Source: Mizuhopecten yessoensis (taxonomy: Eukaryota). From it: a stretch of DNA of 64,000 nt. Positions within the stretch are counted from its first letter, which is position 1. Every line of letters starts with the position of its first letter. Below the pieces are notes generated by a model that did not search any database, was not told where the DNA came from, and saw only the letters and a program-made list of their open reading frames with translations. The stretch lies in the NCBI RefSeq assembly GCF_002113885.1, contig NW_018408465.1, forward strand, positions 3,309,898 to 3,373,897, given 5' to 3'. A program made the translations under genes and the position numbers. This document shows positions 1-64,000 of this stretch, one piece after another.

Positions 1-260
1 TGTTGTTGTCTTTCCCTTTGTTTTGGCATGCCCTCTGTTCCTGTTGTTGTCTTTCCTTTTGTTTTGGCATGCCCTCTGTTCCTGTTGTTGTCTTTCCTTT
101 TGTTTTGGCATGCCCTCTGTTCCTGTTGTTGTCGTTCCTTTTGTTTTGTTTTCCCTTCTGTTCCTGTTGTTTTCTTTCCCTTTGTTTTGGTGTCTCATCG
201 TTTTTTTTACTTTGGTTTCTCTCTGTTCATGTTGTTGTCTTTCCTTTTGTTTTGTTGTCT
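1..260. repeat. 41-bp tandem repeat (tgttgttgtctttccttttgttttggcatgccctctgttcc), about 6 copies, degrading rightwards and cut by the window edge
   Basis: The unit recurs at 1, 42, 83 and onward. It explains the Phe/Cys/Val-rich ORFs 3..449, 23..265 and 28..291. Confidence 0.9.
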
Positions 261-1732
261 TCTGAGTGTCTGGTGTTATGGACTGTTCTGATCCTGTCCT
301 TATCTGTTGACACTACTGGGTTCTGTATGAATTGTATTGTATACATTGATGTCAGGGACACTATTGTCCATACATTCTTCAATTGCTTTAGCATAATTAG
401 CCAAGGAATGTGGCGGCTCCACACGACTTTTCACTATTCAATCATGTGATGACTAGCACTCGGCTGAGATAAAAACTGCTGAAAAATAAACGATAGTTCC
501 ATACGAATGTCATAAAAATTTCTATATCTCTGGTCCTATTTCAGTTTCATGAAAACAGACGATGTCTATTTAGTATTTATGAATATTTGCTGTTTTATTC
601 AACACGTTTTCCTACGTTGGATCAACTTCAAATATTGACAAAATGAAGCACAATAAAAACATATTCCAGTTTGTTTGTCATTTTTCTAGTCCGGGGATTT
701 TGTTTTGGATAATAATGCTATAAGGTTACGTAAACAACGCAGGTACCGCGCTGTGGTAACGCAGGTACCGCTGTGGTAAGTCTGTTCAGGTAAGTCATAA
801 ATAGGACTAAAAATAACTATTTATAACTTGAGCCAAGTCGGTACATGTGTTAGAACAATTAAATACCTATACAAGTAGACAAGAGGGGAAACTAAGCTTG
901 ACAGAATTACGCATGATTACATTATAATAATGGCGGATACATTGCCGGTCGACATGGTCTGAGACTATTAGCGGTCAACAAGGTACGAGAACAAAGCTTA
1001 TCTGTGTGGATTATTAACATACCTGCCTTAATGTTCTTATGTGTAATTCTCAGTACTTAATGATGCAATCATTTACCTATGTCTGTCATTGTTTTGAAAA
1101 TATCAACACAGAAAAAGAAACAAAATTATTTTAGGTGCGTACTTGAACTGTATTGAACGAGTCTCTTTAAAATCATATGCTAAAAAAACACTAACATCAG
1201 CTCTTTAATACTGTGTTAGCTATAACAGGTAGCATACCTTTACCTGCCAGAGAAACAGATGACTGTATCGTATTTTAACATATTATATTATTTGATCTTT
1301 GTTAACTATTTAAGCTTTTTCATTTCCTAATCACAGTCGCTCGCAAAGTTTAGTCAGGCTTAATGGTAACTAGTAAATTATATATAGTATATATAAATAT
1401 ACTTAGTATATATCGACCACACGTTTTAAAGTCATTATGCTATTATTTTAAGGTGAAATCGTCAAATAGAGTTTTCCTGTTTTTGATGATGTGTTTACAC
1501 ACCTTTTTACAGTTTTTCACAGTTGAAATGATAAATATAGTTTTTACAGCAAAATGTTATTCTGAATCGAAACTTATACTGATAAATGTACATGTCGTCC
1601 ATCTGAACCCATGGATTGAGTCTACTGTCAGAAAAACATATTTAGTTTTTAATTTTATTTATGATTTCCATTAAGTGTATGTGTACAAACATAAAATGAC
1701 GTTAAACATTTCTTTTACAATCATACCATCAT

Positions 1733-2449
1733 TTTTAGGTCACCTGAGCTTTAGCTCAAGTGACCTATTGCTATCCGTTTTCGTCCGTCGTCGTCCGTCG
1801 TCCGTTAACATTTTACATTTCAAACTTAAAGTCAAGTTCTGCTGGGCCGATTGAACTGAAAGTTGGTAGGAATGATCGCCTCATGGTCCTGACAAAGTGT
1901 TGTTATTTTTCGGGTCGATCAGAAATCCAATATGGCCGCCACGGCCGCCATTTTGAAAACCTATTTCAAACTTAAAGTCAAGTTCTGCTGGACCGATTGA
2001 ACTGAAAGTTGGTAGGAATGATCGCCTCATGGTCCTGACAAAGTGTTGTTATTTTTCGGGTCGATCAGAAATCCAATATGGCCGCCACGGCCGCCATTTT
2101 GAAAACCTATTTCAAACTTAAAGTCAAGTTCTGCTGGTCAGATTGAACTGAAAGCTGGTAGGAATGATCGACTCATGGTCCTGACAAAGTGTCGTTATTT
2201 TTCAGGTCGATCAGAAATCCAATATGGCCACCATGGCCCTATTTTGTAAATACCTATTTCAAACTTAAAAACAAGTTCTAATAGGCCCATCTCACTTAAA
2301 ATTGGTCTAGGAATGATCAGCTCATGGTCCTGACAAAGTTAAGTTAACATTATACTTAACTATTTTTTACTCAAATTGGTACATATTTCAACAACAAAAA
2401 TAAATACCGTAGGACTCAGGTGACCGTTAAGGCCCATAGGCCTCTTGTT
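1733..2449 (+). mobile_element. Non-autonomous Helentron-associated element (HINE / DINE-1 / pearl-like)
   Basis: Starts ttttaggtcacctgag with its short inverted partner, then a (gtcc/gtc)n microsatellite, 3.5 internal 146-bp core repeats (1821, 1967, 2113, 2260), the subterminal inverted repeat ctcaggtgacc and the 3' palindrome aggcccataggcct-cttgtt. Confidence 0.85.
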
Positions 2450-2539
2450 ATTTAGAATTTTTCTATCACAGCAACATCTTATTACCATATTTACACTATA
2501 TCGCAATAGTTGAATTATATCAGCACAGTAACATGCTTT

Positions 2540-3905
2540 TACCATAGTTACACTTTATTATCACAATTACCATAGTTACACTTTATTATCACAATTACCA
2601 TAGTTGCACTTTATTATCACAATTACCATGGTTACACTTTATTATCACCATAGTTACATTTTGTCAACATAGTTACAGTATAAACCACAATTACACTTTA
2701 TCAGCATAGTTACACTATATTATCACAATTACCATAGTTACACTTTATTATCACAATTACCATAGTTACACTTTATTAACACCATAGTTACATTTTGTCA
2801 ACGTAGTTACATTATATAACCATTGTTACACTTTATCAGCATTGTTACACTATAGCATCACAATTACCATAGTTACATTACATCACCTTAGTTACACCAT
2901 ATTATAATAGTTACATTATATCACCACAGTTACAATCCATTGTCATTATGCCATTATAGATCCAAAGTAACATTTTGTCAGCATATTTACAGTATATCAA
3001 CACAATTATTTTACATAAGCACAGTTATGGTATATCAGCAGCACACTTATATTACATCAGCAAGGTTATATTACATCAGCACAGTTATAGTACATCAGCA
3101 CATTTATATTACATCAGCACAGTTATATTACATCAGCACGGTTATATTACATCAACACAGTTATAGTATATCAGCACAGTTATAGTACATCAGCACAGTT
3201 ATATTACATCAGCACGGTTATATTACATCAACACAGTTATAGTATATCAGCACAGTTACAGTACATCAGCACAGTTATATTCCATCAGCACGGTTATATT
3301 ACATCAGCACAGTTATATTACATCAGCCCGGTTATATTACATCAGCACAGTTATAGTATATCAGCACAGTTATAGTATATCAGCACGGTTATAGTACATC
3401 AGCACAGTTATATTACATCAGCACAGTTATAGTATATCAGCACAGTTATATTACATCAGCACGGTTATATTACATCAGAACAGTTATAGTATATCAGCAC
3501 GGCTATAGTATATCAGCACAGTTATAGTATATAAGCACAGTTATATTACATCAGTACGGTTATATTACATCAGCACGGATATATTACATCAGCACAGTTA
3601 TAATACATCAGCACAGTTATAGTATATCAGCAAAGTTATATTACATCAGCACAGTTATAGTACATCAGCACAGTTATAGTACATCAGCACAGTTATAGTA
3701 TATCAGCACGGTTATAGTATATCAGCACAGTTATATTACATCAGCACACTTATATTACATCAGCAAGGTTATATTACATCAGCACAGTTATAGTACATCA
3801 GCACAGTTATATTACATCAGCACAGTTATATTACATCAGCACGGTTATATTACATCAGCACAGTTATATTACATCAGCTTAGTTACACTATATCACCACA
3901 GTTAC
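2540..3905. repeat. Composite minisatellite: ~28-bp unit (accatagttacactttattatcacaatt) grading into a 19-bp unit (cagcacagttatattacat), the latter ~45 copies
   Basis: Periodicity is visible directly. ORFs 2940..3185 and 2975..3166 are translations of the repeat. Confidence 0.92.
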
Positions 3906-4660
3906 ACACACAAATATCTTCGATTTCACGACTGTTTTATATATTGGCACGCAAAGCTTATATTTCAAATTCTGATGAAAGATTATTTTTTCTCGTTAAG
4001 GTATTAACTTCACAAGAGTCTCACAGTCATTGTGTTCAAGCAGAGGTCTGTTGTTCAAGTCAACATTTATTTTGTAGACATAGTGGCCAACGTTTATTCA
4101 TTAAACAATCTATCAACACAGTAGACAAACACTGGAGAGGTGTAGTGTTGTTAGTCCTTTACAGATGAATGTCAAGGTCACTTTCATTCATGATCTTGAC
4201 AGGAAGCCATTTAATGAATTTTTTTCCCAAAAATTAATTTAATCTCGTTGAACACGAGGTGTCATAAAAGGTAGGAAAGGTAAACTATAAACACGTAATG
4301 AATGGAAACGCTATTTGATCGAGTTTTTCACTCTGAGTGGGTAGATTTAATTTGTGCATCTCAATCTACCCTCGAATACCTGTCGACTTGTGAGCGCTCT
4401 ATTTGTAAGGTTTCTGTTTATGTTATATAAAATGTTAAAAGGGATAATTTATTTAGAAATTGCAAACCCAGCGGGAGAGATTAAAGGGACTAGACTATTT
4501 AATCCTATATATCGAATATTAATGTGCAGATTTGGATTCATAAATAAATATATCTAAAAATTCTGTCGAGCAAACTCTCGTGAGGGAAATATAGAAATAG
4601 GAAAATTCAGTATGTGAAAGAAGGTCAACAAAATGAGGTATTCATCACGCTCTGTCATAA

Positions 4661-5175
4661 TAATAAACACACATGAGAGAAAATAATCAATCTCTCCTGT
4701 GTGATGTAGACAGAAAAATATCAACCCATGGGGTAAGACTTTTTAAGCTTAGCACACGACAGGCGTGAAAGATTATATTATTCTTAAATATAACAATTAA
4801 CTGGATAAATGCGCTCTGCCCTTAAAATATAAGTTTTAGTGTAAGAGTAAAGAAAGGGTTTATAAGATACAAAATAACCTGTGGATAATCTATTGCTCTA
4901 GATTAGGAAATCAAATATTGGAACTAAGACAAATTTATCAAACTTTCAAATCCACCTTCTTTTTTGTCAAGATCAGAGCAAAATACATTTAGACACTAAC
5001 AATCATGACAATAATAAACACACATGAGAGAAAATAATCGATCTCTCCTGTGTGATGTAGAGAGAAAAATATCAACCCATGGGGTAAGATTTTTTAAGCT
5101 TAGCACACGACAGGCGTGAAAGATTATATTAGTCTTAAATATAACAATTAACTGGATAAATGCGCTCTGTCCTTA
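4661..5175. repeat. Direct duplication of ~165 bp (4661-4824 and 5012-5175)
   Basis: taataaacacacatgagagaaaataatc...ggataaatgcgctctg occurs twice, 351 bp apart, with few mismatches. Confidence 0.9.
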
Positions 5176-8100
5176 GAAATGAAGACCAATTTCTTGACCT
5201 TTTTTCAAATAATCTCTATTTACAGTGTATGGCATTTGACTGAATATATATGTCCTGTTCTATTTCTGTACATCCTGTTCTGATACTGTACAAAAGGCCA
5301 ACGATGTATATACTCTCAGGTGAGTTGTATGCTGCTTTATTGTACATCAGAGGTCTGGTAAAGAAAAAAAAATTGAGCTTGCATAACTGAAAACAGAATT
5401 TCATTATTCACTACATTGCTCCGAACAATTTGCGTTTCAAAGACTGTTTTATTTTTAGATTATTATTAAAAGGTATTTATCACTCGGCGTTCAATGTTTG
5501 TCCCACTATAATACTTCCAGTACAATGCACGTCAAATCTACACACTTTGCTGGTGAATTAGAATCACTATACAACAGGACATTGGTAGGTATGTACATAA
5601 AACTTAAGTATAATGTTAATAAAGTCGAACCGTCGGTGACGTAAACATATTGGACTCAAACTTTTGTTAGTGGAAAGTGAAATAAAATCCTATCCATTAT
5701 GTGTTTATTTGAATATGCTTAGAGTTCCTTTAAAGGACAAACATACTGGGTTTTTAACAGAAATGAATAAAAACCACTTGTATTTCAATAAATATGTAAT
5801 TATGCACATATTTAAATGTTGAGAACAAACTTCAAAAACATGTAAATACACGTGCATATATCCATAAACTTACATTTTAAATCTAAATGCCAGGTACATG
5901 TTGTTATACCAGTAATATTACATGATGTCGTGTTGGCTTACTAGTAATATAAATATAACTTATTTATCGTCCTCTTGTGGATAGCCACGCCTGCAATGTT
6001 CGGTGGTCATAACAATTTTATGCACAAATGACATAACCGAAGGAAAACGAAAAGGGAAGCAACCTCTGTTAATATCTCTACCGACAGAATTTAGAAAAGC
6101 AACCGGTTGACAATTGTAAACAATGAACTATGACCATAGTCATGACAGAGTGTCATACATAACATGTTCGATATTAGCCTCAGAAGATTATATTTTTTTT
6201 GCAGAACTTTAAAAACCAGGTAATTAAAATATACCAGTAGACACTTTTCGTGTGGTTTGAATAATCGTGTGTGGCTCTTAAACTAATGGAATATAGCATT
6301 GATTTATCGCTATGATCTACACATGACGTGTATGTGTGAATTGCTGATACTATGGTGTATTGTGAAATAAAAAAATTGTAATTAGTGAAGAAAAAAACCC
6401 CTTAAACTCAACAAAATCAGGTCATATACTTCTTTATCGGCAAAATCTAGCTTAAACTGGCGACGGAAAATATATTAACGACACAGAACTCTTTTTAAAC
6501 GAATGATTACTCCATCCGAATTCAATTTCGATATGTATAATTTGCATGTTTTTTTAATTTTACATTGTATATGAAATGTTTCCTTTCGAAATATAAACTG
6601 CTTTCCACAGAGAAGACTACATGCCGCGCTGCTTCACTAGAAGCTATTTGCCCAGACAGGTCTTTGAATTCACGTTTTATTCGTATATAAAATGATGGTA
6701 TATAGAGTATTTGAGCAATATCATAATAAAACAGTGTGTTCAAATATCAAAAATCTCTCTCTAAAGGGAACACACGGCATCTTTCAGCACTCTCCAAAAA
6801 CGTATGATATGTACTATACGTATACGGATCTGTCAGCATGACCGGTTCACTGTGTTAGACACGTCCTAGCTCTTAAAAACGAACTCTTCAGAATGTTTGA
6901 ACGGGTAGAAAACAACGTTATACGCTTCACTGAACTTGATCAAAAATGCCGATCGTGGTGACTACCCAACTCGATTCATACGAAATATCACCAAACGGTT
7001 TTATTAAACGACGGATTAAAAGTATGCTATAAATTTAGGGTTTAAATATTACTTAATTAACAGTGAAAATCCATTTCATTCTCGACTGGATTTGAATTCA
7101 GAAGTCTTTAAAGGTATAAATTTATTAGACCGACGTTCCGCCTTCATACCGTGCCAGTGTTGACATAGCACACACTTTTACTTTGGTAGTGCATATCCAA
7201 CTGAATTCGTCTCGGGAAGCTAGTGTTACAAAGGTCTTACTGTCACCTGATGGTGGGATACATATTTAGAACCAAGTAAAATAATGTTTAGAAACTACCG
7301 ACTTCATTGAGGTATTATTATGTAAGCATTTCATGTACTATGATTCAGAACAAAGGCAGGGTCGTTTTAACATCATTCCGGGTTAAAAAAGCGTTTCCAT
7401 GTGTCACATTTGATACATTGGTCTATCAATGTGTCGAAAGTTAACGAAATGTGAGACTAGGAGCGGTTTATGTAAAGAGTGCACGTCGGTTTTCGGCCTA
7501 TACATCGATAGAACAATTAATTATCTTATCCTATCCGTTTAATATAATTCTTAATTTAGAAAGGAAACATTTTATTACCAAAAAATGTGTCATTTTCATT
7601 CACAACAAAATTAATTGTTTTTATGAATGGCGCAATGATTTTTGGTTGATCAATCACATGCTGTGTTTTAAATCACCTGCGCACGTGCTATGACGTGCCA
7701 ATCTAGTTTATGTGCATGTACTCTCAAGTAATGACGCTAATTAGGCCATGTGTAGATCTTCGCTAGTCTACAGGAATAATTCAATGTCATCTGTTCTAAA
7801 ATAGAGTATAATGCTTGAATTTCCAATTTCAAAACGTGATTGCAGACGATTATTCGTGTGTTTCAGATGACTACTTTTTGGGGAAAATGTAGTACATGTA
7901 CTTTATATATGACGTCATCAAAATATGTTCTCACTTTTTCGGTCTATCACTTGATAGACTGTACACACAATCTAATTAAAAAGCGTATCACAAACAATAC
8001 CGGTATTAAATAATTACCCGATATACTTACTTCCCTGATGCTATTTCAGCTGTATTCTGTTTCTTTGTTGCGTTTGTCGTCATATTATGTACTTTACTAA

Positions 8101-9289
8101 TTATCTAAATTGATCGCGAGGCAGCGATGCTATGACGTCTTGAAGCACATCAGTATGTGGAATAAAATAATTGTGTTTTGTACATAATGTATTGCTACAT
8201 CATAGGTAACGTTAGAATGCTTATACTGACATGGAAATATTGTTTCAAGAGGACGAAATATAGGTTAAATCACGTTAACCGTATTACACAATTAGGTGAA
8301 TAAGTATATAATTATGGCATCAATTGGCAGTATTATGTACTGAACTTCAAGTCAAATTCCAATAAAGAATTGTGGTATCACTATCGTCTCTCCGCTTTTT
8401 CTGCAACTCTGTGTTTCTACGCAAATCGATCTTGCTAATGCTACTAATGAGCATCGGATCTCAAGATATTTCACTGCCGTCTAAAATAGTCCATGTTTCT
8501 GAACCGTAGCTTCTATACCAAAGATAGATGCTTCAACAAGATTCTCGAATCTACCTTCGGTATATTGAACAGCTGACATCCTTCCTGGCACAATTTGGTT
8601 GTTAAACGAATTACCTAATTGTTTCCCCTCATTCCGACATAGATCTACCACCGAAATAGATGGTGACGGATAGAGCTATCTCCCCTATGATCAGATGACC
8701 ATATTAATTTTAGTGTATGGCCTTGGGTTTGGGTAGCTTCTGTCACATGCAGAAGTCGAGTGGCTTGGGAAACTAAAGAACATCAATATTTGATAGATCG
8801 TGTATGGCATTGAAGTCAGCACGACAACTTAGTAGTCAGAAGAGGTTAACAACCCGTCGGAACACGGTGTTTCGGAAGCTGTTCTGCTTAGATGGCGGAG
8901 GCCTATACAACTGTATTTATTGTAAGACAATCTAAATTGTATATCGTCAGCGCTGACATAGATATTCAGCTCGAATTATGTACAGACATCATATACGATT
9001 TAAATATGTAAATACACTATTAATTTGTTTCGCACTTAAACAATTCTTAAACAAGACAGTCATATCTAGCTCGCTACCACATCTACATCGTAGTACTCGA
9101 TCATCAACGTGTTTATCTCACCAAAAACAAACACGGGACCCAAATTAAACACACGAGCTACCGAATTTATTGACATGATATTTTTGTCTGAGTTCAAAAA
9201 CCCCACCAGGGATGTTGGACGCCAAACATTTTTTTTTAATTTATTCAATTTACTGCAATTATGAAGCAAATGTTTCAAACTTCTATAAA

Positions 9290-9361
9290 TCACCCTCGTA
9301 TGCTCTGATGGAAGGTCGCTGAGGGTCTTAATGTGGGAGGAAACCAGAGTACCCACGGGGT
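9290..9361 (-). mobile_element. V-domain SINE fragment
   Basis: gtgggaggaaaccagagtaccc is the reverse complement of the V-SINE core motif seen intact at 50980-51012. Confidence 0.55.
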
Positions 9362-11740
9362 CGTGTAAGCTGTAAAAGTTTAGAGATAAAAAATTCAAAT
9401 GCATAACAAATCAACTTAAAGAAGGCAGTGATTAGTTTTAATGACCTGTCCTCATCTGGTGTAGCATTTAATGGTTTTATTGCCATTATCTGCAATACCC
9501 TTTTCCAAAACGATAATCATGTTTGCTTTTAGTTTTGCCTTATTTTCATTTCATTCATAAACAGCGCGTGATAGACATTATTTTAATTTGTGACAACCGA
9601 GATAAAATATCGCGAGGAGGACTCGGAAATCTTATTAATATGTGGCTTTGCAAAACCGCCACCGAACACAGGGGAATCGGTAGGCGGGGTTGAACACACT
9701 AATGGTGAGGTAGGTTATATATGATATATTATTATATATAATGGAACCATACAGCGATGGATTATCCCTCCCTTATGTACATACCATAATTACATATCGC
9801 TCCTCAGCGATTTAATTGCTTTTCGATTAGTATATCTGGATTTCTACTTTACCGGACTGTATTCATGAGTTAACACAAACACGGGTAATAGAAGAATGGT
9901 AACCAATAACAAACAGCACAAGTGACGAATTCAATAGAACCATTGTAGTAGTTAGTCCACTGGTATAATAGATATATGTTGTATTTGTGAAACGTCATCC
10001 GGACACCTTTGTATATTATTGTTTGTACTACACATACAGTTCCATACAGCTTTGAATTAAACACAGATTACCATTATTTACCTGTGACATTTGGGGACAT
10101 TATATTTGATGACATATCTAAGAAATTACTTTTCTCTATTTTACTATCGTCGATTTCAACAGCTGTCTGTTTTGATATTATTAAGGATTATAGAAAGCTG
10201 TTCAACCATCAAGCGATAATGGCCTTACGTCGTTAAAACACGTGAGTAGTAGTCTACCCAAACAAAAAACCACGGGATCACGAATTTCCATCCCGCATTA
10301 TACCTTCGTATGCTATTTAAAGTTTAAAAAGCAAAATTGAAAGGTTTGACCTCCGTGTTAAGGTGTTAGCCGTGTGATCGTACGTAATGAATGCTGGTGA
10401 ATACACAGAAACAACACTTGTATGGTCCCTTGAAAACCTATTTCGTTATCAACAGATACCACCGCGTGTCACACGAAACCTATATACGTATCTCCTCCAA
10501 ATCAGCCCGGGTAATTCCACTTGAACTTTCCTCGACCAGGATTAAACCAACGAACGTTTGGATAAAAGTATTCCCCGTCAAGTACATATGTACATTCTCA
10601 TTGAGTTTAAACGACGGAATGTACTTAGAGTTAAATATTGACATATATGATTTCCCGGACGATTCTCACTTTCTATACCTTGGAGAGCACGTTATGACGT
10701 TGTAAGAAAGCATTGTACATAGGGACCCTGGTCTGTCTGCCTGTGTTGATAACAACGGTCCTACTGTTCACACCGGGATACTGCTGGAACCCGTCTCTTC
10801 CACCAGGGGCGCTCACCTCTCACTTTCTTCGGGCGGAAGGTTGTTAATCCAATAGTTCACGTTATAGCTTTAAGTGCGAACACATTCTGTAGGTTTTATG
10901 GTGGTTTTTGTCGCCGGGGTTGTGGAGTAATTGAAAAACGGCATTGACGCGTCAGTTTGGGAAAAGTGCTTGTGTTTGACGTGTGGATTCAGGAAACTGC
11001 TCACCTTCTCAGTGTTTCAGTTTGGCGATGTTAATATTGTTAAGGTTTCTCTGCTTCAAGTTTGACAAGTTTCATCTTCTTCTGCTGCAAAGTAACGATG
11101 ACAACCGTCTGCCGAAGAAATGCCTGTTCGTAAAGATTCTCCATTGAAATAAATCTCCAGACAGAAAACGACCCTCGTCAACAACTTCACCGCCGATAAA
11201 ATGGTTTACTAGGATGTTTTAGAATAAAATTGTTCCTCTGGAAATAACATATCAAGCAGAAGGAAACTATTTCATTTACAATTCTTGGATTAAAAGAAAC
11301 GATGCAAACAAATGCCATTTTATGTATTTACATGTCTTGCATAAAAATAACCGAGCGTACAAATATAATTTCAAATATTTTCATTTGAAATCGAACACTG
11401 TCAATCAGACTATTGTGATAAAGCATATGGAAGTTTTTTGCAATCCTCGTCGAAAACGGGGACACGTTATTCGGTAATAAATAAAATATTTGGGATCGAT
11501 GATTGGAATACACAACACCGGTGCTTTATAACACATTGCACCAATACATGAAAGACTCTGTATCAATAACGGTGGGAACACAATTCTAGCTGCTGTAATT
11601 TCAACGTGAGAACAGATAGTGATAACTGTACGTAGAGGTTTGTTCGGACTATTAAATGAGGTCTTATTGCGGTGGACAGTTATTTGTCTGACGATGCCAG
11701 AATGACCCTATCAGTCTAACACTAATCACTCGGGACAACA

Positions 11741-11893
11741 ATGCCCGCTTTGGTGCTCGGCATCATGAGAGAGGACAGACGCAAGCATCCCTATCCTCGC
11801 TACCTTAGAAAACGAAACAACCCCTCCCGTCTGGAAAAAATCCCTGGAGTCGACTTGTCGGAAACCAACGCCCGGGTGTTACACTTAATACAA
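11741..11893 (+). CDS. Candidate alternative first coding exon A of the NWD gene (MPALVLGIMREDRRKHPYPRYLRKRNNPSRLEKIPGVDLSETNARVLHLIQ)
   Basis: ATG-initiated, GC-richer than the flanks, ends CAA|gtaagt in phase 0, which is compatible with the phase-0 acceptor at 33047. No homology support. Confidence 0.45.
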
Positions 11894-13709
11894 GTAAGTA
11901 CTGAGGAGAGGATGGCGTGTTAGTCCGCCACCAGGACAACCGGACTATGTGGTATTAGGGGTATGACCTGTTGACAGGTACACATCCGTCTTCATTGATT
12001 TTACGTATTCTGAAGATGTTTGTACCCAAACGATAAGAGTAGGATTAAAAAGTCGTCTACCATAGTAGTAAAATCACAATAGTCTTTTTTATTATATGTG
12101 TTGCTAAGGAGGCTGCTACAAATAACAGGTTTTAAAATGTTGATATCTATATTAAGAGGGTATTCTAAATTGCATTTAATATATTTTCATTGAAATAAAA
12201 TGTAATTCATGTACTTCTGGCATTTTGATTAGATTATAAGGCACTCGTGACATATGGTGTTTTACTCTCAACCTTTAATGATATACCAACCGTGTTGCAT
12301 CATAATACTACTGTAACTAGTCTCTCTCTGTCAACATGGCAATAACACTTCGCGATTTTACGATTGAGAAAAAAATATGCAGTTATTGACAATGTATTCT
12401 CTGGAGTGAATGTGGAAATAACAAGCTCATTTGATAAAAAGTCATTAGTATGTACATTTATATGCAGCCCTGTATGTAGCTGTATGGTTTGTGTATGACC
12501 ATCCATGTTACTGAATAATCTGTATGCGGCCCTCTATATAGCTTATATAAAATCTTTGTATCTATATAGGACTATCCATGTGACTATTGTCTGAATGACT
12601 TGTCTTGACAGTGACGAGTTTAAAGTTACGTCACAGTCAGTCATACTTCCAGCACTTTACAGTAGATATCATGACCGTTACCACATGTGGTGCCGGACGC
12701 GTTTAACCTTGGTCCTTTATATAGAATATAAGTTTCGCTGTCGTCCTATAAATGACAAACAAACTATAGAAAATAAATGAGTAATTCGTGACGAGGCCGT
12801 TTTAGTTAGGTAATAGTCGCCTGACAGGTTATATGAACACTTTCACAAAAATAACTTTCCTTAATGTCAAACCGTTAGCTACCACTTAGATTGTAAGAAG
12901 TGATAGGTTGAATTCTGAAGATGTTTTGTACAAGTGAAAATGTTGTCGATAAAAATCCTAAAACGAGGCATAGGGTAAAATTCTATTAGCGGTATGACAG
13001 ATTTTTGATAGCCATTCTGAGCCTGATGTTTCACAGCAGATATTGGCAATTTATTTTACATCTGTCATCTGCTAATGTATTCACCTGTCAGACATTTACA
13101 TGTCTAAACATATGGGGTCACAATTGCCAAGCAACTTATAAAGGTTAACTTGAATTGGCGACGTTCCTCATTTTCGTTATGTCAAGAATGACAGGCGACG
13201 TTCAAACCTACCATTTTGTATGGCATTCTTGACCATTAAAGAATAATTGAAAGTAATACGGTTTCTTCTTCTTGCTTCTGAATGGAGTGGGTACAAAACA
13301 TGTAAGATAACCTGATACAAAAGAACGCTACACAATTTGCTGCAAATGTGTGTACACAATTTGTAGAAAATGTTGATACAAATTGTGCTACGATATTGAA
13401 TTACAATAATGTAGGAAACTCGCTATTCTTAATTTATTTTTGAGATTAAAGTATTGTGAAGACTAAAATGGATAACTTGTGATGTAATTAGCGTACAACA
13501 CATTCTGGTAAATTGTGATATAACTGGGGATCAACACATTCCGGTATCTAGTAAGGAAATCGACAGGTCCACCGCTATAACAAACTATATTTCGGCCTAG
13601 TACTCCTCATAATGAACTTTTATGGTAAAGGGACACCGTATTACTTCGGTCGTTAAACCTATCTCGTTACGATACTGTGTTTACGAGACGTATTGACAGA
13701 TCTAAGACC

Positions 13710-13792
13710 GAGGTGGACTTATTGTATGTATACGATGATTGACTTGGGAGGGTGGACTTAATTGTATGTATACGATGATTGACTTTGGAGAG
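13710..13792. repeat. ~40-bp tandem duplication (gaggtggacttattgtatgtatacgatgattgacttgg)x2
   Basis: Seen directly. Confidence 0.8.
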
Positions 13793-14267
13793 AACTCTCA
13801 TATTTCGGGTTGTCCTACGTTAAAGGTCGTACTATTGTCACTGGAAATAAACTATAAATTTGTCTTATAATAAAAGGACAATGTGTTTAAAGGGAAGGTA
13901 CTCAGGTTGGCAACCCTTGTGGTGTGAACATATAGCGGTTAGGTTTACATGTACTTTTTTTTTCCTGTACTTAAACAATGAACTTCGTTGGCGAATACAG
14001 AAAAATGCTTGAAAAGTGTTCAGACAACAATAACGTCAGCCCTATATCAACAACGTATTGGAACAGAAATCAATCCCTGGTACAGGAATTGAGACTAAAT
14101 GCTTCTGATTTTACCCTGCAGGTAGGGCGTAAGAATTGTACCTGCTGCCCCCAATTGCATGATCGTAAGAGGCGACTAAATTTGGGACCTTATCTCTTCT
14201 CTCCTTTCTAAATAACTTTCTTCTTCCTAATGTCTCCCTTGACAATGCCTCACTTTTGGCCATTTGT

Positions 14268-14365
14268 TGAGCGTTCGCCCCTGTGAGGAAGGCTTTGGGT
14301 TCTGTCCCCTGGCCGAGACATACCAAAGTCTTTAAAAATGGTAGTTTATACTCCTGCTTAACGCA
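14268..14365 (+). mobile_element. tRNA-derived SINE fragment (Meta/MESC-like)
   Basis: gagcgttcgcc...gggttctgtcccctggcc is a degenerate B box, followed by gacataccaaagtctttaaaaatggtag...ctcctgctt, which resembles the mollusc Meta/MESC SINE body. Confidence 0.55.
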
Positions 14366-14504
14366 ATTATTATGATGGGCATACTAACTTTATATAAATA
14401 ATAATAATTAATAATAAATCGAGGTTCTTGCATACTGTTTTATCACAACCTAGTTTGTAGGTCGTGTCAAAGCGGTTCAAAAAAAGTATTATCCGTGGTT
14501 AAAG

Positions 14505-14738
14505 GGCCTTTGCAACCAGTCAATATCTTTCTCAATTCCATGGGGAGCATACAGCCGGTGATGCCATTTCAGCGCTCACAGCTAGCATTCAACAACGTAC
14601 TCATTTACAGCTGAGTAGACTGGAACATGCAGAGTAAGGTTCTTGCTCAAAGATAAAACACAGTGCCATGACGTGACTCGAATCCGCAACCCTTCAGTCA
14701 CGAGCCCGGTGTCCTTCTCCTAGACTACCGTGCCTCCT
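14505..14738 (-). mobile_element. CORE-type tRNA-derived SINE
   Basis: The minus strand has a tRNA-like head (ggtagtctagg A box, ggattcgagtc B box) followed by the CORE-like ctttgagcaagaaccttactct...cagctgtaaatgagtac. Confidence 0.7.
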
Positions 14739-16944
14739 AGTACATTCACGCATTTTCCTGTCATATAAACTTACGGAAAAAGTACATTGCTATGTCAAAA
14801 TCAAGGACAGTCAAGGAGTGGTTTTCTTTATGAGCAAGGAATGACACGTATAAACGTTATAGGTCCTTGTGTTACTGATTGGGTTATGACGACACATGTA
14901 AGCGCTAAAACTGTATGGGTAGGGGCATCATATTTGTTTGTGTTCTGGGTGAGGGTGGGGGTGGGGGAACTCAAGCAGAGTATAAATGCTAACGACAACA
15001 AATGATAGTTTTAAATTACTATGAGTTACCTCCATTTATCAGAGTTCATATAATTGTAAATGATATAATTAGATACTCCTAACTCTTTAGCCTGAGTGAC
15101 ATAATAAAAGTTCATATATTCCTAACTTCTCACCTGTACTGAGATACTCAGACTTCATATACTTCTAAAAGTCTCACCTGTAATTAGATAATCCTTTATA
15201 CGAGTAAAGGCAGACGAGTTAAATAGTATCACCTGCAGCCCTGTGGCAATAGTAAATTGATAAAATAAACTTTAAATTTCCATCAGTTTTTAAATCCTGC
15301 CTTAAGATAGGCTCGGTGGCTTGATTAGTAGTTATAAAGTGTACGATAGTAGTCCGCTTGTCACTACAAACATCAAGAAAGGATTTCTATCCGTGTCTAA
15401 AATTCTTATCATAAGATCATGTATATATACAGTGAATATTCTAACCATCTAGCAGTGTATAATTTACACTCTGTTTCGTCCTTATCTACTTCCTTTTTGT
15501 GTTCCATTTTTGAATAAATGAATTTAATTTCTTCAAATGCTACATTATACGAATACCGGTTTATTATGTTTAGACCAAATGATATTTGCATGGAAATATA
15601 TTTATATCCAGTCTTAATAAACGTTTTAAGTAAGACGTTTTCGCTGTCTGTCAGATATATTTTTAACTTTTATTAAGAAGTTGTAGTTTTCTACATTGTA
15701 TATACCGGTTTCTGCTAACATTATTAATTGCAATAACACTCATCCATAGACTGCACATAGGCTGGTTATCCTGGTATCGACCGAGTACAGTACTTAACTC
15801 ATGACTGAAGTAGGGACCAAATTAATCTGCACACGACTCTAGACCTGTATCGATAAAAATGAACCATAAAATCTTACAACATTTACGAGACCTGTTACCA
15901 CTTGATTTCAACTTCAGTGTTATATCTTTTTAATGGTTTATTTATTAGGTAACAAAATGCATGTAAATCAGCTATTTTAGTATGTAATAAAACTCCAAAT
16001 TATACCAAGTCAATAAAATGCCCGTGTATACACATACTAATGAAATTCTTATCAAGTTATATATTGTTTAACCATGACTTGAGGAACAGTTGTAATGGAA
16101 GGTTATAAATATACGTGGTTACCTGTCAATTACCAGATAATGGAGGTACACGTGGCATACTCATTACTCATTGAATATCACATACATTAATAAACCTACG
16201 GACTTTATTATTTTTTCTCGCTGTTTTAAGTTCCATACTTAAGGACATTTTTTTCTGGGATAAAGATTTTTTTTTTTTTTATTAAAATTTTATTCGAATG
16301 ATTAAATTGATAAATGTAGGAAGTCCCACAATGGTATGTATGACAATTAAGTCAATGGTGAAATTCTGTATCACATATACATGTGGTGTACCTACTGTGG
16401 TATTGTTGACCTGTAGTTTACCTTCATGTATTGTTTATTGTCAGTAAACATGGACATCGCGCTGTAGTTGTTACAGGTGAAATAGCACGTACCATTAACA
16501 CATAATAACCATATTAATATTTCAGTAAAGGCTGCAACAACAACACTAGTTTATCAATGCGAAGGTCCATTAACAAACAAACCCACGCTAAGCCGGCTCA
16601 CCTTATCTGCTAAAAGTGTTTGATATTCTGCTCAATGGGAAATATTACCGTTTGTAAACTTTTCACAATATCGTAGACTGTTGCAATTTCGGCATTCATA
16701 TTTGCTGCAAAAGTTTATAAGTTGACACCAAAAACGTTACAACGATACACTTAGATGTCCCAAAACTAATTGTATATTAAACTTAAACTGTGTAATCGAT
16801 GCATTGGTATATCTTACAAAATATATCAGCTATTCTATATGGTTTATTTTAGCTTACCTGAAATATATATTTGAAATACTATTTCACAAGTAAGACGGTT
16901 TCGCTATCTGTCAGATAATTTTTTAACTTCTATTAAGACTTTGT

Positions 16945-18222
16945 TTAGTTTAAACATATTTTATTGCCAAGCAAATGGATTGGGCACAAGTTATCAAACT
17001 TATATTAAGCCCTTTCCTAGCAAATTACAAGCATATATTTACAATAGTACAACAAGATGGCAGAATTAATTTACATATATACACTATTTCATTTTTAAAT
17101 GCTTTAATTTATAAATTGAAATTATAAGAGAGAGACAGAGACAGAAAAGGGGGGATGGGGAAGAGACAGGGGGGATAATAGTCTGTAATTATAATACATA
17201 CATCCTCATCATTATTAATGTATGACATATAGTATCTTCCTCTTAGAGAGAGTGGATATTATGGTTCAATTGAGAGAGAGGGAGAGAGGGGACAAGGGGG
17301 GGGGGTTACTAGAATCTGTTAGAGTCACGAATGTATTGCTGAGTATGCATGAATATCTTTATGTTTTCCTGTTCCGAAAGAGATGTATCTCCAAATAGAA
17401 GTAGATTTAAATTAAGAGGCATGCATTCATTCAGTTCACGATAAAGCTTAATTCTTTGTTCGTTATATATATCACAGGTAAAAAAGAAATGGTGTGTGTC
17501 TTCAATAGGGAAGCCACATATACAACGTTGGTAATCAATGAGGTTAACACGAAACAGGTCACTTTTCAAAGTACTAGAACGGTTTCTTAATTTTGTATGC
17601 AAAATATTATTTTTCCTATCACCATAGAAAAAGGGGTTTGGTACAAGCGGCAAGTTTACGTCTTGAATGGCGTTTCTAAATGATGAGAACGTGGCACTAC
17701 GTCGTATACTAGTAGGTAACTGGTTCCACAGTCTAACAGTAGAAGGAAAAAAGGATACGTTAGATAATTCAAGTCTGTTGTTAGGTAGGGTGTAGTTTTC
17801 AACGTTTCGAAGATTATAGTGAGAGTTATCGACAAGGGAAGGGAGTAGAGTGTTGAGATAGTTAGGGGCTATATTATTGTGGATTTTAAAAAATAATTGA
17901 AGTTTTCGACGGGATCTCCGATGGGCTAGAGAATCCCATCCAGTTTCATTGTATATAGATTGTCTACTAGTAAACGACGGTAAACCAGGGACAATACGTC
18001 CAGCTTCAAGTTGTAATTTTTCTAATTTGTCTGAATCAGTAATTGAACAACCATCCCAAAGTTCACAATAATATTCTAGAATAGGAAGTATAAATGTTCT
18101 ATATATTTTGTTCAGTGTACGCCGGTTCAGGGTATATTTCAATTTACGGAGGACACTTAATTGTTTAACTACTTTTTTTACATATATTATCAATGTGATA
18201 GGTCCATTTACAGTTAGCATTG
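16945..18222 (-). mobile_element. 5'-truncated CR1/L2-group LINE (C-terminal RT/thumb region, Cys/His motif, 3' UTR and tail)
   Basis: ORF 17309..18322 has typical LINE ORF2 C-terminal motifs (IYRTFILPILEY, LEKLQLEAGRIV, GWDSLAHRR, CICG..EDTHHFFFTC). An upstream KWTYHIDNICKK is shifted by one nt at an A-run. The tail reads aataaaatatgtttaaactaa, and a 9-bp TSD agactttgt sits at 16936-16944 and 18223-18231. Confidence 0.9.
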
Positions 18223-18927
18223 AGACTTTGTAGTTTTCTACATTGTATAAACTGTTTATTGCGCTGAACGTAAATACTGTCTGAAACGTTACATTAAGTA
18301 TCACCCTGTAGATACAGATCACGCGTTGTCAATAGGAATAAATACTACACTTCTACAATATACTCACCATGTACACCGTTGTCCGCACGATCAATTTGTT
18401 TTGATCGACGACATCTTTGTTGAATTTGGTGAAGCATAGTTTAACTGGCCATCGGTATGACAATGAGGACTAGAGATGAACCACTTCTAATCTGTGTAGC
18501 CAGGGTTTCCTACCGGAAACTCTATCAGATGTCAACCTATGAGATTTAGGGATCTTCCCAGATTAAGGACTTGTTCGTTATCTCCAATACAGACCTTCAT
18601 TTTTCCTGGGTTAGATTGATTTAGTGTTATGTTTTCTTGACGAATTGCCTTTGTTTTTTTGTGGTGAAACCAATGTTGTTTTGTGCGTTGACACTGCGAT
18701 ATATTTTGTTTTTGTGTATCGACGCTGTAGAATATTTTGTCCCGGATGTAGTGTAGTATGTCTCTGTGTAGGATGTGGTATAGATTGTTCCTATTTCTGG
18801 AGGTTCATGTTCTGGCCAATTATAATTTAAAGTGTGTATCTGTCAAATTTCGTTTTTTGTTTTATTGTTTTGTTTTTATATGTATATTCTTAATATGAAG
18901 ATCGACATGTTTGTATTCGATCGTTAA

Positions 18928-21900
18928 GGCTCACGCAGTATTGTAGCGTATGTATCGTTGTAAGACTTAGTGCCTTGATGAGCTGACGCAGTATTTTAGC
19001 GTATGTATCGTTGTATGACTTAGTGCATTGAGGAGCTCGCGCAGTATTGTAGCGTATGTATCATTGTAAGACTTAGTGCATTGAGGAGCTAACGTAGTAT
19101 TGTAGCGTATGTATCATTGTAAGACTTAGTGCATTGAGGAGCTAACGTAGTATTGTAGCGTATGTATAGTTGTAAGACTTAGTGCATTGAGGAGCTCCCG
19201 CAGTATTGTAGCGTCTGTATCGTTGTAAGACTTAGCGCATTGAGGAGCTAACACAGCATTGTAGCGTATGTATCATTGTAAGACTTAGCGCATTGAGGAG
19301 CTAACACAGTATTGTAGCGTATGTATCGTTGTTAGACTTAGTGCATTGAGGAGCTAACGTAGTATTGTAGCGTATGTATATCGTTGTAAGACTTAGTTTA
19401 TTGGGTAGCTAACGCAGTATTGTAGCAGTATTGTAGCGTATGTATATCGTTGTAAGACTTAGTGCCTTGAGGAGCTCACGCACTATTGTAGCGTATGTAT
19501 CGTTGTTAGACTTAGTGCATTGAGGAGCTCCCGCAGTATTGTAGCGTCTGTATCGTTGTAAGACTTAGTGCATTGAGGGGATTACGCAGTATTTCAACGT
19601 ATGTATCGTTGTAAGATTAGTGCACTGGGGAGCTAACGCAGTATTGTTGCGTATGTATCGTTGTAAGGCTTAGTGTATTGAGGAGCTCACGCAGTATTGA
19701 AGCGTATGTATCGTTGTAAGACTTAGCGCATTGATGAGCTGACGCAGTATTTTAGCGTATGTATCGTTGTATGACTTAGTGCATTGAGGAGCTAACGTAG
19801 TATTGTAGCGTATGTATCGTTGTTAGACTTAGTGCATTGAGGAGCTAACGTAGTATTGTAGCGTATGTATAGTTGTAAGACTTAGTGCATTGAGGAGCTC
19901 CCGCAGTATTGTAGCGTCTGTATCGTTGTAAGACTTAGTGCCTTGAGGAGCTCACGCACTATTGTAGCGTATGTATCGTTGTACGACTTAGTGCATTGAG
20001 GAGCTCGCGCAGTATTGTAGCGTATGTACCGTTGTAAGACTTAGTTCATTGGGTACCTAACGCAGTATTGTAGCGGATGTATCGTTGTATGACTTAGTGC
20101 ATTGAGGAGCTAACGTAGTATTGTAGCGTATGTATCATTGTAAGACTTAGTGCATTGAGGGGATTACGCAGTATTTCAACGTATGTATCGTTGTAAGACT
20201 TAGTTCATTGGGTAGCTAACGCAGTATTGTAGCGTATGTATCATTGTAAGACTTAGTGCATTGATGAGCTGACGCAGTATTGTAGCGTATGTATCGTTGT
20301 AAGACTTAGTGCATTGAAGAGCTAACACAGCGTTGTAGCGTATGTATCGTTGTAAGACTTAGCGCATTGAGGAGCTCACGCAGTATTTCAGCGTATGTAT
20401 CGTTGTAAGACTTAGGGCATTGAGGAGCTAACACAGTATTGGAGCGTATGTATCGTTGTAAGACTTAGCGCATTGAGGAGCTCACGCAGTATTGAAGCGT
20501 ATGTATCGTTGTAAGACTTAGGGCATTGAGGAGCTAACACAGTATTGTAGCGTATGTATCGTTGTAAGACTTAGTGCATTGAAGAGCTAACACAGCATTG
20601 TAGCGTATGTATCGTTGTAAGACTTAGTGCATTCAGGAGCGAACGCAGTATTGTAGCGTATGTATCGTTGTAAGACTTAGTGCATTGAAGAGCTAACACA
20701 GCATCGTAGCGTATGTATCGTTGTAAGACTAAGTGCATTGAGGAGCTAACGCAGTATTGCAGCGTATGTATCGTTGTAAGAATAAGTGCATTCAGGAGCT
20801 CACGCATTATTCTAGCGTATGTAGCGTTGTAAGACTTAGTGCATTGAGGAGATCACACAGTATTGTAGCGTATGTATCATTGTAAGACTTAGTGCATTGA
20901 GGAGATCACACAGTATTGTAGCGTATGTATCATTGTAAGACTTAGTGCATTGAGGAGCTAACGCAGTATTGTAGCGTATGTATCGTTGTAAGAATAAGTG
21001 CATTCAGGAGCTCACGCAGTATTGTAGCGTATGTATCGTTGTAAGACTTAGTGCATTGAGGAGCTAACGAAGTATTGTAGCGTATGTATCGTTGTATGAC
21101 TTAGTGCATTGAGGAGCTCACGCAGAATTGTAGCGTATGTATCGTTGTAAGACTAAGTGCATTGGGGAGCTCACGCAGTATTGTAGCGTATGTATCGATG
21201 TAAGACTTAGTGCATTGAGGAGCTGACGCAGTATTGTAGCGTATGTATCGTGGTAAGACTTAGTGCATTGAGGAGCTCACGCAGAATTGTAGCGTATGTA
21301 TCGTTGTAAGAATAAGTGCATTCAGGAGCTCACGCAGTTTGTAGCGTATGTATCGTTGTAAGAATAAGTGCATTCAGGAGCTCACGCAGTTTGTAGCGTA
21401 TGTATCGTTGTAAGAATAAGTGCATTCAGGAGCTCACGCAGTTTGTAGCGTATGTATCGTTGTAAGAATAAGTGCATTCAGGAGCTCACGCAGTTTGTAG
21501 CGTATGTATCGTTGTAAGACTCAGTGCATTGAGGAGCTCACGCAGTATGGTAGCGTATGTATCGTTGTAAGACTAAGTGCATTGGGGAGCTCACGCAGGA
21601 TTGTAGCGTATGTATCGTTGTAAGAATAAGTGCATTCAGGAGCTCACGCAGTTTGTAGCGTATGTATCGTTGTAAGAATAAGTGCATTCAGGAGCTCACG
21701 CAGTTTGTAGCGTATGTATCGTTGTAAGACTAAGTGCATTGGGGAGCTCACGCAGTATTGTAGCGTACGTATCGTTGTAAGACTTAGTGCATTGGGGAGC
21801 TCACGCAGTATTGTAGCGTACGTATCGTTGTAAGACTTAGTGCATTCAGGAGCTCACGCAGTATTGTAGCGTATGTATCGATGTAAGACTTAGTGCATTG

Positions 21901-22112
21901 AGGAGCTAACACAGCATTGTAGCGTATGTATCGTTGTAAGACTCAGTGCATTGAGGAGCTCACGCAGTATGGTAGCGTATGTATCGTTGTAAGACTCAGT
22001 GCATTGAGGAGCTCACGCAGTATGGTAGCGTATGTATCGTTGTAAGACTAAGTGCATTGGGGAGCTCACGCAGTATTGTAGCGTATGTATCGTTGTAAGA
22101 CTTAGTGCATTG
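18928..22112. repeat. 53-bp satellite array, ~60 copies (gagctcacgcagtattgtagcgtatgtatcgttgtaagacttagtgcattgag)
   Basis: Period is 53 (e.g. 19033 to 19086), and variant units cluster locally. Confidence 0.97.
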
Positions 22113-23226
22113 CGGTATATATGGGTTTGTTTAAATGTAATCTCGTAATGCCTTAACAAACCGTCAAGTGGATTAGCTTATCTAAACAAAACGACATTCT
22201 TACGTGTCCATTACAGCAACACTGTATTTTTCTTGTGTTTCCATGCGTCTTTGAAAGTCGTTAGGGTATTGACAACTTCGCGACTTAAGCTGTGAGAATT
22301 GATTTCTTAAGATAATAGTAGGAGTGCCCTGATTGTACACGAGGACAATGATAAGTGTTTACTGGTATGTGTAAGGCGATATTTAAACTGCTACCTTGAA
22401 CTCCAAGTGCCTGTATTGTTACGATATATACTCGACATGGGATAACCTGTCGTTCCTACGTTTAATTTCTGTGGGTTTGTTGTGATCGATACAGACACGA
22501 GATCGAGACTTGCTCACTTTTTGGAGTTCTTTGTAACTTAGACACAGGGCGGGATATATATGTTCGGGGTAGAAACACACGAAGACTAGAACAAGTCAAC
22601 CGTATTTTATATCTATAAAAGGATCAATGGAGGCAAAGGTAGAGAATGGTCACGCTTGAAAGACGCCGATTAAAATTAGAAAGCCGACAATTGATAAGCA
22701 CATTACCATTTTAGTTAACGTCGTCGGTCAAGACTCTTTATAATAATGAACTGTTTAATTTCGCAAGACGTCGGGGTTAGACAACTGTTTGTTTAGAGGG
22801 GCTCCTGCATAGTGACAGTGTTGTGTGTGATAGCGCCTTGTGTTTTCTAAACCGAGGATGGGCAGCCAGTGCTATATCCGGACCGTGTCGAGTTTCTGGT
22901 AAAGCAGAAAAGGTCAAACAATGTATACCATCAGTTTACTTTCAATAACCACTGTGGTGTCATGGGAATTTCTAAGTAGTTTTAACATTTGTGCCTAATG
23001 AAGGATTCGGTATTAATGGCACAGTGTGTGTAAATGTTTAGCTGAAGGAACAGACGGAATTCACTTCAAAATGGAAACGGCAATGAGGAGTAACGAAAGT
23101 TCAAAAGGATTGAAGGTTTTATCATTTCTACTACTTAGGGAGTGACTGTTGTCGTAAGAAATTGGATGTTTTGATTTGTTGCCCGTTGACGACTACATTT
23201 AACTGACTAATTTACAAACCTGAGAC

Positions 23227-23289
23227 ATGGAGAGAGCAGAGAGCATGTTTTTGCTGCCTCAGCTACATGTGACAGGCTTCAAAGTTATC
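23227..23289 (+). CDS. Candidate alternative first coding exon B of the NWD gene (MERAESMFLLPQLHVTGFKVI)
   Basis: Good start context (gacATGG), ends ATC|gtaagt in phase 0, compatible with the exon at 33047. Confidence 0.5.
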
Positions 23290-26200
23290 GTAAGTACCAC
23301 AACCAAACCGCAAAACCACCGTAGAATGTGATTTTTACGGGAGATGATTATTTTGTATTTATTTTCTTTATATTTTTATTTAAGCTGATAATGTTGATCC
23401 ATTTGGTGGTAGGCCAACACTCACAGATTAATAGTTATCGGTTCTAGTGGATTATCATATAAGATTTTAAGCAGTTTTAGGGTAATAAGCAATTAAACAT
23501 ATATAACAGAGGATAACTTAAAGCCATGTTGATATAAACTCTTCATAATGTATTATTTTGCAGCCGATGATTTTCTATCTTGGAATCCATCGGTAAATTT
23601 TTACATAGTTATTTGATGAATTTGATAGTAATATCATAAAGAATTTTATGATAATAGTGCTATTTATGAACATTAATTTAACATTTCATCTCATTCATTA
23701 TTTTGGATTTCCTCTTACAAACTTTCGCCATTTAATTTCGTTCAGTAACAATTTCATACCTAAAAGCTATTTAATTACATTTGTACCATTTAAGAAAACC
23801 TCTATGTGTAAATGTAGCTTCTTTGATTCATTGTCGTCAGATTAACTCATGTAATATTGGTGTCCATCTTATACATTATACCTTTCAAGTCAATTATGTT
23901 ACGTAATGAGATTAACTGGTCTTACCAAGTATGACACTTAAGTCTCGGACAAAGGACAGGCTAATTGCCTTACCTGTTCGGGTACTCACCAGTCAGAATA
24001 GAGAGATAAGTGACAGCTGTCGATCAAATTAACTTTATTGTGTTAATTGTCAATGTATCACGGTTCTACATGTTTTGGTAATCAGTTAGGAGCTAGGCAT
24101 CGGACTGTACAGGTGTGTTTTTGGATACTCAAGAAATCATCCACCGACCTAGAGAAAGTTATTTTAATAAATTTATATTTGGACCATACAACATCTCCAG
24201 AATTTTTACTTTTCAAATTTTATAACAATACCCCACAAAAGTGTTGTTATAGTAATGTAAATCCACACCGTATTCTATCTTTTTCAGTCTGTTATTAATT
24301 TGACGAATTTTAGTGTAATGTAAGACCACACCGTCTTCTGTCTTTCCTACTCTATACTGTATTTATGTTAAAAAAAAATCATTACTTAAATGTGTATGGA
24401 CATCTAATTAGGAAATCCGTTAATTTCAAAATAATATCATGTGATAGGTTGCTTGATTATAGCAGTCGATAACAACGTTTGGTTTAACTTTATAGTACAA
24501 CACAAATTCACAAGATACGGATATTCACCAAGGATTAAAAAAGTACGAAACTAATGTAAATCTGTCTCAAATTAAAAACATATAAGTAGGAAGTTCCAGG
24601 CCAGTTCGGGAAAAGAGAAAGAAATAAGAGATAAAAGGAGGAGGAACAGAAAGTATGCTAGAAAAAGACAGAGGAACTCATGCATGCCATTTTATTAACC
24701 CCATTTACTTATATGACAGTCTAGGCACACCGCAATGAACTAAGCGGTATAAGATTATACGATTTATATTCCATTTTAGAGAAAAGATTATAATCACAGA
24801 ATAATTACCCCTCATTTGGGGAAAAATTGTTATTTTCGTTTTAATACCCGACAACGTTTACCTGTTCAGTCATGACAAGCAGGTAATCTTAGGCAAATCT
24901 ACGTTTTGATTAACAATTTAAATACCACCGAACAACACGTTATTTACTCTTTCATGTCTGATAAGTGTTGTGTAATGTTACTCCTTATAAAACTTGTCTG
25001 GCTTGTTTCAATTACGTGTACAAATACGGACACGCTACAGTCCCAATACCTTCTACTCATATTGGACAATAGACACACCTGCGTACATTTATTGAAATGT
25101 TATTTCACTTAATGTAAAATAATTCTCCATTCAAAAGTAAATACTGTGTTAATTGTAAAATATGTAATATAGTTTCCTGTATAACAATAAAGGATGTAAG
25201 ATAATATTTTGTATCACAATTAAATAATGTAAAATACATTTTTGTATTAAGAAGAAAGGATGTAAAATACGACATTTTTCTACAAGTAATGACTTCAAAT
25301 ATAATCTGATACTGCAAGTGGATAATGTAATATAAAACTATGTATTACCAGTAAATGGTGTTAAACAATTTTCTGTGTTACTATTCCGAACGTTATATAA
25401 TATATAATAAATAACGTAAAGTAATATTGTGTTCAACCTGCAAGTAGTTGATACAAAATTAAACAGCACGACAGGAGTATTTACATATTTCATGTGTGTT
25501 ATCTAACTTCAAATTATTTTATATTTAGAAACTATTATCTGTAATTGGCTTTTTACAGTTTTAATATAGAACGACACTTTCTGTTACGCACATAAATATT
25601 AAGTTTAGATAAAAAGACTCGATAGATGTATCACACAGAAATTTTGTGATAAATTAGCGCTGAAATTAATTGTGTAAATAATTGCTTATTCATGAAAAAA
25701 AATAATCTTACCATCTATTATTAAATTTATATTTCGAATTGTCCTTATCTAACAACTCAAGTGCGAATTAATGCAAAACACGTTTATATGACATTTAGAC
25801 AGAATTTGGCTATATACGTGTGGCATTATCCTCAATTGTAATTACTGTATATCCTTTGTGACATTTGAGATAAGACTCATGTGTGAAGTTTGTATATCCC
25901 TAAGTACGTACTCTCTGTAAACTTACTTTCATAAAGCATTACCTTTGTCCATCACATTACGCAACATTACGCAACAGGATTAGTGTAATATCCTTTACCT
26001 CGTGGACACTGACCACGGGTAATTGATCTAACAATTAGCGACACCTGTCACTTAAACCTCAGGTACCTTTATTGTACGTACATGTATTTAACTGTGATAT
26101 GTTGTATTGTAAATCAGTTAGGTTCTAGACTCTGTACGGAACACATCGGGTTTATTTTGGACACCCCAGTATATCCCGCCGTCAAGTCAAAAGTTATCTC

Positions 26201-27330
26201 TTATTAAAGTTCAAAGTTAAACTTTAATCAACTCTTACGTCATCATTTCAACAAGACAAAACGTGCAGAAAAACCTTATGTTAGATGTAACATTTACGTA
26301 TAGAATCACTTCTCCTCTTGGTGTGCACCTTCTTATAACACTTGTCTGGATCGTTTCGTTTAATACCTTCAACTCATATTAGACAATAGTCACACCTGTG
26401 TATTTGATGCAAAATAATATATTGTATTACAAGTACTGACTTAGATAAACAGTTTACAGGGTAGTGCAGCAGGTCTCATACACGGATCCCGATAAATGTT
26501 TCTGATATATATGATATATAAAACGTTTTAGGATAATTGTTAGAGAATATATCGATATCCCGGACATGATATAGAAATCCTACCATAATAAATACATGGT
26601 GCATTATCTGTAAACTTTTCTAAACATTTCTATTCAGATAATCAAAAAAATGGCGTCGAATATATACCATAAGTACCATTGAACTAAATTCGAAGGACAT
26701 TTACATAATACTAATTTATATAATGACATGTATAACAAAGCTATTCTTTATAATGAAGCTGTTGCATAGGAATACGTAAATAGTTTTAAATTGCTAGTTG
26801 AAAACATGTCACATGTCAGAATAGTTTACAAACTGTAATTCAATATTAAATGTCGTTTAGTCTGTATTCATAGTGGGCGCGTACTGTTTAGTGTACTACT
26901 ATACGTGGCTATATACACTGTCGTTAACTACCACCTGGGTTATATATGAAGTGTTTGTGCATATCAGGAATTTGTTAAAGTGTTTTGTTATATACAGGGA
27001 CTCGATATTGATGATCAGTATGAAGTTACGCAATTTTAATGTAAGCATGCGTGTAAAGTTTATATACCTGTATGAAGATCTGAATTCTATTTCTCATAAA
27101 ACTTGTATATGTATGGGTGAAATAGCTTCCTGTAGTCAGAATAATCCTCTTTTTGTTATAGTTACTTCTTTGAAGTTATTTGAAATGCTTTTAAGGTACA
27201 CCGTACTAATTAGCTAATTGTCTTGATGATATATTACTCTAAAAGCATTTCACCACCTGGAACCTGTAGAGTTGGTATAGAGATTAACTTATCGTATTAC
27301 CTTATGATATATGTCTACTCTACAAACACA

Positions 27331-28050
27331 GTGTATCAATATGAATGATTGTCACAAGATAGTGCGGTAATATATTACAGACAGTATATCATTATGTGTG
27401 ATTATCACAAGATAGTGCGGTAATATACTACAGATAGGGTATCAATATGTGTGATTATCACAAGATAGTGCGGTAATATATTACAGACAGCGTATCAATA
27501 TGTGTGATTACCACAAGATAGTGCGGTAATATGCTACAAATTGTGTATCAATATGAGTGATTACCACAAGATAGTGCGGTAATACGCTACAAATTAAGTA
27601 TCAATATGAGTGATTATCACAACATAGTGCGGTAATACGCTACAAATTGTGTATCAATATGAGTGATTATCACAACATAGTGAGGTAATATGCTTCGAAT
27701 TGTGTATCAATATGAGTGATTACCACAAGATAGTGCGGTAATATGCTATAAATTGTGTATCAATATGAGGGATTATCACAGGATAGTGCGGTAATATGCT
27801 ACGTATTGTGTATCAATATGAGTGATTACCACAACATAGTGCGGTAATACGCTACAAATTGTGTATCAATATGAGTGATTATCACAACATAGTGAGGTAA
27901 TATGCTACGAATTGTGTATCAATATGAGTGATTACCACAAGATAGTGCGGTAATATACTACAAACTGTGCATCAATTTGAGTGATTATCACAAGATAGTG
28001 AGGTAATATACTGCAGACAGCGTATTAATGTATGTGATTATCACAAGACA
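27331..28050. repeat. 53-bp minisatellite, ~13 copies (gtatcaatatgagtgattatcacaagatagtgcggtaatatgctacaaattgt)
   Basis: Period is 53 (27361 to 27414). Confidence 0.95.
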
Positions 28051-28764
28051 ATAAGGCTTAGAAGGATCGGATCAACTGGCACTCGCTTCGTTTTGTAATA
28101 CTACAGACGACCTTGACATTCCGCCATCAATAATTAAGTGTACGAGTATTGCTGCCTACGGAGTTGCAACATGTCGTGTGGTTCGTAACCAGTGAACATC
28201 TCGTCTCGTGATATTGTTTTTACAGGCGTCCATTAATTATGTCGTGACAAAACGTTGTTTGTATGAATGAATAATTTCTCATGCAACGTAGTAAAACATA
28301 CTCAAGATGGCAAGTTGGAACGGTGACATCTGAATTACTTAATAATGCAATATTTCAATCGCATTTTAATGATTCAAAGGATCGACCAAAATCTCATCCT
28401 CATTATTGAAATAGTAAATAACATTAACGGCTACACAGGATATGATACATGGTGAAACGTTTGTTCTGTTATTGAGCAATCAAACCCGTTATATAACGTT
28501 CTCACACTAAAAGGAATTATCTTTCTGACTTAAAATTCCTTTTTTTGGATAAAACTGGCTTTTAACTTGTTCCTACTGATATATTTTTATTTGACAATGC
28601 AATGTTAACACAGTTGTCAAAACGTACTTCATTACATATGATAATAAAACATGCTTTAGTATGGATGATTAATAGCCTTCTACAATAACAATATGTAATA
28701 TTCCCCTGTTGTTTACGTATGTTGTTTATAAAGTTCAGTGTCACAAATTGATTGTATGTAATCA

Positions 28765-29480
28765 AGTTTTCATTTTTTTTTTATATTTCCGAATGCAACA
28801 CAGCCTATAGGTTAATGTATACATAGAACACAAAACATGTTTTAATTTTCAATATGGCGGAGGACAATTACATATAAGCATTTATCACATAAAAAAGAAT
28901 ACATACTTTAGCAATACTACTGCACGAGGGTTTTTCTTTTGGCGGTAGCATATTTTAAATAAATACCCCATCTACGTAACTTTTTTAATATTTTTTACAT
29001 GACAATAATTCAATTAATTTCTACACACTGGGGCGTCGGTAGTAATATTGCTTAATGTATGTGTTTTTCAGTATAGAATAAGCAGGAAAAATAAGAATAA
29101 AATGTATCTCATCTTCTATATCATATTTGTCGCAAGCTAAACATATTCTTTGACCTCTCGGAACCCCATTATAACGTCCAGATTCGATGTTAAGGAAATG
29201 CGCCTGCATGCGATACTGACTGAACAATGTTTTGGTAATAGAAGTTAAAGGCTTTGCTAAATAGAATTGGATATTAAAAGTATCGACAAGATGCCTATAT
29301 AAATAACATTTAGAAGATGTTTCGAATGCATCATGTAATTCTTGAATAAATATGTCATGCAGACGTTGAGTATACATTTCCATACAGCTTTTTTCACTTT
29401 GAACATATTGAACATCCCAGATATGATTAAAACCCATTCTATATAAATCATGTTTAACATGATGTACCCAATTAAGTTGT
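28765..29480 (-). mobile_element. Degenerate 3' fragment of a non-LTR retrotransposon ORF2 plus 3' UTR
   Basis: ORF 29021..29542 contains NWVHHVKHDL..GF..IW, L.IESGRY..VPRGQRIC..C....EDEIHFIL and YYRRPS, typical of LINE ORF2 C-termini. An A-rich tail lies near 28770-28782 on the minus strand. Confidence 0.8.
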
Positions 29481-29529
29481 AACCGTAATAACCATATCAC
29501 CTGTTGTTTATGAATATTGTTTGTCGTTA

Positions 29530-29640
29530 GTAAAATAAACACTTGTCTGACACTGACTATGCAATAATACTCATGTTGCTTACGTATATTGTAAGTAAAA
29601 TAAGCACTTGTCTGATACTGACTATGTAATAATACTCATG
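29530..29640. repeat. ~46-bp direct duplication (gtaaaataa.cacttgtctga.actgactatg.aataatactcatg)x2
   Basis: Seen directly, ~65 bp apart. Confidence 0.8.
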
Positions 29641-32600
29641 GCTTTTTTATGTTTGTTATTTATATTCACTGTATAATATCGCCTCTTTAGTTGACTTATG
29701 TAGTTTGTTGATCGAAGGGTTTTGGTTTCTTAGCTGGAAGTTTTCCAAACGCTTAAAACATCAGATAACCTGTGTCACAGCACATCATGCAATCTGTCGG
29801 CGTTTTAGGCACAATTAATTATAAATATATTTATATGAGTTTTACGACTATGAACATAAAATTCATTTAGACACAACAAATTATTAGAATATGTAAATCA
29901 TGCAGATGTTCCAGTATACATGTGTATGATGTCTTAACTTCTGTTCAAACTAGACAGCTGAAATAAAAAGTTGCATTTGTCGCAGATGTCAGAAATGTCA
30001 TTTTCCTTCTATGAACTTGAATTGCATTTCTCTGCATGTCTTTGAAGTTTAATAAATAAATAACATTTGACTTTATGTGACAGCGTATGGACTAAACTCA
30101 TTGCTGTCGCAGCATGGGTCATGGCTGGGCTCAAAACGTGATGCAATTGAACTTAAAACATTTAAAGCATTCGGATCATATACCGTGAAATTTAGAACAT
30201 AAAACAAGAATCAAACACGTACGGGAGTAATTTTCTGGACACTTCAATAGATTGTACAACAGTTCGTCTTTTGATGAATCTGATTGAGGGACCACTTACC
30301 ACACTAAGCAAACATGATAAGCTTGGGACATGAAAACATAGTTCTAGATCTTATAGCTAGAGCACAAATAAAACATGCTGCAATTTAATACTGTTGTGTC
30401 GCCGACTCCGTGCTCAAGCATAAGATGTATGTATACAGAACAGGCAAAACATTATATAAAAACAGCCACGATAGTAAACTAGTGAAATCGGTCAGTCTTT
30501 GTCCGTTGTATTACATATTGCGTAGCTACCTACTTAAATTTCTTTGGGACAATTTTTTACATTTTGGTTGTTCCTCTCCACACATTATGGTGACACGCCG
30601 TGCCCTGTACCGGCTCCATCGTGTGGATATTTGAATACCTCAAAATGTCCGCTACCCTAAACCACATTAAACCTCATGACTGCTGGCGAATACGACATTT
30701 AAAAGGCAAATTAGTCACACTGCAATGCTCAAGAAAAACATTTCCATTATACGAAGTTTTAAGCTGGATTGATTGTGGTAATCTATTTGTAAATTCCTGC
30801 TCCACCCGAATTATGTATTCTATTGCACAAGTCGTATGATAAAACGGAGAACACAGTTAACCCAGTCTGGTGCATTCTACTCATCATTTCGTGCCGTATT
30901 ATATAACAGGAAGACACGCACGTGTGCCGTTTCATATGACGGTACCTGGTCCTGTATCCGTAGTTGTACGACACGAGGGGATATTAAAGCTTAGACAGGC
31001 GAAACGATCATCAATATTTTTATTCGGATTACATACCGCATTTTTAATATCATTTTTATTAGTTTGGGCGATCGATTGCTAATAAAGGATTGCCAGTATG
31101 CAGTCTGAAGTACCGGTAACGCCAATGATTTATACTCTGTGTATTCCCACTAGCTACACTGTCACCGAGGTTAAAGAACCTCGTCAGTCCTAGCATCTCT
31201 GATTCCCAGTAAATATTTCGATAAATGTGCTTATTCCTGATTAATAACATTTGTTAATTGTTTTCTCTCCAAAAGTTTTGGCTTGAAAAAAATACAAAAT
31301 ACTAACAATTTTACAAAACAAAACCATACACATGACAATTATTTTATTTTAACATATGCATTAGTTATCCCTTCAAGTGAACTATTTTTTGATAGATCCA
31401 CTGTTGTCCCTCGAAATGAAATTAGTTTTCAGTTATAATAGTTGACAATAAAGGTTTTAAATTATCAGGATCCTGAATACCTAGATTTCACACTTAACAA
31501 TAAAGAAGCACAGTGTTACAAAGGGAGATTAATATTTGGGTAGACGCAAACAGATCATTTCCCTCGTGAACTTTTATTTATAGTAATTACAAGGTATCTA
31601 AACATAGTGATTCATACTTGGGTGTATTTTTGTAGTTATTATGAATTGAGTATGTTGGTTTATGTTTCATATAACCAGACAATAGACATGTTTATATATG
31701 ACAATTGACACTAGGTGTTATACCTGTAAAAATATAATGTGATATTTGCAATCTGCTCACTTATAAATATATAACCAACAGTCCCACAGTTTATGATTTG
31801 GTGTAAAATCATTGGGTGCTCGTCATTGCTTCAAAACGAAAGTGATGTAGTTTCAAGTTAAGTGTTCTTATTCTAGAAACATGTATAAATAACCATGGTT
31901 AGTCTTTATCACAATCCAAATATACATTCCTTATCTATAATTTGGATTGTTAATTTCATGGAAAAACTGTAAAAAAAATAAATAATTGTAAAGCGTCATG
32001 TTTCGTGTAAGTGTGCCAAATTTTGGTCTAAAAAAATACCAAAATTATTTAAATAAAGTTAAATAAAGGCACTTTCAATGTAAGTATAAATGTTTGGTTG
32101 AATGACATCGATAGCCATTTACAGCAGATGCCGTTAACCGTTGCAGGATCTCGAACTCCCAAACAAACTTTATGGAAACATAACAAGGTAGAACCTGGGT
32201 AGTAACTAATGACTTTTTGTTGTATAAAGTCTGTTCTATTAGCTATATGTTCTTAATGGAAATTGACTCTAAATGGACACGTCATGAAAAGGTTAAGTAG
32301 ACAAGCACGTGTCGTTGTACACATAATCGAATACCTTGCCGTGCAGTAAGTACTAGTACGTGTTTTGTATTATAAGTGTTTAAAGAAAGACAATCAGGTG
32401 AGGTTTGTCATTAGTTTTACATCGCGGGTGTCAATTTCAGCGCTAATTGTTCCATTATCCTAACGAGTACCGTAAACATATACCTGATCAATAAACGAGA
32501 TGTAGACAACAGTAGTGTACTAAAACATTCCTAACGAACAAGGTCAGGCTAATAGCACTTATATGTACCTTATCAACATTATAATTACACAACTGTTCGA

Positions 32601-33046
32601 GGTCACACGTAAACAGCGAAAGTTCATCTGTTTGTTCTCTACATAACAATGGTTTAAAAGATACCTTTGACGACTGATTGAAAGCACATACCTGCAGCAT
32701 TCTGTATACTGTATACGTATACCGATATTCTTCTTAATCCAAATTAGGGTAACAGGTACATCATCTCAATGCCCTGACATTAATGGTCATATAAATTATT
32801 TGTTTTGACATAGTTAACAGTTTCATGAATCTGAATCAATTTCTTAGGTGTAGGAAATAGGAAATAAAAGTGGCAGACGTTATCTGATCAGTTTAGCTAT
32901 ATTGGAATGTCTGAGTGTCATTAGATTGTCAAACATGGTGAAGTATGTATTTTAATAATACATCTACTTGGACCAAGCAGTGTCATACATACAAAAATAT
33001 GTAATATATTATCCATAGGCACTGACCAATGTATGTGTTCTTGCAG

Positions 33047-33163
33047 GCTGCTAGTGATGGCCGGAAAAAGGCAACAGTGTTTCCTCCTCTGCCAATTGAG
33101 CGGGAGCCAACCTTCCAACGGCAGCCCCGGACTTTACAGACACTCCAAGGGAACCCGGAGGAG
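33047..33163 (+). CDS. NWD gene internal exon (AASDGRKK...GNPEE)
   Basis: ttgcag|GCT ... GAG|gtaaat; 117 nt, phase 0/0, open frame. Confidence 0.7.
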
Positions 33164-36100
33164 GTAAATATAATGACCAAATAGTATAGCATCACTTTAA
33201 GTAATCCGGGGGAAGTTAATATACTGTCCGAATAGTTTATCATCACTATAAGTAATCCGAGGAAGGTTAATATAATGTTTGTTAAGTATAGCGAAGGAGA
33301 TAACTTTAATGGCCGAGTAATAGTTATCATTGTGATGAATATAATAGGTACACTTAAGAAATCATCGCTGTAGTGTACATTGTAAGTCAAAAGAATGTAA
33401 GTGATAGGTACGCATGGCATCACTGCAGTACAGTAAGCCAGACCCCAGTTTTACGAACTAGGGTTTTCCAGCGTAATTTTCCTCTGCAAAAAAATGATGT
33501 AATGTTAGTAAAACTGAAGCAGACTATTACATTTACTTAACTCGTCTGCTGGATCATGTGTTTCTGTATTCTGTCGATATGAAATATTTATATTAAATTG
33601 TATCTTCTGAAAATGAAAATATTCCTGTGAGACACCAGTATATATCTCATTGGAAAATTAGATGCATTCCAACATATTCCGGTGACATCTCTATATGGTA
33701 TATTATTTTAGTTATGAAGGGTTTCACAAAGGCACCGCTTCGAAATTTCAGTGTTTCTATTCCGCCTTTTCGTATTGCAGAGTTATCTGCTCTTGAGAGC
33801 AGGTATTGATTATTACGTCATTTGTTTGTGAGAGTAACGTCATAAATTTTGAGAAAACGACGTAATTTTCTCACACAAACTAATGACTTAACAATCAATA
33901 CCTGCTCACAAGAGCAGATAACTCTGCAATACGAAAAGACGGAATAGATATATAAGAACACTTCACACATATACGTTTGACCTTGAGCAACATTCATGAG
34001 TCCTCAATCGCCGAAATGGTCACATGCTGTTTTAATGGCTTTCTACATCGAATTACTGAAAATTTAGATAAGTATTTACTTCGTGTTTCTATCGATTATT
34101 TTAGCAGTACACGTGACCAACACGTAGGTGTATTCCGGAGAAATAAGATGTCTGACTGTCAAAATACATCGTACTCGTTAGTTCTAGTCCAGGAATTTTG
34201 CAATTAGGATAAAATATATGTTCCTATGGATATAGAAACGTATGTAGTGAATTATTTCGACTCTTGGGGTGTTTCCTGTACAGAAGTGTTGTACTTACAG
34301 GCTGCTGAGAGTCACTGGCAGCTACAAAGCAAGAAGGTCAGCATGGACGTGGACAAACGAATCGTCAACCATCTTAGGGTAGGTCGTCACTGGTCCACTG
34401 GTTTAACAAATCACATACCAATAATATAGTTCACGTTCAAGTTCAATTTGTTTATTTAAGTGTCACATATCACAATTACATTTATGTTCATTAATACATA
34501 TCAAATACTTGTACAAAATATAAATCAATTCCATTGGTACATGTAAAATACTTGCAGTTGGCTGTTTCCTAGAACTTAAAATAGTTTGTTTAACATAAAA
34601 AAAACCACCCACTTGTAATAGGGATCAATATCGACATTAGATTATTGTGAGACTACCCTTCTTATTATTATTAACATGTAGGTTGCAGTGACTCAAAGTG
34701 CGCTACCTTAGGGTTGGGGAGAGCCCTACCAGCGAAGACAGGTCGCTCTGCGCCACTGCAATCATACGATGTAATATATACTCAACCCAAATCAACGAGA
34801 AAGCTAAATATGTTGTAATAAATGGTTTGCCATATAAATATATACGAAAAACACACCGTACAATTGCAGTAGTCTCAATATAAATGATCATAGACGGTTC
34901 AATAAAAATGTCGTCCAACGTTAAAAGAAATGTAACTGTAGAATATTTATTTTGATAAACATTCAACTTCTCAAATTAACTCCATAGGTATCGTCACACT
35001 ATTATTGAGTAGACAGTTAAGAAAGTATTCACAAAAGATTAGTAATCATGTTGTAAATTGGTTCATTAATAAATTCATGTTCAGGGTCCTCGAATACGTT
35101 TAGTTGACCAAGCTTCTAAAACCCAGGCAAAGATATAATGTGTTTAAGATTGATGACCAAAGCAGCAGTTTTAAATCAATGTTATAACACAAATAGTCTG
35201 CTCCGTTATCTATATTGTCTATTACTATCTCATTATTTCATTTACTTTCCATTGGTTTTATTTGAACTTTATATTAGTTCTATCATCATTTTGAAGGCTA
35301 TAAGTGGTTACCAGAGTTACATTAAGACATAATAGACATCAAAATGGAAGTTTTGTTTTTATTGGACTTGTCCAGTCTAAGTTTGCGAGCATTGCTGTCT
35401 GACACACGATTTACACACCTTGTTTAACAGAGGAAGATGAACAAACGATTACAACAGAGAATGAACCCGGCCCTGGATCCGTCCGCAGACGAGTTGTCCC
35501 TTATGGAAGGCCAGGACTGGGCAAACGCAAAGAGGATGGGCAGTGTGAAGATGGTGAGTGAACCCTAAATCGATCAAAGTTTAAACACAAACTATAGGAG
35601 GTGCGACAAAGGGAGACAATAATTCGAACAAAAAAATGATTATAAATAAATACATAAATGTATTTAACCGGAGCGAAAATAAGCTCCAGAAAATGATACT
35701 TTATTATTTTCATTACTACATAAATTTAATACATACATACATTTTATGATATCCTTGTTGCCTTTTATCAATATCCGACGTTAACATATCAATCGTTAGA
35801 TTTTTCAGTAGACAAATCTCAGTCTCCCTAACAGTACATATCAAAGTTGATGCGCCAATGCAGATCCTAAGTATCCGGATTAACTGTAAAGATGCGTCCT
35901 GGTGACCAATACACTACTTCACTAGGGTTCTCGACCAGTGAATCTATAATCTACTCTTAAACATTTTACAGCGTCACCATCACCTGATCTTCAGCTATAT
36001 AATTTCATTATCTGTCATCAATAAACTTTCACAGCCCAAGATATCTACTGATTTTACCACATTAGCATTTTCCCGAACATGTGACGTACAGGGAAGGTGA

Positions 36101-39100
36101 TAATCTATTTTTTTTTTTTCAAACGAACGACTTTCTAAAACTATGGAATGTATGCAATATATATGATGTTTTAAAATATGTTCATGTTGTCTGATTCATT
36201 ACTTCACAAAAGAACGAATATAATTCAATATATAAATATACAGAAATTTACAGTTTTTTTTATTTGTTCTGCCATTGCGATGAAATGCTACTGATGAAGA
36301 AAGCAAAAACGTTTCGTGTTTTTATATTGCAGCCAAAGAATCATGAAAACGAACTATTCAACAAATATTCTGACACTGGTGAAAAATTAACAATGAAGCA
36401 GAGTCAACGTAAACCGTCGATTAAAAAATCGAAAGTGTTACACAATGGACAGCACAACGGTCACGTGAACGGACATGACATCAACGGTAGCCATGGTAAT
36501 CATTTGCAGGACAGCATTCACAAGAGGGATGTAACTAGGAAGGAGAGTACTGACAATCAAAGTGACACGGCGACACATCGTTCAAAACGTGTGTCTTCTG
36601 TCACTATCTCTTTGGATGAAGTGTCGAAACAAAATGGTGTCGATAAAACTACAGACAAGAAAGGTATGATAGAAAATGGTGAATCAAAAGAAAATAGTGA
36701 ATCAAAGGAAAATGTGAAAAGCAAAATAGACACGATAGGTAAAAAAGCTCATTCTAAATCTTCTGCAAAAGAAGGCGACCAGTCTGAGAAAAAGGCAGGA
36801 GAGGATGTAATTGATGATGAGCCATCTGATGTGGAGGAGGATGACGATGATGATGAATTGTTTGACTTAACAAGACTTAAAACACAATTAGGAGAGAGTC
36901 CCGAACCGGAAGTGATAGAAAGTTTCCGAAAACTTAGTGTTAGTCCCGTGCAAACTCCGTGCGTGTTACGACCTTTGACCCGCGCGGACTCTCAGTATGC
37001 AACGGGGGATAGAATGACAGATATTCTGAAAGGACATGTGCACCGGATGTGTCAGCCAGAGAGTACAGTCGTTCCGATTTATATCAGTTCCGGTTTTACA
37101 GGTAATGCCATATTTACGTATTTCTATACAATGGCACGATAATGATAGCATAGGAAATATTCGAAATCTTTCGAAACGTTCATTTATATACACATGGTTG
37201 TTTTTAAAAGAACTATATTGATTTCACGCCTGATGAGCAGTTCTGTATTATATCTTGTTTATGAACATATATATATATAGTTTGTCCATTTTGTACAAGT
37301 TTGTATCAAATAAATGAAAGTTATTTGCTTTTCCCATATACACAGACACACTGGCGGAGAAGACAGCATTTGAGGAGACGGTATCATTAGACTTGAGGGA
37401 ATACTGCGCGGCCCGGGGGTACGAGCTGGAGTTGTATGACCTTCACTGGGGCATGACGGACACTGTGACGGATGACCACTCCTACCCCGGCACCTGCCTG
37501 ACCACCATCAATAGGTGTCTCGAGTCCAACCCAGGTGTCAACATACTCGTGAGTATTATTGCAATCTTGGTACAAAAATGGTCATGATATATATTTATTT
37601 TATTTTGTTATCGTTCTCTTTTTTTGGTGTTTGTTTGAATTAAAAACTATCGAAAGTTGCACGAGCAAGACAGTAATGTTTCTCTCCTTTGTCTGTTTTG
37701 TCAGCTTTTATTGGGAGATAAGTACGGACCATATCTTCTGCCGTCAAATATACCAGTAGAGGAGTTCAACGCCTTTTACGACTTTGTCCAAGACTTCCGT
37801 CAAAGAGAGATTGACCTTATAAAAGAGCAAATAGATGAAATATCGTCTGCACGAGCCGAGCGTGAACGACAGCGTCAGGATGCCGAGAGTGTCCTCACTG
37901 ATGCTACAGATCACTCCAGCGAAAAGGAAGGCAGTACGAGGCCCGAAGGATCGGGTGTATCATCGCCTGCAAAGACTAGAAGGCAGAACGCCGATTTGGC
38001 AAAGGCTGAGGCACAGACCCTTAAAAACCTCAAGGAGCAGGAAGCAATCTTGACTGATCCCGAAATCCTAAAGGAATGGTACAGTCTAGACGAGAACTGC
38101 ATACCCCCGGTATACAAGCTAGATAATATCAGGTCAGTGGTTCGTCAGATACAGAATCAGTTCAAATAGGTTCATAGCACTCCTAACTGTCCATCAGTTA
38201 AAGTTAAGGATCTATGTGACAGCAATTCAAGTGATGTATAATATTTACAAAAAACATTTCAAACATCTTGGTACCGAATAGGAAATATATTGGTTTAGTT
38301 TCTCGATTTTTCAGTGCCCACTACAAAGAGTTTGCCAATGCGAAGAAGAGGGATGCAGCTAAGAACTCTTTCACAGAGGTGACAAAGAAACTCCGCGGGG
38401 TGTTTGACGAATTCGCACCCATGGTGATCACCGATCCTTTTGCAAGAAAGAAATATTTCTCCACTAGTAAGTACTCCGTAGGGAATGTGACATAACAATT
38501 ATGGGATATATTCTGTTTTATTGAAAAAACGTATCAAACCTTACAATGTTTATATCAGTTATATCAATGATAACAAAACATATACCAATCACTGATATCA
38601 ACTAGATTCACCTACAAGAAAACAAATCACCCATTAATCTGACCTAGTATTCTATCTGGTTTATAATACCAGGCCCATGCTTACGATGTGATGTGTATAC
38701 AACAAACAAAGCGTAAATCTGAACTCAAAATTCAATTAGAAAAATGAGATATTGCCTCGGGTTAAAACAGATATATCGCCTTATGCGTGTTTCAATTTGA
38801 ATATTGTATTCACTATACAGGTTTTAATGAAAAACTGTCCAACAAACTATTAGTTAACAAACCACCTTACAATTTATCGCACAGTGATTGGTCTCGAGAT
38901 CGAGCATGGTATCCTAGAGACGGATGCGTCTGACAACCACTGTCTCGTGGTTCAGCGGACCATCACTGACATCAGCCGGAATCTCAACGACAGCGCGGCA
39001 ACAGACTTCGTGGACGTAAGCAAGGAAAATCCTCACGCGCTCGACAAAACTCAGTCATCCATCATCCAAGATCTCAAACTGGAGACTTTGCCTACAAAGG

Positions 39101-42100
39101 TAAGACACTGCGAGGAAATTTCAAATAGTAAAATTTTACAAGTGCTATAATAGAAAACAAAATCTGGAGCGTTTTAAATTAACGAAGAAGTTATTTGGGG
39201 TTTTGAGCGCTTCTACTCTGATTTCATTATAAAATGATTTATATATAAAAAAGATGCATTTTACACATGCTTTACACATCAAACCATTGGCATTTATGTG
39301 TACAACACTAACAGTTTACGTAATAAGGCTTTCTCACGTTCCTATAACAGGTTGGAGTGGCAAACATCCTACCGTACGATGTCGAATGGGCAGCAGGAGG
39401 AGTGATCATTGGAGGTCATAGGTCTCACCAACATTACATAGAGCGCATGTGCAAACAGGTCACGGAAACTCTGAAGAAGCAATTATGCATCTACTTTGAT
39501 GAGAGAAAACGAAAAGTGGACGACAAAACTAAGCTGTTCGACGAGGTGTCACAGCATGTGGCATTTTGTCAAGAAAGGTACTTATACGCACTCATACTGA
39601 TTTACTCCTTTTTTTATATAAATATATGTTTTGCTTATTTAAGTTTTTTTCTTTCTCTTCATGCGAGTAATTGATATAGTTTTTGATGATCTGCTCGACG
39701 TATCGGAACTGAATACATTCTATATTACGTATGGCTCCTTATATATACCTCTTATTATCTATTCCACGAACAATCTAGAACAATATGCGTTTGACGCCTA
39801 CAATAAATATGTTCGAAGAACGTTGAGGAACGAGTTCTTTATGTAGTTTCAAAAAGAGAATATGTTTCAATTTAATCTGAGATAATCTATAGTTTTCCTC
39901 GAACGAATTAACAAACATAAAAATATTTCGGTCTGTAATGAATTTGAAAATTCAGTGCGTTCCCGCCAATGCCATGCCGCGAGAAAGGTGGAACGTAAAA
40001 ACGATTTCAATACAAGTGCTGAATTTTCCTCTCAGACTGCATATTCATAAAATAATATAATCAATAAAACAACCTGATTAAAAATATCAACAGTCGACGT
40101 AAACAAGTGTATAGCCAATTATGCGTAGATCAAAAATTTGTTTTTCTGCGTCAAAGTCGCCAATGAAGTCGTTTTTATGTAAATAATTTATAGATTCACC
40201 GCTTTAATTGATGAAAAATAAGTTCTTGTGTACCTGTTTACAGCTAGCAGCTTGTCAGTATCAGTGTATATTCCTTTACATCTGTTCTACAGAACGAAGC
40301 ACTTCCAGGGGAGGAAGGAGCTCCTTCAGTTGGTGAAATCTTACCTCAGGTCTAAATGCCCGTCTCCGCTGGTTCTCTATGGCAAGGCGGGTTGTGGTAA
40401 AACTGCCCTTCTTTGCAAGACAGCCAAGGAGACACACAAGTGGTTCAGAGGGTACGAAACGTTACCAAACACTATCATACATCTGCTATCTGATCGTATA
40501 ACTACGTGTAACTACACTAGTGACCGTTTATCAATATAACAATGAATTGTCAACATTAAAGTGATGTGTGCTATATGACGTACAAATGATTATCTTATGA
40601 TGAAAATATATTCAGAATAATACCAGGAGCGTAAAGTAAAGGAATCACATCAGGTTTTGTCATGAATATGTCGAATTTATTTTCGTCCTCTTACATTCTT
40701 ACCGACCCGCTGTATTTATGTAGGTGGTTAGTGACGACAAATCATAACTAACGATATCTTACCGTTTCAGACACAACATGAGCGTGCTGTTGCGGGTAAT
40801 AGGAATCACGACCAGTTCCACAAACGTACGCTCGCTCCTCCGCGACCTCTGTCTGCAGATGTGTCAGGTGTTCGGCACCAATGTAGAGGATGTCCCAACG
40901 GTGAGTTTCCTCTGCCAGTATTTCTATGTATATCTTACACTATTACCGAAACTCGACATATTCTTGATTTAAATTTGCTGTTGTTATTCAGTACCTTTGG
41001 GGTGAGAAAGGCTGATCTCAACCCCAAGGAAAAAAATATTAAGTTGCAAAACTCGACACTTGCCGAGTGTTTGGTAACTTAAGGGGCATTCTCCAAGTGT
41101 TGAGATCCACGACATCCCACCTTCAACGGGATGAACAATGTATTTTCTCTTACCCTGCCGGCCTATATACTGTAAATTAAGCACAATATCGAATTTTAAT
41201 AGATTAGTGCATTTAAGAATTAGTGCATCAGGAAAACCTGCAATGTAGAACAATATACAAGCACTGCAATTAGTGCATTCATAATTAAGCACAATATTTA
41301 AAGCGCAGAAAGCGCTTAAATTTGACGACCGCTAAAACATGTACGTTTACAGTAATGCAGTGTTGGTGTTCAATTAATTAATCAATTCAATTAATATGAC
41401 TGGGGAATTCCCATGTCTTAACCCTAGGGTGAGACAAAGACATCTCACACCGGAAAAAGTGTTGATACACCTGTTCAGATTAAGAGAAATTAACCGTACT
41501 AACCAAAAAGTAACTTAAAAAAGAAAGAAAACACAATTGTGTTTACTTTAAATCACGGTTATTTCGTTACCATATACGTATAGAGACTTTAATTTCCGCA
41601 TTAAAATCCCAGAGAATAAGTGATCTTAACTGATGATCGGGAATATATTTCACAGTGTTTATTGCCATATCGTAATAATATTTGTCACTGTTGATCGCCA
41701 TATACCAATAGTTTTGTTTAGTAATGAACTATTAGGCCGTAGCATATTTCATATATCCATTGCATAGAGACATTTTGTTATATAGACAGACATATTACTA
41801 AAATAATGTATTCTACCAACAGGATTACAAAGGTCTCATGAACGACTTCACCCACCGGTTGTCCCTGGCAACACCTGAAAATCCCATTGTCATTATACTG
41901 GATTCTCTAGATCGCCTATCAGGTAACTTTAAAACTCTTTCAACATAAAAATGATAACCTCACAACAAAAGGAGTTTGTATCAAAACGTATAAGAGAAAT
42001 TATCGAATAAATGATAAAAGTATGTATTTTTATAAACAACGAAATCAAACAAAGGAAACAAATATTTAAATATTTAATGCTGAGAGATCTTAGCAACCGT

Positions 42101-45100
42101 CAACAACAATAACACAACAAAATGTAGTTCCATATTCAATGTTTATTTGTAGCACAGGACACGTGAATACGTGGATATTTCACAAAGCACAGTTCAATAA
42201 TATTTTAAGATGTAAGAATTAAGCATCTAGGTCGGTCGTTCCGAGTGAGTAGTTTTTGTAGTGTATTACTACGCAGTGTGATCAGGTTACTATCAGTTCC
42301 CGCGTGCTGAGATTCTATGAACACCTGTGTTATGCATTTATGAATGTAATTTTTGTCAATGGGTCAAAGCATACAGAATGTAAATATATATATATGGAAA
42401 TGTTGTCTTTAACACAAATAATGACTACAAAATAATGAATCGTTTATAATATCATTAAAGAGATGTGTTATGCCGTAGTACTCTATAAACAATTAAACAA
42501 TTTCAGATGATCACGAAGGAAGAAAACTGACCTGGTTGCCGAAGGAACTGCCTAAGAATGCCTATATTATAGTGTCTACCAATCCAGATGATAAATACGA
42601 ATGTTTTGACAACCTAAGAAAGAGTATCCCCGAGACATCAGAAGCCTACATCGAAATCCCGGAACTTCCGGAACAAGATGCAATAACAATCCTTGAACAT
42701 TGGCTTCACAAAAATGATAAAACCTTCACGGGTGAGCAGTTTGAGTGTCTCGTAGACGCATTTAAGAAATGTCCAATGCCACTTTTTCTGAAGATCGCAT
42801 TTCAAGATGCGCTGTCTTGGACATCGTTAACGGCGCTTGACCAAATCAAATTTGGAGACAACGTAAAAAAGCAAGCCTCTTTCAAATTTGGGAAGCTGGA
42901 GACAAAACACGGCGAGCCCCTGGTACGCAGAGCCCTAGGCTACATCACCGCATCACGGAACGGATTAACTAACAATGAAATGGTGGACATTTTGTCGCTG
43001 GACGATGCTGTCATGGACGACATTATGTCCATCTACCATCCACCACGCCGTAGGTTTCCAACCATTCTTTGGGTTCGTCTTCGGGACGATTTACAGGAAT
43101 ACATCACTGTGATAAAATCACAGAGCATGAGAACATTGCAGTGGGCACATGCACAGTTTAAAGAGGCTGCAGAGGAAAGATACCTGCTCGCTCGTGACAA
43201 GGCCGCATCTTATCACAAAGCAATGGCAGAGTATTTCTTGGGAAAATGGGCAACAAAGAAAAAACCCTTCCCTGGAAATGACAAAGGGATGCTGAGACAT
43301 GTCTCGTCGCAGCCCCTATACTTCGAGCCTGAGGATTCCGTCAAAGACGGATCAGATCGAGTGTACAATCTACGCAGAGTGAACGAACTACCGCATCATT
43401 TGTTGAATTCGTCACAGACGGAACTGTATAAATCACAAGGACTATGCAATTTCGAATGGGTACTTGCCAAATTATGCGGCACTTCTCTCCGAGCACTTGT
43501 TGAGGAATATCAAATAGGCCTGCAAGTGGATCCGACAGACATCGATCTAAAGACGCTATCGGACACAATTCAGTTGTCAGCAACAGCACTTACAAACGAC
43601 CCGCGACAGTTAGCGTCACAGATGATAGGTCGTCTGCATGGAATGATCGCTCGAGACATTCCAGCAACCGCGGGAGATCCTCCAAAATATCCCTATCTGC
43701 ATTCGTTTTATGATCAAGCAAAGTCGCCGTCTCTGCTTTCTCTTATCCCGTCCATCTCGTGTTTGTCTGAACCTGGCGGTATTCTGTTTGACTTATTATC
43801 TGGACATTCTGAGCCAATCACGGCAATGACACTGACGTCAGAAGGACTGAAGGCATTGACGGCATCTGCGGACAATACGATAAAACTGTGGAACATACGG
43901 ACGGGGCGAGTCATGAAAACTATAGACGGAACGGGAACAAACGTCAGATCCATCATACCAGCCCTGAACAATGCTTTGGTAGCCACTGTAGAGGGGAGCG
44001 TCATACGTGTGTGGAACATTCGCTTCAGTGAATGCGTTCTGACCATCGATCATTACCTTGACCCACCCGTGCTTGGGACGGCGGGGGAAGGCAAGTACCT
44101 AGTCGCGCTCTTTGATGGTATTAACATAATGCGAACATGGAATCTGAAGAGGCAGATTATGCCCATGGTCTGTGAAGCAAGGATTGAGGACAACAGTGTG
44201 TACACAGACAATTCTTTACTGATTGCCTCGAGTTCCTTTGACGATAAAGTGTTACATGCATTCAGGGGAGCAAATATGGCAACTGTACAAAATGCGCGAT
44301 CCGGAAAGGTGATTCATACGCTCAAATGCAATGAGAAATCCTCATCTGCAGTCAGTCTTGGGGTGACTAGGGACTATTACATTGTTGCGTGTCGACAACA
44401 ATACATGACCCTTCACGAAATACACCAGCTTGAACTGTTTGACCTGAAGAAAGGTCACTACCTACGGAGCGTTAGAGGGTGCACTCAGGACCACATGACA
44501 AGTTTACATCTTAACTACATGGGAAGTCATGTTATCGCCATTTGCTCTTCAGAAAAAACGTCAACATCTGACATTGCAATCTGGAACCTAGAAACGGAGG
44601 ATCACAAACACTTAGCCCGCCATGCTGGCGTATCGTTGATGGGGGCCTGTGTAGATTTTAAGTACTGTTTGACGGCAGCAAAGGGAGACAAAACACTAAG
44701 AATCTGGAACCTCAGTGGTAAAGTGAATCAATCTATGCCGAAACTGAAGAAGACTCTGGGTGTTACTCAGATTATTCCTATGGTGAACAACCCGAGGTAT
44801 GTAGTCGCTCGTCAAATGAACAGCGGACCAATAAGCGTGTGGAACGTGGTGAGGGCTAAGATCTTGCAAAACGCAGTGAGGATAGAAAGAGGTTTATCGG
44901 AAACGGCAGACGTTGTCATTGTGAGAAACACCAGAGTTGTGATTCTGTCCGACCGCGGATTCTCCAGTGCATCTGATAGTTCCCGGCCTGTTTTCCAAAC
45001 AGTATTAATATACGACCTGAGAGAAAAGAAGTACCTAAAGAAACTAACCGGATGTTATATCACTCCCTGTCCCGCACATGAATATGTCATGCTGGACAAC

Positions 45101-46078
45101 GAGAATCTTCTTGGACTGTCGGACAACAGGAGTCACTTCGTCGTTTGGAGTCTCGTCAATGGACACGTGGTTCGGAGGATCAAACCAAACCGTGAAATCG
45201 TTCAAAAATCACCATCAAGTACCGACAGAGTATTGAGCATTCGAAACTCCACGGAAGTGATGACGCCTTGGGATCGCCGGGCGGAATCATCATCGGCGAA
45301 ACAACGACGTCGCGAGGATGAATTGGACCAGGAGCGGAAACGTCACGAGGAACTTAAGAAAGAGAAAGACAATGGAATCGAACAATACATCATAAGTGAA
45401 AACCAGAACATTGCCGTAGCATCTTACTTCGCTCATCATCTTTGCGTGTTTGATATCGTAAACGAGAAGCATCTGCACATCATCGAAACTCCATTTTCAA
45501 TGTTGTTTCTGCATAGTGCTGCTCTGACGCCGGACGGCATCTTCCTCGTCTTGCCGAACTACGACGAGGAGACAAAGACCAGTTATGTGACGATGTGGGA
45601 CTGTACTACAGGGCAGATAAAGAAGCGTCTCAAAAACGAGAGCAATGTAATGGCGCTGGCAATCCTGAATGACGGATCTAGAGTCATTATCGGACGCGGT
45701 AAGAATGAACTGCATATCTGGGATCCAATGTCTGCCAACGGTCTGAGAAAGATAAAAGGTTATCCCGGCCTGCAGTTCAATGCGGACAGCCAGATATTCG
45801 TCACAAACGGAGGTACCCAGGCAGTGGTAATTGCTGGGGACATCTCCGTGTGGGACTTAGAGCGAGGGGTGGTATTAGCGGTGTTCACGCCCGACATGAA
45901 AATAAACTGCTGTAAAGTCGCAATGGATGGTCAGCTCATCACCTTTGGACTTCACGATATCCCGGATGTCGTCGTTCTTCGTTTAGCTAACAAAGATACG
46001 CCGTCTTTAGAAATCCTGGGAGAAGACATCATGGGGGAAAAGGTGGAGGAAACGGACGATGAAGAGGAAGACGATTAA
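33047..46078 (+). CDS. NWD2: NACHT domain- and WD repeat-containing protein (NWD1/NWD2 family), ~2100 aa, multi-exon
   Basis: Phase-consistent GT-AG exons: 33047-33163, 34301-34378, 35431-35553, 36333-37101, 37346-37548, 37705-38132, 38315-38466, 38885-39099, 39351-39577, 40293-40451, 40771-40900, 41823-41922, 42507-46078. Motifs: DUF4062-like [14 protein letters not shown]...LREYC...YDLHWG, Walker A GKAGCGKT, Walker [12 protein letters not shown]40 repeats (GHSEPITAM...[11 protein letters not shown]). The NWD1 versus NWD2 assignment is uncertain. Confidence 0.88.
33756..33948. mobile_element. Foldback/MITE-like palindromic element (~85-bp inverted arms) in an NWD intron
   Basis: tctattccgccttttcgtattgcagagttatctgctcttg... 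pairs with ...caagagcagataactctgcaatacgaaaagacggaataga; TA at both ends. Confidence 0.85.
34301..34378 (+). CDS. NWD gene internal exon (AAESHWQ...VNHLR)
   Basis: ttacag|GCT ... AGG|gtaggt; 78 nt, phase 0/0. Confidence 0.7.
35431..35553 (+). CDS. NWD gene internal exon (RKMNKRLQQ...GSVKM)
   Basis: ttaacag|AGG ... ATG|gtgagt; 123 nt, phase 0/0. Confidence 0.72.
36333..37101 (+). CDS. NWD gene exon: low-complexity N-terminal extension and start of the DUF4062-like domain
   Basis: ttgcag|CCA ... ACA G|gtaat; lies within ORF 36264..37142. Confidence 0.85.
37346..37548 (+). CDS. NWD gene exon (DUF4062-like: DTLAEK...LREYC...DLHWG)
   Basis: cacag|AC ... CTC|gtgagt; conserved family motif. Confidence 0.9.
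37705..38132 (+). CDS. NWD gene exon (LLLGDKYG...[15 protein letters not shown])
   Basis: tcag|CTT ... AG|gtcagt; matches NWD-family motifs LGxKYG and WYxxDENxxPPxYxL. Confidence 0.9.
38315..38466 (+). CDS. NWD gene exon
   Basis: tttcag|T GCC ... ACT A|gtaagt; phases 2/1 fit the neighbouring exons. Confidence 0.85.
38885..39099 (+). CDS. NWD gene exon
   Basis: acag|TG ATT ... AAG|gtaaga. Confidence 0.85.
39351..39577 (+). CDS. NWD gene exon (...[14 protein letters not shown])
   Basis: taacag|GTT ... AG|gtactt; matches the family LxxEVxQHxxFC motif. Confidence 0.88.
40293..40451 (+). CDS. NWD gene exon with NACHT Walker A (FQGRKELL...GKAGCGKT)
   Basis: ctacag|A ACG ... GG|gtacga. Confidence 0.92.
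40771..40900 (+). CDS. NWD gene exon ([14 protein letters not shown])
   Basis: tttcag|A CAC ... ACG|gtgagt. Confidence 0.9.
41168..41354. mobile_element. Short MITE with tactgtaaa...tttacagta termini (TA-flanked)
   Basis: Terminal 9-bp inverted repeat, with internal repeats attagtgcat and aattaagcacaatat. Confidence 0.55.
41823..41922 (+). CDS. NWD gene exon with NACHT Walker B ([13 protein letters not shown])
   Basis: caacag|GAT ... TCA G|gtaact; not in the ORF track. Confidence 0.92.
42507..46078 (+). CDS. NWD gene terminal exon (3572 nt): NACHT C-terminal helical region and WD40 repeats
   Basis: tttcag|AT GAT ... WLPKELP ... to TAA at 46076-46078; covers ORF 42536..46078. Confidence 0.95.
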
Positions 46079-47570
46079 TCTGAACCTCATAAAAACGTGT
46101 GCCATAAGGCAAATTATGTCGTTAAATGATGTACATTAGTGGATAATGAAGGTTGGTGTTTTACCAGCCAAATATTCCTCGATGTGTGTTGTGGAAATGG
46201 AATACAAGGGGGGAATGTTTCACGTGAAGAAATCTTAAAAGAGAATTATAGTGACGGAAAGATAATTTGGGAGTTACCTGAAGACTGTCCACGTTGCCCA
46301 ATAGCACAATTATGGCTGTAGCCGGTCAAAACGTACCGTGTGAGACTACAAGCAACACTATGTTTTAGATAGATGTGACTTTCATTGAATTCATATTAGA
46401 AGTCGACCTTTTTTTTGAAATTCGAAACTAAATGTGAAAACCGCACGCCTGCTTAAATACTTAATATTTTGTAATATACCTGTACTTTCTTAATTCATAT
46501 CCATTGTTGGCCAACAACATAATCAAATAGCTACATTTAGTTTCCTTTTCATGGAATTGTATGTATTCCATCAAAGCCTACCAAAAGCAACACCAGCCAT
46601 TAACTGTTCATACATGTTTTCAATTCAACGTTTCTAGCATAATCGACAAGAATTTGTCTTGGAAAACGATTTTGGTGCTCAATCTAGCAAATTGTGTATG
46701 ATATATAAATACCCTATCTGTGATATAATAGCAAAATGTTGCTAACACTGGAACTCCTTGTTCATAAACATAGTGTATAGTCATGTGATTACTTGTTCAA
46801 ATGTTGATATTCTATCAATCACTTTACTGTAATACTGTCAAATAATGATAAGTGTTAATCTAAATTCAGACTTAATCTATTTGATAACAAGTGAAATATT
46901 TGAGATATCGATTTTTGACAATATAGAGGACTTGATTTTTCATGTAAATTAGCAAGGAGTCACACTCCATATGAAACACATATAGCCAATATTTATTACA
47001 TTTTCAGGAGTGAATAAACAGGAGCATTCACCGGTCTCTCAACTTACCCTATCATATTCCAAGTCAAAAAAAGAAAACAGTTTTATATTCCATGTCAAAT
47101 TTGTTAATGTTTGTCAAAAAAAAACCCAGCAGTTTCAGTGTGATTTGGAGAAATAACGTCTACAAAAAGAGTTTCAGATAATTTCAATAACGAGATTTAA
47201 TCAACATTTACGATGCATACATTTCAATCAAATGGTTTGCTATTCATTAGATGCGCGATTTGTGTAAATTTGTATCCTGTTTGGTCTAAATATAGTTTTT
47301 GTTATTTATAAACCATTATCAACAGAAATGAGCACAACAAAATTTGGGCTTGCTGCCAAAATCTCATAAAAATCGTATGTGTTGATTGTCTATAATTTTA
47401 AATTACTCCACAACAACATTTACTCAACAGAGCCGAACATAAAGGAGAGGTCTACCATTGTGCTTTTGTGACTTGAAGATTCATAAAGATATCATTACTG
47501 GCGGATTATTTGTTATTAAACACAACGTTGCCACAGAAACAAGTTGTATTTACTTTCGACTCTTCCTATC

Positions 47571-47662
47571 TTGACCCTTGCATCCCTATGTAACTTTTAG
47601 TAGACTCTACCATGCATTGATATTGATAAGTCCATTATGGTCTACAGGGGTGAAAGGGTTAA
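47571..47662. mobile_element. Tiny MITE remnant with ttaaccct/agggttaa-type termini in the putative NWD 3' UTR
   Basis: ttgacccttgcatccct ... aggggtgaaagggttaa form imperfect inverted ends. A similar right end lies at 58880-58897. Confidence 0.5.
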
Positions 47663-48054
47663 CATCCTAATTGTTATACCACTGCAATGAACCATATCAA
47701 TATTAAAGTCTGCCTAAAATTTACAAAATTCGTCTGTATCAAAACTTAACTTGAAATGGCAGGAGGAGAACAAATGTACCCATACATGCATCTTGGCTAG
47801 GCAAGGGTTACGATCCAGAGTAGGTAGATCGTACCAGATCATAACCCTTATTTATTACGTATGTTCTATCTACACAATTCCGTCCATTGTTATCAAGGTA
47901 TAAATTAATTGTCTATAATTCCGTCCATCCAAACTTTAATATGGATTAAGTATTAAGAAATTGTGATATCACTGTTTGATGCAATCATATACGTTTTATA
48001 ATATTTATATATACATTTGTATGGCAATATATCTTTATACATGTGCACCATAGA

Positions 48055-48060
48055 AATAAA
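48055..48060 (+). terminator. Candidate polyadenylation signal of the NWD gene
   Basis: AATAAA followed by a GT-rich tract (ttgagtttgttttt), ~2 kb after the stop codon. Confidence 0.45.
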
Positions 48061-48375
48061 TCTTATCAAGGAATACTTATTGAGTTTGTTTTTATATGAA
48101 GTGTTCTGTTTCTAAAGGATTAGTTTGGTAATAATGGCAGCATTGAATATTTTCAGAATTGACCTGCTCTCTGAATTACTTGTTTTAAAGTATAAAACCA
48201 TGTTTGACTTATAATAAATACTAAAGACATCCGAGAGAAATGGTTAGCTGCAGACTGAGACAACAGAATTGTTCTATTTCAGACCACAGCAGTACTAACT
48301 GACATAGAAAATGTTCCTGTAAAATAGATTACAGAAATATCTTCAGACAGTCAAACTCATAACACATTGGACTAG

Positions 48376-49617
48376 AACTAGAACACTGACAGGTCAGTAA
48401 GGGCCCCGTCTTGTGGCAATATATCCCCCATAATCACCAAGAAGCAACCTGTCCATATACATGTAGCTGAGCTTGACGTTTGACATTTGGGCTTCAAAAA
48501 GAATCGCAAGGAAGCAAAATATACATTTTGCTGGGCTAACAGAAATGTAAATACCGGTGCAATTATCTTTTGTTAGCTTTGATTTGTTTTATTTCACCTT
48601 ATTTACCTCCTCCATCAAGAGCAAGGGTCAAAGTCAGAGATCCACATTGTCTTCGACCTTTGGACCCAAAAGACCTTGACCATTAACCCAGTGACCCTGA
48701 TCTTTGGTCAGTTGACTTATTCTTTAATTCCGACCAACTTTGCTTCTTAATATCATAACAAAATGTTCATCAGTGAAAAATACAAAACTTGACCTTGACT
48801 CTTTGGACCCTGTAACCTGGATCAGTTGACTCTGTGTTAAATTCTGAACAACAATGATTCATAATGTCATAACAAAATGTTCATCAGGGAAAAGGTACAA
48901 AATTTAACCTTTACCTTTGTCCCAGTGACCTTGACCTTTGGTCAATTGACTCCTTGTTTAATTCTGAGCAACATTGCTTCAAAGTGTCATAGCGAAATGT
49001 TCACCAGTGAAAAGATACAAAATTTAACCTTGACCTTTGACCCAATGACCTTGACCTTTCATCAGTTGACTCCTTGTTTAATTCTGATCAACTTTGCTTC
49101 ATCATGTCATAACAAAATGTTCATCAGTGTAAAGATGTAAAATTTGACCTTGACCTTTGAATCTAATTACCTTGACCTTTGACCTCTACTTTTTATCTCA
49201 GTGTGTCTCTTTGTTTAATTCCGAACAACTTTGCTTCATAATGTCATAGCGAAATGTTCACCACTGAATAGCTACAAAATTTGACCTTGACCCCTGACCC
49301 GAAGACCTTGAACTTTGGTCAGTTGACTCATTGTTTAATTCTGATCAACTTTGCTTCATAATGTCATAACAAAATGTTCATCAGTGAAAAGATGTAAAAT
49401 TTGACCTTGACCTTTGAACCTTATGACCTTGACGTTTGACCTTGACTTTTTACCTCAATGTGTATTTTTGTGAACTGAACATCTTGACCAAGTTTCATGT
49501 ACATAGGTCAATAAATACCAAAGTTATCAGCCAGGAACAAAATTTGTGGACGGACAGACAGACAGACAGACAGAGTGATTACTATAGGGCACCCGTATCT
49601 CCGATACGGGGCCCTAA
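48376..49617 (-). mobile_element. Non-autonomous Helentron-associated element (HINE), second family
   Basis: The minus strand begins tagggccccgtatcggagatacgggtgccc (hairpin), followed by (gtct)n(gtcc) and ~120-bp internal repeats rich in tgaccttgacctttg. It ends gacggggccc, the palindrome actgac-ctgtcagt and ctagtt. Confidence 0.85.
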
Positions 49618-49971
49618 TTATATCTCATGGGATCCCTAGGAAGCAATCTACTCTAACAGTGTTAAAGATTTACACGGCGAGATACTATTGACAGGCGCCG
49701 ACGGCAAACTTATATCCGATAGAAAAAAGGCGGAACCAGCAGCCTCTTATGCTACAGGAGTAGGAAGCAATCTAGAAGTTTCACTTAAATACATTTCCTT
49801 AAATATATTCATTTTTTTGCAAATGTATAGATACCTATCCCCTGTGTTAAATTGGTTTCTGGAAAAATTGAAAGTCAACCTGAAATTAACAAACTGACAA
49901 AAATTCCATATACATGTACAAACTATGTGAATCAATAAAAGACCATAACAAAATTACTTCATGTTTATGAT

Positions 49972-49977
49972 TTTATT
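49972..49977 (-). terminator. Candidate polyadenylation signal of NAT10
   Basis: tttatt (AATAAA on minus), ~570 nt past the stop codon. Confidence 0.35.
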
Positions 49978-50177
49978 CATAGACATTGTCAAGTGTGTAT
50001 AAAGGTTATCTTAGATAACCCAGTAAAACAATAAACGTCTCTTTAACAGCTCTTCCTTGTCTCGTCCGTGTTCATTTCAAGGTTAATGTACAGCCAACAG
50101 ATTGTGTATCAATTTCAGTAAGTAATGAATCAGATAGGCGACAGATGACTTTAATGTTAAAACCTTATTTAAAATCT

Positions 50178-50535
50178 TTCTACTAACATTTGTTTTCAAC
50201 TGAATTGTGGCTAAATCAGACATTTATATCACAATAGTTGACTGGATCTAATGACAACGTCACCATGAAATCATCAATATTTACAGTGAATACAGAATCT
50301 ACTAACATTTGTTTTAAACTGAATTGTGGCTAAAACAAATATTTATATCACAATATTTGACTGGATCTAATGACAACGTCACCATGAAATCATCAATATT
50401 TACAGTGAATACAGAATCTACTAACATTTGTTTTAAACTGAATTGTGGCTAACACAGACATCTATATCACAATAATTGACTGGATCTAACGACAACGTCA
50501 CCATGAAATCATCAATATTTACAGTCAATACAGTA
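50178..50535. repeat. 119-bp tandem triplication in the NAT10 3' UTR, starting a few nt after the stop
   Basis: tactaacatttg recurs at 50181, 50300 and 50419. Confidence 0.93.
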
Positions 50536-50539
50536 TTTG

Positions 50540-50666
50540 TTAAGATTTATTGAACTTTTTGTTGTGATGTTTCTTTTTCTTTTTAAATTCTGGAGGCACA
50601 TCCTCATTGTCTACTGGTTTCTGCTCCTTTTGTTTTGCCTCTTCCATTTTCCTTTTCTTAAATCCA
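50540..50666 (-). CDS. NAT10: NAT10 last coding exon (GFKKRKMEE...KKKKKHHNKKFNKS*)
   Basis: tttgcag|T GGA; stop TAA at 50542-50540. Confidence 0.85.
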
Positions 50667-53600
50667 CTGCAAAAAAAAGAATTGAATGACTTAAACAATA
50701 CGACTTTTGTATGCAGATATTGTTTTTATTTCAGTAAATCCCCCCTCCTCCTCCCCCAAAACAACTTCTCACATTAGCTAAACTCCTATGGAGTTATCAC
50801 AAAAATATCACAAATAGAAGAATTTCACTTATTTTTAGTAGTAATAGGAACTATAGCTAGGGTTGTTGGGTGGCACAGTGGATAGCCCACTAGCCTTTCA
50901 CCTGGATATCCTACTAGCCTTTCACCAAGATTCCCCGATCGGACATGTAAATGTATTGGTTCACTTGTCCGACCACATGCGTTTTCTCCGGGTACTCCGG
51001 TTTCCTCCCACAATAAGACCCCCATGCGTTAACATCAGGGCCAACAAGAGTGATTAATATAAGTTGAAATAACTTGTTTCCTAATTGTTGTTAAATAAAG
51101 AAAGTTTACCTTTTTCTAACTATAGCTTTTCTTAATGCTTCACCCTTGTTATTTTTTGTTAGTGGAGGATAAGTTTGTCACAATCCGTTTGATTTAGGTG
51201 GCACTAGTAGTGAAACACATGATATATCCATATGCCTGCTTTAAATATTCCCAAACCTGCTCAGGCTTATCCCCATGAAGTAATTATCTGTTTTCCCAAA
51301 TCTTTTACACTTGCAGGTTTCAATATTTTACAAAAAAACTCAAACTTGCAAAGTTAGCAGAAATATATCATGCCGAAAATGCTCATCAGTACCCTAATGA
51401 TAAAGACACATAAACTATTTGGATGTAAGTTATTATAAGTCAGTTATAACAAGTAACTATTTAACCTAATTGTAAAGTTACCTTTTAATGCTAACAAGCC
51501 CTCTACCGCTCTTGCCGGTAAGGACTTTGTTCCAGTCCTGTTCTGTGCCCTGGATCTCAAACTCGGACAGGTCGACATCCTTCATCACCGCCAGGTCCTT
51601 CTTCTGTTGTTTCTTCTTCTCATCTTCTGCTCCCTCCTCCTGAAATAAAAATAAATAAATGTTTTTCAGTGAAAATAATTTCCAACAATGACTTAAATTC
51701 ATCATTATGTACTTACTCACTATACTGAAAACTTACTTGAAAGACTACACTTTTGTTTTAATTTTTGACAATTCCTTTTTGTCATTTAAAAAGGAACATG
51801 TATATATATATATATATATTACAGATGAATGTTATGATGAATTGTTAGTACAATAGGTATACCATGGTAGCCATTGTCAGGAGAAGGCCGATCTACTACT
51901 GGTAACAATTAAACAAGGAGCACACAATTTTTAAATTTTGTTGCTCCACTTGATCTTATTTTAGTGAAAAACAAATCACATTATTATTTGTGTTTATTTT
52001 AGTTCTGATCTAAATGTTTCACAATGGTTCTAACCATTATCTTATTTTATATTATACATACTGATGAAATATTAAGCTTCTATTGATGACAACATGGACA
52101 AAACTACCAGCAAATCCCTTTCTCTTACTTCAACAGCATTCATATATGGTTAAAATAACTCCTCTTATCTCACAATAAATTGGAATCAGTCCGAAGGAAA
52201 CCATATATTCTGGTTCAAAATCTCTAAACAAATCAGAATTACATAGTAGAAGCTTAAAGCTATACATCTAGGCTACATTCGCGTTTCCCGGTTGAAACGG
52301 TATGTGTGATGCAGAAATTTTCCACGATAAACAAACACACTTGGACCGTTCTATAAGCAGAGCTAAAAATCCACAGTTTCGGAGAATAAAAAACAGTGTT
52401 TCAAGAATATCATGACCTTCTTTCATCCGTCCACTGAATTACATAACGTAACTTAAAAACTACATGTGACTTGACATTGTTTAAGAAAGAAATAACGCAA
52501 ATTGGCAATAGTCAGCATTTTAGTTTCGGTCAGGTACGTCTGGACCCCTCAATCTACACGTACCAAATTTTTCTGAAGTCAGCCTCGGTCCAAATCTATA
52601 CCTGTCGTTTTCTTTACAGGTTCAACCGTTTCAACCGGTAACGCGAATGTACCCCTAGTTTATCCACTAGAAGGAAAGAAGTCCTACTTTGGGTGAAGAA
52701 TGTGACAGGAAAGAGAGTAATGTGGTTTCACTGTGGTTTGAACCGAGACCCCAGACTACCTAGTCGAATGCTCTACCACCGAGCGAAAGGGAAATTCCCT
52801 CTAGCGCTGCAAAGCAAGGAGTCAGCCGTTATCCTAAGTACAATCAAAATCTGCCATAGTAATATAGGAGTTATGCCCCTTACCAGATCCTCTTCCATTG
52901 TCTGTCTGACGGGTTCCATGGTGATTTCTTTCCGCTCCACCATGTCCTTGGCTATGTCTGTCTCCACTATCTCACTGAATTGCTGAATCAAGACATGAAA
53001 CTTTAGGTAAGTTTACTCATTAGTTATTGATTGGATAACAAAAAAAAAGAAATTGAAACTCTAAGATAGGTTCCATCTGATTTAGTGTTCAAAATCTGAT
53101 TTCTGTATCCTTGAATCATAAATATGGAAATATCTCATTTTTCATTGAGCTCCAGAATAATTACAGTTCAAACTCTTGGGGACATAAGATATTTTATGTT
53201 GTTCAAGAGACATCCCTTGTAAATGGACAAAATTATTACCTCATTATAAAAAAAAGTTCACAATTAGTGTGTGCATAGTAAACGCGCCTTTCTTCCCAGT
53301 TTTGTGTGTGTGTGAAATTAATGTTTTTCATGTCAACTACCATTTTGGTATCACTTTAGTATAAATGTGACAACATTCCTTATCATTATTTTACAAATGC
53401 TCTCCTGGAAGATCAATAGGATCTGTAAGGCCTGTATGAGGTAGACAGCACTATCTCAATATCTAAACCGAGGCTTTACAGAGGTCAAAAAGTTAAAAAT
53501 TATTCCAAGGGCTTATTTTTTGTCTCTTGTCCATCATTAGTATTTGTCTCCTCCACTAAAACCTCTCCCTACTTGAGGTGAAACAGATTTGTTTTTTCCT

Positions 53601-56600
53601 TTACCTAAAATGGGTAAATAAACTTAGTGTATGAAGAAAACATTACTTTTCATGTTGCTGTTTTTATTCAAAATATCCATACTATTATGATGAATTCCGA
53701 TCAGTTTACAGAAGCAAACACCTTTATCAAATATTTCAAATGTAATCACGGTCACAATACTTCTTTAAATTTGTCATTCACCCAAGTAAGAAAGACGATG
53801 TGCATGCTAATTACCTGGACAATCTTGCGTATAACTCTGCTGAAGAGTCCCAACAGCTGACTGGAAGGAAGGTCAAGGTCTTTCTCTAACTCATCCACAG
53901 TCTTGTGCTGTAGTCCCATGCCCAGTAGGATAGCCTACAATGAAGTAAAACTCCTGCATCAGGATAGCTAGAGAATTCAGGATAGCTTTAAACATACAAT
54001 GTAGCAAAACCTACCAGGAATAACCTGTTTTTATACAGTGTAACACACATCCTACATCAGGATAGTCTGCAATTACAATCTAGTAACACAATGGTCAATC
54101 TTTTTCCATGTCAGCAACTTCACATAACCCCTTTTTTCATGTGTGGTATAAAATGCATAACTTTGGTTCTGCTTAAAGAAAATTCCTCTTTGAACTATTT
54201 CTCCACACGATATGTTTAAGACAAGTTAATTTTTTCTGTTTATTATATGATTTGTTTTAACATTACTCTTTAGGCCTTATAGACTTAAAATTCTATTTAA
54301 ATATGTAATAAATATTGATTCGTATATATAAACACTGACCGACTGTACGGCGGAGAGGTGGATGTCAGCCTGGTCAAGGAAGAAGAGACGAGCAATGGTG
54401 GGTAGGAGGTCCATCACTAGATGGTAGTCCACCATGTTCTGGGAGTACAGCTCCAGCCGCTTCAGGTCATAGTTACTCAGGTACAGGTCAAGGTCTCTCT
54501 TGGACATTGTACCTGGTCAAACGAAGGCAAATGCACATACATGCATTACATAGAGATGGATTTATATCAGTTGTAAGACTTGTTTCCAGACCCTATTACC
54601 GCAATTATGTTTTGCATCATATTATACTGTAAACACGAAAAGAAACAAAATAAAGTTTATATCAAGGGAAAATAAACTTGCACCTAGCCAATAATTGGAG
54701 CCATGCATACAATATGGAAAAAAATCAACGCTTGGATTTCAAACAGATTTACTGTTCTGTAAATTCTTTAGATCATCACACTGAAAAACTAAAGCAGAAA
54801 TACATCATAATGGTCGGACACACTTTCCATAGTCAACCTATTAATTGAGAGCTTTTTTGAAATGTTCTACTTAATACACCTACAAATGAGCATGGTACAG
54901 TACCTTTGGCAGCTTTTTTGAAGTGTTTCTGTTGAAGTATACTCAGAGCCAAGGCAGGGGTGAAGTTCTTAAACTGGTAGGACATCAGAGACACAAACCT
55001 CCGCCGGAAATCTAAATCAAAACAAGTGTTTATATGAGGACATGTAAACAGTACTGTGAATCAATTGTATTTTGTGTTATTCCTAGCAAAACAAAATATT
55101 TAAGGCTGCCATACTTTATCTATACTTCTACATTTTCTTCTAATTTAGCATAATATAATATAGCACGCCATGAAGGGTCGCTATGAGAAGAACAGTAAAT
55201 ATTAAAGTTATTATTATAAGACTGTTTAGAGGTTTGACAGAATTCCCTTCCAGGAGTAGCACTGGCTTCTAAATCTATCATCGCAGACAATTTCAAACAT
55301 TCTTGACCTTGGGACTGATGGGGGACAAGATAAAACAAATATTGATACATGTTATTGTGCCAATAATAAACATTTCAAGGTTGGTTTTTTTCTTACAAAG
55401 ATTACAGGATTCAAATGTTTACGATTGTCTCTCACCTTTCCAAAAGGCACACAGCCAAGAATCTGTCCTCTTGTCCTCTTCATCCTCCTCCTCAGACTCG
55501 TTCAACATCTTCAGCATGATACACGAGTGCTCTCCGGTCAGGTCGTTCTGTAACCCACATTTACTCATTACACAGTGGAGAGCCGGGAAGTATATGGAGG
55601 AAAGACACTTTCAAGGATGACTACTCTTATGTCAGCTAAAATTTCTATCTCATTTTTTTTTTAATAAAGCTCTAAATGAAAAAACATGGGACCACCTTAC
55701 AAGGGAGAACACTCTGATAGGCACTTTCATCACTGAGTCTGATGATTAACGTATAAGCACTTGCAGATAAAAGGGACAGACTATCTGTTTTTGACCTTTG
55801 ACTTATGGTGAAAGTCACTGTGACCTAATTTCAGTACACTGCACACCTTCTGTGGTTTATGAATGTACACATTAGATTTCATGGAGATCATTTCAAAAGG
55901 TTTAAAGAACTATTACCCAGCTAGTAGAAAAGGAAGAACAAGAAAAATCAGTACTGAAAGAATGGGTCTCCCTTCTTTTTAAGTGCAGACAAAATCAAAT
56001 AATCGAGCATGCAGTAATTGTTTAAACAATTTCATTTAAATTATGAGAACAGAAATATTACTTACTGCTGTTTGTCTCAAGTAAACAGGAGTGAACTTTG
56101 ATTTCTTCCAAAACCTTCAATGAGAAAAACATATATATGTATGATCTTACATGAGTTAACATTTCATATGAGATTTATGAAACGAGTCTTCAGAATTTTT
56201 CAATTTAGCGAGTCTCGGGCGATTATTATCACATAATCAAGGTTTGTAGCATCTATTCGTGTAACACGTCAATTTTCATGCAACCTTGAAATTTAAAAAA
56301 AACGCCATTTTGACTCCAGTGCGTAAGTCTGTGACGTCATGTACTTGTCCTAGGCATGACCTCACAATTGAAACAATTGAAACTTACAACCGATCACACG
56401 GCTGATAGGTCATATTACTACACAAACATATATGACATGGGTATATACACTGGATAACACAGTACATTATGTGATAAAAAGGTTTATTTCTATGAACTAC
56501 AGAATGTAATGCCCATCTTACAAGTAGAAACCCACAAACTTGTACAGATTCGTTTTCTGAGTCTGACCAGCAGACTTTAAATAAGAGAAGGAATGCCTAA

Positions 56601-59600
56601 TACGCAATGTAGGACGGAACTATTTTTTAGGACCTCACTCCAGAATGACTAGAGAGGATACCTGTAAGTAATTATCACCGCTAATATATTGATGTGTACA
56701 GAAAAGTGTTACCGGTCCTAACTGCAGGCTTACTTGAGTAGATTAGCTGTAAGTCCGAAAGACACACCCAGGTAATCCAGTTTTTCAGGTTTTCTCTCAC
56801 TCAATTTTAGCAACAGTGGTGGCAGGTTTTTCTTAGGTTTAATTCTTTCTTCCAATAAATTCACATCCTGTCAAACACATGGATAGTTCATTTGAAACAA
56901 GTGTATGGCAGAAAAATTCAAGACAACCTTTTGAAAAGAATCGGTCGATGTTTCCAATACAGATCCTTTCATTTTCAAATTCTTTTATTCATTGATGGCT
57001 TTTGTATTCAGAAACTTCAAAATCATTCAGACTTGTTATTGCTGAATTCAATTTTGAATAATACAATGTGACACATTGTCCAAATTCAGTATCAAATACC
57101 AAGATTTCATATCATAACACTAACATAAGTATGAACAATTTAATATAACTTTATCTAATACTGAACAACCTTGTAATTAGGGACAAGATCAGGTCATTAT
57201 TTCAGAACTAGATACATGAAATGAATTCCAGAGAAATCAATGGTCATCTTACCTCATCACCAACAGTGGAGATCTCCGTTTCTGTTTCCTCCACAGTTTC
57301 CAACAGGTTTGGGATGTTCCCCTCGTAGTACTTCTCCAGTAAAGTCATAGCCCGGGTACCATACCCCATCTACGCACACAAGTATTCAAGAATATTGAAT
57401 CATGTCAACTAATAAACTTAACATAAGAAAAAGATATGAAACACCCATTTTTAAATGGAGAGAACAATATGTAAGTTCACTTGCAGCAATTGTATTTACG
57501 GTTATTGGGCTAGGATCTCAACTGTTTTCATGTGCCCCAGGGATTAAGTCCTCAGGTGTTGGGCCAGATTTCAGAGCCAATCTTGGTAACATGATTGTCT
57601 TTGCCTATTTCTATGTAAAACAGAACTATCATTTAAATTAAACTGATCTAAACTTAACCCTGGGAAATCTGACATAAACATACTCTTTGGTAATCTGAAA
57701 TAAACCTACCCCTTGGTAATCTGACATAACCTTTCCCCTAGGTAATCTGATATAAACCTATCCCTAGGTAATCTGATATAAACCTACCCCTTGGTAATCT
57801 GATATAAACCTACCCCTTGGTAATCTGATATAAACGTACCCCCTGGTAATCTGATATAATTTACCTCTTCAATGGTAATCTGACATAAACTTATCCCTAG
57901 GTAATCTGATATAAACCTACCCCTTGGTAATCTGATATAAACCTACCCCTTGGTAATCTGATATAAACCTACCCCTTGGTAATCTGATATAAACTTACCC
58001 CTTGGTAATCTGGATGAGTAGCTATCCTTACAATTCTCCCACCAGACAATCCGGGGAAGTCATGGTCTTGGAACTGTGAAAGAAATTTACTTGATTAAAG
58101 TCAATGTAGAGAATATGTACATAATTAGAGAGATAAAAGTAAAGACTGTAACTTGCATGGATATTACAAACATGATAAACTGTCTCACAGAAAGTATGGT
58201 CTTTATAAATATATACAAGTTATTGTAAACTGTAAAATTTCTAAACTGAGTTCAAATTTAGTGTTGAATTTGCCCTCTGAATGTTTAAAAACTACTGTCC
58301 TTATTATCTATGATTCATAATGTTTTGCATCTGATTTAATTGGCCTTCTATTGCAAGGGCCAAAAGGCCAAATCTACAACAAGGGCAAAATATGGTCTTG
58401 ATATACGTGACAAAATATAAAGATACATGCATTTTTCTTCATTTTTCTCTATTAAACAAATATATGTGATTGTCAAAATCAAATCATGATCATATTCACA
58501 TTGGCTTTGCTAGAATCATTTCAGGCCAGTTAAAAATGGGATGTGTAAGTCACACGATCAAGAATTCGCTTGTCTTAAAGATTCTACAAAACTGACCATC
58601 GAGGTTGTTACAGTTTCAATGCCGAGAAGAAAAAAAGGTTCATTGAGTGGTTACCAAGTCTCCACCAGTGTTTAAGCCAGTCTACAGAGTGATTACCATT
58701 AGCACAAAAACCTAGGAGGCAATTCACAGGTCAGAAGTTTGTGAGAGGAGTATTGTCAATGTACAAAAGGTAATCAACAGTAGGCACTACTCATTTAGAT
58801 TAACAGCAAGCAATCTTGTGTTTGAAATTTCATAATGAACTATTCCAACCTTTGAATTGGAAGAGTTTAAATGCGTCTTCAGGGGTAAATGAGTTAAATG
58901 TTGACAGGCTATCCATGGAATGATGTGCTTACCTGTTGAGAGACCGTCCATGGAATTTTGTGCTTACCTGTTGGGAGACCGTCCATGGAATGATGTGCTT
59001 ACCTGTTGAGAGACCGTCCATGGAATGAGATCTCCGGAGGCCCTCTCACCACGAGACAAGCTGTTCATGATGGTCGCTTTGGATATCTCTCCCTCCAGAC
59101 TTACCTGTCAGTAAACAAAAACAACAATATAGAAAATACAAATAATATATCATAATCTACTTGAGTGAACTAAATAATCTTAATATCATAATCTACTTGA
59201 GTAAACTTAAAGCAAATGTATCTTTGTATCATTTATCAGGTAAACTGTAGGGTGAAAATTATTCATTGGTTGGTATCAAAGGGATCCTTGGGGAAATTCT
59301 CTTGTTTGATAAGATACTGTCTATAAATTTACTGATGTGCTGGATCAGCTTACCTGTACCACACAGAGGACCTCAGGAAGGGACGACTGGTCGGGGTTGA
59401 TCCCACCCAGAAGAGCAAATATATGGTGAGCTGGGGCATCTGACAGCAGCTGTAGGTCATTGGGAGTGTTCTGTAACAAGGCTTCATCTTATAATCTACT
59501 ATCCACAAATCACTACAAATCAAGCTCCACAAATCATCATAATCAAACTCCACAAATAATTATCAACCCCAAATCATTATAGATCAAATTACACAAATCA

Positions 59601-62600
59601 CTATAAATCAAAGTTCAGAAAGCATTACCTATCTAATTAGTGTAAGGACTGCTGCATCAATTCGGCAAAGATTTAGAACTTTCTTTTAGATAATTAGCTT
59701 ACTATTAATACTTTGTAAAATATAGACTTCATTCAGGCAAACTTCTAGAACTGACCATATAATTTGGGTGACACAGAAGGCCATGAACTATACAACGTAC
59801 CTTGTAATGGGAGGAGACATAGAGGGCCATGATCCTGTGGAGGTAGGCTTCCTGACTGAACTATACAACATACCTTGTAATGGGCGGAGACATAGAGGGA
59901 CATGAGCCTGTGGAGGTAGGTCTCCAGACGGAACTATACAACTTACCTTGGAATGGGACAGGCAAACTTCTAGAACTGACCATATAATCTGGGTGACACA
60001 GAAGGCCATGAACTATACAACATACCTTGTAATGGGCGGAGACATAGAGGGACATGATCCGGTGGAGGTAGGCCTCCTGACTGAACTATACAACTTACAT
60101 TGTAATGGGAGGAGACATAGGGGGACATGATCCTGTGGAGAAAGGCCTCCAGACTGAACTATACAACTTGCCTTGTAATGGGAGGAGACATAAAGGGGCA
60201 TGATCCTGTGGAGGTAGCCCTCCAGACTGAACTATACAACTTTCCTTGTAATGGGAGGAGACCTAGAGGGACATGATCCTGTGAGGTAGGCCTCCAGACT
60301 GCACTATACAACTTACCTTGTCATGGGAGGAGACATAGAGGGCCATGATCCTGTGGAGGTAGGTCTCCAGACTGAACTATACAACGTACCTTGTAATGGG
60401 AGGAGAAATAGAGGGACATGATCCTGTGAAGGTAGCCCTCCAGACTGAACTATACCACTTACCTTGTAATGAGAGGAGACATAGAGGGACATGATCCTGA
60501 GGCGGTAGGCCTCCAGACTGAACTATACCACTTACCTTGTAATGAGAGGAGACATAGAGGGACATGCTCCTGTGGAGGAAGGCCTCCAGACTGACCTATA
60601 CAACTTACCTTGTAAGGGGAGGAGACATAGAGGGACATGATCATGTGGAGGTAGGTCTCCAGACGGAACTATACAACTTACCTTGGAATGGGACAGGCAA
60701 ACTTCTAGAACTGACCATATAATTTGGGTGACACAGAAGGGCATGAACTATACAACGTACCTTCTAATGGGAGGAGACATAGATGGACATGATCCTGTGG
60801 AGGTAGGCCTCCTAACTGAACTATACAACATACCTTGTAATGGGCGGAGACATAGAGGGACATGCTCCTGTGGAGGTAGGCCTCCTAACTGAACTATACA
60901 ACATACCTTGTAATGGGTGGAGACATAGAGGTACATGATCCTGTGGAGGTAGGTCTCCAGACTGAACTATACACCTTGCCGTGTAATGGGAGGAGACATA
61001 GGGGGACATGATCCTGTGGAGTAAGGCCTCCAGACTGAACTATACAACTTACCTTGGAATGGGACAGGCAAACTTCTAGAACTGACAATATAATTTGGGT
61101 GACACAGAAGGGCATGAACTATACAACGTACCTTGTAATGGGAGGAGAAATAGAGGGACATGATCCTGTGCAGGTAGGGCTTCAGACTCAACTATACAAC
61201 ATACCTTGTAATGGGTGGAGACATAGAGGGACATGATCATGTGGAGGTAGGTCTCCAGACGGAACTATACAACTTACCTTGGAATGGGACAGGCAAACTT
61301 CTAGAACTGACCATATAATTTGGGTGACATAGAAGGCCATGAACTATACAACATACCTTGTAATGGGTGGAGACATAGAGGTACATGATCCTGTGGAGGT
61401 AGGCTTCCTGACTGAACTATACAACGTACCTTCTAATGGGAGGAGACATAGAGGGACATGATCCTGTGGAGGAAGGCTTCTGATGCCTTGTGGTAGGAGA
61501 ACAAGGTATCTCTGTTAACATAATAGAGGTCACATGTCTCTGGTAGAGGACAGCCTGACGTTATTCGTGGAACAGACGTCGCATCCAAACACAAAAGGTC
61601 ATTTAACCATTTCTCCACCGGGTCACCGTTGGCGTACCTGATGGACTCATTCAGTACAACCTCATGTAAAACACGACCTGTGGAAATAGAGTGTATGGTA
61701 AAATACAATCTGGAAAAAACAATTATAACTGGGCCTTGTCAAGGTCAGTCAGCATAATAACTGTCAAATAAAACACATTTCCTAATAAAATCTCTTCATT
61801 TTTTGAACATTGATCAAATGTGTTTTTTTCACACTTATCACTAACACAAGAGGCCCAATGGGCCTGTATCGCTCACCTGTTATTCATCTCACATCTAGAT
61901 CTGTGACCTTCAAGTATCATCACTCCTTACATTATGGGTCTAAGTTGGAAGATTATATTACATAGAACTCTACACATTAAGAGTCTTTCTTGGACAATTT
62001 AAACTGATTTTCACCATCTGACCTCCAAAGTTGGTTTAGGTCACTCATTCAAATCCCACACTTTGTACCAAATCATAACATGAAGCTACTGGTCAAACAT
62101 CATGACCTCTTGGTGATTCTGAAGAAGTCATTTAAAGTAGAAAGTTGTCACCGGACGGACACTGCACCATGGCATAAGCTCACTTGGCCTTTCAGGTTAA
62201 CAATATAAATCATCTCTATGAAAGGGAGACAATCTCAGAACATGGGCAATATTACATGTCCAAAACTCACTATCATATAACACACTTGTTTTGGACAATC
62301 ATCCCAAATGTTGACATTTCTTTCTCTTCATTAAATCAGAATTGTGTGACGACTTTCTCTGACTTTCCCTCAGATTTGGATGTGGATAAACAAAATTTCA
62401 GTAAGAAAAAGCACAATTTATCTTTTATCATAATTTTTATATAGTTATTTTGTCCAACCATGGATCATGTGAAAGAAAAAATGTCATTGTAAAACTGATA
62501 AAATCGTTGTATAAACTCAAACGACATCATAGTCAACACTACCTGATGCTGAGGAGACGGAATCTGTCTTGGAGGTCATGTTGGCAGTTCTCTGTAGTTC

Positions 62601-64000
62601 CTTGGATGTCCCACCGTAGGTAGCAGACTGCTGTCGGAGCTGTTGAACCAGTTTGAGTGATAGTGACCGACCAGTTCCCTCATATCTATGGCAACAAAAC
62701 TGATTCAGTACATTTCCGCGACAACAAAATTGTGAATATTAACATATCCATGACAACAAACTCTTAATGACATTTGCATGACAACAAAACTTCAATCAAT
62801 GAGGAGTACAAATGATGTTGTATACTTTTTACCACAGAGAACAATGCTTTATTAAGGTAGACATATAAACAGCTTACCCATTGACTGTAGACGACATGAA
62901 AACCAAGTAGGGTCCTAGGAGATTTTTTACTAACGGCAGAGGGATGGCTGCAGCTTCATCAATACACACCAGCTCTGCCTGTCCCAACTTATGGGAATCT
63001 CCTGGGTGTATATACTGTAAAATAGAATCATACATCGTGTAGATAGACCAACCTCACTTACTAGATTAATATTATATCCAGTCAGTATAACCACAGGGAC
63101 ATTTTTTATTTTTTCATTCTGGGTCATAGGAACGTGTCAAGTCCCTGTGAGTATAACTCTCCATAAACAAATAACTAGCGACCATGTACTGTACTTCAGT
63201 ACACATATATTGACATCGTTCTCCTATGAAGGTTTGAGAAGATGGGGTACTAATCTTACATGGATCTTTATTAAGAAGTCACAGTAAAACGATGTGTTTG
63301 GTAATGGTGATGTCACAATCGATGCTGAGCTAATATCTGGTCAGCACTACTGACAGAATTTAGACTTTATTATGTCGTGTGATCTATGTGGACCAATATA
63401 GCGTAACAGGATTCTAGACAGATAAGTTAAAAAGATGTTAAATGTTCTTTTTCCACGAACAGTAGAACATGTATTGACACTTTGTTTCTGTATTGACTTG
63501 ATACATCTGTCTAGCTAAAGGTATTAGTGACCTAATGAATACGCTGCATGAGGATAGATCACAAAAGAATAAGACTGTCAGCAGTGGAACAATTTGATGT
63601 TCACTCATCCGCCAGTTACAAGTGGCTCGACAGTAACAGAATTACCAAGTACTTGCTTTTGGTGCGGAAGTCAACTTGTTATCAGAGGCCGAAACTATCG
63701 CTCCATAGTTGGGTCAATATTGGATTGTAAAGATCATTCTGTTGTTTAAACCCCCCTCCCCTATCACTTCTGTTAATGCTGTTTTTTTAGTTTGTTATTC
63801 AGTTGTACTGTTGTCGGTTATATGTATTTATATATCTAGTTTTAGCATGGTCTTACTAGTGATGATTGTACTTACTGAGGACGGGTGGACTTCCCCACGT
63901 TTACGTCTGGTATCTTACCTGAACTGTTTGCCTATGTTCCCTGAAGATGTTCACTCGTACAATAGCTTTGTTGAACTCAGGATTTGTAGACTGGATTATC
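50540..64000 (-). CDS. NAT10: RNA cytidine acetyltransferase NAT10 (Kre33 orthologue), 3' part; the 5' exons lie beyond the window
   Basis: 17 phase-consistent exons in transcript order: >64000-63919, 63014-62878, 62685-62543, 61677-61430, 59470-59354, 59104-59003, 58073-57999, 57369-57253, 56867-56734, 56114-56066, 55547-55436, 55011-54904, 54512-54340, 53934-53815, 52982-52884, 51639-51482, 50666-50540. Hallmark motifs: IDEAAAIPLPLV, NGYEGTGRSLSLKL, ESIRYA..DPVEKWLN.LLCLD, NTPNDLQLLSDAPAH, SGDLIPW, RIVRIATHPDYQGMGYG, NDLTGEHSCIM, and a Lys-rich C-terminus. As assembled there is an in-frame TAG at 61433-61435. Confidence 0.96.
50866..51110 (+). mobile_element. V-domain tRNA-derived SINE in the last NAT10 intron
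   Basis: A-box-like gtggcacagtgg, V-SINE core gttttctccgggtactccggtttcctcccaca, and an AT-rich tail. Confidence 0.75.
51482..51639 (-). CDS. NAT10: NAT10 exon (EEGAEDEKK...GLVSIK)
   Basis: tttcag|GAG ... AG|gtaact. Confidence 0.9.
52271..52655. mobile_element. MITE with ~30-bp terminal inverted repeats, TA-flanked
   Basis: ggctacattcgcgtttcccggttgaaacggt ... accgtttcaaccggtaacgcgaatgtacccc. Confidence 0.85.
52700..52792 (-). mobile_element. tRNA-derived repeat fragment (SINE head or tRNA pseudogene)
   Basis: Minus strand tcgctcggtggtagagcattcgac...ggtctcggttcaaacc carries A and B boxes but no intact cloverleaf. Confidence 0.55.
52884..52982 (-). CDS. NAT10: NAT10 exon (QFSEIVE...MEEDL)
   Basis: ttcag|CAA ... 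CTG|gtaagg. Confidence 0.9.
53815..53934 (-). CDS. NAT10: NAT10 exon (AILLGMGLQHKTVD...KIVQ)
   Basis: ttgtag|GCT ... CAG|gtaatt. Confidence 0.93.
54340..54512 (-). CDS. NAT10: NAT10 exon (YDLKRLELYSQNMVDYHLVMDLLP)
   Basis: accag|GT ... TCG|gtcagt. Confidence 0.93.
54904..55011 (-). CDS. NAT10: NAT10 exon (DFRRRFVSLMSYQF)
   Basis: tttag|AT ... G|gtactg. Confidence 0.93.
55436..55547 (-). CDS. NAT10: NAT10 exon (NDLTGEHSCIMLK...AFWK)
   Basis: ttacag|AAC ... G|gtgag. Confidence 0.93.
56066..56114 (-). CDS. NAT10: NAT10 exon (FWKKSKFTPVYLRQTA)
   Basis: tgaag|G ... GCA|gtaagt. Confidence 0.92.
56734..56867 (-). CDS. NAT10: NAT10 exon (LPPLLLKLSER...LDYLGVSFGLT)
   Basis: gacag|GAT ... AA|gtaagc. 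Confidence 0.93.
57253..57369 (-). CDS. NAT10: NAT10 exon (MGYGTRAM...VGDE)
   Basis: cgtag|ATG ... GAG|gtaaga; completes the acetyl-CoA-binding QGMGYG. Confidence 0.93.
57643..58012. repeat. 26-bp tandem array (ggtaatctgatataaacctacccctt) made from the NAT10 exon end plus 5' splice site, ~13 extra copies
   Basis: On the minus strand the unit is CAGATTACCAAGGG|gtaggtttatat, a copy of the junction at 57999. Confidence 0.93.
57999..58073 (-). CDS. NAT10: NAT10 exon (FQDHDFPGLSGGRIVRIATHPDYQG)
   Basis: cacag|TTC ... GGG|gtaagt. Confidence 0.94.
58912..59026. repeat. 35-bp tandem repeat of the NAT10 exon end plus donor (2 extra copies)
   Basis: tccatggaatgatgtgcttacctgttgagagaccg at 58912, 58947 and 58982. 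Confidence 0.93.
59003..59104 (-). CDS. NAT10: NAT10 exon (VSLEGEISK...SGDLIPWTVSQQ)
   Basis: gacag|GTAAGT ... CAG|gtaagc; 102 nt. Confidence 0.93.
59354..59470 (-). CDS. NAT10: NAT10 exon (NTPNDLQLLSDAPAHHIF...LPEVLCVVQ)
   Basis: ttacag|AAC ... CAG|gtaagc. Confidence 0.95.
59734..61486. repeat. Higher-order tandem array of a NAT10 exon 3' end plus donor: 18 x 73-bp units and 4 x 79-bp chimeric units, then the true exon end
   Basis: 73-bp unit gaactatacaacttaccttgtaatgggaggagacatagagggacatgatcctgtggaggtaggcctccagact; 79-bp units at 59931, 60666, 61037 and 61262. Confidence 0.96.
61430..61677 (-). CDS. NAT10: NAT10 exon (RVLHEVVLNESIRYANGDPVEKWL...MSLYVSSH*K), with an in-frame TAG at the conserved Tyr
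   Basis: ccacag|GT CGT ... CAT TAG AAG|gtacgt. Confidence 0.93.
61846..62200 (-). mobile_element. Short HINE/DINE-1-like element with the same terminal architecture as 1733-2449
   Basis: acaagaggcccaatgggcct...cgctcacctg at one end; ggacggac and gcataagctcac..ggcc..caggt at the other. Confidence 0.7.
62543..62685 (-). CDS. NAT10: NAT10 exon (YEGTGRSLSLKLVQQLRQQS...)
   Basis: ccatag|A TAT ... G|gtagtg. Confidence 0.94.
62878..63014 (-). CDS. NAT10: NAT10 exon (helicase-like domain, IDEAAAIPLPLV)
   Basis: ttacag|TAT ... GG|gtaagc. Confidence 0.95.
63919..64000 (-). CDS. NAT10: NAT10 exon, partial (IIQSTNPEFNKAIVRVNIFREHRQTVQ)
   Basis: Ends CAG|gtaaga; runs off the window. Confidence 0.93.

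What the first reader, a model, noticed from the sequence alone, without database searches (positions are those of the whole stretch)
61430..61486. In-frame TAG in an essential gene, matching a variant in the adjacent exon-copy array
Seen: the exon reads ...TCC CAT TAG AAG|gtacgt. The next exon begins NTPNDLQ, and most array copies read CAT TAC AAG. The same TAG variant with the same gtacgt donor is in the intronic copy at 60745 (cttctaatgg, 60761-60770). Established: NAT10/Kre33 has a conserved SHYKN(S/T)PNDLQ and is essential, and a stop here would remove the acetyltransferase domain. Inference: the last ~57 coding nt lie inside the repeat unit, so unequal crossover or gene conversion can import neutral intronic mutations into the exon and create a null allele. 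Alternatively it is an assembly or polishing error from mis-phased repeat reads. Readthrough or A-to-I editing (UAG to Trp) is possible but unsupported.
Basis: partly seen in the sequence, partly recalled or inferred. Interest (0 to 1): 0.8.

Follow-up and report, generated by a model that had tools for sequence, protein, structure and literature searches.

The report
Stop codon in scallop NAT10 exon
The reference sequence of this scallop really shows a stop codon where every relative of the essential NAT10 gene has tyrosine, but the codon lies in an exon end that an unstable, badly under-assembled repeat array also copies, so it is more likely an assembly mistake or rare allele than a working stop.

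Summary
**Observation confirmed.** The minus-strand NAT10 exon 61677-61430 ends CAT TAG AAG|gtacgt. TAG-AAG sits exactly where human NAT10 has residues 538-539. All 73 relatives that reach the site have Tyr.

**The array.** The last ~52-57 exon bases plus the donor form a 73-bp unit, present 23 times. Sixteen copies read TAC and two read TAG: the exon copy and the one at 60766-60764.

**RNA.** Raw RNA reads from two studies splice 61430 to 59470 (14 and 11 reads). No other letter is listed at the codon. All six polymorphisms are synonymous, on both sides of the stop. The codon is only 3 bases from the joint in every read covering it, and the tool appears to drop mismatches near piece ends. So "no row" is weak evidence for TAG.

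**DNA.** The exon's 31-mer occurs once in the 988-Mb assembly but at about 19-26 times single-copy depth in two animals' DNA. The array is collapsed.

**Other checks.** I found no second NAT10, no tRNA-Tyr with a CTA anticodon and no downstream RNA structure.

**Verdict (odds).**
- Mis-threaded assembly: 0.45
- TAG real and expressed, read through as Tyr: 0.2
- Rare null allele made by array exchange: 0.15

The letters of the junction reads would settle it. The scan has noted similar exon-edge arrays elsewhere in this genome.

The parts
61430..61677 (-). NAT10 exon (end of the helicase domain and the linker before the GNAT domain). It translates to RVLHEV...LYVSSH*K.
   Evidence: Searches give the sequence and translation. 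One search aligns it to human NAT10 458-537 (E 1.5e-36). RNA reads link it to 62543 upstream and 59470 downstream.
61433..61435 (-). In-frame TAG at the position of the invariant Tyr (human residue 538).
   Evidence: Relatives have Y at this position in 73 of 73 cases. TAC would give Tyr.
61424..61429 (-). The 5' splice site gtacgt that transcripts actually use.
   Evidence: One search shows the joint 59470->61430, skipping 1959 bases with CT..AC ends (GT..AG on the minus strand), in 14 and 11 reads from two RNA studies.
59784..61486 (-). Exon-junction ('mirage') minisatellite. The 73-bp unit is the exon end plus the donor plus about 20 nt of intron. There is the exon copy and 22 intronic copies, with 225- and 371-bp higher-order periods.
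   Evidence: The family occurs only at this locus in the assembly.
60764..60766 (-). The second TAG, in an intronic copy with the same gtacgt donor. It shares 39 identical bases around the codon with the exon copy.
   Evidence: It is the only single-substitution relative of the exon 46-mer in the window.
61442..61472 (-). An exon-type 31-mer that the whole assembly holds once but DNA reads hold at about 19-26 times single-copy depth. It marks a collapsed array.
   Evidence: One search finds 1 match in 987.6 Mb. One search gives a contig depth of 440 against 23.4 (X5), and 327.5 against 12.5 for the overlapping 46-mer (X1).
59354..59470 (-). Next NAT10 exon (NTPNDLQ...VLCVVQ), the start of the GNAT acetyltransferase domain. 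It is intact.
   Evidence: One search aligns it to human 540-578. One search matches PF13718. One search shows it spliced to 61430 and to 59104.
62543..62575 (-). 3' end of the upstream exon, joined to 61677 in transcripts.
   Evidence: The loose-end consensus of 14 and 21 reads is located in the window.
59070..59104 (-). Start of the following exon (VSLEGEISKAT), joined to 59354 in transcripts.
   Evidence: The loose-end consensus of 24 and 5 reads is located in the window.

Best explanation
The working gene most likely reads TAC (Tyr), and the TAG was placed in the exon copy by the short-read assembler. The last ~52-57 bases of this NAT10 exon are the first unit of an exon-junction minisatellite. 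That array is much larger and more uniform in real DNA than in the assembly. The exon copy shares an identical stretch of at least 39 bases (61472-61434) with some 20 or more array units, and a TAG variant of the unit exists in the array. An assembler leaving the unique exon through that shared stretch can exit on the wrong, low-coverage branch and so write an intronic TAG variant into the exon. Shown here: the array, the TAG variant, the collapse of the array, the splicing at the first donor, and the intact gene on both sides. Inferred: the mis-threading itself.
For: (1) The assembly has 82,659 contigs, and its likely source reads date from 2016. (2) The 31-mer 61442-61472 occurs once in 987.6 Mb, and the repeat family occurs only at this locus. 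Yet Logan contigs of two animals' DNA hold it at depth 440 against 23.4 (X5), and the overlapping 46-mer, with one difference from the exon copy, at 327.5 against 12.5 (X1). So about 19-26 near-identical units are missing from the assembly. (3) A TAG unit really is in the array pool. (4) Everything else says the gene works. There is a single locus. The downstream GNAT and tRNA-binding exons are intact. All 6 polymorphisms in RNA reads are synonymous, four upstream and two downstream of the TAG (chance about 2e-4). Read depth is ordinary at about 25-30x, with no sign of mRNA decay. (5) Nothing that would decode a UAG was found. None of 18 tRNA-Tyr-like genes has a CTA anticodon, the downstream RNA shows no structure (z = 0.12), and relatives have TAT rather than a stop. 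(6) Such arrays are known to be 'aberrantly assembled' in drafts (PMC3087553).
Against: The direct test did not show TAC. In 14 and 11 junction-spanning reads plus 3 loose-end reads from two RNA studies, no other letter is listed at 61433, and no letters lie between the two sides of the joint. My explanation needs that test to be blind at this base. I infer this from two unlisted mismatches of X5 contig 5, which can only lie near the end of its laid piece. I have not shown it. In addition, TAG lies within 31 bases of the spacer TTCAGTCAGGAAGCC, which follows a gtacgt donor only at the exon-proximal unit. That fits a correctly assembled array edge.
Confidence: 0.45

Rival explanations
1. The TAG is real, common and expressed. 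The scallop's NAT10 mRNA carries UAG at the Tyr codon, and full-length protein is made by readthrough, most plausibly by near-cognate tRNA-Tyr (G-psi-A), which would restore the original residue.
For: Taken at face value, one search shows spliced mRNA from two independent 2026 studies with no letter other than the reference at 61433-61435. Those animals carry other haplotypes than the reference (61628 G>A in 22/26 and 25/25 reads; 61598 and 61604 are mixed). Downstream exons are intact, polymorphism is synonymous only, and mRNA level is normal. In yeast, Tyr makes up 92% of the residues inserted at UAG (PMC4150775).
Against: A stop fixed inside an essential, universally conserved domain has a very low prior. 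Relatives have Tyr codons, so the stop is not conserved. The context CAU UAG AAG AAC is not a known leaky one (my knowledge), and the downstream RNA shows no structure. No tRNA-Tyr with a CTA anticodon was found. The codon is 3 bases from the joint in all covering reads, so the missing row is weak evidence.
Confidence: 0.2
2. The TAG is a real but rare, heterozygous null allele in the sequenced animal. Unequal crossover or gene conversion between the exon copy and a TAG-bearing array unit made it.
For: The exon end is a unit of the array, and a TAG unit with the same donor exists. Such arrays are length-unstable through unequal exchange (PMC3087553). The contigs break at different places in X1 and X5, which suggests the array differs between animals. 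Bivalves are known for a high load of recessive lethals (my knowledge).
Against: One search lists no TAC in the two other RNA data sets, under the same blind-spot caveat. Both unique flanks of the array in X1 are single contigs without bubbles at full depth (12.5 and 12.8), so no second haplotype is visible there. No DNA read linking the unique exon to the codon could be inspected.
Confidence: 0.15
3. The stop is removed at the RNA level. Either A-to-I editing turns UAG into UIG (Trp), or an alternative in-frame donor 18 nt upstream (TAT|GTCTCC) skips the stretch VSSH*K.
For: None. The alternative donor is only a sequence possibility seen.
Against: One search lists no T>C row at 61434, although the same caveat about closeness to the joint applies. 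Only one joint, 59470->61430, reaches 3 reads in either run.
Confidence: 0.03
4. This locus is a dispensable or decaying copy, and another NAT10 gene does the work.
For: The assembly is fragmented, so a copy could be missing.
Against: The exon protein and PF13718, PF13725 and PF05127 hit only this locus. No reads at 90% likeness or more showed a second sequence type. The gene is otherwise intact, with only synonymous variation.
Confidence: 0.03

Closest known systems
'Mirage' minisatellites: tandem duplications of exon-intron boundaries (amphioxus Adh3 and globin genes; PMC3087553)
   Same: The units span an exon end and its splice site. The authentic first copy is the one spliced. The arrays are unstable and poorly assembled in draft genomes. 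This scan has noted many such arrays in this scallop genome.
   Different: In this case one circulating unit variant turns a conserved codon into a stop, and the reference sequence carries that variant in the exon copy itself.
In-frame stops in gene models of draft assemblies (the kind RefSeq labels 'LOW QUALITY PROTEIN'; my knowledge)
   Same: A single in-frame stop in an otherwise intact, conserved, expressed gene of a short-read assembly.
   Different: The stop is a base substitution that matches a variant of an adjacent repeat. That gives a specific route for either a computational or a biological origin.
Programmed stop-codon readthrough inside coding regions (Drosophila kelch and headcase; tobacco mosaic virus UAG read by tRNA-Tyr; my knowledge, plus PMC4150775 for Tyr at UAG)
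   Same: There is an internal UAG followed by a long conserved reading frame, and Tyr is the residue expected from near-cognate decoding.
   Different: The stop is not conserved in relatives. There is no leaky context or stimulatory structure. There is no protein or ribosome evidence.

Membership tests
NAT10/Kre33 RNA cytidine acetyltransferase | Helicase, GNAT and tRNA-binding domains in order | tested here: met
   PF05127, PF13718 and PF13725 match exon by exon in collinear order on one strand of one locus. Searches align the two exons to human, yeast and Chaetomium NAT10/Kre33.
NAT10/Kre33 RNA cytidine acetyltransferase | Uninterrupted reading frame with the invariant SHYK motif | tested here: not met
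   The assembly reads SH*K. Relatives have Y in 73 of 73 cases. Whether the animals themselves read TAG is unresolved.
Mirage (exon-junction) minisatellite | Tandem units that each contain an exon end and its splice site | tested here: met
   There are 23 units of about 73 bp, each with ...CATTA[C/G]AAG|GTxxGT.
Mirage (exon-junction) minisatellite | Normal splicing at the authentic copy | tested here: met
   The only joint seen is 61430->59470, in 14 and 11 reads from two studies. Read depth inside the array is about zero.
Mirage (exon-junction) minisatellite | Length instability or polymorphism | tested here: inconclusive
   Read-derived copy number (about 19-26 extra units) disagrees with the assembly, and contig break points differ between X1 and X5. 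No reads spanning the array were available.
Programmed stop-codon readthrough | Stop codon conserved among related species | tested here: not met
   The nearest relatives read TAT. All 73 relatives have Tyr.
Programmed stop-codon readthrough | Leaky context or stimulatory downstream structure | tested here: not met
   The downstream exon folds no better than shuffled sequence (z = 0.12). The context UAG-A is not a known leaky one (my knowledge). The spliced context was not folded, because the joined step was left out.
Programmed stop-codon readthrough | Stop present in mature mRNA, with protein continuing past it | tested here: inconclusive
   One search lists no other letter at the codon, but the site lies 3 bases from the joint. 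Protein evidence cannot be tested with these tools.
A-to-I recoding of a stop | G read at the middle base of the stop in RNA but not in DNA | tested here: inconclusive
   One search has no T>C row at 61434, under the same caveat about closeness to the joint.

The most novel reading that the evidence does not exclude
Yesso scallops carry, at high frequency or fixed, an in-frame UAG in place of the invariant Tyr538-equivalent codon of the essential NAT10 gene. Exchange with the gene's own exon-junction minisatellite brought it into the exon. The animals live because near-cognate tRNA-Tyr reads the UAG and restores the original residue. That would be a self-correcting nonsense codon.
Probability: 0.2. 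Interest if true: 0.85.

Novelty: new member of a known kind. Interest (0 to 1): 0.4.

Why it matters
If the TAG is an assembly error, the lesson is practical. Exon ends that are part of junction minisatellites are places where short-read assemblies can write intronic variants into coding sequence, and this genome has many such arrays. If it is a real rare allele, it is a concrete case of a minisatellite feeding null alleles into an essential gene at far above the point-mutation rate. If it is real and common, an essential animal gene would depend on reading through an internal UAG as Tyr. That would be a striking natural case of nonsense suppression and would be directly testable.

Tried and rejected
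- **Second NAT10 copy.** None was found with the exon protein or with three Pfam families over the whole assembly.
- **A '1 TAG' flag in a tRNA_bind_2 exon.** It is the intron's acceptor tAG, not a coding stop.
- **Amber-suppressor tRNA-Tyr.** A looser pattern found 18 Tyr-like sites, 8 of them exact with a GTA anticodon and none with CTA. Other tRNA families were not scanned.
- **Downstream stimulatory structure.** None was found.
- **Same-species sequences from other sources.** The word search returned only relatives at 93% identity or less. A metagenome scan with a 44-base exon-anchored pattern ending TAS found nothing. Records of this genome appear to be withheld.
- **DNA contigs at the codon.** Logan contigs break at 61443, or are collapsed consensus pieces, so they cannot link the codon to the unique exon.
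- **Literature.** I found no paper on scallop NAT10 or on readthrough in molluscs.
- The big representative-protein search was not used, because the protein's identity was never in doubt. No complex or structure prediction was needed.

Full report
**What is there**

On the minus strand, an exon runs from 61677 to 61430 and ends TCC TCC CAT TAG AAG|gtacgt, with TAG at 61435-61433. The next exon starts at 59470 with NTPNDLQ. The upstream piece aligns to human NAT10 residues 458-537 (E 1.5e-36), and the next exon aligns to residues 540-578. TAG-AAG therefore occupies exactly residues 538-539.

Of 113 relatives found with the exon, 73 reach this position. All 73 have Tyr there: 72 read YK and one reads YR. 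The two nearest relatives whose DNA I could read have CAT TAT AAG|gtaa, short introns of about 400 and 140 bp, and no array. The stop and the array are therefore derived in this lineage. Earlier notes of this scan name the animal as the Yesso scallop. The assembly size (987,588,634 bases, 82,659 contigs) fits what I remember of that genome.

**The array**

The last ~52-57 exon bases, the donor and about 20 intron bases form a 73-bp unit. It repeats over 59784-61477, with 225- and 371-bp higher orders. I count 23 copies including the exon copy. At the Tyr codon they read:
- 16 TAC;
- 4 TCC, in a variant unit;
- 1 GAC;
- 2 TAG: the exon copy, and the copy at 60766-60764, which also has the gtacgt donor.

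The repeat family occurs nowhere else in the assembly. This is a 'mirage', a minisatellite built from an exon-intron boundary. Mirages are known from amphioxus and are described as unstable and aberrantly assembled in drafts (PMC3087553). Three further arrays touch NAT10 exon edges in this window, and the scan has noted many in this genome.

**The gene is otherwise healthy**

- There is only one NAT10 locus in the assembly.
- The GNAT and tRNA-binding exons downstream of the stop are intact. The one TAG flagged there is the intron's acceptor.
- Raw RNA reads from two independent 2026 studies (X21, X24) join 62543|61677, 61430|59470 and 59354|59104. The 61430|59470 joint is seen in 14 and 11 reads. 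No other joint reaches three reads, so the first donor is the one used and none of the 22 decoy donors is.
- Read depth over the exons is about 25-30x from roughly 12 million reads. That is ordinary for this gene and shows no obvious decay. This is my inference.
- The RNA animals differ from the reference at six places: four upstream and two downstream of the stop. All six are third-position synonymous changes (chance about 2e-4). Both halves of the gene are under purifying selection.

**The critical base**

One search lists no other letter at 61433 (TAC) or 61434 (TGG) in either RNA run, and no letters between the two sides of the joint. At face value this means the mRNA carries UAG in animals that have haplotypes different from the reference.

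I do not take it at face value, for two reasons.
- First, every read that covers the codon ends its aligned piece at 61430, so the base is the fourth letter of the piece.
- Second, the tool lists differences only 'away from ends', and that margin seems to be measured on the laid piece. Contig 5 of X5 has two mismatches that appear in no row. They cannot lie in its right-hand margin, because the overlapping contig 7 is identical to the reference there. They must therefore lie near the left end of the laid piece, which is far from the end of the contig itself.

The nearest listed read difference to a piece end is 11 bases away (59360). I put the chance that the test is blind at this base at about 0.3. 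The missing row then favours a real TAG by only about three to one.

**DNA**

The Logan contigs cannot link the codon to the unique exon. The unique contig stops at 61443 in both animals. They do show that the assembly of the array is wrong in scale.
- The 31-mer 61442-61472 occurs once in 987.6 Mb.
- The same 31-mer stands at depth 440 against 23.4 for the flank in X5.
- A 46-base contig over 61427-61472, with one difference from the exon copy, stands at 327.5 against 12.5 in X1.

So about 19-26 units that share the exon copy's sequence for at least 31 bases, and in X1 for 46 bases bar one difference, are missing from the assembly. An assembler leaving the unique exon through such a shared stretch has to choose a branch. 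A low-coverage TAG branch belonging to an intronic unit looks like the proper single-copy continuation.

Against this, TAG lies within 31 bases of the spacer TTCAGTCAGGAAGCC. That spacer follows a gtacgt donor only at the exon-proximal unit, which is what a correctly assembled array edge would look like.

**Ways to decode a real UAG**

- Among 18 tRNA-Tyr-like genes, 8 are exact matches with a GTA anticodon and none has CTA.
- The downstream exon folds no better than shuffled sequence.
- The stop is not conserved in relatives.
- Near-cognate tRNA-Tyr is the main reader of UAG in yeast, at 92% Tyr (PMC4150775). Any readthrough product would therefore carry the right residue. Nothing here suggests the efficiency an essential gene would need.

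**Weighing**

A stop fixed in the middle of an essential, universally conserved enzyme is very improbable beforehand. A mis-threaded or rare-allele stop inside a collapsed minisatellite is ordinary. The one test that could overturn this is weak at the decisive base. My odds are:
- assembly mis-threading, 0.45;
- real, common and expressed TAG that is read through, 0.20;
- real rare null allele made by exchange with the array, 0.15;
- RNA-level rescue, 0.03;
- a second NAT10 copy, 0.03;
- the rest unassigned.

**Limits**

- I had one run search and one read-laying run.
- Same-species sequences were not returned by the protein or contig tools.

Noticed in passing
window 57639-58012: A 26-bp unit x 14.3 (TAATCTGATATAAACCTACCCCTTGG on the + strand) overlaps the 3' end of the NAT10 exon matched by PF13718 at about 57996-58082. 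It is another array seeded on an exon end in the same gene.
   Followed up: partly
window 58912-59028: A 35-bp unit x 3.3 whose minus-strand reading holds CAACAG|GTAAGC. It overlaps the 3' end of the exon at about 58997-59104 and is a third donor-side array in NAT10.
   Followed up: partly
window 59502-59612: A degenerate 24-bp unit x 5, just upstream (in transcript sense) of the acceptor at 59471.
   Followed up: no
L006:3530-3660: In the nearest relative, the homologous intron ends with two copies of a roughly 60-bp unit that runs up to the acceptor. This is a small repeat on the acceptor side of the same intron, where this scallop has its repeat on the donor side.
   Followed up: no
window 59360: The RNA variant C>T appears in 7 of 12 reads with the first mate on + and in 0 of 13 with the first mate on - in X21. 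That strand imbalance is odd for a plain allele in what looks like an unstranded library.
   Followed up: no
window 59814-59915 and 60549-60635: High-depth consensus contigs (268.8 in X5, 167.7 in X1) match the assembled units only with 4-5 differences. X1 and X5 contigs also break at different points, which suggests the array differs between animals and from the assembly.
   Followed up: partly
window 48673-49471 and 50179-50533: Larger tandem repeats with periods of 120, 257 and 119 bp lie downstream of the NAT10 exons examined. I did not look at them.
   Followed up: no
L007:3680-3760: A stretch that looks tRNA-like (...GGTTCGAGCCCC...) sits in the relative's intron after the next exon. It may be a tRNA-derived element.
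   Followed up: no
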